This document shows positions 1-64,000 of a DNA stretch of 64,000 nt, in pieces. The position numbers and the translations under genes were made by a program. The notes under the pieces were generated by a model. It made no database searches. It was not told the DNA's origin and saw nothing but the letters and a program-made list of their open reading frames with translations. Source of the stretch: Felis catus (Eukaryota); assembly GCF_018350175.1 (NCBI RefSeq), contig NC_058369.1, positions 496,001 to 560,000 of the forward strand. The letters run 5' to 3'. Every line of letters begins with the position of its first letter. Within the stretch, counting starts at the first letter, position 1.

Positions 1-1
1 T

Positions 2-238
2 CAACAGGGCTGGTTTGAGGGATGGTTTAACAAATCCCCCTGGTTTACCACTCTAGTCTCCTCCCTCATAGGCCCTTTAATACTCCTACTATTAATACTG
101 TTGTTCGGACCTTGCATCCTCAACCGCTTGGTACAATTCATAAGAGAGAGACTCTCTGTCATCCAGGCCTTGGTCCTAACTCAACAGTACCACCAACTAA
201 GACAATTTGACACAGAGAGGCCAGATACAATCGAATGA
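2..238 (+). CDS. env: 3' end of gammaretroviral env (TM membrane anchor, cytoplasmic tail, R peptide); endogenous provirus, ERV-DC/FeLV-like; 5' part outside window
   Basis: Frame from nt 2 reads [81 protein letters not shown] at 236-238; typical MLV/FeLV-type TM tail. Confidence 0.95.
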
Positions 239-273
239 AAGGTTTCATTCGGTGCCAAAAGAAAGTGGGGGAA

Positions 274-865
274 TGAAAGACCCCTGCTTAGCTTAATAAC
301 ACACCCCCACCCTATCTTCAGCTTTGGTAACGCCTCACTTGCAGGGCTTGTACTTCCACACATAAGTAACAAAACCAGTTGGCAAGCAGGATATCTGCGG
401 TTAGACATCCGGGCCCCGGGAGAACTGGACCCCGGGAGAACTGGACCCCGGGAGAACTGGACCCCCACCTTCCCCACCGCAAGACAGGTACAGGTTGCTA
501 CATAAATAACCGCTTTCATTTCGCTTCTGTAAAACTGCTTACGCGCCCAACCCTAGCCGGCAAGTCCCCAGCCGCTTCGCAACCCGGGCTCCAAGTTGCA
601 TCAGCCGAAGGAAACTTCATTTCCCAAGCATCCCCAGGACACAATTACCCCCACCCCTAACCACCACCAAGAAGAGAGCCTACCACCAGCCTGTATGCAA
701 ATGTAACTCAAATGGTATAAAAGACCTGTAACCTCGCTTACCGGGGCTCTCCCGCTTTCTATCACTGGGGAGCCCTGGTGCACCAGTAAAGACTCTCTAC
801 CGAAATCGGAGTGCCGTGTGGTTCCTCGCGCCAAATCTCGTTCCCTAGGGACGTGGGTCCCAACA
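274..865 (+). mobile_element. 3' LTR of endogenous gammaretrovirus (~592 bp)
   Basis: Polypurine tract AAAAGAAAGTGGGGGAA (257-273) directly before TGAAAGACCCC; TATAAAA 716-722; AGTAAA 785-790; ends ...GGGTCCCAACA at 865. Confidence 0.9.
414..461 (+). repeat. 3x 16-bp direct repeat (CCCCGGGAGAACTGGA) in LTR U3
   Basis: Three perfect tandem copies read directly. Confidence 0.95.
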
Positions 866-2246
866 AACCCAAGGAGATAAGAGAAGGACCAAACACCACA
901 CCCATGCTTCTGGGCACAGCCGGGAAATTAGCAGACGGGCTGGATTTCCCAGGGTGCTGTGGGCATCACCGCTGCTCGTCTGGGTGTGCTGGTGGTATCG
1001 GGCAGGAGGCTGGGCTGGGGCAGGTTGGGAGTTAAATAGGGCTGCAGGGAGGAGGCTCCTGAGGAGCTGACCCTCAAGTAGGAGGGAGGGCAGTGAACGA
1101 GCCAGGTGACCCTCAGAGCATCAGCAGAGAGCACAGCCAGGGCAAAGGCCCTGAGACAGGCCTGGGGCTGAACACGTGGGGGCACAGAGAGGACATGCCT
1201 GGTGGAGAGTTCACCCGGCAGGGGTGGGGTCCTGGAGGACATCTTGGCTGAGGGGGCAGTGGGGAGCCATGGCAGATTTTGAGCAAGGGAGGCTCCTGAC
1301 CTGAGTTAGCAGGTTCCCCCCACTCCCTGCTTTGAGATGCTGTTGTTACTGCTACTGTTTTGTCACAGTATGTTCTGTCTGCATCCCGCCGGCCAGGACC
1401 GACACAGGCAACAAGAGTGAAGTGATTGTTTGCCGAGAGCAAGGGGAGCCCACCCAGAAGGCGCCCACCGACCCCACAGAGGGGCCCGACCCGGGGTCCT
1501 GCCCTGACGCCCCGGGGTCCCACTCAGAGAGCTCAGGCACTGAGGGGATGGGGGGGGGCCCAAGAGGTGGCTGTGGGGAAAGGGCCTGGGGCCCCTGCCG
1601 CACCTGCAGCCCCCATGCCCGGCCGCCGACACCCCAGGGCCCGAGCCCTCAGCCCAGAACCTGAAGGGGCCCCTGCAGCCCCAGGTCCTCCAGCTGTGGT
1701 CCCCGTCCCACCGGCATCACCGAGGTCCCACCCCAGAATACCTGGAGCTCCCCTGCCCTGTGAGCCCTTCATCATTACTCATCCCCTGCATTCTCCCCAG
1801 GGGTGGGTCCTGGAAAACGAGTGAGTGCCAGGGAGTCAAGGGCAGAGGACAGCTGCAGGGGCCCCAGACCTCTTTGCCAGGTTCCCGATGGACGCCAACA
1901 TTCCTAAGATACTGACGCGTGTTCACTCAACTACACTTATGTCAGGCTGGCTCCCTGTGGCTGCTCAGAGGCACGTACATGTTGACCTGTTGCACGCTGA
2001 CAGCGAACCTGAGGGCAGTGAGGAGATTTCCAGACGGGGACACGGACGCATGGAGAGGCCAGCTGTGATTGCCGCATAAAATCACGTGGCCAAGCGGGGA
2101 GTCGGGATTTGAACCCAGGCTCCAAGTGGGGGCGCCGAGGCCAAGGAATTATACAGAATTATACAATTCCATAAACCTGAGGTGTTGAATTTTGGGGTGT
2201 CTGAGTCTGGATGTCTTGGGTTCCGGGAGGTTGAGTGCCTAGCACC

Positions 2247-2770
2247 CAGGTCAGCAAACTATCTTCTGCGAAGGGCCAGAAGCCAGTGTTCTCAGCCTCG
2301 CGGCGGACAGAGCACTTAGCTCACCGTGTGACACAACGGCAGCTGGAGACGAGTGGGCACAGCTGAGTGCCAATAAAACTTTTGTGCGACACACATTTTA
2401 AAATTATATGATTCCCACGTGTTGCAGAGTACTATTCCTTTCACCCACTTAAAAATGCTGGAGGGGCACCTGGGGGGCTCAGTCGGTTAAGCATCCGACG
2501 TCAGCTCAGGTCGTGATCCCGCGGTCCGTGAGTTCCAGCCCCGCGTCGGGCTCTGGGCTGCCGGCTCGGAGGCCAGAGCCTGCTTCAGATTCTGTGTCAC
2601 CCTCTCTCTCTGCCCCTCCCCTGCTCACACTCTGTCTCTCTCCCTCTCAAAGATAAATAAACATTTTAAAAAAATGATGGTTAAGAATGTCAGAAAACAT
2701 CGTTATCTCAAGGGCCAGACCAAAAAAATAAATACATAAATCTAGGATCTGGATTTGGCCCCCGGGTCCA
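2247..2770. mobile_element. MER58-like hAT DNA transposon relic, interrupted by a SINE
   Basis: CAGCAAACT...AAGGGCCAGA start, GTGCCAATAAAACTTT, GGATTTGGCCC end; family from memory of consensus. Confidence 0.55.
2463..2693 (+). mobile_element. Carnivore tRNA-derived SINE (CAN-SINE/SINEC_Fc-like)
   Basis: GGGGCACCTGGGGGGCTCAGTCGGTTAAG head, (CT)n, A-rich tail. Confidence 0.9.
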
Positions 2771-2774
2771 GAAC

Positions 2775-3170
2775 AGCGCTGGCCGATAGAAATTTATAAG
2801 ACCAACCGGACCCATGGTTTTAAATTCGAAGCCACATTAAGAGGACTAAAAGAGAACAGTGTTAGTAATACGTTTCACATAACTCGTTATCTTGAAAATA
2901 TTACCATTTCAACATGCAACGTATGTGAAAAATTCCCGAGGTGTTAATTCACACCCTTTTCCAAATCCGGGCTGGGCTTCCCATGCCCAGCACGCCTCAC
3001 TTCCCACGCTGACATAACGTGGAAACACTCACGCGTAGCTGGGGTGTGCAAAACTTACACCTAACAGCAAAGCGCGTATGTTCCCGGGTTGTTTCAAATC
3101 TCCTCAGATGTTTTCCCCAAATGGAATTTACTTTTAAGTCAGGATGAATTAAAATCTAGGACGAAGCCTC
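2775..3170. mobile_element. MER3/MER33-like hAT relic
   Basis: CAGCGCTGGCCGATAGAAATTT start and AT-rich body. Confidence 0.4.
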
Positions 3171-4001
3171 TGCTCCCTGGCTGCCGGGGGATGGGGGGCA
3201 CTGCCTCGAGCGCTCACTCGCCCCGAGAACTTGCCCGAGCGGGCACGGCGTGGACGTAGGGCTGCACACACAGGCAAGCGTCCAGTCCATCTTGTCTGTC
3301 TCAGAGCCTCCCAGGGCAGGGCGGGGTCCCCAGAGTCACTGGCGGCTCCTGGACAAGCACCGGGGGGCTGGGCACGTTGCTGGCAGCCGCTGACCACCGC
3401 AGGCCGGGGCAGGGGCCCAGGGGAGCGGCTTGAGCCGCCTTCCCGCCGCCAGCCGCACAGGGCCCTGGGTCCCACGGATTCCCATGCCCCAGCAGGACCC
3501 GCAGGGGGGCCATCTGGCTGCCCCCCCAGGGCCCTGCCGCCCTCAGAGCGCCCCACCTCGATACCAACAATCCACATTACTCCCACACTCAGAGCTGCAC
3601 CTTCCCGTTGTTGGCTCCCCGCCATGCACTGGTCCCCCCCCCTTTCACAGATGGGGAAGCTGAGACCCAAAAGGGAAGGGACTCACCCGAGACCACCGGC
3701 TAGGACTTGAACCCTGAAGAAAGGACCTTCAGATGGAAGGAATCGGAAGGGTTGACAGATATCCAGGAAGTGGGGGCCAGGGAGGTGTGCTCCTCGGGGA
3801 AGGGGTAGGGGTGAGTCACCTCTGAGCCCTCACAGAGCCCAACCAGCTGCTTGTCACGTGTGCCAAACTCCTACTCATGCTTTTAAACCCCGTCTCCCAT
3901 GTCCCCTTTTACATGCAGCTTTCTTTGACACCTCTCGTGGTGCCTTGGCTTCCCTCCAGTTTCCTTCATCCCTCTTTCAGGCTTGTCTTTCTGTCCTGTA
4001 C

Positions 4002-4127
4002 CTGCTCACAGGGGCAGGGGTGGGGTCTGGGCTGCTCACAGGGGGCAGGGGTGGGGTCTGGGCTGCTCACAGGGGGCAGGGGTGGGGTCTGGGCCTGCCC
4101 ACAGGGCCAGGGGTGGGGTCTGGGCCT
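4002..4127 (+). repeat. ~31-bp G-rich minisatellite, 4 copies
   Basis: CTGCTCACAGGGGGCAGGGGTGGGGTCTGGG unit repeated. Confidence 0.9.
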
Positions 4128-4984
4128 GGCTCAGTCCTTCTAGGGACGGGCTGGACCAGAGCTAAGGTCTCCTGTGAGCCAGCATCTCCTAGCAAAGGCA
4201 CTGGCCCAGAAGCCAGGCTGGGGAGCATTTGAGGAGTGAATAGTCGGGTGAGTGGATGAATGAGGAGAGTGAGCTGCTGAGTAAGTGAATTCATTCATTC
4301 CGTCACCTATTTGTGAATTTATTGATCTATCGGTACAAGCGCACGCCGCCTGTCGAGAACCACGTGCGTGCCCGGCCTGGAAAACTTGGCAGCCTCAGCT
4401 GTACCCCAGGACATGTCGACCTCTCGTCTCTGTCCCACTGTCTCCCCACTCCCTGTCATCCCTCGGTGGGACATTCGAGGCCCCTTGTCATTGCTCGCTT
4501 TCCCCGGCCCATCGGGTTGGTCCCCACGTGCTTTCAAGCACTGACGGTCTCTGCAGGGCTTGGCACCTTTGGTTCTGCCGGGAACACTATCCCTTTTGGG
4601 TTGGCAAACTCCTACTCATCCATCAAAGTCCCAGCTGCAGCGGCCCCTCCTTGGAGGAGCCTGCCCTAGTTCCCTAGTCCACCACCCAGCTGTGGGAGTC
4701 CCAGGACCCGGGTGGACCGGGAGGCGCCTCAGTGTGACAGACAGGGGTCCTCGTCCGTGCTCCAAGGTGCCAGAGTCCCACCCAACAGTGCCCCCCTTCG
4801 CGTCCTCGCGCAGAGGGGCAAACTTAGACGGGTGCCGGCGCCGCCTGGGGTCTTCCAGCAGGGAGAGGGCGGGGGGGTGGGGGGGCCTCGTCTGGGCCGT
4901 CCGGAGCCCCTGCCCCTCCCCGCGTCCGCTTCCCGGCGGCTCGGACGGGACGAGGGGGCCCCTCCAGCCCTGGGGACGGGGCGC

Positions 4985-5110
4985 CCCGCCGGGGCGGGGG
5001 CGGGGCGGGGGTCGGGGGCGGCGAGGGGCTCAGGAAGTCGGGCCGCAGGAATCCGACGCGGCCCGGCCTTATAAGGACAAGTGCGCGGGGGCCAATCAGC
5101 GGCGGGGGCG
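4985..5110 (+). promoter_or_regulatory. CNN2 promoter: GC boxes, CArG box, CCAAT, in a CpG island
   Basis: GGGGCGGGG array ~4990-5020; CCTTATAAGG (CC(A/T)6GG) 5067-5076; CCAAT 5092-5096. Confidence 0.85.
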
Positions 5111-5191
5111 TGGCGCCGGGCCCCGCGAGTCCCCCGCCGCCCCGCGGGCTCGTCCCGTCCCGTCCCGGCCCGGCCCGTCCCGCCGCCAGCC

Positions 5192-7675
5192 ATGAGCTCC
5201 ACGCAGTTCAACAAGGGGCCCTCGTACGGGCTCTCGGCCGAGGTCAAAAACCGGGTGAGTGAGGGCGCGCCCTCCGCGCCCGCCGGGCTCCCCAACGTGG
5301 GGCGGGCAGCGAGCGCCCAGACCCGGGAGGAGGGTGGCCCTCCGACCCCCTACCGCCCGGGGTCCCCACGGGGCACCCTCCCGAGCCCCCCTCCCGGCCC
5401 CAAGTGTGGGGAGCGGTCTGGCATCCCCCCGCATCTAGGAGTGCTTGGGTCTAACCCCTTCCTCTAGCGCTCCCCCACCTGAACCCCTCCCTCACTCTCA
5501 GCCCCACGGCCCTTCCCGCGTTTCCAGGCCCGAGAATGCCCCGAGGGGACCCCAGCAGCCCCCCCTCCTCATTCCCCCGGCCACACGAGCTTCAGGCGGG
5601 GAAGGGGAAGGGAGCGGGGCCAGTCCGCCGTTGTTTTCCAAGGGTGTGGCCCCCCCTCAGGAATTTCCCCGCCTCTAACACCTGGGGTGGGGGGGCAGGA
5701 CCAAGGGGGAAGTTGGACCTGGTGGGGGGGGGTGCCCCTGCTCAGCTGCTTCTTGCTGACTTCCCTTTGTCCCCATCTGGCAAAGTTAAGGTGGTGGCAA
5801 AGGCCTGTTCAGGATGCTGGGGGTCCCGAGACCCGGGATGGGGCCTGGGGGGAGACACTGTTTGAGAAAGCACTTGTTGGCTGGCTCAGAGAGCAGCAGA
5901 CACTTCCCGAGGGTCACACAGCGGGTCCAGCCTACGGAACGGAGAGCAGCGGGTGATCCCTGACCCAGGGAGATGGTCGTGGCCCGGGCCAGTCACTCTG
6001 GGCCCTTCCGGCAGGAGGGGAGCTTGTCCCTCCCACCGGGCACCTGGGAATGTGGCCCCACAGCCAGCAGCCCCCGGGAGCCTGCCTGGGCATGTGGAAG
6101 GCATAGCCTTGCCAGCCAGGGACCGGCACCTGTCCCACTGGCAGCCCGGGGATCGCGGACAGGAGGGGGACCGCGAGGGCCTCCTGAGCTCCGAGGAGCT
6201 GGCCTCAGCCCCTCGGACAGAGGGAGGCTGAGCCTTGGGGAGCTAAGGCGCAGTGAGCAGGCTAAGGCTGCCGAGCCTTCCTGAAACGCGTTCTCCACTC
6301 CAGCAATCGCTGGATGGTGTGACCGTTTACACCGCCCGTGCTGGTGCCGGTGAGTGGCCCGCTCAGCCCCAAGGGAGGTTAAGAGCCGGGTCTGTGTGTG
6401 GGGCTCCCAAGAGATGTCACACGAGCTGCCCAGAACCACACACGGCCTGCGAGCGGCAGAGTCAGGGCTGGAACCCAGACCTGCTGCACCCAGTGCCTGA
6501 TGGCCACCCCCCTGTGTCTCCTGGGGCGGCAGGAAGTGGGTGAGGGCGTGGCACCCGGCCCGTGCACGCAGGCAGTTTCCGCAGACGGAAGGGGCAGGTC
6601 GAGACCTGCTGTGTCTGGGATGAGGTCAGAAGGCGCCCGGTGACCAGCCCTCAGCTTGCAGGCCTGGAGAATGGGCAGGGCAGTGACTAGCTTGCCAGGG
6701 TCACTGGGGCCGCACCAGAAGGGGAAACCAGCTTCCTGTGGCTTCAGATCCACGCCGCGTCCACTTTACCGGCTACTTAAGAGGAGGTTGAGACCTCTGG
6801 ACGCCTCCGCCTGGCCCCCCGTGCCTCAGTTTACCCCTGGCTGGATGGCATGAAGGCAGGCTGATGTCCAGCGTCCCTCTGAGCAGTCACTCAATTTCCG
6901 GCCGGCTGGGGGGGTCTAGACCTCTGGGAACAGCTGGTCCCGATTTAGCAGGGAGGCAGCGGCTGCATTCCTGGAAGTTTGCGGTGAGGAGGAATGTGCT
7001 GAAGGCCGCTGTCCGGTGGGGGGAGGGGGGAGGCGGCGGCCGCGGGTGGGGCTGGCCGGGCGCCTCTGCCCAGGACCGCGGCCCCCAGGAGCCATCAGGG
7101 GCCAGCCCCGCAGGCACGCGCGGTGTCCAGACCGGCTGGCCTGTCTCAGGCTCAGCTTCTCCTCAGGGCAGGGCCGCGGGGCTGTGGGAGCCAGGAGATG
7201 GGGGGTGGGCCAGGAGGATCGGGTTAGCGGGCCAGCCTCCCCGCCTTTGTCTCTGCTGTGCTCTGGTCAGCTCAGCCCTGATCCCATGTCGTGAGGTTTC
7301 TATGCAGGAACCAAGAAGTGGGGCCCAGTTCAGGAGGCCCTGACGCAGACAATTCTGCACAGCTGGGGAAACTGAGGCACGGGGTGAGAACTGTGTCCAT
7401 GCTCATAAGGGGGTTGGGAGCAGAGGTGAGAGTAGAAGTGGGGTCTGCAGAGGGTGGCTCTGGGGTCCTGGTCCCCCGGTAGGGGTGGAAGGACAGGAAG
7501 GGAGAGCGTCCAGGGCAGGGATCTGTGTGGGCAAATGTGTGCGGGCATCTCAGCAGCCGCCCTGGGGCTGTCCGTGTCTGCCCACACACTGGCTTGGGTC
7601 CCCCTGACTTGCTGTGGCTTCTCTGGGCCCCAGCTATCCTGGCTTTCTTGGCCTTGGGTGCCCCGAGGGAAACAT

Positions 7676-7739
<64 letters not shown>

Positions 7740-9101
7740 CGCGCTGGTGGGTAATGGGTGTGCGCTGATGGGAGACCGTGAACATTTTTGTCCATTTACC
7801 CAGGGACTGTGGAGACAGCACTGAGCTGGGCAGCAGAGTTTGAGGGGTAGATCATAAGCAAGGAGGTATATCGTATAAAGGTAAAAGCTAGAAGGAAAAT
7901 AAGGCAGAGTCGGGGAAAGAAGGGCATGAGGAGGGCTCTCCTAGCCAGGGTACTCAGGGAAACCCTCTCCAAGGAGGTAACCTTTAAGCTGGATCGGTGA
8001 CTAGATTGAAGGGAGGGACCCAGCCATGCAAACATCTGAGCCAAAAGTGACAGCTTGTGCAAGGGTCCTGAGGCAGTAAGTGGTATGGTCAGTGTAAGGA
8101 GCAGAGAGAGTTTTAGTGGTTCCTCAGTAAGTTTAACATAGGGTTACCAGGTGACCCGGCAATTTCAGTCCTAGAGACACATCCAAAAGAATCGTATGTG
8201 AATATTCATGGCAGTGTCCTTCACTGTAGTCAAAGGTGGAAGCAACCCAAATGTCCATCCATGGATGAATGGGTAAATACAACGGGTCCATCCGCACACT
8301 GGAACGTTACTCAGCCGTCAACAGGAGTGAGGCGCCCACACCCACCGCCCCGCGGGCGGACCCTGAACACACGACGCTCAGGGAGGGAACCCGACACGAG
8401 AGGCCACACGGGGTGTGAGTCCACGTGTGTGAAATGTCCAGAACGGGCTCGTCCACGGGCAGGAAGGGGCTCGCGGGGGCCAGGGGGTGGGGGGGATGAC
8501 TGCTATTGGGGACAGGGTTTCTTTTGGAGACATGGAATGTTCTGGAATTAGACTATGGCGGTGGTTGCGCAATGTTGTATGTTAAAAACTACTGATTGTT
8601 TACTGTTTTTTTTCGAGAGCATGCTCACGAGCCAGGGAGAAAGAGAGACAATGTTAAGCAGGCTCCACACTCAGCGCAGAGGCTAATTCAGGGCTTGATC
8701 TCACGACCCCGAGATCATGACCTGAGCTGAAATCAAGAGTTGGATGCTCAACCGAGCCACCCAGGCGTCCCTGAGCCGTTCACTTAAACATGGTTAAAAT
8801 GATAAATGTTATGTTATTGTTATCTCACCACAATTTAAAAACCGCAACAGAGGGGCGTCTGGCCGGCTCAGTCAGTAGAGCATGTGACTCTTGACCTCCA
8901 GCCCCACGTTGGGTGTAGAGATTACTTGCAAAAAAGGTTTTTTTTTTTTTTTAATAAATAAAATAGGGGCGCCTGGGTGGCTCAGTCAGGTAAGGGTCGG
9001 ACTTCGGCTCAGGGTATGATCTCATGGTCTGTGGGTTCAAGCCCCGCGTTGGGCTCTGTGCTGACAGCTCGGAGCCTGGAGCTGCTTCGGATTGTGTGTG
9101 T

Positions 9102-9139
<38 letters not shown>

Positions 9140-12125
9140 AATAAGCATTAAAACAATAAATAGACAACAGACAAGAGCGGGGTTCTCCAGTGCGGGGAGA
9201 GCAGGGCGCCGCCAGGGCGTGGGGGCGGGACCGGAAGGAGCCGAGAGCAGGTGTTTGTCGCCAGAGGTGGGGGCGTGTCTGAGCCTGCCAAGGGGGAGCG
9301 GCCCCGCCCTCCCGGAGCTCCCCAGCTGACCGCACCCCGTGTCCTCTGCTCACCCAGCTCCTGTCCAAATATGACCCCCAGAAGGAGGCCGAGCTCCGTA
9401 GCTGGATCGAGGGACTCACCGGCCTCTCGATTGGGCCCGACTTCCAGAAGGGTCTCAAGGACGGCGTTATCTTGTGCACGTGAGTGCGGTGTGGGCAGGT
9501 GCCGGTGGCCCTGACGGTGTGCGCTTCGAGGTCACACGGTCCCAGGGCTGGCTTTCCCCGCAGCGGGTCTCGGGGACCGCTTGTCTTTCGCCTTCTCGCG
9601 TGGCCGCTTGGGGGCGGCTCTCTGGCGGCCAATGTTCTCACCTCACACCCGCCCTCGGGTGGGAGCCTCCGCGTTCCTGGGCCCTTCCTCCCTGCGTCCT
9701 GCTCGGGTGGCTTCGGACATCCCTGGGCGTGCAAGTCCGCAGACTCGCCCCCCACGACAGTGGTTGCCACACTCGGGCCCTCTGCTCCCTTGCGGGTGAA
9801 GATTACATCGCAGGCGGGGAAACTGAGGCCTGGAGTGAGGTTGCTTGGGAAGGCAAGAATGTGGCAAGAGTACAATTTGTTTCTCGGGTCTCTGAGGCTC
9901 CCCTGCGCTAACGGAAGGTCCTATCCCCCCTCCCCAGACTCATGAATAAGCTTCAGCCGGGCTCTGTGCCCAAGATCAACCGCTCCATGCAGAACTGGCA
10001 CCAGGTGAGGCGCCCGCGGGCGGCAGGAGGGGGCAGCTGACCCACCACGTGTGGCGGGTGGGTGGGTGGGCCGGGTGGCCTCACGCTCCTTCTCCCACCT
10101 CCTCCCAGCTGGAAAACCTCTCGAACTTCATCAAGGCCATGGTCAGCTACGGCATGAACCCTGTGGACCTGTTCGAGGCCAACGACCTGTTCGAGAGCGG
10201 GAACATGACCCAGGTGCAGGTGTCCCTTCTGGCCCTGGCCGGGAAGGTGAGGCCCAGAGACGGCACCAGGCACCTCGGGCTGCGTGCTGGACAAGGCAGG
10301 CATGGTCTGCCCAGTCGCAGACTCACGGTCTCAAGGGAGGAGACAAGGAACTAATCTTTTACTTAAAAAATAAAAAACCAAGCTTTATATTTGAGAGCAG
10401 TTTTAGGTTCGCAGCAAAGTTGAGAGGAAGGTGCTGAGATTTGCCGCGTGCCTCCTGGCCCCGCGCGCACGGCCGCCCCATTGGGTGGCACTGTGTCCCT
10501 CAGGGGACATTTGTCACAATCCGTGAAGCTCCGTGGACACGCCATTGTCAGCCAGAGTTCATCCCCGAGTCACTCTGGATAGATTAGAAATACGTTACAT
10601 GTTGTGGGAAACACCCTGAGCACAGGAGGATCCGGCCAGTGTGTGGGGTCTAGTGACCAGGGAGGAGCGAGGGGCAGGTGTCCCTGCCCGGCGAGCTGCT
10701 GGCGGGTCGGGTAGGAGGGGTTGGCAGTGAGGATGCCCCCCGTCCCCCGAGTCCTTGTCCTGAGCTGTCAGACCGCTGGTGGCTGAGGCGCTGGGTGGCT
10801 GGTGGGTGGGGCGGGTGGGAGCCCGTCCCCGTGCCTCTCCCAGAGTTGCACAGTCTGGGCCCGGTGCGAGGGTCTCCGTTGCCCCCACCCCTTTGATGCT
10901 CCCAACACCCCTCCCCTCCAGGCCAAGACGAAGGGGCTGCAGAGCGGCGTGGACATTGGCGTCAAATACTCAGAGAAACAGGAGCGCAACTTTGATGACG
11001 CCACCATGAAGGCGGGCCAGTGCGTCATTGGGCTCCAGGTGGGCTCCCGGTGCCTCTGACCCTGGCCCGCCCCGGTGGGGTGGGGGCTTCTAATGTGACC
11101 CGGGCCCCATGAGCCCCGTGTCCCCTCAAGTCCAGGGCGGGGTCTAGAGGCCTGGCGGGGGCACCTGACCTCTCCTGCCCGCCTCCCTGCAGATGGGCAC
11201 AAACAAGTGTGCCAGCCAGTCGGGCATGACCGCTTATGGGACGAGAAGGCATCTGTATGACCCGAAGAACCACATCCTGCCACCCATGGACCACTCAACT
11301 ATCAGCCTCCAGATGGGCACAAACAAGTGTGCCAGCCAGGTGGGGCTCCCCGGGCCCCACCTCCCTGCGTGCTCTTATCCTTGTCCCCACGCGTGCCTGT
11401 CACTGCGAGTCCCGCTCTGGAGTTCCCTCCGACCTCTCTGCCAGCTTGCCGTGTGTCCCGGGGAAGTCCTGTGCCTCACGCGCCCCACCCCCCCAGGATT
11501 GCCCAGGGGCTCCGAGCAACCCTGGTATCTTCGGATCTGCTGATTGGCACTTTCCTGCCACCTGGCATGGGCCAGTACGAGGGTGTGGGAAGTCTTGGGT
11601 TCTTGGGACGCCTCGGCCCTCACCTGGGGAGCTCCCTGGCCGGCAGGGAGAGCCAGGCCCATACAGTCGGCACAGAGGGCGAGAGAGGGCGTCCAGGCAG
11701 GGCTGGGGGGGACCCACGGGAGCCTGCCCTACGTTCAGACCCAGACGGCGTTGGTGCGGGGGGGGGGGGGGGGGCGGGGGGCGGGGTCAGGGGTGGGTGT
11801 GGCCTCCGTTGGCCCTCCTCCGCCGCCCTCAAGCTGTGTCTCTCCTCCTGTGCAGGTGGGCATGACGGCCCCCGGGACCCGGCGGCACATCTACGACACC
11901 AAGCTGGGGACCGACAAGTGTGACAACTCGTCCCTGTCCCTGCAGATGGGCTACACTCAGGGCGCCAACCAGAGCGGCCAGGTGTTCGGCCTGGGCCGGC
12001 AGATCTATGACGCCAAGTACTGCCCGCAGGGCCCGGCGGCCGATGGGGGTGCGGTGGCTGCAGGCGACGGCCCAGCGGAGGCCCCGGAATACGCCCCCTA
12101 CCGCCAGGAGGAGGCGAGCCACTGA
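5192..12125 (+). CDS. CNN2: Calponin-2, 7 exons, 307 aa
   Basis: Exons 5192-5254, 9358-9479, 9938-10004, 10109-10246, 10922-11038, 11193-11339, 11856-12125; all GT-AG; 924 nt in frame; [23 protein letters not shown] domain, calponin repeats ([11 protein letters not shown]); AATAAA 12849-12854. Confidence 0.98.
7677..7744. repeat. Compound (TG)n(AG)n(CG)n microsatellite in CNN2 intron 1
   Basis: Read directly. Confidence 0.95.
8130..8845 (+). mobile_element. Old L1 (L1MB-like) 3' UTR fragment with a minus-strand SINE inserted (~8605-8772)
   Basis: GGAAGCAACCCAAATGTCCATC, GAAATGTCCAGAA, ATCTCACCACAATTTAAAAA motifs. Confidence 0.75.
8852..9160 (+). mobile_element. Two tandem carnivore SINEs
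   Basis: GGGGCGTCTGGCCGGCTCAGTC and GGGGCGCCTGGGTGGCTCAGTC heads; (TG)(TC)n; A tail. Confidence 0.9.
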
Positions 12126-13679
12126 GCCGCCGGAGCGGGGCGCCTCCCCACATCACCCTGTCTGCTTCTCGCGTTTTTCTGTTTTGTCTTGTGTTTCTGC
12201 TTGTCTGTGGGGAAGGGGCGGAGGTAGATGGGGGGGGCGGGGTGTCCGCCGGGAGCACCTCCCGCCAGCGAGTTTCCCAGCAGGCTTTGGGCTGGCCTGG
12301 GGGGTGGAGGTGTTGGGGGAAGAAACCTGGGCAGGGAGGGGCCCTGCCCCGTATGGTTTCCGGTCGCCTTTCCCTCTCTTCCCTTTTCTCTGCCGATCAG
12401 TTTGTGGTTTCTGTGCCCACAGAAGATTTGGGCAGTTTTAATGAAAGAAAAATAATATTTTTTTGCAGGGGAGTGGGGGGCGGGGTTTGGAGATGGTGGA
12501 AGGGGATGCTGCCGAGAAGGAAGCAGGTCCCCTGGGAGAGGGCAGGGCCACAGTCCCCAAGTATTTTAGGTCTTGTGAGGACCTAGCAGTCTCAGACAGT
12601 CACCCGTAGCCCCCCCCTCCCCCCCCCCCCAGGGCCTAGCGGAGAAACTGAGGCCCAGGCAGGACAACAGAGTTATGCCTGGTTGACACAAAGCCAGGCC
12701 CGCCCCCCACCCTTCCTCTACTTGTCCCCATTCCTCTGCCAAGTACTGCACAGGGATCCCCACCCGGAGGTCCTCCCTGGGGACTGGCCCCCATCCAGGA
12801 ACCCTGGGACCAAGAGATAATGTGAAATGTCAACTGTGGACCAAAGGCAATAAAAACCTCTTTTTAGGAAGAAACTACTGGGAGAGTTGGGAGTCTGCGG
12901 CAACCTGGGGGTGGGGGTGTGGCGGGGGGCCCTGGGGGTGGGCACTGGACCAGCATCTAAGGAGGTCCTCAGGGCTGCGTGGCAGAGCTAAGAGCGGAGG
13001 CCCAGGGCGCAGGTGAGTGTGGGTTGAAAAAGTGCTTTGCGGGTCAGGACCTGCGTGGCAGAAAGAGGCGGGCCTGCCTGCTGGCTAGAAAGGTGACCCC
13101 ACAACCCTGTGCCCCAGCCCACAGACAGCTCCACCTGCAGCCCCCAGGGGTTGCTCGGGCTGTTCACTAGGCCCGCAGTTCCGGAAGCGGCAAACTCCGA
13201 CACATCCTCAAAGCCCCAACGCCAAGCCCACCCTTTTCTCAGGGATCCTCCCAGTATATCTGCTTGCTCCCCGGTGTGCCTTCAGAGCTGTGGGTCCATA
13301 CACTGCTTCGTCTTCACCATGGTCTTGGGAAATCTACCCAGTCTTCTAGAAAGGGATTCAGAGGTATTCCTCAAAATGCAGTGACCGTTATGACCCAGGA
13401 CTCTAATCTTGGAATGCTGGGCCCCCCCTTCCCCCTTCCACCATGGCCGAGCCCACTGTAGGGACCAAAGGAATGTTTGTGGGATTGACAAATGATGACC
13501 AATGGAACTCCCACCTTGTGGATGGACAAGTGGAGTCCCAGGGTCACGAAGCGAGTCTGGCTAGGCCGGGGTCCCCCAGAATAGAGTGGGGAGAAAGGGA
13601 CCTCGTAAGATGGGGAGCTGCTGCACTGCAGGCGGGTACGCAATGTGGGGAGACAGCCCGGCCGGCCTATCGGGGGATC

Positions 13680-13950
13680 GGCCAGCGCGGGGTGAGCCGG
13701 CGACCCAGCGCCCCAAGGTGACGCAGCAAGAGGAGAGCGGCCCCTTTAAGAAACCCGGCTCTGAGCGGCCTCCTTCCACGGCGCGCGTGGATCGGGCGGG
13801 CCCGGCCTGTGAGTGGCAGGGATGGCAGCCAATAGTAGGGGGCGGGAGCGGGCCGGGCGCGGCCACGGGCTTCCCAGGCCCAGGAGGTGAACTGCTGGGG
13901 TTTAGGGCTCGCTGCGGGAGACGCCTCTTAAAGGGGCCGCGACCCCGGGC
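13680..13950 (+). promoter_or_regulatory. Probable ABCA7 promoter/CpG island
   Basis: CpG-rich; SRE-like CTCACCCCGC on minus strand (13687-13696); CCAAT ~13829 followed by GGGGCGGG; lies between the CNN2 poly(A) signal and the first ABCA7 coding exon. Confidence 0.55.
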
Positions 13951-16900
13951 TCCTGTCGGGCGCAGGGAAGGTGGCCAGAGATGAGGGCTGGAAAGATGAG
14001 AGGGTCCCGGGTGCGGATGGGTGGGAGGGAGGCAGGTTCCCTGGGAATTAGGGGGTGAGGGCGGAGTCCACAGTCACCTCCCCCCCCCCCCGCCCCCGGT
14101 GGGTGTGAGCGGCGAGGGGCGGCAGAACCGGGCACTAATTCTGCAGGGCATTGGACTCACCTGACGGGTATTTGCCGACAGACACCTGTAGCCCCTCTCC
14201 GCGTTAGAACTCCGACAAGCCCTCTGCCCCGCTGGAAAAACGGAGGCTTCCCCCACCCCAGCTCCCTCCCGATGTAGAGTCCTCCAGTGGGGGGTCGGGG
14301 GTCCCGGGTCCCAGTTCCAGCCTCGACCGGGGCCTGTGGTAACGCCCTGCCCCCCGGCAGCACAATAATGAAGTAGGCCAGAGCTGGACAGTTGTAACCA
14401 AAGCGGGGATCAGGAATTGCTGGTTCCAGGAGCCGCAGCGCTGCCTCTCCGCCTTACTCTTTCTCTGCGTCTTGTGGTTCTTAACGATAAATGATACACG
14501 AGGGGTGGGTGGAGCTGGGGCCCTGCTCCCGCGGGGTGGCTCTGCCTGTCTCTGGGGGCCTGGTGTGTAAAATGTTCAGCACGGTGAACACTTTGCTGTT
14601 ATCATTGGGTTAGAGCTGGGGCTGGGGGGCGGGGATCTTTCCCAGGACGCGGGATGACGCTGGGGGCCAGGACCTGGCAGCCCCCAAAGGGGCTCAAAGT
14701 GGAGTCGTGACGAGTCAAGCCGAGGCTCCTCCCCCTCAGGAATTAGTTGATAGCCTTTTGGACCCCAGCCCTGCAGCGAGCGACAGCCCAGGCAACCAAT
14801 CAGGTGCGGGGACGGTTTCGGGCAGGGCTCCCATTGGCCCGCTCCGCCCCTCCAGGGACAGAAGGGACCCTTAAATAAGTGCCTGCTGTTCGGCTCCAAG
14901 CAGAGCTTCCAGGAATCCTGCACCCTGAGCTAGAGGAATGAGGTTCAGGGAGGGCCAGGGGTTGCCCGCAGCCACACAGTGCGTCTCAGCCGGACCCTCC
15001 GTCGTGTGCTCTGTGCATTCCCACCATGGCTAATGCTGCTGCTTTGGAAAAATGTCCTGTATCGCAGGAGACAGCCGGTAATGCCAGGACAGACAGATGG
15101 GCCAGGGCGGGGCGGCCCCGGTGTCCCCCACGGTCCCCCACTCCCCCGCCTCTTCTGCCCCTCTCCCAGATCCAGCTCTTGGCGGAGTTGCTGGGGCCTC
15201 TGTTTCTCTTCTTCATCTGGTGGCTGTATGCCACTCCCACCCCCGACTGGAGCAACATGAGTGTAAGCCCCCCCCCCCCCCCCCACCCACCCCCCGCCCA
15301 GGGACCAGGCCCTTTGCGGGGGAGAGGGGAGGCACTGGGTCACCCTATCCACAGGGTCCCGTGAGCGTCAGAGAGCGCGAGTCTGCGTGAGCACTCTGTC
15401 CGCGAGGGTGCAGACACGATGGGGGTGCAGGCAAAGCTCCCCACGCCCAACGTCCCCACAGGCCACTTCCCCAACAAGCCGCTGCCCTCGGCCGGCACCC
15501 TACCCGGTTCCAGGGTCTCATCTGCAGCATGAACGACACCTGCTTCCCGCAGTCCGCGCCCGCCGAGCAGCCAGGTGTCCTCAGCAACTTCAAGGACACC
15601 CTGTGAGCAAGCGGGGGTGGGTGCGGCAGCCACAGGCACGAGGGTGTCTGCCGAGCCTCCACCTGGTGCTCTCTCTGCCCCCAGCGTCCTCTGGCTCCTG
15701 GCAGATGCCCACACCATCCTTGGGGGTGGGGGACGAGAGCCCACAGGATGCTGGCCAGCCTGGGAAAGCTAACGCCAATGCTGAGAGCGGCGGGCGGGGC
15801 AGGTGAGGAGGCCAGGGCCCTTTGGCCGGCAGGGATGCTCTCTGAGCCTCCACCTGCCCGGCCGTGTCACGGGCACAGGGCGGGAGCTGTCTCGGGCCAA
15901 GCTTTGCCTAAACTCGTGCTTCTGTGTGTTCCTCTCCCAGCCCGGCCTCTCCCAAGCGACCGGCTGCGGGACCGCCTGCCCCTGACCACTGAGCTACTGG
16001 GGACACTGCTTCGAGAGATGAGATGGGGTGGGGCGAGACCAGGTGACTCTGGGATGCTGCCCTCAGGGTCCTCAGCCTGACCCTCTGTCACGTGCTCTGC
16101 TCAGCTCCCACCGTGGCCTTCTGGGCTTCCCCATCCTGGCCAGGGGCCTCTGGTTCCGGCTTCCAGGCCTTTTCCTGGGCTGTCCCTGGCTCCTGGAGGG
16201 ACGAGGGACAGGTGCCCAGATGGGCTGTGTCCAGCATGGTGGTGAAGTGTCCGGCCCGTGAGACCTTGCATGAGTCCACGTGCCTCTGGGAGCCTCCGTT
16301 GCCCTATTTGTAAAACAGGATCTTCGGGAGCTTGGCAAACTGCTCCACCCCCGGTGAGAATGCCATCAAGGTCATTATCGCCCTTGTGGGCTTTCTCCCC
16401 AGCAATCCCTGGGGTCTGGGCTGGACCAAACCCAGGAGTCCGTGAAGAGCTTCCTGGAGGCAGCAGAGAACGTGGCCCAGGAAGTAAGCGGCCCACTCAG
16501 CCTCCACCCCAGCCGGGAGGCCGAGAGGGGAAGCTGCCCGGATGGGGAGGTCCTGGGAGGGCTTGGGCAGAAGAGGTGAGGGAGAAGGTGCTCCTGGCAG
16601 GGTCCCTCCCCGGTCGAGGCTGGGTGGCATCCTTGGTGACCTCTCCAGCTCCTGGCACTGCCCGGCCTGGTGGAGCTGTGGGCGCTGCTGCGGAGACCTC
16701 AGGGGACTAGCCGGCCCCTGGAGGCCGTGTCGGAAGTCCTCTTCGGTGCCAAGGGCCCTGGCGTCCCAGGGGGGCCCTCCCTCGACTGGTATGAGGCCAC
16801 CCACCTGAAGGAGTTGGTGGGGCAGGAGCCCACCCCGGGCCTGCCCGACAGCAGCCTGAGTGAGTGACTGACCTCTAGTCTGGGAAGTGGGGCAGTGGGA

Positions 16901-19900
16901 ATGGGGGCAGGGCCTCACGGTCCCCCCATCCCAGGCCCTGCCTGTGCTGAGCTGATGGGGTCGCTGGAAACCCACCCACTGTCCCTCCTGCTCTGGAGGC
17001 GCCTGAAGCTGCTAGTCCTGGGGAAAGTGGCTTCACCAGGCGGCTCACGGCCCAGGTAAGGGCAGGAGTGGCCCTGGGTCCCTCCCTTAACCCAGGGAGG
17101 CTGTGCCAGGCCAGAGGGGGGGCCCTGACCCCGGAGGCTTCCTGAGATGGGTGGTGGACTCCAGGTGTTTGAAGAAGTTAGAGTTTCCCAGATTGCGGGC
17201 AGAGGAACAGAATGCACCAGTGCTCAGAGCCACGGGCTGGAGCAAAACGGGAGAGGTGGGCAGGGGTCCTCAGAGCAGGGGAGGGTCGAGAAAGGGCTGG
17301 CCTGGCATTTATCTTGGTGCCCACCTGCCACAGGGGAACCGGACCTTCTAGAAGCTGGCTCTACTGAAGGGCCTCCAGGAGACGTGGGGTGTGCTGGGAC
17401 CCCAGCTCTTCGACTACTTGAACGACAGTACAAACGCGGCCATGTGGCAGGTTAGGCCAGGTCGGAGGACAGCAGGTTCATCCAGGGCCTCCCTGGGCAC
17501 ATCATCCCTACCCAGGACGTGGGGGCGAGTGTGCAGGCGGCTTGTGGAATCCAGGGGAGCTCAGGGAGGGGGACCCAACTTGGAGCAGTGCCCCATTCCA
17601 AGGAAAGCCTGAGGAGGGCCACAGCTTGGCCCTGCAGAAATCTGATGGCCTAGCTGGGCCGCGCCCTGGGGTCCCCGAGGAAGAAGCGCCGCCTGGTCCT
17701 GAGGTTCAGGGGAGGATCCGGGCACCCAGGACCCACACCCAGGCCCTTCCTCAGTGTGTGACCCTGGACAACCTGGAGGCGGCACCCTCAGAGGCAGCCC
17801 TGATGGCGCGGGCCCTGGAGTTGCTCGCGGAGCACCACTTCTGGGCCGGCATCGTCTTCTGGGGCCCGAGGGACCTCTGGCTCCCCCGCACAGCTCGCGG
17901 GCCCTGGTCACCTGCGCATCAAGATCCGCATGGATATCGACGCCTTCGCGAGAACCAATAAGATCAGGAACAGGTGGGGGTGGACCCGAGCGTGGTGGGC
18001 GGGGCCATCCCCGCCTACAGGAGCCTGGGATGGGTGGAGCCCAGGACCCCTTGGGCCAATTGGGGTCTACTGTGTGTGGGGTCTCCGTGGGGCGTGGCCC
18101 AGGGCTTCCGGGGCGGGGGCAGCACCTCTGGCTCCTTGGACGAGATGCAGGCGGGCACAGACGCGTGTGCTCGAGAGTTAAGGTGGTGATGGGCGGGGCC
18201 GTGGGGCTCCCCGGCCTCTCCCCGGCCTCTCCCCGGCCTCTCCCCGCAGCCCACCACCGTGCCCCATGCAGGTTCTGGGACCCGGGCCCGGCTGCTGACC
18301 CCTTGACAGACCTGCGCTATGTGTGGTGTGGCTCAGCGGCACCGAGGCCCGTGCAGGCCTCTACCCGCAGCAGACGCCCTCCCCGTGCTACGCGGATGAC
18401 GCGTGAGCGCCCCCTCCCTGCGCATCCACCCCCCTTCCGCCGCCAGATCTCGGCTCGGGCTCCTTTTGGAACATTCATGCGGTCGAGGCTGCGAGCCACT
18501 GGTTTGGAAGGACCACTCCCTGTGACCTGTAGCGGGAGGAACCGGGATCCCGGAGGGGCTGGGGTCCCCGGGGGCAGGGAGAACGCGGCCTGTGAGGACA
18601 GCTGGGATCCTAAGGCTGGAACAGGGGTCAGGGGACATCCGGGGCCCAGCTGCGCCTTGCCTTTGGATTTCCAGTGCCCGTCGGGGCTGCGCGGGGCCTC
18701 TGGCCTCCACCGCAGCCGCGCCCCTGCCTCAGGGTCCTGCGTGTACAGAGCCGGTCGCTGCCGCTTCTCCTGACGCCTGGATCCACTCCGTGGCGCCGGC
18801 GGTGAAGGCCGTGGTGCGAGGGAAGGAAAGGAGGCTGCGCCACAAGATGCAGGCCCTGGGGCTCGGCAGCGCGGTGCTGTGGCTCGGCTGGTTCCCCAGC
18901 TGCCACTCGCCCTTCCTCGGCAGCACGGCGCTGCTCGTGCTGGTGACCAAGGTGCGCACGCCTCGGCCTTCCCCGCTGCGGGGTGGCTGCGCGCGCGCGG
19001 GCCCCTGGGCAAATCCCGGAGCCTGAGGAGCCGTATTCGCCCTTCGCAGCTCGGGGACATCCTCCCCCATAGCCACCCGGCCGTGGTCTTCTTGTTCTTG
19101 GCGGCTTTCGCCGTGGCCACCGTGGTCCAGAGCTTCCTTCTGAGCGCCCGCTTCCCCCGCGCCAACCTGGCGGCCGCGTGCGAGGCCTGGCCTACTTCGT
19201 GCTCTGTCCACCCTACGTGCTGTGCGTGGCCTGGCGAGACCGGCTGCCTGCGGGTGGTCTCTGGCTGTGGTGAGACCGGGGGTGGCCGGGTGCGGGGGGG
19301 CCCTGCGCTGCGTTTGCTCGCTGACGCCCCTGTCCCCACCGCAGTCTTCTGTCGCCTGTGGGCTCTGGGTTCGGCTGCGAGAGCCTGGCGCTGCCGAAGG
19401 AGCAGGGTGAAGGCGCCCAGTGGCACAGGGCGGGCACCGGGCCCGCCCCTGGCGTCTTCAGCCCGGCCCAGGTCTCTGGAATCCTGCTGCTCGACGCTGT
19501 GCTCTGTGGCCTCGCCACTGGGTACCTAGAGGCCATCTCCCCGGTTGGGTGGGGACGGAGGGTGGGGTAGGGACACAGGGCAGGGGCGTACCTGCAGAAG
19601 GGCGGCCGGGCTGAGGGCCTTGGCGAGCCGGGGCAGGGCTGAGGGGCCGCTTGGTGCCTGGAGGCCGTCCTGGGCGGCTCTTCCTGGCATCTAGGCCCGG
19701 GTGGCTGCGTTCGAGGGACGGCCCGAGGCAGGCCGATGGGGTCCTGGCCGGGCCCTCCCACCTGGATGCCCTGATCCCGGGCGCGTGGTCAGAAGCTGGC
19801 ACACCCCGGGGTGATGAGCTCAAGGGGTAACAGCACCGCTCCTCCCAGGCCAGTATGGGATCCCCAAACCGTGGAACTTTCCCTTTCGGAGAAGCTATTG

Positions 19901-21629
19901 GTTTGGACCTCGTTCTCCCAAGGGCTCCACCCCACCTCCCACCCCGAAGGACCCAGAGGGTGAGGCGCGAGGAGACCTGATGGCCGCTTCCCTGTCTGTA
20001 TGCCCCATGTCCCCCAAAGGCCCAGGTTCCTACAGAGCCCGGTCCTCTGCACACCTCCACCCCCCCAGGCTCCGTGGGGCTCCCCTAACGCCCATAGGCC
20101 CCAGCCCTGATGGGTCCCTGACTCCACGGGCCAGCGTTTGCGGCCTCCCAGGTCCCGCAGAGCCCCCCCCCTACAAAGGGCTCCCGTGGTCGAGCCTGCC
20201 CTCCTCCCGCAGTGCCGACGGAAGAGGTCCCACCCGGCTGGATTCCGGGGGTCTCCGTTCGGGGCCTGGAGAAACGCTTTCCTGGCAACCCCCAGCCAGC
20301 CCTGCGTGGGCTCAGCCTGGACTGCTGCCAGGGCCAGATCACCGCCTTGCCGGGCCACAACGGAGACGGCAAGGCCACCATGCTGTGGGCGGTTGCCACT
20401 GTCCTAATTTCCCCCCGGCCTCAGCTGGCACGTCTGCTCAATGGGAGAGGTGTCTGGGGTCTCCACAGGGAAGTCGGGACCCCCCATCCACTTGGGGTAC
20501 ACGGCGGATAGATAACCGTGTTCTCTGAGCCTCAGTTTTCCTCCTTTATAGAACGGGGACATAACACACCTCGAGTCTGGGCACACAGTAGGTGCCTTTT
20601 AAGTGCTTTTGCTCCTTCTCTGGGGGTCTCCGTTTCCTCCTCTGAAGGGGCAGCTGCTCTGAGACCCCTTCACCCCCAGGTCCCTACTGTGTGGCCTCTT
20701 TCCACCCACTGGTGGCTCTGCCCGCATCCTGGGCCACGATGTCCAGTCCAGAATGGAAGCCGTCCGGCCCCACCTGGGCGCCTGCCCGCAATACGACGTG
20801 CTGTCTGACGTGCGTCTCGGCGGGCCCGGGGGTGCAGCGTCAGGGGTGGCGGGGCTGGGTGTTCTTGGGGCTCTGCCTGCCACGGGGGCCGTTGTTCCAG
20901 CGCGTGGCTGCAGGCTGACCTTGGAGGAGCACATCTGGGCGGTCGACGGGCCTGAGTGCAGGACCTGTGAGCCCCGAGGAGGCCCGTCTACTGCAGGACG
21001 TGGGGCTTGTCCCCACGCGTTGTGCGCAGACCCGCCGCCTCTCTGGTGAGCCCAGCCGGGGAGGAGCATCCGGGTCTGTGGAAATGGTGCTGGGAAGGGG
21101 GTCGGGACTTTACCCCAAGGGCCGTGCGAAGCCAGAGGAGACACCAGATCCGGGAGGCCCAGAGGGGCTAGGCACGGAGATCCAGGGGGTGGGGAAAGGG
21201 GGCACGGGGAAGGGACGCAGCCCTGCCCAAGACTGAGGGGACGCTGCTGGGACCCCCGCACCTGCCTCTGCCCAGGTGGGACGCAGCAGAAGCTTTCAGT
21301 GGCCATCACCTTTGTGGGCGGCTCCCGGGTTGTCATTCTGGATGAACCCACGGCTGGTGTCGACCCTGCTTCCCGCTGCAGCATCTGGGAGCTGCTGCTC
21401 AAATACCGAGAAGGTAGGAGTTGGGGGAGGCACGAGGTTCCCCTAGATTCCGATTCAGCGGCCAGAAAATGTTTCTGACGAAGAAGTGCTTGGAGTGGGG
21501 TTTTGAGGGATGAATAGGAGTTGGATGCCAAACAGGGCAGCGCGGCTGGCGGGAACGGGCTGGGAGAGCCTGAGGGAAGGGCCAGTGGGGGGCTTGACTC
21601 AGGGCAACAGGCTCCGTAACTCCAGCCCG

Positions 21630-21663
21630 GACCCCTGACCCCTGACCCCTGACCCCTGACCCC
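21630..21663. repeat. (GACCCCT)n heptamer repeat
   Basis: About 4.5 copies read directly. Confidence 0.9.
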
Positions 21664-23403
21664 ATGTGAACTGCGGGCCCGATCTCCGGTCACCTCTTGC
21701 CCTCAGGTGCTTAACCCTCACCTCCTCTGCCTGCAGAGACAGGCTCCCGTGGGTCACTCCAGCCCCTTCCCCGAGGACAGCTGGCTGCGTCCCGGTTGAC
21801 GCGCCCCCGTCCACCCAGGTCCCGCCCAGCTGCTGTCGCTCGTGCGGTGCCTGGTGCCCGGGGCGCGGCTGGTGAAGGAGCTGCCCTACGGGTCTCCCCC
21901 AGCAGCACACCCGGGGAGGAGGCAGGCGCACGCAGAGGGCCCCACGGCGTCTTGGGCGCGGGCGACTCCTGTGGGGTCCCGGGCTGAGCCCCCGCTCTGT
22001 CTCCCCAGGTCTTCCCGAAGGCGGTAGAGGCTTGCGCTGCGGACGTGGACCCAGAGGACACGGCCACAGGTCCCTGTCCTTGACCCCGCGCCTTGGTTCA
22101 GAGTGAGACTTGACTTTACGGCGAGGCCCCAGCCTTGGTTGCATCTCAAGGCGCAGCCTCGACCTCCACCCCTGATTCCCGACCCCCTCTGTCTGCGACC
22201 CAGGACCTTGACTCAGACCCTCGGCTGAACGGCGACCCTCAAACCTGAACGCACCCCTGATGGCCCCACAGATCACCAGCCACAAGCGGCACCTGGGCGC
22301 GGGCCTCGCTCCCCCAGACGTGACCTCACGGCTCAAGGTTCTGCCGGAAGAGTCGGCCCTGGAGAACGGGGAGCTAGGTGAGTTGTCCCGCCTCGAGTCT
22401 GCGGTCCCTCCCTGTCCCCCGGAGCCTGCGCACTGACCCTCCCATCCCCCACAGCGACGGCTGCCCCGGAAACACGGGTCCTGCAGGGCTTCGGGCCAGA
22501 CCCCGCGGGCCGGGGACAGGGCTGCGCGCTGTCTGCTTCTCAAGCGCTTTCTGCTTGCCTGCCGCGGCCGCCGTGGCCCGTTGACGCAGGTGAGGGGGAG
22601 CGGGCGCCAGAGGAGGGTGCGCGGGCAGCCCTGGGTGCCTGTTTTCTACTCCCGTCACCCACTCAGCGGTGAACCCGAGAAGTCTCCACCAGTCTGAGCA
22701 CCTTTACTGAGAGCACCGGGGAGCCACGGATGATTGTAGAGCAGGAGCAGGAAGGGTCCCGGGCAGCCCGGGGGGTGCGCAGGGAGGGCAGCTGCTGGGC
22801 CCGTCCTGCAGATGGTGCTGCCTGTCCTCTTTGTGGGCCCGGTGCCGGTGCTCAGTCTCCTCGCGCCTCCTGACGGGCCGGGCCGGAACCTGTCCCGACT
22901 TCCTGGTCAAGACCCACCCCCGCCTGGTGCGCCAGGGGCCAGCCGCCACCTGCACGCGTTCAGTTTGCCCGGAGGAGGGGGCCGGCGCTCCGGACGGCTC
23001 TCCGTGCCCCCCCACCCCCCGCCCCTGCATCTCCCGCAGCCTGAAGACCAAGAAGTGGGTGAACGAGGTCAGGTGAGCAGGGCCGTTCCCACGCCCCCTG
23101 CCCACCCGCTAGGAGGCTTTCCTGCCCCGCCCTCCCTGAGCCCACTGCCCCGCAGGTATGGGGGCTTCTCCCTGGGGGGGCCGAGACCCAGGCCTGCCCT
23201 CAGGGCAAGAGGTGAGCCACTCAGTGTGGGGGCTGCTGGTGCTGCTGAACCCCCGACCCGGCGGGGCCCCCTCGACCTTGTCCTGAGCAACCCCACAGCC
23301 TGGGCTCACCGAGGACAGCCTCAAGGTGGGCTCTCGGGTGAGGGGGCGGGCAGGTGGCTGGTGGGGCAGGTCTCACCGCGGCAATCTGACTCCTCGGCCT
23401 CGA

Positions 23404-23448
23404 CCCCACCCCCACCCCCACCCCCACCCCCACCCTCACCCCCACCCC
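23404..23448. repeat. (CCCCCA)n hexamer repeat at a dead ABCA7 acceptor
   Basis: Read directly; ends ...CCCCGG|ATCTGG where AG is expected. Confidence 0.85.
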
Positions 23449-24550
23449 GGATCTGGTTCAACAACAAGGGCTGACACGCCATGGTGGCCTTCATCGGCAG
23501 GGCCAACAACGCTCTCCTACGTGCCCACCTGCCCCCAGGCCCTGCCCGCCACGCCCACAGCATCACCACGCTCAGCCACCCCGAGGCTGCGCTGAGTCCC
23601 TATGCCCCGCCCCCCACCTCGGCCTTTCTGTGCTCTGCCACTCCCCTGCTGAGTACGCGCACAGGGGCGGAGGCTCTCTGCTCGCCAGGCCCAGACAGCG
23701 GGACGTCGTCAGGCTCCCCCGGCAGCCCACGCATCGTCACTGCGTCCGCTGGGACCCCACCACGCGGTCTGCGCGTCTGCCCGGCTGGCAGTCCAGCCCC
23801 CACCGGCCCCACACGGCCCCGCTCGTCTCCCCGTGGATCCTTGTCCCGTCGGCGTGGGCAGAGGTGTCCTCTGAGGCGCCCGTGCACCCTTGCCCGCAGG
23901 ACGGCCACCTCGGTGGACGTGCCCGTCTCCACCTGAGCGGTCTTCGCCGTGTCTTTCGTCCCAGCCAGCGTCACCCTTGTTCTCATCAAGGAGCCGGGCC
24001 TCTGCAGTTTATGGGGGGCCCACCTCCCACTCTTCACTGGCTCAGCAACTTTCTCTGGGACGTGGTGCTGGTGGGGGGGAGGTCCGGCTGCCTCTCATTG
24101 CTGCCCCTTTGCTACCCCTTCCCGCCAGGCGCTTGTCGGGATGGTCTGGGTGAAGTCTGGGGATCTGGGAGACTGCACCTCTGGCCACCTGAAACGCGGG
24201 GGGTTGGATGGGGCCCAGGGGACCTGCAAACTGATGGGCGTAACTCCGCCTCCGACGCAGTGGAACTACCTGGTGCCAGCGTGCGTGGCGGCGCTCACCT
24301 TTCTGGCTTCCAGCAGAGGGCGTACGTGGCTCCCGCCAACCCGCCTGCCCTCCTGCTGCTGTTACTGCTCTACGGGTGAGGCCTCCGCCCCCCTCGGAGC
24401 CCGTTCTTGCCACCCTACCCCGACGCCTGATGCCATCGAGGGAGCCAGGGCTCTGTCCCAGCTCCCGAGGACAGAAGAGATCCGAGGTGGTCCCAAGTGG
24501 AATCTAATTTAAGGACAGGCTGAGGTGGCCTTAAAAGCTCATCTTGTCCT

Positions 24551-24695
24551 GGGGCACCTGGCTGGCTCAGGGGGTAGCGTGTGCGACTCTTGACCTTGGG
24601 GTCGTGAGTTCAAGCCCCACGTTGAGGGTAGAGTTTAGTTTAAAATTTTTTTAATGTTTATTCATTTTCGAGAGAGCACAAGCAGGGGAGGAGCA

Positions 24696-24742
<47 letters not shown>

Positions 24743-25095
24743 TGAAGCAGGCTCCAGGCTCCGAGCTGTCAGCACAGAGCCCGACGCGGGGCTCGAACCC
24801 ACGAACTGCGAAATCGTGACCTGAGCCGAAGCCGGATGCTCAACTGACTGAGCCACCCAGGTGTCCCAAGGGTAGAGTTGACTTTAAAACAAACAAACAA
24901 AACAACTCTTTTGTCTTTTGTTTCTAATTTTTAAAAGTTTTTTTTAAGAATTTTATTTTACAGCGAGAGAGTGCAAGCAGAGGGAGAGGGAGAGAATCTC
25001 AAGCAGGCTCCGCACCCAGCACGGAGCCCCATGCGACCCCGGGGTCGTGATCTGAGTCCAAAACAAGACTTAGACCCTTAACCGACTGGATACAG
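24551..25095. mobile_element. SINE cluster: + SINE interrupted by a - SINE with (CA)n, then another - SINE
   Basis: SINE heads and tails; AGGGTAGAGTT duplicated at ~24625 and ~24870 (target-site duplication). Confidence 0.85.
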
Positions 25096-25900
25096 AGGAC
25101 TCCCTCTTAGGGGTACTCAGCCTGCTGTCTGGGTGGTTACCCAGTGACCCCTGTTGCCCCCTCAGCTGGTCGATCACGCCAGTCGTGTGCCCGGCACGGC
25201 CTGTGTGGTGCTCACCTGTGTCAACCTCTTCGTCGGCATCAACGGCGGCACGGCCACCTTCGTGCTCCAATACTTCTCTGGTCGGGTGGCGCTCTGCAAG
25301 TCTGGGCCTCAGCTCCGGACGCACGTCCCTCTTCCTGTCCCTGAGCAGAAGCTGCAGGAAATGAGCCGCATCCGGAAAAAGGGTCTTCCTGGTGCTCCCC
25401 CACTTCTGCCTGGGCCGGGGGCGCGTTGACATGGCGTGAGACCAGGCCGTGGCTGACGCCTTCGAGCGCTTAGGTGAGAACTTCCCTCGAGGTGGGGGAG
25501 TGCCACCCAAGTCGATAACGCAGGGTAGGGACAAACAGCAGCTCCCAGGAAGGGAACTAGAGGGTTAGGTGGCCCCAAGTTTGGGCCAAGTTAGAGATAC
25601 GGCAAAGTAGTTGTAAAAGCCACTTATGTCCTGGGTCATATCACAAGAGGTCCTAACAAAGGAGATGGTAATACCACCGTGGCCTGTACCAGTCAGACCT
25701 CAGTTGAGTGGCCCATTCAGTTCTTGGTCTTTTCCCTTAAAAGCCCGAGGTGACCTGGGTGGGGATGGGCCCAGAAACCAAGCACCTCCCCCTGTGACCC
25801 AGTTCGTCCTTCCTGTCAACACAGGAGACGGGCAGTTCCAGTCCCCCCTGCGCTGGGAGGAGGTTGGTAAGAACCTCTTGGCCGTGGTGGTACAGGGGCC

Positions 25901-25940
25901 CCTCCTCCTCCTCCTCCTCCTCCTCCTCCTCCTCCTCCTC
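25901..25940 (+). repeat. (CTC)n trinucleotide repeat inside an ABCA7 pseudo-exon
   Basis: About 13 CTC units after GKNLLAVVVQGP. Confidence 0.95.
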
Positions 25941-28900
25941 ATGCTCTTGGCGACCGCCTGCTGCCACGGTCAGTGGGGGCTGGGTAAGGGTGGGAGGGGC
26001 CGGGGCTGGCTCTGGGCCCACTGATCTCTCTCCCGTCCTCAGACCCCAGCTGAGGTTGCTGCCCCCCCGCCCCGCCCCGGGGCAGGAGGACGAGGAGGTG
26101 GCCCGTGTCGGGAGCGGGTGGCCCGAGGGGCCACCGAGGGGGACGTGCTGGTGTCGAGAGACCTGACCGAGGTGGGCACAGTGCTGGGTTGGGGGCTCCC
26201 GCTGGCCCACCCACCCTCTCAGGGACCTGAACACCTCCCAGGCGTGCTGTGGGCAGAGGGACGCCAGCTGTCGATCCCCCCTGGTGAGCTGAGAGTCCAG
26301 GGTGAAGGTCCTGAGGCAGGGGCAGTGAGGGGCTGCCCTACTGGGCGCCCACTGCCCTTTACTGAACAACTGAGCACAGGTGCCCGCGCGCTGAGCAACT
26401 ACTGACTGCCAGCGCTTGAGCCCCTGTTTCGGGCCAGCAAACGCTCGTTAAGCTCCTACTGCATGCTTTCGCTTACCGAGTCCTACTGTGTGTAGTAAGG
26501 TCTTGGGCCCTACGGAGACCAAGCCGATGATTATTGAGCACCTATGGGGTGGGGTGCCCACACACGTGGCCGCAACGTTAATCGAATACCTACTACGTTT
26601 GAGAACCAGTGGTACTGCTGAGTCTGAGGTGTGTGTGTGTGTGTGTGTGTGACCCGAGTAGTGCTCACAGCCGGCATTTATCGAGCACGCGCTTTGCACC
26701 AGTTCACATCCACGCAGCTGCTTGTGCCAGCCCACGTGCTGAGTGCTACGTATCGGTCACGCGCGGGGGGCCGACGCGGCTGGAAGCCAGCGTGGAGCGT
26801 CGGTGTCCGTCGCAGTCATTCCGCACTCGCTGGGTGTCTGTCTGTCGGGAGCCGTTCCGCTATTTACGGAGCGCTTGACAGGGTACCTGCTACGCCGGAA
26901 TTGTTTAAATTCATCCCGCGTGCCACCAACCGTTCCCGGCTAAGTGACAGCGTTATGTTCACCTGCTCGCCCTCGGGATCTGCCCCCGGGGAGCCCCCTT
27001 GCCACGGCCGTCCTGCAGAAACTTGGAACCCCACCCCGGGATTAGGGACAGTGGGGCAGGGATTTGAGACCTTGCTGAGTGCCGTCTGCGGGGCACCCGC
27101 GGTGTTTCGGGCCCGTGGGAGTGAACGGAGCAGGGAAGACGTCCACGTTTCGCAAGCTGGCGGGGGACGCGCTGCCCGGTGGTGGCGAGGCTGTGCCGGC
27201 TGGCTACAGGTGAGCGGGCTCGGGCCCCCAAGCCTGTGTGCGTCCCCACGCGGCGCTCTCCCAGGCATGACCGCCCACACCCCCGCATGTGGACCCGGCC
27301 CTGAGACGCCCCCCACCCGTCTCTTACCATGGTGCTCCAGGGTGGGTGAGCCTTGAGGCCCCTGTTTGCCACCCCCCCCCCCCGAGTGGCCAGGGCCTAG
27401 CCAATTTCCTGAGCCCCCCGTCCCCCATCCCCCATTGACAGCATGGCCGGGAACCTTCCACTGCGCACCACCACAGGGGCTAATGCCCTCAGTCGGACGC
27501 TGTCTTCGAGCTGCTGGCCGGCCACCAGCACCTGGAACTCTTCGCCCGAAGCTCAGGTTCCCCAGGTGACCTTCCCCTCCCTCCTTCCAGGATCACAGCC
27601 CTACCCTGGCTCCCTTGGCCCTGCCCCGAGTCAGGGTCCGCCTCTCTCCACTAGCCGCCCCCCAGCTCCCTTGCTCTGTACCTGCCCCCTTCCTACCGCA
27701 CCTGACTTTCCCCGGCCATGACCCCACCGCCCACTGAGGGCTTCCCGAACTTCTGGCCAGGTCACATCCCCCCTCTCTCACCCTGGCTCCACTCTCTTTA
27801 TTTACCTTCCCCCATTTTTACCCTAGTCCCCCTCCCGTGTACTGCCCCCCCCCACCCGCATCTGGTCCCTCCCCCTCCCGTGTACTGCCCCCCCTCCCTC
27901 CCTCCCGCCCCGCCCCACAGACAGCGAGCTTGGGCCCGGCGCGCCTGGGGCTCCTGAAGTTTCGGACCCACCTGAGGGCACCTACAGCGGAGGCAACAAG
28001 AGGAAGCTGGCGACAGCCGTGACGCTGGTGGGGGACCCGGCTGCGGTCTTTCTGGTGCGTGGGGGCGGGCCTGGGGGAGAGGGCTCGGGCTCGGCTGATG
28101 AGGGCATCGCCCCCTGAAGCCCCGAGGACGAGTCCACCACGGGCACGGACCCCGCTCCCGGCGCTTTCTCTGGAGTAGCCTCCCTCCCGGCCGTGGAGCG
28201 GGAGGGCCGCTCCGTGGTGCTTACCGCACCACAGGTGGGTCCCCAGCACCCGGGGCCCAGGGTCAAGGTGGGTCAGGCCCCAGCGGGAGGCCGTCAGAGC
28301 TGGAGCGGCCCCGACATTTGGGAGGAGGGCACGCCGGGGACGGTGATGCCCGGTCCCGGGGGCCCGAGCGGGCTGGGCTGGGGGGGGGCAGGGGGGGGCG
28401 GGCCCAGGTGGCCCCAGCCTGGCGGGAGCTGATGGCGCCGGGCCCCGGCTGCAAGGGAGAGTGTGTGGCGCTCCGCACGCGCCCGGCCATCAGGGTGACG
28501 GACGGGCGGGTCCGCTGTCCGGGCGGCGCGCAGCCCCTCGAGAGCAGGTGAGCAGGGCCACAAGAGCGCAGACACGGCCACGCGACGCCCACCTGGCTCT
28601 ACCCTGAGCGGAGGCGAGGCTCGAGGGCTGGCGGCGGGGCCGAACGGAACCAAGACGGGTCCCAGGGCTGCCGGACGAGGGTGGGTCCCGGGAAGGGGCG
28701 GGCCCGGGAGGGAGGAGGGCGGGGCCTGGAGCGGGCGCGGCCCGAGGGGGCGGGGCTAGGGAAGGGATGGGCCCACAGGCGGGCGAGGCCGGCAGGAGGA
28801 GGGGGGCGTCCCGAGGGGCCAGGTCTCGGGGGGCAGGGCCAGAGTGAGCTGGAGGGTGGTGTGGGCGGGCCTCGGGCGTGTCCAGCAGCCCCCCGGCCCC

Positions 28901-29445
28901 GCCCACCCACCCACCCGGGTTTGGCGCCGGCCACACGCTGACCCTGCGGGGCCAGCAGCGCGGTCCGAGTTGGCGGAGGCCTTCGAGGCGGCCGCGTTCC
29001 CGGGGGCCGCCCGCGGTTCCAGGTGCCGCCGGGAGGGCGCTGCGCCCTGGCTCGCGTCTTCGGAGAGCTGGCGTGGCGCGGGGAGGAGCGCGGCGGGCAC
29101 TTCTCAGGGAGCCAGACCACGTTGGCGCGGGCGCCCGCCGCGCCTGGACGGGGCTGAGGATAAGTGGGGCTGGGGGCCGGGCCGGGGGCTGACCGCCCCT
29201 CCGGCCGCCCTCCCCCGGTGCTCCTGTACTTCTCCAAGGACCAGGGGGAAGAGGAGGGGGACGGGTAGGAGGCGGGAGTGGGGGCAGGCCTCGTGACACG
29301 CCCACAGCACCCCGACTCCTCACTGGGCTCTTCGAGGACCCCAGCACCTCCTGTGTGGTGTTGCTGGGAGACTCCGGCAGCCCAGTCGCTGGCTCTCAGA
29401 GGATCCACCGCCCTGGAGGAAAAAGAGAACTCATGGGGTGAAACC

Positions 29446-29616
29446 GCGCGTGTGCGTGCGTGTGTGTGTGTGCGTGTGTGTGTGTGCGCACGCGCGCGCG
29501 TGCGTGCACACAGGCTGCAGGTCAGTCCAAACACGGCTCTCCATATGCGTCTGGACACTGGCCCCTGTTCCCCGAGTGTCCCCCACGTGTCCCCCACGTG
29601 TCCCCCACGTGTCCCC
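29446..29616. repeat. Alternating purine-pyrimidine (TG/CG)n tract plus ~4x 11-bp GTGTCCCCCAC repeat
   Basis: Read directly at 29446-29512 and 29576-29616. Confidence 0.9.
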
Positions 29617-30974
29617 CGACACTGGTGCAATTTTGTAGGGTACATGTGAGAGTCTGGCTGTGGCCGACTGGACCCCCAGCTCTGGGGGCCTCTGGTGGAC
29701 TGGGGACGGGGGGGTCTCACGTGCAAGGGTGGCCTTCTATAGAGCCTGGACACTGGTCACTGGCCCCCACGTGCCCATGTGGGCCTGGCGGCTGAGGGCA
29801 GTACCTAGGAGAGCCTGGTGGGGAGGAGGAGGTCAAGGCTGGGGAATGTTCCAGAAGACTTGGAAAAGCCCACTGGGGGTGGCCCAGACCTCAGGTGTCC
29901 TGACCAGGCCAGAAGTCTGCCAGCCAGCCCTCACCCCTGAAACTAGGCCCCAGAGCAATGGGTGCTAGGATCCTCAAGGGGCTTCCCAGCTGGGTGTGTG
30001 GATGGACCCGGGCCTGGAGAGGCGGGTTTGGCACCAGAGGCTGTGGTCTTCGGGCCCTTTGCCCTGTAGACCTGCCCCTCCCACCAGAGGTCAGTGGGGT
30101 CAGTGTTGGGGAGGCTAAGGGGTTGTTGGGGTTTGGGGATGGGGTGGGGCTCCAGAAGTGAGAAGAATGGGGGAGGGGAGAAGCCTCTGACTGGTGAGGG
30201 GTCTTCAAGAGAAAAGGTGGTTGGAGGAGGGGAGCGGGGGTCTGGGGAGGGGGGAAGAAGGCAGGGGTCCCTACACGTGGCTGGTCTCGTGGCTGGGTAG
30301 CCTCAGGCTTGTTTCCAAAGACGCCTCGTCAGCGCTGCTGCTTGGCAAGTGTGATGGTCTGTGTGTGTCCCCGGACTGTGGGAATAGGGCTGGGGACGGT
30401 GGCCTGGTGTGCCCTGTGCTGCCCGGTGGCCAGAGGAGGGAGGACGGGCGGCCTGGATAGCGTGTGTCCAAGCTCAGGGTCTGAGAGGGAAGCCCTGGCT
30501 TGTCCGTTCCACGTGCGGGCTTCATGACGTCCGAGCACGTGTCCTTGTGCACGCGTGTGTGCGTACTCCTGGCCGCGCCTGGGCGTCTGCGTGTGCCCTC
30601 GCCACGCACCGGGGCATCGGTGCAGGGCGCAGGCACCCTGGCCAGCACATGCGCAGAGCTCCCGAAAGCGGAAGCTGGGGGTGGCACCCGGGACCCCACC
30701 TTCAAGCCCACTGTGAGGAGGGCCAGGCTGAGGCCAGGGAGGGTGGGGGGCAGGTCTGCGTCTCTGTCACTCACCGCCTCCGGAGGCCTTTTCCTGTCGG
30801 AGGGAGGGCCCGCCAATGAGGGCTGGGCCTGTCACGTGGGCCTGACAGCTGGGGAGGGGGTGGCCGGCGGCAATGTGGCCCCGAGGCAGCCAGGAGGGAG
30901 AGCTACAGCCTTGAGACCCCCAGCCTGCGTGACCCCGGCCCGCCTGTCTTGGGCCACTGGGCCCAGGTCCCACC

Positions 30975-33900
30975 ATGTTCTCCAGGAAGAAGCGGGAGCT
31001 TATGAAAACCCCTTCCATCTCCAAAAAGAACCGGGCGGGAAGCCCCAGCCCACAGCCCTTGGGGGTGAGTGAGCCTCTCTGGGGAGCGCAGAGCGGGCGG
31101 GGGCCTTGGAGTAACCCCCAGGCGGCAGGGGCCCAGGGGCGCGCGCCTTGTGCTGGGGGCCCAGCAGCTCCATGCTGGGCAGGCGGGGGACTCACGCCAG
31201 CTACAGCCCCCACCGGGCTGGACTGCATGGGCCACGCAGGAAAGGCCGGGACCCTGGCGTTCAGCTCACGGTAGGAGCGCTTTGGGTCGACCCCCACATC
31301 CCTCTGCTTGGACCAGGGCCGGCCGTGGGGCCCGGGGAGTAGGTGGGAGGGTGCCCGGGTCAGGGCGGCATTGGGCCTGGGGCTCCGCAGGGCGGTGGTC
31401 AGGGAACCTGGGGGCAGTGGTGCCGTCGGGGTTTGAGAGCCATAGCACAACCACTGGGCCCAAGGGTTAGAGGTGCAGAGCACAACACGGGATCCGTGGG
31501 GCGTAGGGCCGGGGGGGTGCCTCTCGGGTCTGGAGAGCCACGAAGTTTGGGGATACTCTACAAGGCCTGGGCGTGTCCGTGGGGCTTGGGGGTCTACAGG
31601 AATCGACAGAGGTGTCTCCACCAGGGAGGAGGTGTGTGTGCAGCAGCCAGAGGGGGCTGCAGGGGCTGAGGACCCCCTCCCAGCCCTCCCTGCCCCACCA
31701 GGAAGTGGGGTGCCCCTCCCCCACGCCCTCGCAGGCCCCACCCCTGGCTGTGGTTTGGGCAAAGACGGTTGTTTGTGAAAGAGCTGGGGAAGAGGATGTT
31801 GGGTAACAGGTGTGGGCGGGGCAGGGCACCAAATCTCAGCCCTCTGACCTCTGGCCTCTGATCCCCGTGGGGTCAGGCCGAAGACCCTCCGGAGCCCCGC
31901 CGTACTTCTGGGGAAACTGAGGCGGTGCCCGGGCCGGAGCACCTGCGTCACCCTCCTCCCCCGCCCTCCCAGGAGCTGCCCAGGAAAGACGGGGCTGATG
32001 TGTCCCTCGGACCCAGCCTGGAGCCACCAGGCGCAGCCTCAAATGCCAAGGCCACGGGTACACTCAAGCGGCCCACCAGCCTGAGCCGCCATGCCAGCGC
32101 TGCTGGCTTCCCGCTGTCCGGATCCAGCACCTGGACGCTAGGCCGGGGCCACCGCAGCCCCCTGACCACCACCAGCCCTGCCGAGCTGCCCCCCGAGGGG
32201 CCGTGCCCCGACACCGTGGAGGACATCTCCCACCTGCTGGCCGACGTGGGCCGCTTCGCCGAAGGCTTGGAGAAGCTCAAAGAGTGCGTTCTGCATGAGG
32301 GTGAGAAGCGGCAGGGGCCCCGGGGCCTGGGTGGGGGGTCAGCGGGGCTCAGAAGGCGATGCCACCGCAGCTAGGGCTCCGAGGGGTGTGTAGGAGTTGG
32401 GTGGCCACCAGGAGAGAAAGGCACCGGGGCAGAGGGAACGTCACGTGTGCAAGCTCAGACCCAAGATGGAGATGTGCTTAGGGGAACAGGTTTCGGGGTG
32501 TGTGAAGCGTGTGGTGAAGGACCCCAGACGCGATCCTGCGGGCAATGGGGGACCACAGGAAGTGTCAGAGCCGGGGCTGGACAAGGTCCGCCCTGCAGGT
32601 TGGAACCCGCGTGGACTGGAGGTGGGCTGAGGTCTGGCCGGGGACAGATTCGGGGGGACGAGGGGGAGCCAGTGGCCTGCGGGATGGCAGTTCCGTTTTC
32701 TCCTGCGTGCGGCGCTGACGGCCCAGCTTCCTGCCGAGTTATTTTCATCCGCTTCCTGTTTGTCCCTGGCACCTCGTGCGCAGCCCGTGGCCCTGCCCGC
32801 TCCTCCCAGAAACCGCAGTGCCAGGACCGTGCCAAGTGCTCTGACCCGCTCCCCCAGGCGCCTGCTTTACAGATGAGGAAACAGAGGCCCCTCGTCGGGC
32901 CCTGACCCCCGGCTCTTCCAGCCAAGGAGGGGCGGGAGCTGGGATCCGACCTTCCCGGCGGCGGAGGCCTGGCCCTGCTGGTCGGGAGGTGGGAGCCCCC
33001 CAGGGTTATCTGGTCCAGGCGGGGGCCGGAGCTGTTTCCTGGGGAAACTCTCTAATCTCAGTTCCTGGTTCCTCTCGATCCTGATCCCTCTGCTTCCTTG
33101 GAGGCCGGGCCTGGGCGGGGCCGAGCCAGGCTGCGTCCTGAGGGAGGTTGGGCCCCGGGGCAGGGGCGCCCTTCTACCCGCTTTGGGCACCTGCGAGAGA
33201 GGATGTGGGTTGAGTCTGGGCCCTTCCCCCGCTGGGCCTCCTCCTCTGAGCTCAGGTGTCTCTTCTGTGAAATGGGGCCACGACGGGGCCTGCGGGGTAG
33301 CTGGCGGGGGTCTGATGTCCTCGGCGTATTGTGATGGTTGTGAGGACAGTAAGACCCACTCTGGGTGGAGCCCCAAGTGAGGAGACAGTGCAGGGTCCCC
33401 TGGTCCGGCTGGCAGCACGTCCGGGGCACCTGGGCTTTGCGGGGCCGGGGCAGGTGCAGGTGTGGGGAAGGACCTCCTCGGGAAGGGGTGTGCCTGTGCC
33501 CCCCGCCCCCCATGGCTGGCTTCCCTGGCTTCCTGAAGCTCCCCCCCCCCCCCCGTCGTCTTAGGCAGCGAGCGTGTGCTTGGGCGTGAGGTGCTGGGGT
33601 CGCCCCGGAGGTGGCTTTCAGTGGGGTCCTCCGTGCCCACGAGGCTCTACCTGGTGTCTTGAACGTCGTCTGCCAGCCTCGGAGTCAGGGCGCGGGGGCC
33701 GCGGAGGTGAGGCTGCCTCCGTGTCTCGTGTCTGCAGTCGGCCCTTCTCCTTCCACTGACTCCTGTGGTTCTAATGGCGTGTGTTTTGCACACAGTGTCG
33801 TCTGCACACACGGTGACGAAGACTGTGGGGGAGCGCCTGGCTGGCTCCGCCCGTAGACGTGTGGCTTTTTTGTATTTTTTTTTCTTTTATGTTTATTTTA

Positions 33901-36900
33901 AAGAGAGACAGAGAGTGAGCAGGGGAGGGTTAGAGAGAGAGGGAGACACAGAATCCAGTGTAGGCTCCAGGCAGACAGAGCCTGATGTGGGGCTTGGACC
34001 CACGAACCACGAGATCACGACCTGAGCCAAAACTGGGTGCTTAACCGACTGGGCCACCCGGGTGCCCAGAGTGTGTGCCTCTTGATCTTGGGGTTGTGAG
34101 TTCGAGCTCCAGGTTGGGTACAGAGATAACTTAAAACTAAAATCTTAAAAAAAACAAAACTGTTTATGGAGGGCACTGAAAGGCACGTTCCAAAACACAG
34201 ATCTGACCTTGCTCTGCTTTGCTCTAGCACCTTCTATGGCTCCCCATTGCCCTGGAGATAAGGCCACCTGGGGTCCTCCTGTCTGGAGTTCTCATACCTG
34301 CAGAGCTAGTGAACACAGAAAAGCTCCATCATCCTTGAGAACGCCCTGCCCCTCTCTGTGCCTCAGCTTCCTCATCCACAGAATGGGGATGATGACCGCA
34401 CCTGCCTCACGGGGTGGTTGGCAGGGGAGAGCAGATCGTGGCAGGAGGCAGGGCAGGTCCAGAGCTGGACAGAAACTTGAGCAGCCCTGTGAGTTTGTGG
34501 CAGGAAAGGGGCCTGGTGGGCTGCACGGAGGAGGGGGCACCAGGCCTGCAGCTTGAAGGACGAGCAGGAGTTTGGTCTCTCGAAGGACATGAAGAGAAAG
34601 TTCTGAGAAGGGACTGCCTGAGCCGTGGTCTGGCCTTTGTGGCCCTGGCCCGCAGCCCAGAGGGACTGTGCCTCACCTGAGGCCCCACAGTGGGCTTTGC
34701 CCTCCCCACCTCTGCCTCAGTCTCCCCATCCCGGGACAGGAGCCCTGAGGAGGGGGCAGGCCCCTGGCTCTCCTGGGGCCAGGCGCTTCCTCCCTGCTCA
34801 CACCCACCGTGCCCCACAGACCTGCTGGAGGCCCGCCGGCCCCTGGCCCACGAGTGCCTGGGGGAGGCCCTTCGTGTGATGCGACAGATCATCTCCAGGT
34901 TCCCGCTGCTCAACACCGTGGAGACGCTCACTGCCGCGGGCACCCTCATTGCCAAGATCAGAGGTCAGCCGGCTGGGGCAGGGTGGCGAGGGCTCCAGAG
35001 GCCCCGGGGAGGGCTGCCTGGGGGAGGGGGCGTTCGAAGCGGGTTGTGAAGGGCGCATGGCAGTTTGACAGGCACAGCTGCCCTCCTGCTCCCCTGGTCT
35101 GGGAGCTCCCTTCAGGTGGCCGCAGGCAGGGGTGGTCACCTCCAGAAGTGGGTCAGCCGCCTCGTCCTTGTCTCTGCCCGCCAGCCTTCCATTACGAGTG
35201 CAACAATGAGTCTGACAAGCGGGAGTTTGAGAAGGCCCTGGAGACCATCGCTGTCTCCTTCAGTAGCACGTGAGTGCCGTGGGGCTGCTGGGGCGAGGCT
35301 GGGGGGCCCGGGGCCGCATGTGTCTCGGCACTCACCCTGCCCTGCCCTGCCCTGCAGCGTGTCCGAGTTCCTCATGGGGGAAGTGGACAGCAGCACCCTC
35401 CTGTCGGTGCCCCCTGGGGACCCCAGCCAGGTGAGCAGGGTGGGGTGAGTCACTCCCGTGTCCTCTGGGGGCCGTCCCTCTCTGCCGGGGGGTAGAGGGG
35501 GGCGACTCACCCGCGTCCCCCGCCCACACAGACCATGGAGAGCCTGTACTCGCAGGGGAGCGAGGGTTCCACCCCCAGCACCGACGACTGTGACGGTGAG
35601 ACACGACGGGCGGGCGGGCGCTGGCCCAGTGGGCGGGGAGGGAGGGGGGCACCGGGCCGGGCTAAGCGGGCGCCCCGCAGGCTGCCTGCCCCCCGAGGAG
35701 GTGGACATGTTGCTGCAGCGCTGCGAAGGCGGTGTGGATGCCGCGCTGCTGTATGCCAAGAACATGGCCAAGTACATGAAGGACCTCATCGGCTACCTGG
35801 AGAAGCGGACGATGCTGGGTAAGAGCGGCCCGGGGTGCGGGGCTGGGGGAAGGCGCCGCCCCCACAGCCCCGCACTCACGCCGCCCCCGCCCGCCCGCAG
35901 AGATGGACTTCGCCAAAGGCCTGCAGAAGATCGTGCATAGCTGCAGACAGAGCGTCATGCAGGAGGTGGGGTCCCTGGGGCCTGGGTGTGCGTCTCCACG
36001 CCCCCCAGAGGGGCCACAGGGAAGGGGCCCCCCGCCTGCGCCGCGGGTGCCAGCGGCAGCTGACGGCCCGGGGAAGGGGGGCCGCCCAGGCCCTCCTCCG
36101 TGACCGCCGCCCCCACCCCGCAGCCGCACATGCCCCTGCTGTCCATCTACTCCCTGGCCCTAGAGCAGGAGCTGGAGTTCGGCCACAACATGGTGCAGGC
36201 GGTGGGCACGCTGCAGAACCAGACCTTCATCCAGGTGGGCCGGGCGGGCGGACGGGCGGGAGGACAGGCCGGGGGTGTGCCGGGGCCCCCCGTCGCTCAC
36301 GGTCTGTGCCCCCCACCAGCCCCTGAGCCTGAGGCGGCTTGAGCATGAGAAGCGCAGGAAGGAGATTAAGGAGTCGTGGCACCGTGCCCAGAGGAAGCTG
36401 GTAGGCCGGCGGGGACGGGGTGGTGGGAGGGGCCTGGCGCTGTGGCCTCCGGTGCCCGCAGGAGGCTGGCAGTGGCGCCCGAGGGGGGCGCGGGCCCTGC
36501 GTGGGAGAGATCCCGGGCTGCCACCCGCGGCGGTGCAGGGAGGAGTGGGGAGCCAGTGCGCCCCCCCCCCCCCCCCCCGCGCAGGCACAGCGGGTCTGGT
36601 GCGAGCGCCAGCTTCGTGTCTCTTCCCCCCAGTTTGGTTTTAGACTTTTCCAAAGCGGGAAGCATCTGTGTGTTTCCCAGCTACGTTAACGGGACCTTCA
36701 GTGAAAACCTCCACCCCCACCCCCACCCCCACCCCCACCCCCGCCTTCCAGCAAGCGCCCCTCCCCTTCCGTATGCTCGCCAGCGTGTCAGGCTGGCTCT
36801 TCTGCTCCTGGCCCTTTACACCCTGTCCCGTGGCCGGAGGCTTGGGCACCTCAATCGGGGGGCGGGGGGCGGGGGGGGCGCATCTTCGCTCCAGGTGCTC

Positions 36901-39900
36901 AGCTGTAGAGGCCACTGGACTTAGTTCACTAAATCCTACTGCTACCTTCCCGTCACCGCTGGGCTGTTGGTGTTTCAGACACCAGCGCTGTGACACCTCG
37001 CGTCCATGTCTCGGACCTGCGACCGGACACGTATCTCTGACGGGTGCCCACAGCGGGACGGCTGGGGGAGGGTGTGAACGTGTGAGCCTCTCCTGAGCTC
37101 CCTCTGCTTCCCTCCTCGAAACACTTGTTTCCTGCCCTTTGCTCATTTTGGGCTGGATGATGCCTTCTTTCTTTCTTACTGATTTGTCAGAGCTCTTGTA
37201 CTAGAGATCTCAGCCCTTGCTGATGTGAGTTACGGACCCCGCCCCCCCCCCCCCCCCCCCCCGCCCGGTTTATCGTCTTTGACTCTTGACTCTACCTTTG
37301 GCCTGTTTTGCCAGCCAGAAGCCTGAGCGTGTCAGCGGTGGCCTTTTCTTGTGTGGTTTCTGGGTCTGTGTCCCGTGTTCAAGGCCTTCCCACAGCGAAA
37401 TGGTTTTCAGACCCTCTCCACGTTTCCCCTGGTATTTGCACAAGCTAGTTTCTGTACGTTTAAGCCTCTGACAGCGCAGGCTGGGGCGTGGCCCCCAGAA
37501 GACTCGCCATGTTTCTGACCAACCCTCAGGGCGCCCGGCTTCCTGCCGGGGCGGCTTTACACCTCTCCTGCGAAAGAGGGGAAGTGAGAGACGGGAGGGT
37601 GGCCACCACTCTGGCGGGGGCGGGTGGAGGTCTCAGCTGCGGGGGCTGTGATGTGGGCACACCGGACGCCCGTTCCTCCCAGGGTCCGTAGGCAGGCGTC
37701 CCCTCCTGTTCTCCTGTCCACTCTTGGGTAGGGCCTCTGTCTGCCCCGCGGGGCCGTGGGCACAAGATGTGTGGGTGGCTGATGGGGGTGGTTGGGGACA
37801 GGGGCCGGGAGGCGGAGCTCAGCCGGAGCCCGGCTCTGGACTGGCGCCCTCACCCTCCTGCCCGCAGCAAGAGGCCGAGTCCAACCTTCGCAAGGCCAAG
37901 CAGGGCTACGGGCAGCGCTGTGAGGACCACAGCAAGGCCCGCTTCCTGGCTGCCAAGGCCGAGGAGGAGCAGGCAGGCACGGGGCCCGGGGCCGCGGCCT
38001 CCAAGACCCTGGACAAGCGGAGGCGTCTGGAGGAGGAGGCCAAGAACAAGGTGAGCGCAGACAAGGAGGAGACCCTGGCGGCAGAACCCCGCGGCGCCGG
38101 CCCAGGCTGCGTGTCCCGTGGGAACGCGTCCCAGTCCGTTCTGCCGCCTCGGTTCCTGCGGCCGGCCTGGCGACGTCCCGGGGGCCGAGGCCGGGCTGAG
38201 GCATCTCTGGGCACCGCTCTGCCCCCGTGCAGGCGGAGGAGGCCATGGCCACTTACCGCACGTGTGTGGCCGATGCCAAGACGCAGAAGCAGGAGCTGGA
38301 GGACGCCAAGGTGACGGTGCTGCGGCAGATCCAGGAGGTCATTCGGCAGAGCGACCAGACCATCAAGTCGGTGCGGCCCCGCGCTCTGGCCACGGGGGGC
38401 AGGGGGGCCCTGGGCCCGGTCGGTGCGGCTTACCCACCCGCCCGCCCGCCCGCCCGCAGGCCACCATCTCCTACTACCAGATGATGCACATGCAGACGGC
38501 CCCGCTGCCCGTGCACTTCCAGATGCTGTGCGAGAGCAGCAAGCTGTACGACCCCGGCCAGCAGTACGCCTCCCACGTGTGCCAGCTGCAGCGGGGCGAT
38601 GAGCCGGACGTGCGCTACGACTTCGAGCCCTACGTCTCCACCAACACCTGGTACGGCCAGCGGCACGGGCCCTGCGGGGACCGGGCTTCCCGCCTGCAGT
38701 GCCTCCGTGACCCCCCGTCCCGTCCCGTCCCCTCCCTCTGGCTCGGTCCACCAGGTCTCCGGTCATGCGCACCCGGAAGGGTAGCCTCAACGTCAGCGAC
38801 GCCGTGGGGACAGAGGCCGCTGGCGGTCCCGAGGAGGAAAGCGGGCCCACCGAGGGGGCGCTGGCCAAGGACCGCAGGGGTGAGCGCCTGGCGCAGTGCG
38901 GGGTGGGTGTGGCTTCCCCGCGGCCCCCACTGGAGACGCCTCCTTCTGCAGGTGGGCGTGGCCACCAGGTGCACAAGTCGTGGCCCAGCAGCACCGCGGA
39001 CTCCGACGGCAGCCTGGACCCCGGCCCTGGCTCAGGTGAGGAGGCCCCCGCCTGCCGGGCGTCTGGGGCAGCCGGGGGGGGGCGGTGATGGGACGCTGTG
39101 GCGGCCGTGAGCCCTCTGGGGAGGGTCCCTCGTGGCTCGGGGTGCCTGACGCCGGTCTCCCGTGCAGGGGACTTCAAGAAGCTGCAGCGGATGTCGTCCG
39201 GCGAGGAGCTGGCGGACCAGGACGGCAGCGCAGAGTCATCAGCCTTCGAGCAGGGTGAGGGGCCCCCGCGCCCGGTGTCAGGGGGAGGCCAGTGGGCCCG
39301 GTGCTGGCCTGCGGCCGCGAGGCTCACTGCTCGCCCCGCCCCGCAGCCGACCTCAACGGCATGGCCCCCGAGCTGCCGGTGGCCGTGCCCAGCGGGCCCT
39401 TCCGCCACGTGGGGCTGTCCAAGGCGGCGCGAACGCACCGGCTGCGGAAGCTGCGCACGCCAGCCAAGTGCAGGGAGTGCAACAGCTACGTCTACTTCCA
39501 GGGCGCTGAGTGCGAGGAGGTGGGTCGAGCTCGGGGGACGGCTGGGGCTACGTGCCGGGGGGGGGGGGGGGGTCCGCTCAGCCGGGAACAGAGGGGAGCA
39601 TCTGGAGACCGGAGGGCCCCGGGGGAGTGCCCAAGGCCCGGAGGCAGGACCGCCGGGCTGCGGGCAGGAAAAGCGAGGCGTCTGGAAGGAAGGAGCTGGG
39701 GTGGCAGGCACCCGCCTAGGCAGGCGTGTCCCCCAGCCGAGGAGACAGAGTGAGCCGGGAGCGGTGGCGCTTCTGGAGACGCCACGAGGGAGTGAGGCTC
39801 AGGAGGGCGCTGGGGGGGGGGTCGCTGAGCCGCCGCCCGCCGCAGTGCTGCCTGGCCTGCCACAAGAAGTGCCTGGAGACGCTGGCCATCCAGTGCGGCC

Positions 39901-41071
39901 ACAAGAAGCTCCAAGGCCGCCTGCAGCTCTTCGGCCAGGACTTCGGCCAGGCGGCCCGTGGCACGCCCGACGGCGTGCCCTTCATCGTCAAGAAGTGCAT
40001 CTGTGAGATCGAGCGGCGGGCGCTGCACACCAAGGTGACCAGCCCCCGGGCAGCAGCGGGGGGTTCGTCCCGGGGGGGGGGCGGTGGCGCGGCGGGCGGG
40101 GGCCGTACTGACCGCGGCCCCCACAGGGCATCTACCGTGTCAACGGGGTGAAAACGCGCGTGGAGAAGCTGTGCCAGGACTTCGAGAACGGCAAGGAGCT
40201 GGTGGAACTGTCCCAGGCCTCGCCCCACGACGTCAGCAACGTCCTCAAACTCTACCTGCGCCAGGTGGGGCCGAGCGCCCGCTGAGCCGGGACCGGGGGC
40301 GGGCGGGGGAGTACTGCCGGGCTGGGGGCCTCTGACCCCGTCCGACCCGTCACCCACAGCTGCCCGAACCGCTCATCTCCTTCCGCCTCTACCACGAGCT
40401 CGTGGGGCTGGCCAAGGACAGTCTGAAGGCGGAGGCCGAGGCCAAGGCGGCGTCACGGGGCCGGTCCGACGCCGCCGAGAGCGAGGCTGCAGCCGTGGCC
40501 ATGGCGGGCCGGCTGCGGGAGCGCCTGCAGGGCCTGCCGCCCGAGAACAGGGCCACGCTGCGGTACCTGCTGAGACACCTGCGCAGGTGAGGGCCGGCCT
40601 GGCAGGGGTCTGGGTTGTGGGGGGCCTGGGGGAGCCATTCACACCTGCTCCCGCGCCCGCGCGGCCCCCAGGATCGTGGAGGTGGAGCAGGACAACAAGA
40701 TGACCCCGGGGAACCTGGGCATCGTGTTTGGACCCACGCTGCTGCGGCCAAGGCCCACCGAGGCCACCGTGTCCCTGTCCTCCCTGGTGGACTACCCCCA
40801 CCAGGCCCGCATCGTGGAGACCCTCATCGCCCACTACGACCTGGTCTTCGAGGAGGAGCCCGAGGTGCCTGGGGGCTGGGGGAGGGTGTTGGCAGACTGC
40901 AGGGCTGCCCGCTCTGAGCAGGGGGCCGAGCCGGAGACAGAATGACTGACATGCTTGCTTTGGGCCGGGTGGTCAGAAGTGGCCTGGGAGGCATCTTTTA
41001 AGCAAAGAATTGATGGAGGAAGGGCTCGACCCTTGAGGGAGAGCCACTGTTGGTGCAAAGGCCCTGTGGCC

Positions 41072-41103
<32 letters not shown>

Positions 41104-42316
41104 GCCTCCGGAGCCCACCTCGGACCTCGCGTTCGGCCCGGCCCCGTGGGTCTCCCGACTCCGTGCCGCTACAGCACGTCCTCACGCTCGCGTGCTGCCC
41201 AGCTGGGTCCAACCTGCCAGCTCACCTGGCTGCTGGGTTTCAATCTCGTGCCACCGTCCTCCTGTCTGCCGGCCCCGTCCGCTCTGTTCTCGAGCCTCGT
41301 GCTCCTGTGCTCCCGTCCCCGCGGAAGGCCCTCTTCCAGGGGGTGTGTGTTCGGGGCGGCAGGGCACACTGGCGTCCACACGGGACCTCGGCCTTGCCGC
41401 CCGCGGCCTTCTGCCCCACGTGGGCGAGTCGCAGCTGCTTAGCGACACCGGGCACAGTGGCATCAGGCCATCCGCGCGCCGGGTGTTTAGTTAACCAGAC
41501 GGAGAACAGAGCCTGGGAGGGGCCGGAATCCCGGACCCCGGCTGACCACATTCTGCCGCCCACAGGAGGACGTGGATGACCGGCGGGCTGAGGATGGGGT
41601 GCAGGCGCCGTGCCCGGAGGCGGGTGCAGGGGCTGCCCTCCCGCTGCGGGAGGAGGCTGCAGACGGGGGTCCAGGTGAGCGGGGCAGCCTGGGTGCCCGC
41701 TGGCAGACCGTGCGGTGTCAGGGGGCCACATGCCCCATGGGCAGGGACATCTCCTATATCAACTGTTAATTTGTTGCCAATACCAGCAAAGAGAAGCCTT
41801 TTTGCGGCATTCTGTAGACACCGACGCGGGTGCCCTGGGCCTTGAGCCCGCACCTCGGCCTGCGGGTGGGTAGTCCCAGGGCGGGGAGCGGGCCAGGCGA
41901 GAGGACGGCAGGTCAGGCGGTGGACCCCAGGTCCCTCCTGGTCACGGCGCAACTGGCCTCTCTGCCCCCACCCCACCTTCCTTGGCTTCGCAGAATCCCA
42001 AGTGGCCTCCAACGACTCCGACTCCGAGGGGGAGGAGGCCTCGGAGTTGCCGTCCCCGGCGGGCAGGGGCGCGTGCCGCCTCAGCTTCCTGGAGAAGCAG
42101 GGCAGCGAGGCCAGCGTGGAGGAGGCCCAGGGCAGCGGCAGCGGCAGCGAGGAGCAGCTGGGGGCCGGGGCCGGAGAGGGCCTGGCAGAGCAGCTTTCCG
42201 AGTTCAACACCAATCAGTGCAACAACGTGGCCGAGGTCGGACTGCCCGTCACGTGGCTCCACGGTGGGCAGCTCGCAGCGGGCACCGGCCACGAGAGGCA
42301 GCCCGAGTTTGTGTAG
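30975..42316 (+). CDS. ARHGAP45: Rho GTPase-activating protein 45 (HMHA1): F-BAR, C1 and RhoGAP domains, 23 exons
   Basis: Exons 30975-31064, 31973-32300, 34820-34963, 35185-35269, 35358-35430, 35532-35595, 35681-35818, 35901-35965, 36124-36234, 36320-36400, 37868-38050, 38233-38370, 38460-38650, 38755-38879, 38952-39035, 39168-39254, 39347-39519, 39846-40034, 40127-40264, 40360-40586, 40672-40864 (donor uncertain), 41566-41674, 41994-42316; MFSRKKRELMKTPS...GIYRVNG...RQPEFV*; AATAAA 42822-42827. Confidence 0.96.
33829..34150. mobile_element. Nested carnivore SINEs in ARHGAP45 intron 2
   Basis: + SINE head at ~33829 split by a - SINE (~33865-34066), resuming CTCTTGATCTTGGGGTTGTGAGTTCGAG. Confidence 0.75.
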
Positions 42317-43660
42317 CTGGGGCGCGGGGCACGCCGTGTGTTCCCGGCTCCCATCCCTGCGGGTGTCCAGTCACCGGGAGGCCACGGGAGGCCTCTTCCT
42401 TCAAGCCCATACCGGTGAGGGCATTGCCGGCTGCCTCTTCCAGAAGCTTCCGGGGCACTGGGTGAGGCCGAAGCCCGCTCCGTCTGCCTGTGTGCCCTGG
42501 CGACCCGACCCAGCCACGCTGGGAGATCCCGCTGTCCAGTCGTCTGGGGACCGACTGTGTGCTCAGAGAAGCCTCGGACGTCCCTGCCGCGTGGCCCTGC
42601 CCCCGGGGCCAGCGGCCCTGTGGGCCTACAAGCTCTGCCTTGACCTCTCACCGCTGGGCCACCACCGAAGGCCACTCTGAAAGCCAGACAGCAGCGGCCA
42701 GTGGCAGCACCACGCCCCTGCTTTCCTGGAAAACCGAGTCGGACGCTTGGGGTTTAGGCGCGTGGTGAGCTCCATGTTGGTCACGATGTACGTCTTTCAC
42801 ATGCACATTTACTCTGCTTAAAATAAAGTTTAAAATCCGAGCCTATCTTCTCTGGTGGTGGCAGGCTGGGGGTAGGGACACAGAGGACACAGAAGTTCCA
42901 CTGTAGCTGTGTGAGCTCCAGTGGCCTTTGAGACCAGCTGTGCAGACACAACCTCAAACCACCACTTCGTAGAAACTTTTAGCCCAGCACCGTTCGGCAG
43001 AACCTTCCAGATGAAAGAAATGCTGTCCGTTCACCGTCCAGTGTGGCAGCCACCAGCCCTGGAAACGGGGCCAGTGTGCCTGAGGACCAGGTTTAAATCC
43101 TGTGGCCACCTTCGGAGACGGCACTGTGAACCCTCGGCCTGGAGCAGAAGAGGACCCCTGCCCCCAATTCCTGTTACTGACCCCCCACCCAGCTCAGAGA
43201 CCACCCCCCAAGCTGGGTTTATGCCGGAGGGCCGAGGACGGTTGGGCACTGGGAAGATCCAACTCTTCGTATGCAGCGGAAAAGCAGACGGAACTCGCGC
43301 CCATCAAGACACACAAGTGGCAGGAGGGGCCTTCCCCTCCTGACACAGAGCAGCCCCCCGGAACCTGCCGCGCACCCCAGGCTGAGAAAGCAGCAGCGGT
43401 GCCGGTCAGAATGCTCTGCAACAGCTTGCCTGGCCCTCCCCGGCAGCAGCTAAGAAAGATCTGGAAAAGGAGATCACCGAGCCGGCAAACAGCCCAACGC
43501 GGAACTGCACGCAGCCCAACCTCGTCACGCGCTGCCCACGTCCCCGCAGAGCCGAGTCAGCACCCAGGGGCCGTCTGGCCCGGGGCCGAGAATACCTATG
43601 GTCTGGCTCTTCACGGAAAGAGCACGCCCACCCGATATATGCTTTGAGAGGGTCAGAAGA

Positions 43661-43786
43661 GGGGCGCCTGGCTGGCTCAGCTGGTTAAGCGTCTGACTCT
43701 TGATTTCGGCTTAGGTCACGATCTCAGTTTGTGAGACTGAGCCCTGCGTTGGGCTCTGTGCTGACAGTGTGGAGCCTGCTTGGGAT

Positions 43787-43817
<31 letters not shown>

Positions 43818-44010
43818 GCCTCTTCCCTGCCTGCTCTCTCAAAATAAACTTTAAACTCTTGATTTCTGCTCAGGTCATGATCTCCTGGTTCATGGGATCG
43901 AGCACCACGTCAGGCTCTACGCTGACAGGGTCTGCTTGGGATTCTCTCTCCCCCTCTCTGCCCCTCCCAGCTCGGGGGCTCTCTCTCAAAATAAGCAAAT
44001 TAAAAAAAAA
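43661..44010 (+). mobile_element. Tandem carnivore SINEs
   Basis: GGGGCGCCTGGCTGGCTCAG head; two (CT)n and AAAATAAA tails. Confidence 0.9.
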
Positions 44011-44659
44011 TTTTTTTTTGAAGCTCAGATAAAACCATTTAACTGTATTCCGTGTTCAGCCAGACGGCAGCTTTCCACTTACGGGCATTATTCAAACAGC
44101 AAGGGTCATGAAAAGCCTCCCCCTGAAGTCTGGCCAGGCCTGTAAACGAAGGCCTCTGGATGCTGTTCATGAGGTGCCTGGTAATTTACTGGTTTGGGGC
44201 CAGCTTCAGGCCAGGCTTGACCCAGCTCACAGCATGTCACAGGGGCCTGGGGCCATGTGAACGCTGGGGCCCCCCCTCCTCAATCCACCCGTATCCAAGG
44301 AGGGGGCACCTCTTCCATGAGGCCTGAGGCAGGTGTCTGAGCAACAGCCCAACCTGAACCAACCTTAGGGAGGTTATACTCAACGGCACAGGCAGGATCT
44401 GGTCCCCGAAAGGGATGAATTCTCAAAGGAAGGCCAGGTGCTGCTGGAAGGAGGGCACGGAGATTGAGGCAACAAAAAACCCCCTGCACCAGGAGGGACA
44501 GGAACGTCCACGGCCTCTATGCCCGAAACTCTGCCGACTTCGAACGGAGCTTCAAAGCTGTTCAAAGTCCTTCGTGTGCAGATGGGCCAGAGGTTTGCAC
44601 CCGGCTTCAGAGACCAAGCAAACTCAACCAAAGGCAAAAGGATTTTTTACACATTCGTT

Positions 44660-44822
44660 TTAAGTTCATTTACTTCGAGAAAGCGTGGCATGAGCAGGGG
44701 AGGGGCAAACAGAGAGAAACAATCCCACAGTGCAGAGCCCGATTCTCCCGGGACCGTGAGACCGTGACCTGAGCCGAAATCAAGAGTCGGACACTTAACC
44801 GACGGAGCCCCCCAGGCACCCC
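44660..44822 (-). mobile_element. Carnivore SINE
   Basis: Ends ...CTTAACCGACGGAGCCCCCCAGGCACCCC (reverse complement of SINE head). Confidence 0.8.
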
Positions 44823-45019
44823 TGTTCCTGTACGAAGTCCATATTCAAGAACAGCCAAGAGCCACGTTAATTTCAGGTGCACAAGCAGTGACACCCTGTC
44901 AGCTACACCTCAGTAACTAGCTGTGCTCCCCCCCAAACAAAACACACAAACTAAGTATCGATAAACCGAAACAAAACACAAAACCCCACTGTGGGGGGAA
45001 GGACACAATAACCAAGTCG

Positions 45020-45300
45020 TTTTTTGTTTTTTTCACTGTGGTTAAAACGTACGGAATACGTACGACATCTAAGTGCACAGCTCACGGGCGGCAAGCACAC
45101 TCACACGGTCATGCAGCCACCCCCTCCATCTGTCTCTAGAACTTTCCATCTCCCGAAACTGAGACTCTGTCCCCACGAAGCACTGACTCCCCGCCCCTCA
45201 CCACACCCCCCACTCCCACCATCTACTGTCTCTGTGGACGGGACCCCCCGTGAGTGGAGTCACATGGGATGTGACCTTCTGCGTCTGGCTTCCCTTGGCA
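45020..45300 (-). mobile_element. Old L1 3'-end fragment
   Basis: CTAGAACTTTCCATC...AAACTGAGACTCTGTCCCCA...GTGGAGTCAC...CTTCTGCGTCTGGCTT. Confidence 0.6.
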
Positions 45301-45399
45301 AACAACGTATGGACGTTTGGAGGCACAGGGGAGACGTGTACCACCGTTAGACAGGCTACAAAGCTGTCACTTGGAAAACCAGGCTTGATCCACAGACAA

Positions 45400-46500
45400 G
45401 AGGAGCTTGAAACAGACCCACGTCCACCTGGGAATCCAGAGGAGTGTGGCAATTCGGGCAGTAACGACCCGCTAGGCATTCACAGTATCAAGAGCACCAT
45501 CCGTCCCAGGGAGAAAAGATACATCCCCAAGTCATACCAAGCCCAGGAGCAAATCCCAGAAGTCAAGGCCACGTGTAAACATACCAACGTTAAGAACAGC
45601 CGTTTGCAAAAACAAAAAACGGAAAAAGCTCTCGCAAACTGCGTAACTGACCAGGGACTTGTGTGTGTTAAGCGTATATAACACACCTGCACACGGGAAC
45701 CAACAGCACCTGCAGCCTGGTTGGACAGACAGACAGACAGCCCGCCCGATCCTGCCACGGACGAAGGATCTGAACAGACCTCCCTCCAAAGATGACGCTG
45801 AAGTGGCCAGTAAGCACACAAACGCTGCTCAGCGTGGCCAGGCGTCAGGGAGAAGCAGCCCGGGCGACGGCGAGGATGCGGCCCGCCCCGCCAGGAGAGC
45901 CGCAGAGGGCAGGGGTGTGTGGACGAGACGTGGGGCGGCTGCGGTGCTGACCGCCGGGCGGTTGCTCCAACGGACAACCAGCCTCCAGGCGACCCGGCAA
46001 TTCTACTCCCAGATACACGCCCGAGAAAAATGAAAACACACGTCCACGCGAAACTCGTGGTGAATGCCCACAGCAACATTATTCGTAACTGCCAAAACGT
46101 GGAAGAACTCGCTGTCCAATGGTGGGCAAATGGATACACACGTGTCCACGGCACACGCGCACATCCCTCGACCGCGAGGAGGAGCGAGGCACCCACCCCC
46201 GCCGCCCCGCGGACGGACCCCGAACGCACGACGCTCAGGGAGGGAACCAGACACGAGAGGCCACGCGAGGTGTGAGTCCACGTGCGTGAAACGTCCAGAA
46301 CGGGCTCATCCACGGACGGGAAGGAGGCTCGTGGGGGGCCGGGGAGGTGGTGGGGAGGAATGAGTGGTGATGGGGACGGGGTTTCCTCTGGGGTGACGAG
46401 TTCTAACACTGACAACACTAAGAGCCACTGAACGGTGGGCTGCGATGGGCGACTTGTGTGGCACGTAAGTTATACCCCGATAAAGCAGTTATGAACACAG
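45400..46500 (+). mobile_element. Degenerate L1 (ORF2 end and 3' UTR)
   Basis: GACCCGGCAATTCTACTCC, GAAAACACACGTCCAC, GAAACGTCCAGAA, TATACCCCGATAAAGC terminus. Confidence 0.7.
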
Positions 46501-47439
46501 AAAGAAAAGCAAACCTGGGGAAGACTTCCTGAAATCAGACGGTGACGGGAGGACGCTGGGTGATCCCACCGCAAACTTCCGCGTGAGAAAAGCAGCAGGA
46601 AACCAAGTCGAAGCAACACGGCAGCACTGCCTGCCTCGCGCACGTGGACAGGGCCCGGTGGCCGCCGTCCACGCCCCCTGCAGGCTCGGTACAGGGACGA
46701 GAGAGGACGGCCACCCTCCGGGCCAGCAGGCGCCACAGAACAAGGGGGCGGAGCCCCCCGGCGGGGCCTAGGGCCTACAGCCTCGAGCAAGGCCACTCGT
46801 CGCAAACGGTCGTTCTGACTTCCAGACAGGCCGCTTTATTTACTCCAATACTTTTAATTCTTCAAAACACCCGGCAGCAAGCAGCAACTCGCTCTCTGCC
46901 GCCACGGGCGCGGCTCACAGATGTCCCCGGGGCCACCCTATAGGACACGGCGACAGCAAGGCGCTGGGGGCCAGAGACTTGGACCCAGGACTGCAGTTTG
47001 TCACCGGGCGCCGGAGGGCCTCCCTGCGCCATCCCGTTCGCTCCGGAGGCGCCCTCACGCGGGGTCCAGGTGAGGCCACACACAGACCTTCAGCCCAGGG
47101 GTGTGGAGAAGCAGCAGTGGGGAGGTTCCTGGGGTGACTGTTCCCACAGGGTGGGCTGGCTGCCGCCCTCAGCCTGGGTGAGGGACTCCGGGCCGCTGGA
47201 CGAGAGGAAGGACGAAGGCGTGTTAGTCGGTCCCGCGAGCCTGAGCCAGCTGCCTCCAAGCCCGGCGACAAGTGGACGACACACGAAGGACCGCGGGCAG
47301 CGGGGAGAAGGGGCTCTCCGGCCACAACCCGGTGGGCGGGAACGGTGCGCTCCCTCCCGGGCCGGAGACGGACAGGCCCTCCCGCTCAGCCCCCCCCTCC
47401 CCCCCCCCAGAGGTGCCATCTCACCTGCGAGCAGGGCGG

Positions 47440-52520
<5,081 letters not shown>

Positions 52521-53512
52521 CGAGCTACGGGAGGGGAAACTGAGGCCGGACGGAGGCAGCGGTCTCCTCGCTTCCCAGAGAGGGCCGGGCAACTTTGTAG
52601 GCCCTTTGTAAATATGCATCCAGGTGCTGCGGGCCGCGTCCAACTTAATGCCCATGAGCCTTGGTGTTCCCTTCTGTGCAATGGAAATAAAGTGTCCCCG
52701 TTTTAGAGGGTTAGGTGAGAGTCTAAAGGGACGGCTGTGCTTGGGAGGAGCCTGGCATAGCTCCTGGGCTCATGAGGTGCTCCCACCTGTGTCTCCCCGC
52801 AACCCCCACTGCGCATCCAACCCTGCCCCCAGCTCAGCACTCGCCCCATTGGAGGCCCATCAGGAGCTTCTCATTGAGCGATACGTTCACAGAGACAGAC
52901 ATTCCAGGGAGACACAGGACAGAAATGGGGAGCACGACAGACGATAATGTTACAAGGTGACAATGCTATGGAAGAGAAGGTAGACCACGCTAAGCAACGT
53001 GGGAGACTTTCAGTTTCAAATGGGGAGGAGGTCAGGGAAGGCAAGGAGCGAGAGAGACTCTGGCAAAAGCCCAAAGAGAAGGAGGAAGCTGTGGGAATGT
53101 CTATAGAAAGGTCTATCAAAAGGTACAGTGTGTGCAAAGGCCCTGAGGCTGCACTTTGCCTGGTGAGTTGGCAGCAAGGAGGCCTGTGGGGGGAGGGGAG
53201 GACAGAAGGTTGAAGAGTACAGTGAGGCAAACCCTGGGAGGCCTTGTTGCTTGGGTTGAAAAGCTTGGGTTAACTTTGTCAGTCACTCTCAGTGTTTGAG
53301 CAGGGAGACCAAGGAGGGGTGGAGAGGATGACCTGGGCAGAGCAGTGGGCAGAGTCCTGGTATTCTGAAGGTGGAGCCCACAGATTAGCAGATGGACGGG
53401 ACACGGAGAAGAGAGAGACAGAGAGGGAAGAGGGAGAACAGAGCAGCCCTGACTGGGGCCAACAGGCCAGGGAGAGACAGGTGTGGGTGACAGATTAGAA
53501 AGGGGCTCTGGA

Positions 53513-53850
53513 GGGGCGCCTGGGTGGCCCAGTCGGTTGAGCGTGTGACTTCAGCTCAGGTCATGATCTTGCGGTTTGTGGGTTCGGGCCCCGTGTCGGG
53601 CTCTGTGCTGACAGCTCGGAGCCCGGAACCTGCTTCAGATTCTGTGTCTCCCTCTCTCTCTGCCCCTCCCCTGTTCATGCTCTGTCTCTCTCTGTCTCCC
53701 AAAAATAAATTTAAAAATTAAAAAATTAAAAAAAAAAAAGAAAGGGGCTCTGGGGGCACCTGGCTGGCTCAGGGGTGGAGGAGAAGTTCAAGCTCCACAT
53801 TGGGCATAGAGATTACTTAAAAAATAAGAATAAAGAAAAAAGAAAGAAAA
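53513..53850 (+). mobile_element. Full carnivore SINE with target-site duplication, then a partial SINE
   Basis: AGAAAGGGGCTCTGG duplicated at ~53497 and ~53739; A-rich tail. Confidence 0.92.
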
Positions 53851-55014
53851 GAAAGAAGAAATGATCTCCTTGCGGCCCAAGGAGAGAGATCAAGGAGACC
53901 TTGGGATATGAGTGGAATCCAGGGCAAAGTCCAAGGTTGGGAGGCGGGGGTGGGGGGGGTGGTGCAGCAGACTTGTGGGAGTCAATGGAGATCGGAGGCT
54001 GGGCGCGGTCACCAAACAGATCCGAGACCAGGACTGGAGCCTTGCCAAGATGCGGAGGCCGAGGAGAGGGAAGCAGCAGCCGAAGGGCACAGAGCGGGAC
54101 ACAGATCCTGAAGCAGTGGCCTGGCCTCCAGTCCTGGCTGTGTGAACCGAGGCACATCCCTTAACAATTTTGTACCTAAATGCCTCCCTTCCCCCTAGCC
54201 TCGTAGAACAGGGACAAAAACAGCACCCACTTCTCAGGGCGCTTGGCTAATGATGGCAGTGCCTGGCACCAGCAGTGTTACATGAGTGCTCCTTAGTAGA
54301 ATAAAGGGCGGTAGGAGGTTGCCAGGTGCCCTGGAACCAGGTGAAGAAAGCGTCCGGAGGAGGAGGAGGGAGAGAGCAACCATCAAAGCCACGAAACAGC
54401 AGTTTGAGTCTGAGCAGATGTGAAGGTTGGACGGGAGCTTGGTGACCCCAAGGAGGGCAGATGAGGAGGGGGCCTGGCCAGGGTGGGATGGATGAGAGGA
54501 AAGGAGCCGGAGGGAGATGTGGACGTGAATGCCAAGGGGAGGGGGGCCAAAGGTGGAGGGAGAGGGAGCGAGGAGCGGTTTTAAGATGGGAGAAATGGCA
54601 TCTGTCTAGGTTGCTGGCGTGAAGGCAGATCTGGCAAGGGGAGAAGGCAGGACTGTTGGAACCTGGGGGCGGGGGGAGGCCGGCTCCAAGGAAAGGTGGC
54701 CCGGATAGTACCCCAAGAGGGCCCAGGCATGGGTGGCAGGTGAATACAGTAGTGAGTGTGTAGATGTTAGGTAGTCTTGCTGTTCCACAGGGCACAGAAG
54801 AGACAGGAGAAAGGGCTCACGGGGCCAGGGGGGCCTCAGGACCCCAGAGAGGCTGCCGAGGCCTGAGCATCATTCTGATGATTCAGAGTCCAGTGACTGT
54901 GCCCTCAGCGCCAGGACACAGAGACACAGAGTGGCAAGCTGCTCCTTCGCACCTCTCGCCATGCTGCATCACATGGGCGAGGCTGAGTCCAGAACTCTGG
55001 CCGCCATCCACACG

Positions 55015-55835
55015 CTCCTGGGTGGGGATATAAAATGGAGTGGATGGAAAACAGTCCGGCAGCTGCTCACAAGGTTAAACGAGACTTACCATCTGACCCG
55101 ACAATTCCGCTCCTAGGTGCATACCAAGGAGAAACGAAAGTGTACGAAAAGAGGGAGGGGGACAAAACAGAAGAGACTCATAAATATGGGGAACAAACAG
55201 AGGCTTGCTGGAGGGGCTGTGGGAGGGGGGATGGGCCAAATGGGAAAGGGGCATTAAGGAATCTACTCCTGGAAATCATTGTTGCGCTATATGCTAACTA
55301 ATTTGGATGTAAATTAAAGCAAAAAAAATTTTTTTTTAATTAAAAAAATGAAAATGTATGCCCATACAAACACTTGTACAGCATTACAAAGGCAAAAGTT
55401 CAAAACAACCAAATTCCATCAATATATGAACAGGTAAACACACTGTGTCCGCCACGCATGGGAACATCACTTGGCCTCGAACAGAGCAGGAGTGAGGCGC
55501 CCACACCCGCCGCCCCGCGGATGGACCCCGAACACACGACTCTCAGGGAGGGAACCCGACACGAGACGCCACACGGGGTGTGAATCCACGTGTGTGAAAC
55601 TTCCAGAACAGGCTCTTCCACAGACAGGAAGGGGCTCGCTCGTGGGGGCTGGGGGCTGGGGGAGGGGACAGGGAGTGACTGATGATGGGGACTGGGTTTC
55701 CTTTGGGGTGATGGGATGTTCTGGAATTACCTAGCGGAGATGGTTGTACATTTTAAATATCTTAAAAAAAAAGTGTGCACTTCAAAAGGGCTAAAATAGT
55801 GGATTTTATGTTATGTGAATTTTATCTCAATTAGA
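55015..55835 (+). mobile_element. Old L1 3' UTR with a younger L1 3' end nested at ~55147-55345
   Basis: GACCCGACAATTCCGCTCCTAGG; insert ends TATGCTAACTAATTTGGATGTAAATT plus A run; degenerate duplication GAAACGAAAGTGTACG / AAAATGAAAATGTATG. Confidence 0.75.
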
Positions 55836-57289
55836 AAAACTTTCCACTTTGAAAAGGCCTCTCGCCAGTGGCCAGCTGAGCCCCCTCACTGGGGACACAC
55901 AGGAACTGAGGCCACCACAGGGAAGCCTTCCTGGAGCCTTGAGACTTTCCCAAGACTCCACGGCCCCCTCTGTGAGACGGAGTGTCTCTGGCAGAAGCCG
56001 TGAAGCCCGGACGCCCCACCGGCAGCTCCGGCTGGCCTCCACATGGGTGGTTGTCTCCGCCTCTGGCCACCTCAGGACATGGGTGCTGTCAGCTCGCGCC
56101 ACCTCTCTCCTCCTGCAGGGTGGGCACAAGGGCGTTGCCCCGAGCTGTTTTTCTGGCCCATCCTGCAATAACCAACAGCCTCGGGGGCCATCTGTATGAC
56201 AAAGTTATAGGTCACAACTGCGGCAAAAGTGAAAACAGCAGTCTTCCCCCAGGGCCAGACCAGGCTCCTTCCCCAATGTGGCCGTGACACCCCGCGGTTC
56301 CAGGGAGGAAGCAATATGGGCGGCGCGCCGGGGTGGGGGTGGGGGGGTGCTCCTTCTTGAGAAGTGAGGCTGCCCAGGTGGGACTATGGGGGCTCTCTTC
56401 CAGGAGGTGACTCAGACAAGTGGGCCTCTGGTAGCCGCACTGGAGGGAGGAGGCCACGTGAAGGCCATTGTGCAAGACAGGACCTGGCCGTTGGAATGGG
56501 CTTCCTCATTTCATTGCACTTCTACCTCTAAGCGTAGCGCAAGGCCAAGGGCCCCAGCTCTGCCCTTTGGCAAGCCTGGGTGGGAGGGGGGTCTCATTGG
56601 CGCCCCCCAAGTGAACCAAGCCGAGAGTCCTACCCCCCCCACCCCCGTTTCTGCAGCAATGTTCACGGGAGGATCCGAGAAGGGGATAAGAAGTGCGCTG
56701 TAACACAAGATGAAAACACCCACTCGTCCACAGGTCAAAGTCCAGGCAGCGTTGGGAGTGGGGGCGGCCGGGCCGCTGAGGAATTCCTTGGCTCAATTCC
56801 CAAGAGCGGGCGGTTCTGTCTTCTGGACCGACTCGGCCAAATGCCCGAGCACGCCTGCACTGTGTGCAGACTACTCCCCTGGCGTGTGCCGCCGCTGCCC
56901 CGCACACACCTGCGCGTCCTCGAGGCCACAGGGGCCCGCTAACCGTCGCCTGGTTAGTGGCCCCGGGCTCACGCGCTGCTTGTAACGGCGGGCGCTCGCC
57001 GCTGGGTGGTCCCCGGCCTTCGCTGGGCCCACGGGCGGGGCGCCCCCGCAGCGACACCGCAGTCTTCAGTGAGCGGGAGTCTGACCCCGACTGACTTTAC
57101 TTTTAAAAGAAAATCTCCAGTGTTCAAAGAGCTGGGCGATATTTCTGGGAGTTCGAGCCCCCCACCACGCGTTTCCAGTACTATCTCAAGTGGTCAGGCA
57201 TCCCGCGGTGCCGAGGTCAACCAGCCGGATAACCGTCCTAAACTCGCCAACGCGCCGCGCCGCCTGCGCGGACCTCGCAGCCCTCCCCG

Positions 57290-57500
57290 CCGGCGAGCAT
57301 GCGCACTCGCGCAGAGCCGCGGAGCCGCAGCCCAGCCCGGCCCGGCCCCGACCCCGCCCGCCCCTCACCCCGGCCTCCCATTGGCTGGTGTCACCACGCG
57401 TCCGCCCCGCCTGCGCGTACAACCAATGAGGGCTCTGTTGGGCGTGGCCTAGGGCGGGGAGGCCAGGCCCGCCGGCGCGCGTCCATTGGTTGGCTCGGCG
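57290..57500 (+). promoter_or_regulatory. GPX4 promoter: multiple CCAAT boxes, GC boxes, NRF1-like site
   Basis: GCATGCGCA ~57297; CCATTGG ~57378; CCAAT ~57423; ATTGG ~57485; CCCCGCCC. Confidence 0.75.
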
Positions 57501-57539
57501 AGGGGAGGAGTCGCTGCCTCCGGCGCCCCCGCCGCCGCG

Positions 57540-59596
57540 ATGAACCTCAGCCGCCTGTGCCGCCTGCTGAAGCCGGCGCTACTGTGCGGAGCCCTGGCCG
57601 CACCCGGCCTGGCCGGCACCATGGTGAGCTGGGTACCGAAGGCGGGCCGACGGGCCGTTGGGCAGGCGCGCGGGGCCGCGGAGAACTCGGGCGGGGGGCG
57701 TTCGGGAGCAGGCCTGGGCAGGAGGGACCCCCGATGGGCGCCTCCAGGTTGCGTCGAGGGGGCTGGGGGGGCTTGGGCACCCTCGGCCGCTGGCGGCCCG
57801 GGCCGGGGCCCGGCGAACGGGAGGCGCCCGGTGGGCTGGAAACCCCGGGTCACGCGCCGCGGGGCGTCACCGCCCCTCCCCCGCCCCGTGCTCCCCTGGG
57901 CCCCGCGCGGTGGCGTCACAGACGGGCGGCCGGGCGCCCTGGCTACCGGCCCTTTGTCCCCCCGGCGCGGCCCTGGGGCACAGGCGCGGCCGGAAACGGT
58001 CCGGCATGGGCCGCACAGCCGCCGGCTCCCCGGGCCGCCGCGGGCAGCGGCGCCGGTTGCCGGGCAGGCGGCGGCGCCGAGTCCCCCCGCGGCGGAAGGC
58101 TGGGGCTTGCGGGCGCAAGAGGGCGCGCCCCCGACGGAAGGAGCCGCGTCTAGAGAGAGCGGGGCAGGCGGCGCTCGCAACCTGTGATAGCGGCTGTAGC
58201 GCCGATTCCCGGGATCCGGTGCGCGCGGGGCCCCCACACCCGACGCTGGAGCCACCTGGCGGGGTCCCAAACCCTCTTTGGGTCTCAGTGTCCTCTGTCA
58301 AATGCGCCCTGCCGCGCAAGCGGCGGGCGCCTTCGAGGAGGAGTCCTCAGTTTTTCCTTGTCTCGGGGACATGGTTTTCTTGGCGCGGATCCGCCTGGGA
58401 GTCCTTCCTCTGGGGACCCCGAGCTGGGCGATGGGCCAGGTGGCAGCGAGGTCCACAGGCCCCTCATGGTGCCCTTGCCTTACAGTGTGCCTCCCGAGAC
58501 GACTGGCGCTGTGCTCAGTCCATGCACGAGTTCTCAGCCAAGGACATCGATGGACACATGGTTAACCTGGACAAGTACCGGTGGGTACATACCTGCCTGG
58601 TGGGAGAGGCAGGGGAAAAGGTCGATGGCCCTGACCTGGCCTGACTGCACCATCTCTCCTCCAGAGGCTTCGTGTGCATAGTCACCAACGTGGCCTCGCA
58701 ATGAGGCAAAACGGAGGTAAACTATACTCAGCTTGTCGACCTGCACGCCAGATACGCTGAGTGTGGTTTACGGATCCTGGCCTTCCCTTGCAACCAGTTC
58801 GGGAGGCAGGTACGTACTTGGCCAGCTGTGTCCCTAGGTGTCCCTGTGTCGGGATGGTCGAGACTAGGGTGGGCGGGTGTGGGGAGGAGATCTGGGTCGG
58901 GCCTGTGGCTGCGGGGACCAGGGGGAGTCCAGGCTTGTCCTCACTCACCCCAATGCCCCTGCTTGCCCCAGGAACCAGGGAGTAACGCGGAGATCAAGGA
59001 GTTCGCTGCTGGCTATAATGTCAAGTTCGATATGTTCAGCAAGATCTGTGTGAACGGGGATGATGCCCACCCGCTGTGGAAGTGGATGAAAGTCCAGCCC
59101 AAGGGGAGGGGCATCTTGGGAAAGTGAGTGCAGGGCAAAGGAGGGGGCAGGGTGGTCCGCAGGGACCCCGGGGGGTCCGCAATCGCCACAGATTTCTCAT
59201 GATCTCACATTTGTCTTCTAGTGCCATCAAATGGAACTTCACCAAGGTAAGAAGGGGGAAGGGGGGACAGGCTAGGACCGTGTCCAGGGCCAGCTCCTGC
59301 CCCTGGGTCCGTGTATTCAGCCACAGCTCAGTGCCCTGCCCAAAGGGACTCCAGCCCCAGCCCCAGGGGCCGCATTTCCCCCCCAGAGCTGCGGGGTCCC
59401 TGTTTTGACGCGGCCCCTTCCTGCAGTTCCTCATTGACAAGAATGGCTGCGTGGTGAAGCGGTACGGTCCCATGGAAGAGCCCCTGGTAGGTTCCTCTGC
59501 AGGGGCCCGCTGGGGGGTGGGGGCCAAGGAAGAGGCCAGCGCTGACCCCCTTTCCCCCCACAGGTGATCGAGAAGGACTTGCCCTGCTACCTCTAG
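57540..59596 (+). CDS. GPX4: Phospholipid hydroperoxide glutathione peroxidase, selenoprotein; 197 aa mitochondrial form, cytosolic start at 57621
   Basis: Exons 57540-57623, 58486-58580, 58665-58809, 58972-59123, 59222-59246, 59427-59486, 59564-59596 = 594 nt; in-frame TGA (Sec) 58702-58704 in NVASQUGKT; WNFTKFLID motif; AATAAA 59796-59801. Confidence 0.98.
58006..58218 (+). CDS. GPX4: GPX4 alternative first exon (nuclear/sperm-nucleus isoform, Arg-rich), 71 aa
   Basis: [31 protein letters not shown]...SRDP|GT, phase 0, in frame with exon 2. Confidence 0.88.
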
Positions 59597-59638
59597 CTCC
59601 ACAAGGATGCGCCGCCCCTGCCCCTCGGAGCCTTCTAC

Positions 59639-59717
59639 CCGGCACCCATGACGGTCTGCCTGAAAACCAGCCTGCTGGTGGGGCAGACCCGAGAACCCGG
59701 CGTGCACCCTCTGCCGG
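59639..59717 (+). promoter_or_regulatory. SECIS element in GPX4 3' UTR
   Basis: ATGA core at 59648; GGTCTGCC pairs with GGCAGACC; apical AAAA; GA on 3' side; closed by CCGGCA/TGCCGG. Confidence 0.93.
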
Positions 59718-62048
59718 AGGAAGGTTCCTCGGCCCGGCTCGTGGCTCGGCGCCCCCCCCACCCCCCCACCCCCCCACCGCTAGTTATCTTGTGGGAATAA
59801 AACGTACAAATTGGCCTGCTGCAAGTTCCTGCCTCCCTGGGGTGGGTTTGGGGGGTGGGGGGGGAAGCCTTTTGCCCTGGGGGCCTTCTGGTTCAGGGGC
59901 AGGAGGGTGGTGTTAGCTCCCCAGGCTCTTGTGAGTCCAGGAGTTCTCTGGCTTCCTAGGGCTGCGTCTGCGCCCGCTAATCTTAGCAGCCCCGCCTGCT
60001 GGGCACAGGCTGATCCTGGGGGAGGTGATAGGAATTACTGGCTGTGACTCATCCAGGGTATTAGCCCGCTGCTCAGGGCCTGCCTGTGGCCGGTCTTCCC
60101 CAGTGCCTAGATGGGAGGCCAAGGGGGCTGGGGCCTTGTGGCTCTGCCCACTGGAGGGACTAGGCACGTGGGGTGGGCTGAGCATCAGGCCGAGCTGGTC
60201 TGGGCACAGAGCCGTGCCAGGCAGGGCCTATGCACTAGACAGGCCTCACTGTTGGACACTGAGCCAGGGCATCCAGGCCTGCCCACGGGGCCTCATCTGG
60301 TGCGGCCGTGGGGGTGTTATCTACAGTCCCCCGCCCCAGGAAGGGGTGGGAATAGCCTGAGGCCATCAGTCCTGCAGGCCAACGCTCATCCACGGTCTGG
60401 GGGGCCTGGGAGGCATGGTCACAGCTTCCTGCCTATAGCTGCCTGGGGCCATCCTGGCAAGGGCGTAGAGGATGGCACGGCTGGAGAGCAGTTGGGTCTG
60501 TCCTGTCCCTCCTCCCCACCCCCCCCCAGCCCCCACCAATTTCCAGTGAAGGTCAGCAGCAGAGAGATGGGGCTGGAGGGCTGCAGTAGCCAGGCTGAGA
60601 ACCCCAGCCACCCTAGAGCTGCTTCCCCTGGGTCTCCCGGCTCCTCACCTGTCCACGTCCTGGCTGGTGGGAGACCCTTCTAACCTGAGGACCAGACCCG
60701 GGTGTGCTTCCGTGGCTTCCGGGAAGGGCCTGGCGTGCGTTCCTGCCTTCCCCAGGGCCCAGCTCTTGGCCCTCCTGTCCTGGGCTACCCCACCCACCTG
60801 AACCAACACCGTGAGGGAGCCTTGGGAATAAACCAGAGCAGGGACCGCAGCTGTGCACACCGGAGACTAGGGGAACTGCTCTGGAGAGCACCACCACCCT
60901 GAGCGTCCCGGGGTGTCGGCGGGGGGGGGGGTTGGGTCTCCCCGGCAGGCAGGAGGCAACCAGTGACTGGCCCAAGACACAGCAGGGCCGGCACGGGTTG
61001 GGCCAAGGCAGCTGGCCTGCCACGCTGGTGCCGGGAAGACACCGTAGACAACGGCCCCTTGTAGTGCGGGTCTGTCTCCTCAGCCCGGCCCTAGACCTCT
61101 ACCCTGGCCTCGGCCTCCCGCGGGTCTGGGAGAGGAGTGGGCTGGTCTCACCCGCCTGGCTCCCTCCTCAGGCAACAGCCCCCTCGACCTCCTCTGAGTG
61201 GGGCCGCCGTGGGCATCCGCTAAACGTTCCTGGGGGAGACACACCGTGCCTTCCTCTCCCTGTGGTCTCTGCAGGCTGGAAAAGCAGACAATCTGGGAGG
61301 TAGTGAAAAGGCACATATATTTAAAAAAAGATCTCTTTACATATGTACACCTGCATTAATTATAAATACACATAGAAACCAGGGATCCGCCCACACCGCC
61401 AGCTCCATGGCAGGTTCTGGGGCCTGGGAGAGAGGGCGGGGCAATAACTTAGGGAGCAGAGAGAGTGGGGAAGAATTGCATATATTAATGGGGGTGGGGT
61501 CTGTCCCATGGAGTCCCCCAGAGAAGGCAGGGCCCTGAGCACCTGGGGTTTCCTGAGTTTCCAGCTCTTGGGGCCACCCGGTTTTGTGGATTTCAGGGGT
61601 TTCTGGTCAGACCAGGCCCTGAGGGTGGGTGGGGTGAGGTGGGATGGGGAGCTCCTGCCTAGGCCTGGAGGGCAGGAGAGGGCAGAGGCACGGGCAGAGT
61701 GTGCCCCTCACCCCCGGGCCCTGCCCAAGCCTGGACCCCGCGACATCCTGAGTGGGACCTGCGCTGCCTGGGAGGGCCCCGAAGGGCGGGCAGCATCTTG
61801 AGGGGTCTGCCCGGTAGGGAAGGCACTACAGTGGAGGCCTCCGGAAGCTGGGGGAGGGGGTGGGGTGGGGGGGGGGGCGCGGCAGCCCCTCCCCGGAAGT
61901 CAGCAGGGGGGCCCTGGGCCCCGGCTCACCACCCGCCCGCCACCCAGGCCGGCAGGAGAGAAGTTCGAGAGTTCGAGTCCACGGAGACGTGCGTATTGCA
62001 GATAAGTAAGTTTCCCCTCGGACGCCGGCTGTGGGCCGCTTGCCGGGC

Positions 62049-63849
62049 CTACGAGCTGGGAAAGGGGGGGCCGAACTGGATGACGCTCTGCCGCTCGGGC
62101 CCCCCGCTCCCCGCGGGCGCTCCGGCCGCCCCGGCGCCAGGCCCGGCGTTGAGGGAGCGCAGCATGTCCTCCAGCACCTCCTTGAAGTTGATGTCACGGC
62201 GCTGGTGTGCCAAGGCCGCGGCTGCGGCGTCGGCTGCGGAGTCCGGGGCGCCCAGGGGCAGGCCGCCGGGGGCCGGCACGGGGTCGGGGGGCGGGAAGGC
62301 AAAGGGCGGGGGCTGCGGGAAGGCCTGGGCCGGCGGGCTGTAGGTGAGGTCCAGGACCTCGCCGGGGCCGCAAGGCAGCTCGAGTGGGCGCAGGGCGGGC
62401 GGCGGCGGCGGCGCGGGGAGGCCCCGGCCCCGCGCGTGCTTGCGCTTGACGTCGTCGTCCATGAGCTGTAGCTCCTGCAGCACGCGGCGCACGCAGCCCT
62501 CGGGGATCTTGATGCCTGGGGGCCGGGGCGGGTCAGGGCCTCTGAAGCGGTGCCTGCTCCCGCCCGGCCCCTCTGGCGTGCCCACCTGCTCACCGACTTG
62601 CTTCTTCTGGTCCTTGGTCTTGAGGCGCACGATCTGCAGGTAGCTGCTGCTGGTGACGTCGGCCATGACGGCGGCGATGCGGCCCCACACGCGCAGCAGG
62701 GCCCCGCACAGCATGTAGTGGTGCCGCAGCCGCAGGCCCTGCACGCAGTCCTTGCCCTCCTGCACCAGCCGGCAGTGCCGGTTCCTGCGCCGGGGCGGGG
62801 GAGGGGAGGCTCGGATCCCACGGGCCCCACGCACCGTCCTGCTCGCCGCCTCCGAGCTCCCTGAACGCCCCGGACGCCCAACGCGGCCCTCCCTCCCTTT
62901 GCCCTGTGCCATTTGTAGGGACCCTCCTCGTACACGTGCTTTGCAGAGAGGCCAGGGCCAGGCCGTGCAAAGCTGTCGCGCCCGCGTCCCAGTCCGACCC
63001 CGGCCCTCACCATGCGGTGTGGCTGCAGTGCGTCAGCGAGAAGGCGTAGCTGTTCTCCCAGTGCTCCCTGGCCTCCTCCGCCGTCACCTGGGGACACACA
63101 GCCGCGTGAGCCACCCGCACGGGCTGACCGTCCACGATTCCCAGCGCACGAGCGGGAAGCTGAGGTCCACGGTGCCCCAGGCCTGCTCCTCCTGCACCGG
63201 CAGCCGGGTGAGCTGGGCACAGAGGGCTGGCCTGGGGACCTGCAGAAAGGGGAGCACGTGCGCCAGGGGGCACAGGCACCCCCCCCCCCCCCGGCCCGTC
63301 AGCCGGCGCCTACCCAGTGGAACTTCCGGCACAGGCTGTCGAAGGTCTCCAGCTGGCTCTGCCGGCCCACGTTAGGCTTGTACACCGTGAAGTGCTTGCC
63401 GCGGTTCTGCTCCGCCAGGAGGCAGCTGGGCTTGTTGTCCCGGACCTGGGCAGGGGTGCGCGGGAGGTGGGGAGGGGGGGGCGATGGTGCCTGCCCCTCC
63501 CTGCCCCTCCCCTCCCCCTCCCCATCGGCTGGGGTCCCGCCCCTGGGGACATGTTGGGGGCCCCCCCGAGCCACCCACCTTGTAGGAGAGGTAGAAGCCG
63601 TCGTGGGGGCCCGTCAGCTCCAGGGACTTGGCGTAAGCCTCGTCCCATTTCAGGCCGCGGTCCACGCTGATCTGCAAGAGCATGCGGGCTCAGAGCGGGG
63701 TGAGGGGTGCTGGGACCGGGCCTGCACGTGCTGGGCGGCTTAGCGCCCACTCACCTTATAGAAGACCACCTGCCCATCCTGTGGGTGCCCAGGGGCAAGG
63801 AACACCTGCTGGCTCTCCTCATAGATCTCATCGACGCCTGGAGCCAGGT
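62049..63849 (-). CDS. SBNO2: Strawberry notch homolog 2, last six coding exons (gene continues beyond window)
   Basis: Exons (minus) 63849-63755, 63671-63579, 63445-63314, 63087-63011, 62784-62594, 62515-62049; [45 protein letters not shown]; 3' UTR runs to ~61300. Confidence 0.95.
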
Positions 63850-64000
63850 CTGCAGAGAGGACGAGCAGGGGTGAGACCCTCCCATCTGGGGGCCACGAGG
63901 CTCCAGGCTCTGGGCTTTCGGGAGCCGTACGTCCCAAGTTCTCGGGGACACCCCAGAGATGTCCACTAGGAAGTGCAGTGGATGCTCCCCCGGCAGAGAC

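Follow-up and report, generated by a model that had tools for sequence, protein, structure and literature searches.

ABCA7, as known from work in mouse and human, exports phospholipids to apolipoproteins and supports phagocytosis. It is one of the better-supported Alzheimer risk genes in humans, where the alleles tied to risk are loss-of-function alleles of the premature-stop and frameshift type. Human loss-of-function alleles are rare and heterozygous, with one lesion each, whereas the cat locus analysed here carries about 50 separate lesions and could encode no protein. The phenotypes of the Abca7 knockout mouse are mild. In that mouse, the ABCA7 protein is wholly absent, as it would be in the cat on our reading of the locus; however, the mouse knockout is engineered and recent, in a species where the gene is otherwise retained, whereas a lineage with an old loss would have had time to compensate. 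By best match, exon order and neighbours, the cat locus is the same gene as human ABCA7 (solved structures 8edw and 8eop), which is named as an Alzheimer risk locus in reviews. It is also orthologous to, and colinear over the full length with, the ABCA7 of Caniformia, namely dingo (P0231), red fox (P0274), European mink (P0230) and black bear (P0232). The caniform models are open frames of 2036–2075 residues, whereas the cat remnants are interrupted throughout. Open protein models of 2036–2078 residues were found in dingo, fox, mink, bear, pangolin, cow and many others, and these open frames suggest that the gene is functional in the outgroups.

Within the window, the 64-kb stretch of cat DNA analysed here, ABCA7 exon remnants lie in order from 15012 to 29363 on the plus strand, as determined by protein-to-genome alignment of six intact references (ABCA7 of dingo, fox, European mink, black bear, pangolin and cow). 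Searches were run exon by exon and reference by reference, and the lesions were reproduced with four to six of the six references. The remnants are flanked on the same strand by two neighbours, in an order (CNN2, ABCA7, ARHGAP45) that we take to be that of the human genome:

9283–11056, plus strand: CNN2 (calponin-2), the upstream neighbour, with Pfam CH domain matches and PDB matches to calponin-2; sampled exons conserved.
38200–40942, plus strand: GMIP/ARHGAP45-type RhoGAP gene, the downstream neighbour, with a Pfam profile match and FCH and RhoGAP exons.

The original prediction had placed the ABCA7 remnants in syntenic order between clean flanks. Their order agrees with the whole ABCA7 protein, from N- to C-terminus, in all six orthologues, and the flanks proved clean on the exons sampled: a CNN2 exon matches human calponin-2 (PDB) at all 47 residues, three successive exons of the downstream neighbour cover the RhoGAP profile without a gap, and an RPB5 exon on the minus strand (48405–48557) matches at 29 of 31 residues. 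Between 1829 and 1888 codons were matched to the six mammalian references, at 65–72% identity, while 137–186 reference residues have no counterpart in the locus. ABCA1 and ABCA4 were ruled out as the source of the remnants, since ABCA7 scores far higher: in the PDB search, the NBD1 exon gave 83.8 bits with human ABCA7, 45.2 with ABCA4 and 27 with ABCA1. An exon of the second extracellular domain (ECD2) gave 53.1 bits with ABCA7 and 13.6 with a paralogue. For about 30 introns, at least four references agree on the placement, and most of these introns keep GT..AG; because the introns are retained, the remnant is not a retrocopy. We read the orthologous feliform ABCA7 locus as a unitary (unprocessed) pseudogene, probably the product of an old loss followed by neutral drift, and give this reading a probability of about 0.93.

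Damage begins at the first codon, and the remnants ahead of the first transmembrane domain are as follows:

15012–15077, plus strand: coding exon 1 remnant; the start at 15012–15014 is TGT, not ATG (compared with MAFWT(H/Q)LMLLLWKN in six orthologues).
15170–15262, plus strand: exon 2 remnant; 1-nt deletion at 15215–15217 with frameshift, all six references.
15462–15602, plus strand: exon 3 remnant; 1-nt deletion at 15506 (TGG to GG), all six references.
15685–15803, plus strand: exon 4 remnant; G-rich run at 15723–15739 of about 17 nt against 12 in orthologues, shifting the frame, five of six references.
15941–16019, plus strand: exon 5 remnant; donor at 16018–16019 is AT, not GT, with four references ending the exon here.
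16403–16859, plus strand: two exon remnants (16403–16483 and 16649–16859) without an ORF-breaking lesion.
16935–17055, plus strand: exon remnant lacking six codons and 1 nt at about 17027–17031, with frameshift, all six references.
17334–17450, plus strand: exon remnant with in-frame TAG at 17349–17351 (NRTF-stop-KLALL), all six references.
17743–17973, plus strand: exon remnant, frameshifted near 17875.
18272–18402, plus strand: FWDPGP exon remnant; 15–17 codons and 1 nt gone at 18327–18335, all six references and P0021.

There is no in-frame ATG upstream of 15012, and the first in-frame methionine is residue 8; the original proposal for the start codon, the ATG at 15026, is not in frame with the ancestral one. 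At 15215–15217, the DNA reads ATC-TGGTG where orthologues have I-L-V. Key lesions were also read straight from the DNA letters, among them those at 15215–15217, 15506, 15723–15739, 26242–26290 and 27442–27565. With a single intact exon as query, the only matches were fragments and distant ABCA proteins of lamprey type, which served as distant references. Stops of the locus fall within alignments to distant homologues of lamprey (P0015) and turtle (P0021): both align across the TAG at 17349–17351, and the turtle fragment changes frame within the exon 3 remnant, at the deletion at 15506. A region-limited search with P0015 returned only fish ABCA1-like proteins.

The first transmembrane domain (TMD1), NBD1 and the R1 regulatory domain are broken in the same way:

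18733–18951, plus strand: first TMD1 exon remnant; 4 nt lost at 18776, with frameshift, all six references.
19050–19263, plus strand: TMD1 exon remnant; 1-nt deletion at 19182–19183, all four references that hold the exon.
19342–19543, plus strand: TMD1 exon remnant, apparently one base short at its end or donor (19543–19544).
20213–20384, plus strand: NBD1 Walker A exon, reading GHNGDGKATML where human ABCA7 has GHNGAGKTTTL (PDB alignment, human residues 797–851).
20680–21045, plus strand: two NBD1 exon remnants; donor at 20812 is GC, with a frameshift and two codons missing at about 20936–20939, all six references.
21276–21415, plus strand: NBD1 signature and Walker B exon; frame open, LSGGTQQKL in place of LSGGMQRKL.
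21416–22070, plus strand: wrecked NBD1 H-loop exon and R1 regulatory domain; many codons gone and several frameshifts, one at 22005.

At 19182–19183, the P0015 alignment changes frame after one residue. The base presumed missing at 19543–19544 follows from the shifted acceptor needed in all six alignments, and its absence would put the next exon out of phase. The NBD1 H-loop exon is mostly lost and could not be recovered in the alignments, the details of which vary among references between 21416 and 22900. A TGA at 21985 was rejected as a stop, the frameshift at 22005 being the better explanation. A functional ABC transporter was likewise rejected, given a Walker A of GHNGDGKA against the GxxGxGK[ST] pattern, the altered signature and the unrecoverable H-loop exon.

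The second half of the gene opens with the linker and continues through TMD2 and ECD2:

22274–22589, plus strand: linker exons ahead of TMD2, with frameshifts at about 22490–22531.
22809–22937, plus strand: first TMD2 helix (22809–22877) joined directly to the NLTGRNLS-DFLVKTYPRLVRQ exon; +1 frameshift at 22896.
23040–23325, plus strand: ECD2 exon remnants; 23040–23072 intact, 23156–23325 with frameshifts at 23175, 23269 and about 23307.
23449–23595, plus strand: IWFNNKGW exon; acceptor GG at 23449–23450, TGA at 23472, 27-nt deletion after 23582 and donor lost.
23900–24064, plus strand: TMD2 exon remnant; TGA at 23934 for a conserved Cys and 13-nt deletion at about 23994–24001.
24261–24375, plus strand: TMD2 exon remnant; 1-nt deletion at 24306, all six references.
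25166–25285, plus strand: TMD2 exon remnant lacking eight codons and 1 nt at about 25185, all six references.
25346–25473, plus strand: TMD2 exon remnant; 1-nt insertion at about 25376–25381 and TGA at 25437 (DMA-stop-DQ), all six references.
25825–26171, plus strand: two exon remnants; (CCT)13 expansion of a Leu run and frameshift at 25935, and 1-nt deletion at 26107.

About 125 codons of ECD2, spanning several exons, have been deleted, and the missing segment has no other match in the window (tblastn with the mink segment as query). The stretch 22735–22870 was considered as ECD2 and rejected, since another frame fits the first TMD2 helix far better; a PDB search with the stop-free segment 22740–23471 was dominated by low-complexity matches. 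The TGA at 23472 stands for Trp1480 in human numbering, just before His1481.

The remaining remnants cover NBD2 and the 3' end:

26242–26290, plus strand: exon ahead of the NBD2 Walker A exon; extra G at 26260, 17-nt deletion near 26277, and donor CT, not GT, at 26289–26290.
27101–27209, plus strand: NBD2 Walker A exon, its motif preserved as GVNGAGKTS.
27442–27565, plus strand: NBD2 exon remnant; 1-nt deletion at 27446, TAA at 27481 for Tyr and 17-nt deletion at about 27548, all six references.
27904–28234, plus strand: NBD2 signature and Walker B exons, interrupted by frameshifts near 27954, 28154, 28183 and 28229, all six references.
28450–28547, plus strand: NBD2 exon remnant; acceptor at 28450–28451 is TG, not AG, all six references.
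28917–29132, plus strand: R2 domain exon remnant; acceptor GG at 28917–28918, frameshifts at 28950 and 29012, eight codons missing and donor lost.
29216–29363, plus strand: last exon remnant; acceptor CG, TAG at 29266 and frameshift at about 29308, with homology stopping at EDPSTSCVVL.

Two alignment placements were rejected because the DNA shows a 17-nt deletion instead: CLGIPPG at 26971–26992 (deletion at about 26277) and EAQVAQ at 27904 (deletion at about 27548). When 47 exon pieces were aligned with MAFFT against a long scaffold protein, their order came out scrambled, and the alignment was dropped. Nine lesion-spanning ORFs had no exact match in the protein collection, so no independent support was gained from them.

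In total, the locus holds about 30 frameshifting indels and six premature stops (17349, 23472, 23934, 25437, 27481 and 29266), the same with all six orthologues. All six stops are base substitutions. At least seven splice sites have been destroyed by substitution, the non-canonical sites being at 16018, 23450, 23594, 28451, 28918, 29131 and 29217, and deletions of 13, 17, 17, 27 and about 46 bases were detected, together with a loss of several hundred bases or more. Every lesion named in the original prediction is present at the predicted position or within a few bases of it. These comprise the frameshifts near 15217 and 15506 (both 1-nt deletions, each with all six references), the TGA codons at 23472, 23934 and 25437 (the first two replacing Trp and a conserved Cys), the deletion in the FWDPGP exon near 18335 (15–17 codons and one base), the acceptor changed from AG to GG near 23449, the donor changed from GT to CT together with a deletion at about 26275–26290 (where an extra G was also found) and the Walker A change from GKT to GKA, which falls in NBD1. 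As a list, it nevertheless covered only a small subset of the damage. With the start codon gone and frameshifts or stops in every domain, no ABCA7 protein would be possible, and a locus wrecked to this extent would make the cat a natural ABCA7 knockout.

Lesions of this kind could in principle be errors of assembly or consensus arising in DNA of very high G+C content, the gene being intact in the animal. The region is 59–72% G+C, and some of the 1-nt indels do lie within homopolymer runs (G runs at 15723–15739, an A run at 25376–25381), but such errors do not account for six stops and at least seven altered splice sites that arose by substitution, for the deletions listed above or for the replacement of conserved motifs. 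Amino-acid divergence is moreover raised about 2.9-fold over 1429 codons, while neighbouring exons in the same G+C-rich window are 94–100% identical to solved orthologues. The long branch, the substitution-type stops and the conserved neighbouring exons together argue strongly against assembly error, to which we leave a negligible probability; both the number and the variety of the lesions exceed what it would produce. It is also very improbable that the locus is a decayed duplicate, or the old copy of a relocated gene, while another site in the genome holds a functional ABCA7. CNN2 and the ARHGAP45-type gene still flank the remnant as in the ancestral arrangement, its introns are kept, and ABCA7 is single-copy in mammals with annotation. 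Relatives of mink ABCA7 include near-full-length models from dingo, fox, raccoon dog, bear and mink, and no feliform ABCA7 protein was found among the best 120. This feliform absence is weak evidence, because the candidates were limited to 656–2087 residues and several caniform families were missing too.

In a JTT+G4 tree of the 1429 securely aligned codons, cat ABCA7 was placed as sister to Caniformia on a branch of 0.316, compared with caniform root-to-tip distances of 0.08–0.12. A branch this long argues for long neutral decay, in line with the old loss originally proposed. Excess substitutions and indel density, with assumed values for omega and indel rates, suggest that the decay is roughly 12–45 My old. 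Only a slim chance remains for a young loss private to the species or the individual, given the number of separate lesions, a branch about three times the caniform length and these rough age estimates. A minke-whale ABCA7 model was set aside as a candidate for an independent loss, the comparison being without calibration.

In the scenario that we favour, selection on ABCA7 would have been lost in an ancestor some 12–45 million years ago, and the gene would then have drifted neutrally, at about three times the substitution rate of dogs, bears and mustelids. The roles of ABCA7 were presumably taken over by ABCA1 or other transporters, or may have been dispensable in this lineage. Since the decay appears to be old, the loss is probably common to all living cats, and it is possibly shared with other feliforms. 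No published report of ABCA7 loss in cats was found in the literature searched. We see an even chance that the loss dates to the stem lineage of the cat family or to an earlier point in Feliformia and that every living cat, perhaps along with hyaenas, mongooses and civets, is a long-compensated knockout that has gone unreported in print.

In genome annotation, the locus should appear as a pseudogene rather than a low-quality protein, and expression or association studies expecting cat ABCA7 would come up empty. Cats have been put forward as spontaneous models for the ageing brain, and users of these models should know that ABCA7 is probably absent. If the loss is old, cats would offer a natural system for phagocytosis and for brain lipid and amyloid handling without ABCA7, and would raise the question of whether its absence is connected with the amyloid and tau changes seen in aged cats; a link to feline amyloid or tau pathology, or to carnivore lipid handling, is speculation. 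A lineage that has lived without ABCA7 for millions of years would reveal which genes compensate, such as ABCA1 or other ABCA genes, and would show how its microglia and macrophages phagocytose.

The window contains no N, and its G+C content is 54–72%. About 40 coding-exon remnants of ABCA7 lie on its plus strand at 15012–29363; they follow the protein's order, with introns of 60–800 nt between them. In Protein Data Bank searches with two exon pieces, one at a time, human ABCA7 came far ahead of its paralogues: 20215–20385 matched human residues 797–851 with 83.8 bits (ABCA4, 45.2; ABCA1, 27), and 23475–23585 matched residues 1481–1517 with 53.1 bits (ABCA4, 13.6). Calponin-2 exons are found 5' of the remnants on the same strand (Pfam CH matches), and 47 consecutive residues there match the solved CH domain of human calponin-2 exactly. 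On the 3' side lies a GMIP/ARHGAP45-type gene, with the RhoGAP profile tiled across three successive exons (19–67, 66–120 and 120–147), followed by an RPB5 (POLR2E) exon on the minus strand (29 of 31 residues matching). The same gene order surrounds human ABCA7, which makes this the orthologous locus. Window 2–235 (plus strand), cut by the left edge, carries an endogenous retrovirus remnant: the C terminus of an envelope TM protein of gammaretrovirus type (Pfam TLV_coat 513–560 of 560, E 6.5e-21).

One intact exon, used as the query of an exhaustive protein search, returned only fragments and distant lamprey-type proteins. Among these was a turtle ABCA7 fragment (P0021), through which a partial mink ABCA7 (P0227) was reached and, from that, the references: near-full-length orthologues of dingo, red fox, European mink, black bear, pangolin and cow; all database queries were single exon pieces or retrieved proteins, never a joined or spliced gene model from the window. 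The six references were aligned one by one to window 14801–29700 with a purpose-written global protein-to-genome aligner that copes with frameshifts, inserted codons and affine residue deletions as well as codon matches, allows introns in all three phases and gives a bonus for GT..AG. Depending on the reference, 1829–1888 residues were paired with a window codon, at 65–72% identity, and 137–186 had none. The frameshifts listed below were recovered with four to six references, or with every reference holding that exon, and the splice boundaries scored are those put at an identical place by four to six references. TMD1 and TMD2 are the transmembrane parts, NBD1 and NBD2 the nucleotide-binding parts and ECD2 the second extracellular domain.

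Lesions of the ABCA7 remnant (window positions, plus strand)
Frameshifts, N-terminal part and TMD1: 15215, 15506, ~15728, ~17875, 19182
Frameshifts with extra loss, N-terminal part and TMD1: 17030 (6 codons missing), 18333 (15 codons missing), 18776 (4 nt)
Frameshifts, NBD1 and linker: 20939, 22005, 22896
Frameshifts, ECD2 and TMD2: 23175, 23269, 24306, 25376, 25935
Frameshifts with extra loss, ECD2 and TMD2: 23997 (13-nt deletion), 25185 (8 codons missing)
Frameshifts, NBD2 and C-terminus, first part: 26107, 26260, 27446, ~27954, 28154, 28183, 28229
Frameshifts, NBD2 and C-terminus, last part: 28950, 29012 (8 codons missing), ~29310
In-frame stops: 17349 TAG, 23472 TGA, 23934 TGA, 25437 TGA, 27481 TAA, 29266 TAG
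Non-canonical donors: 16018 (AT), 23594 (lost, adjoining a 27-nt deletion), 29131 (lost)
Non-canonical acceptors: 23449–23450 (GG), 28450–28451 (TG), 28917–28918 (GG), 29216–29217 (CG)
GC donors: 20812, 22938

Every lesion named in the original prediction is present, but together they cover only about one-fifth of the damage. The 1-nt frameshifts placed near 15217 and 15506, visible both in the six alignments and in the DNA, the three TGA codons (in frame in the six alignments), the deletion in the FWDPGP exon near 18335 and the AG>GG acceptor near 23449 correspond to entries in the list. The GT>CT donor with a deletion at ~26275–26290 was likewise found on reading the DNA, where 26260–26290 shows an extra G, a 17-nt deletion and the CT donor. 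The ATG at 15026, taken as the ABCA7 start, is out of frame; the true start codon (15012–15014) is lost and reads TGT. Direct reading also shows a 1-nt deletion in each of exons 2 and 3, an insertion in exon 4 and, at 27446–27548, a 1-nt deletion, TAC>TAA and a second 17-nt deletion. Five of the six stops fall within tblastn alignments to distant lamprey, ABCA1/4/7-like and turtle proteins, which have conserved residues at these positions. Two simple runs lie on the plus strand: a 32-base, mostly-C run (15268–15299) starting a few bases past the exon 2 donor, and a perfect (CCT)13 run (25901–25940) within an exon remnant, so that a short Leu/Phe stretch in a TMD2-proximal helix becomes a long run of Leu; this looks like a repeat expansion following loss of constraint.

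Whole parts of the protein are also missing. The first TMD2 helix (22809–22877) abuts the NLTGRNLS-DFLVKTYPRLVRQ exon without a gap, and the ~125 ECD2 codons expected between them were sought and are absent from the whole window. The NBD1 exon expected to hold the H-loop is mostly unrecognisable; the NBD1 Walker A motif reads GHNGDGKA, as the predicted GKT>GKA change implied, and the signature reads LSGGTQQKL. Among the parts and motifs checked, only the NBD2 Walker A survives intact. A 790-nt intron of the remnant holds the tRNA-like head of a tRNA-derived SINE (24697–24862, minus strand; tRNA-Arg tcg at 24777–24862 by ARAGORN, with an (AC)21 microsatellite at 24697–24739), which fits a carnivore SINE.

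Assembly errors might imitate single-base indels in homopolymers; they would not yield six substitution-type stops, seven substituted splice sites, replaced catalytic motifs or deletions ranging from 13 to several hundred bases. The clean flanks invoked earlier against assembly error are supported by sampling: the neighbour-gene exons that were checked, which lie in this same G+C-rich window, are 94–100% identical to solved orthologues. Substitution rates were compared over 1429 columns, those with a residue in every one of the six references and agreement of at least four on the window codon. Between window and caniforms 26–29% of these sites differ, and among the caniforms themselves 4–16%. 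In a JTT+G4 tree of these columns the window is the sister of the caniforms, where a feliform should fall, and its branch measures 0.316 vs 0.08–0.12 for the path between the carnivore node and each caniform (~2.9 times longer). This position and the tRNA-derived SINE fit a carnivore outside Caniformia. Judged from the sequence, the damage is not an artefact, and the rate test agrees with the lesion types.

The loss can be roughly dated in two ways. Assuming a functional rate equal to that of caniforms, and with the caniform–feliform split ~55 My ago, the excess over the functional expectation (1.9 branch units) corresponds to neutral evolution for 20–80% of the time since the split at omega 0.1–0.3, suggesting a loss some 12–45 My old. 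The ~45 indel events within ~5 kb, at a neutral ratio of ~1 indel per eight substitutions and 2–4 x 10^-9 substitutions per site per year, suggest 15–35 My. Both rough estimates point to a loss that predates, or about equals in age, the radiation of living cats, and it may reach back into early Feliformia. Weakly in agreement with this, no feliform protein was present among the best 120 relatives of mink ABCA7, which included six caniform species, in a search that admitted only proteins of 656–2087 residues and from which several caniform families were missing as well. Exact look-up of nine lesion-spanning ORFs in the protein collection found none. Cetaceans were also absent from the best 120. 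The sole whale model encountered (P0214, Balaenoptera acutorostrata 'ABCA7', 1467 aa) is truncated, and parts of it resemble translated intron or out-of-frame sequence; this may reflect independent decay in whales or just a poor gene model.

Full-text literature searches turned up no publication describing the loss of ABCA7 in cats or in any carnivore; the loss may still figure, without comment, in genome annotations or in large tables of lost genes. In reviews that put forward cats and dogs as models for ageing of the Alzheimer type, ABCA7 is given as a human risk gene only. A link between the loss and either a carnivorous diet or the amyloid and tau pathology of cats would be speculation. 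As far as the sequence allows us to judge, the loss at the ancestral locus is real, old and thorough. The event would be of an ordinary type, a unitary pseudogene specific to one lineage, but the gene is one of unusual medical interest.
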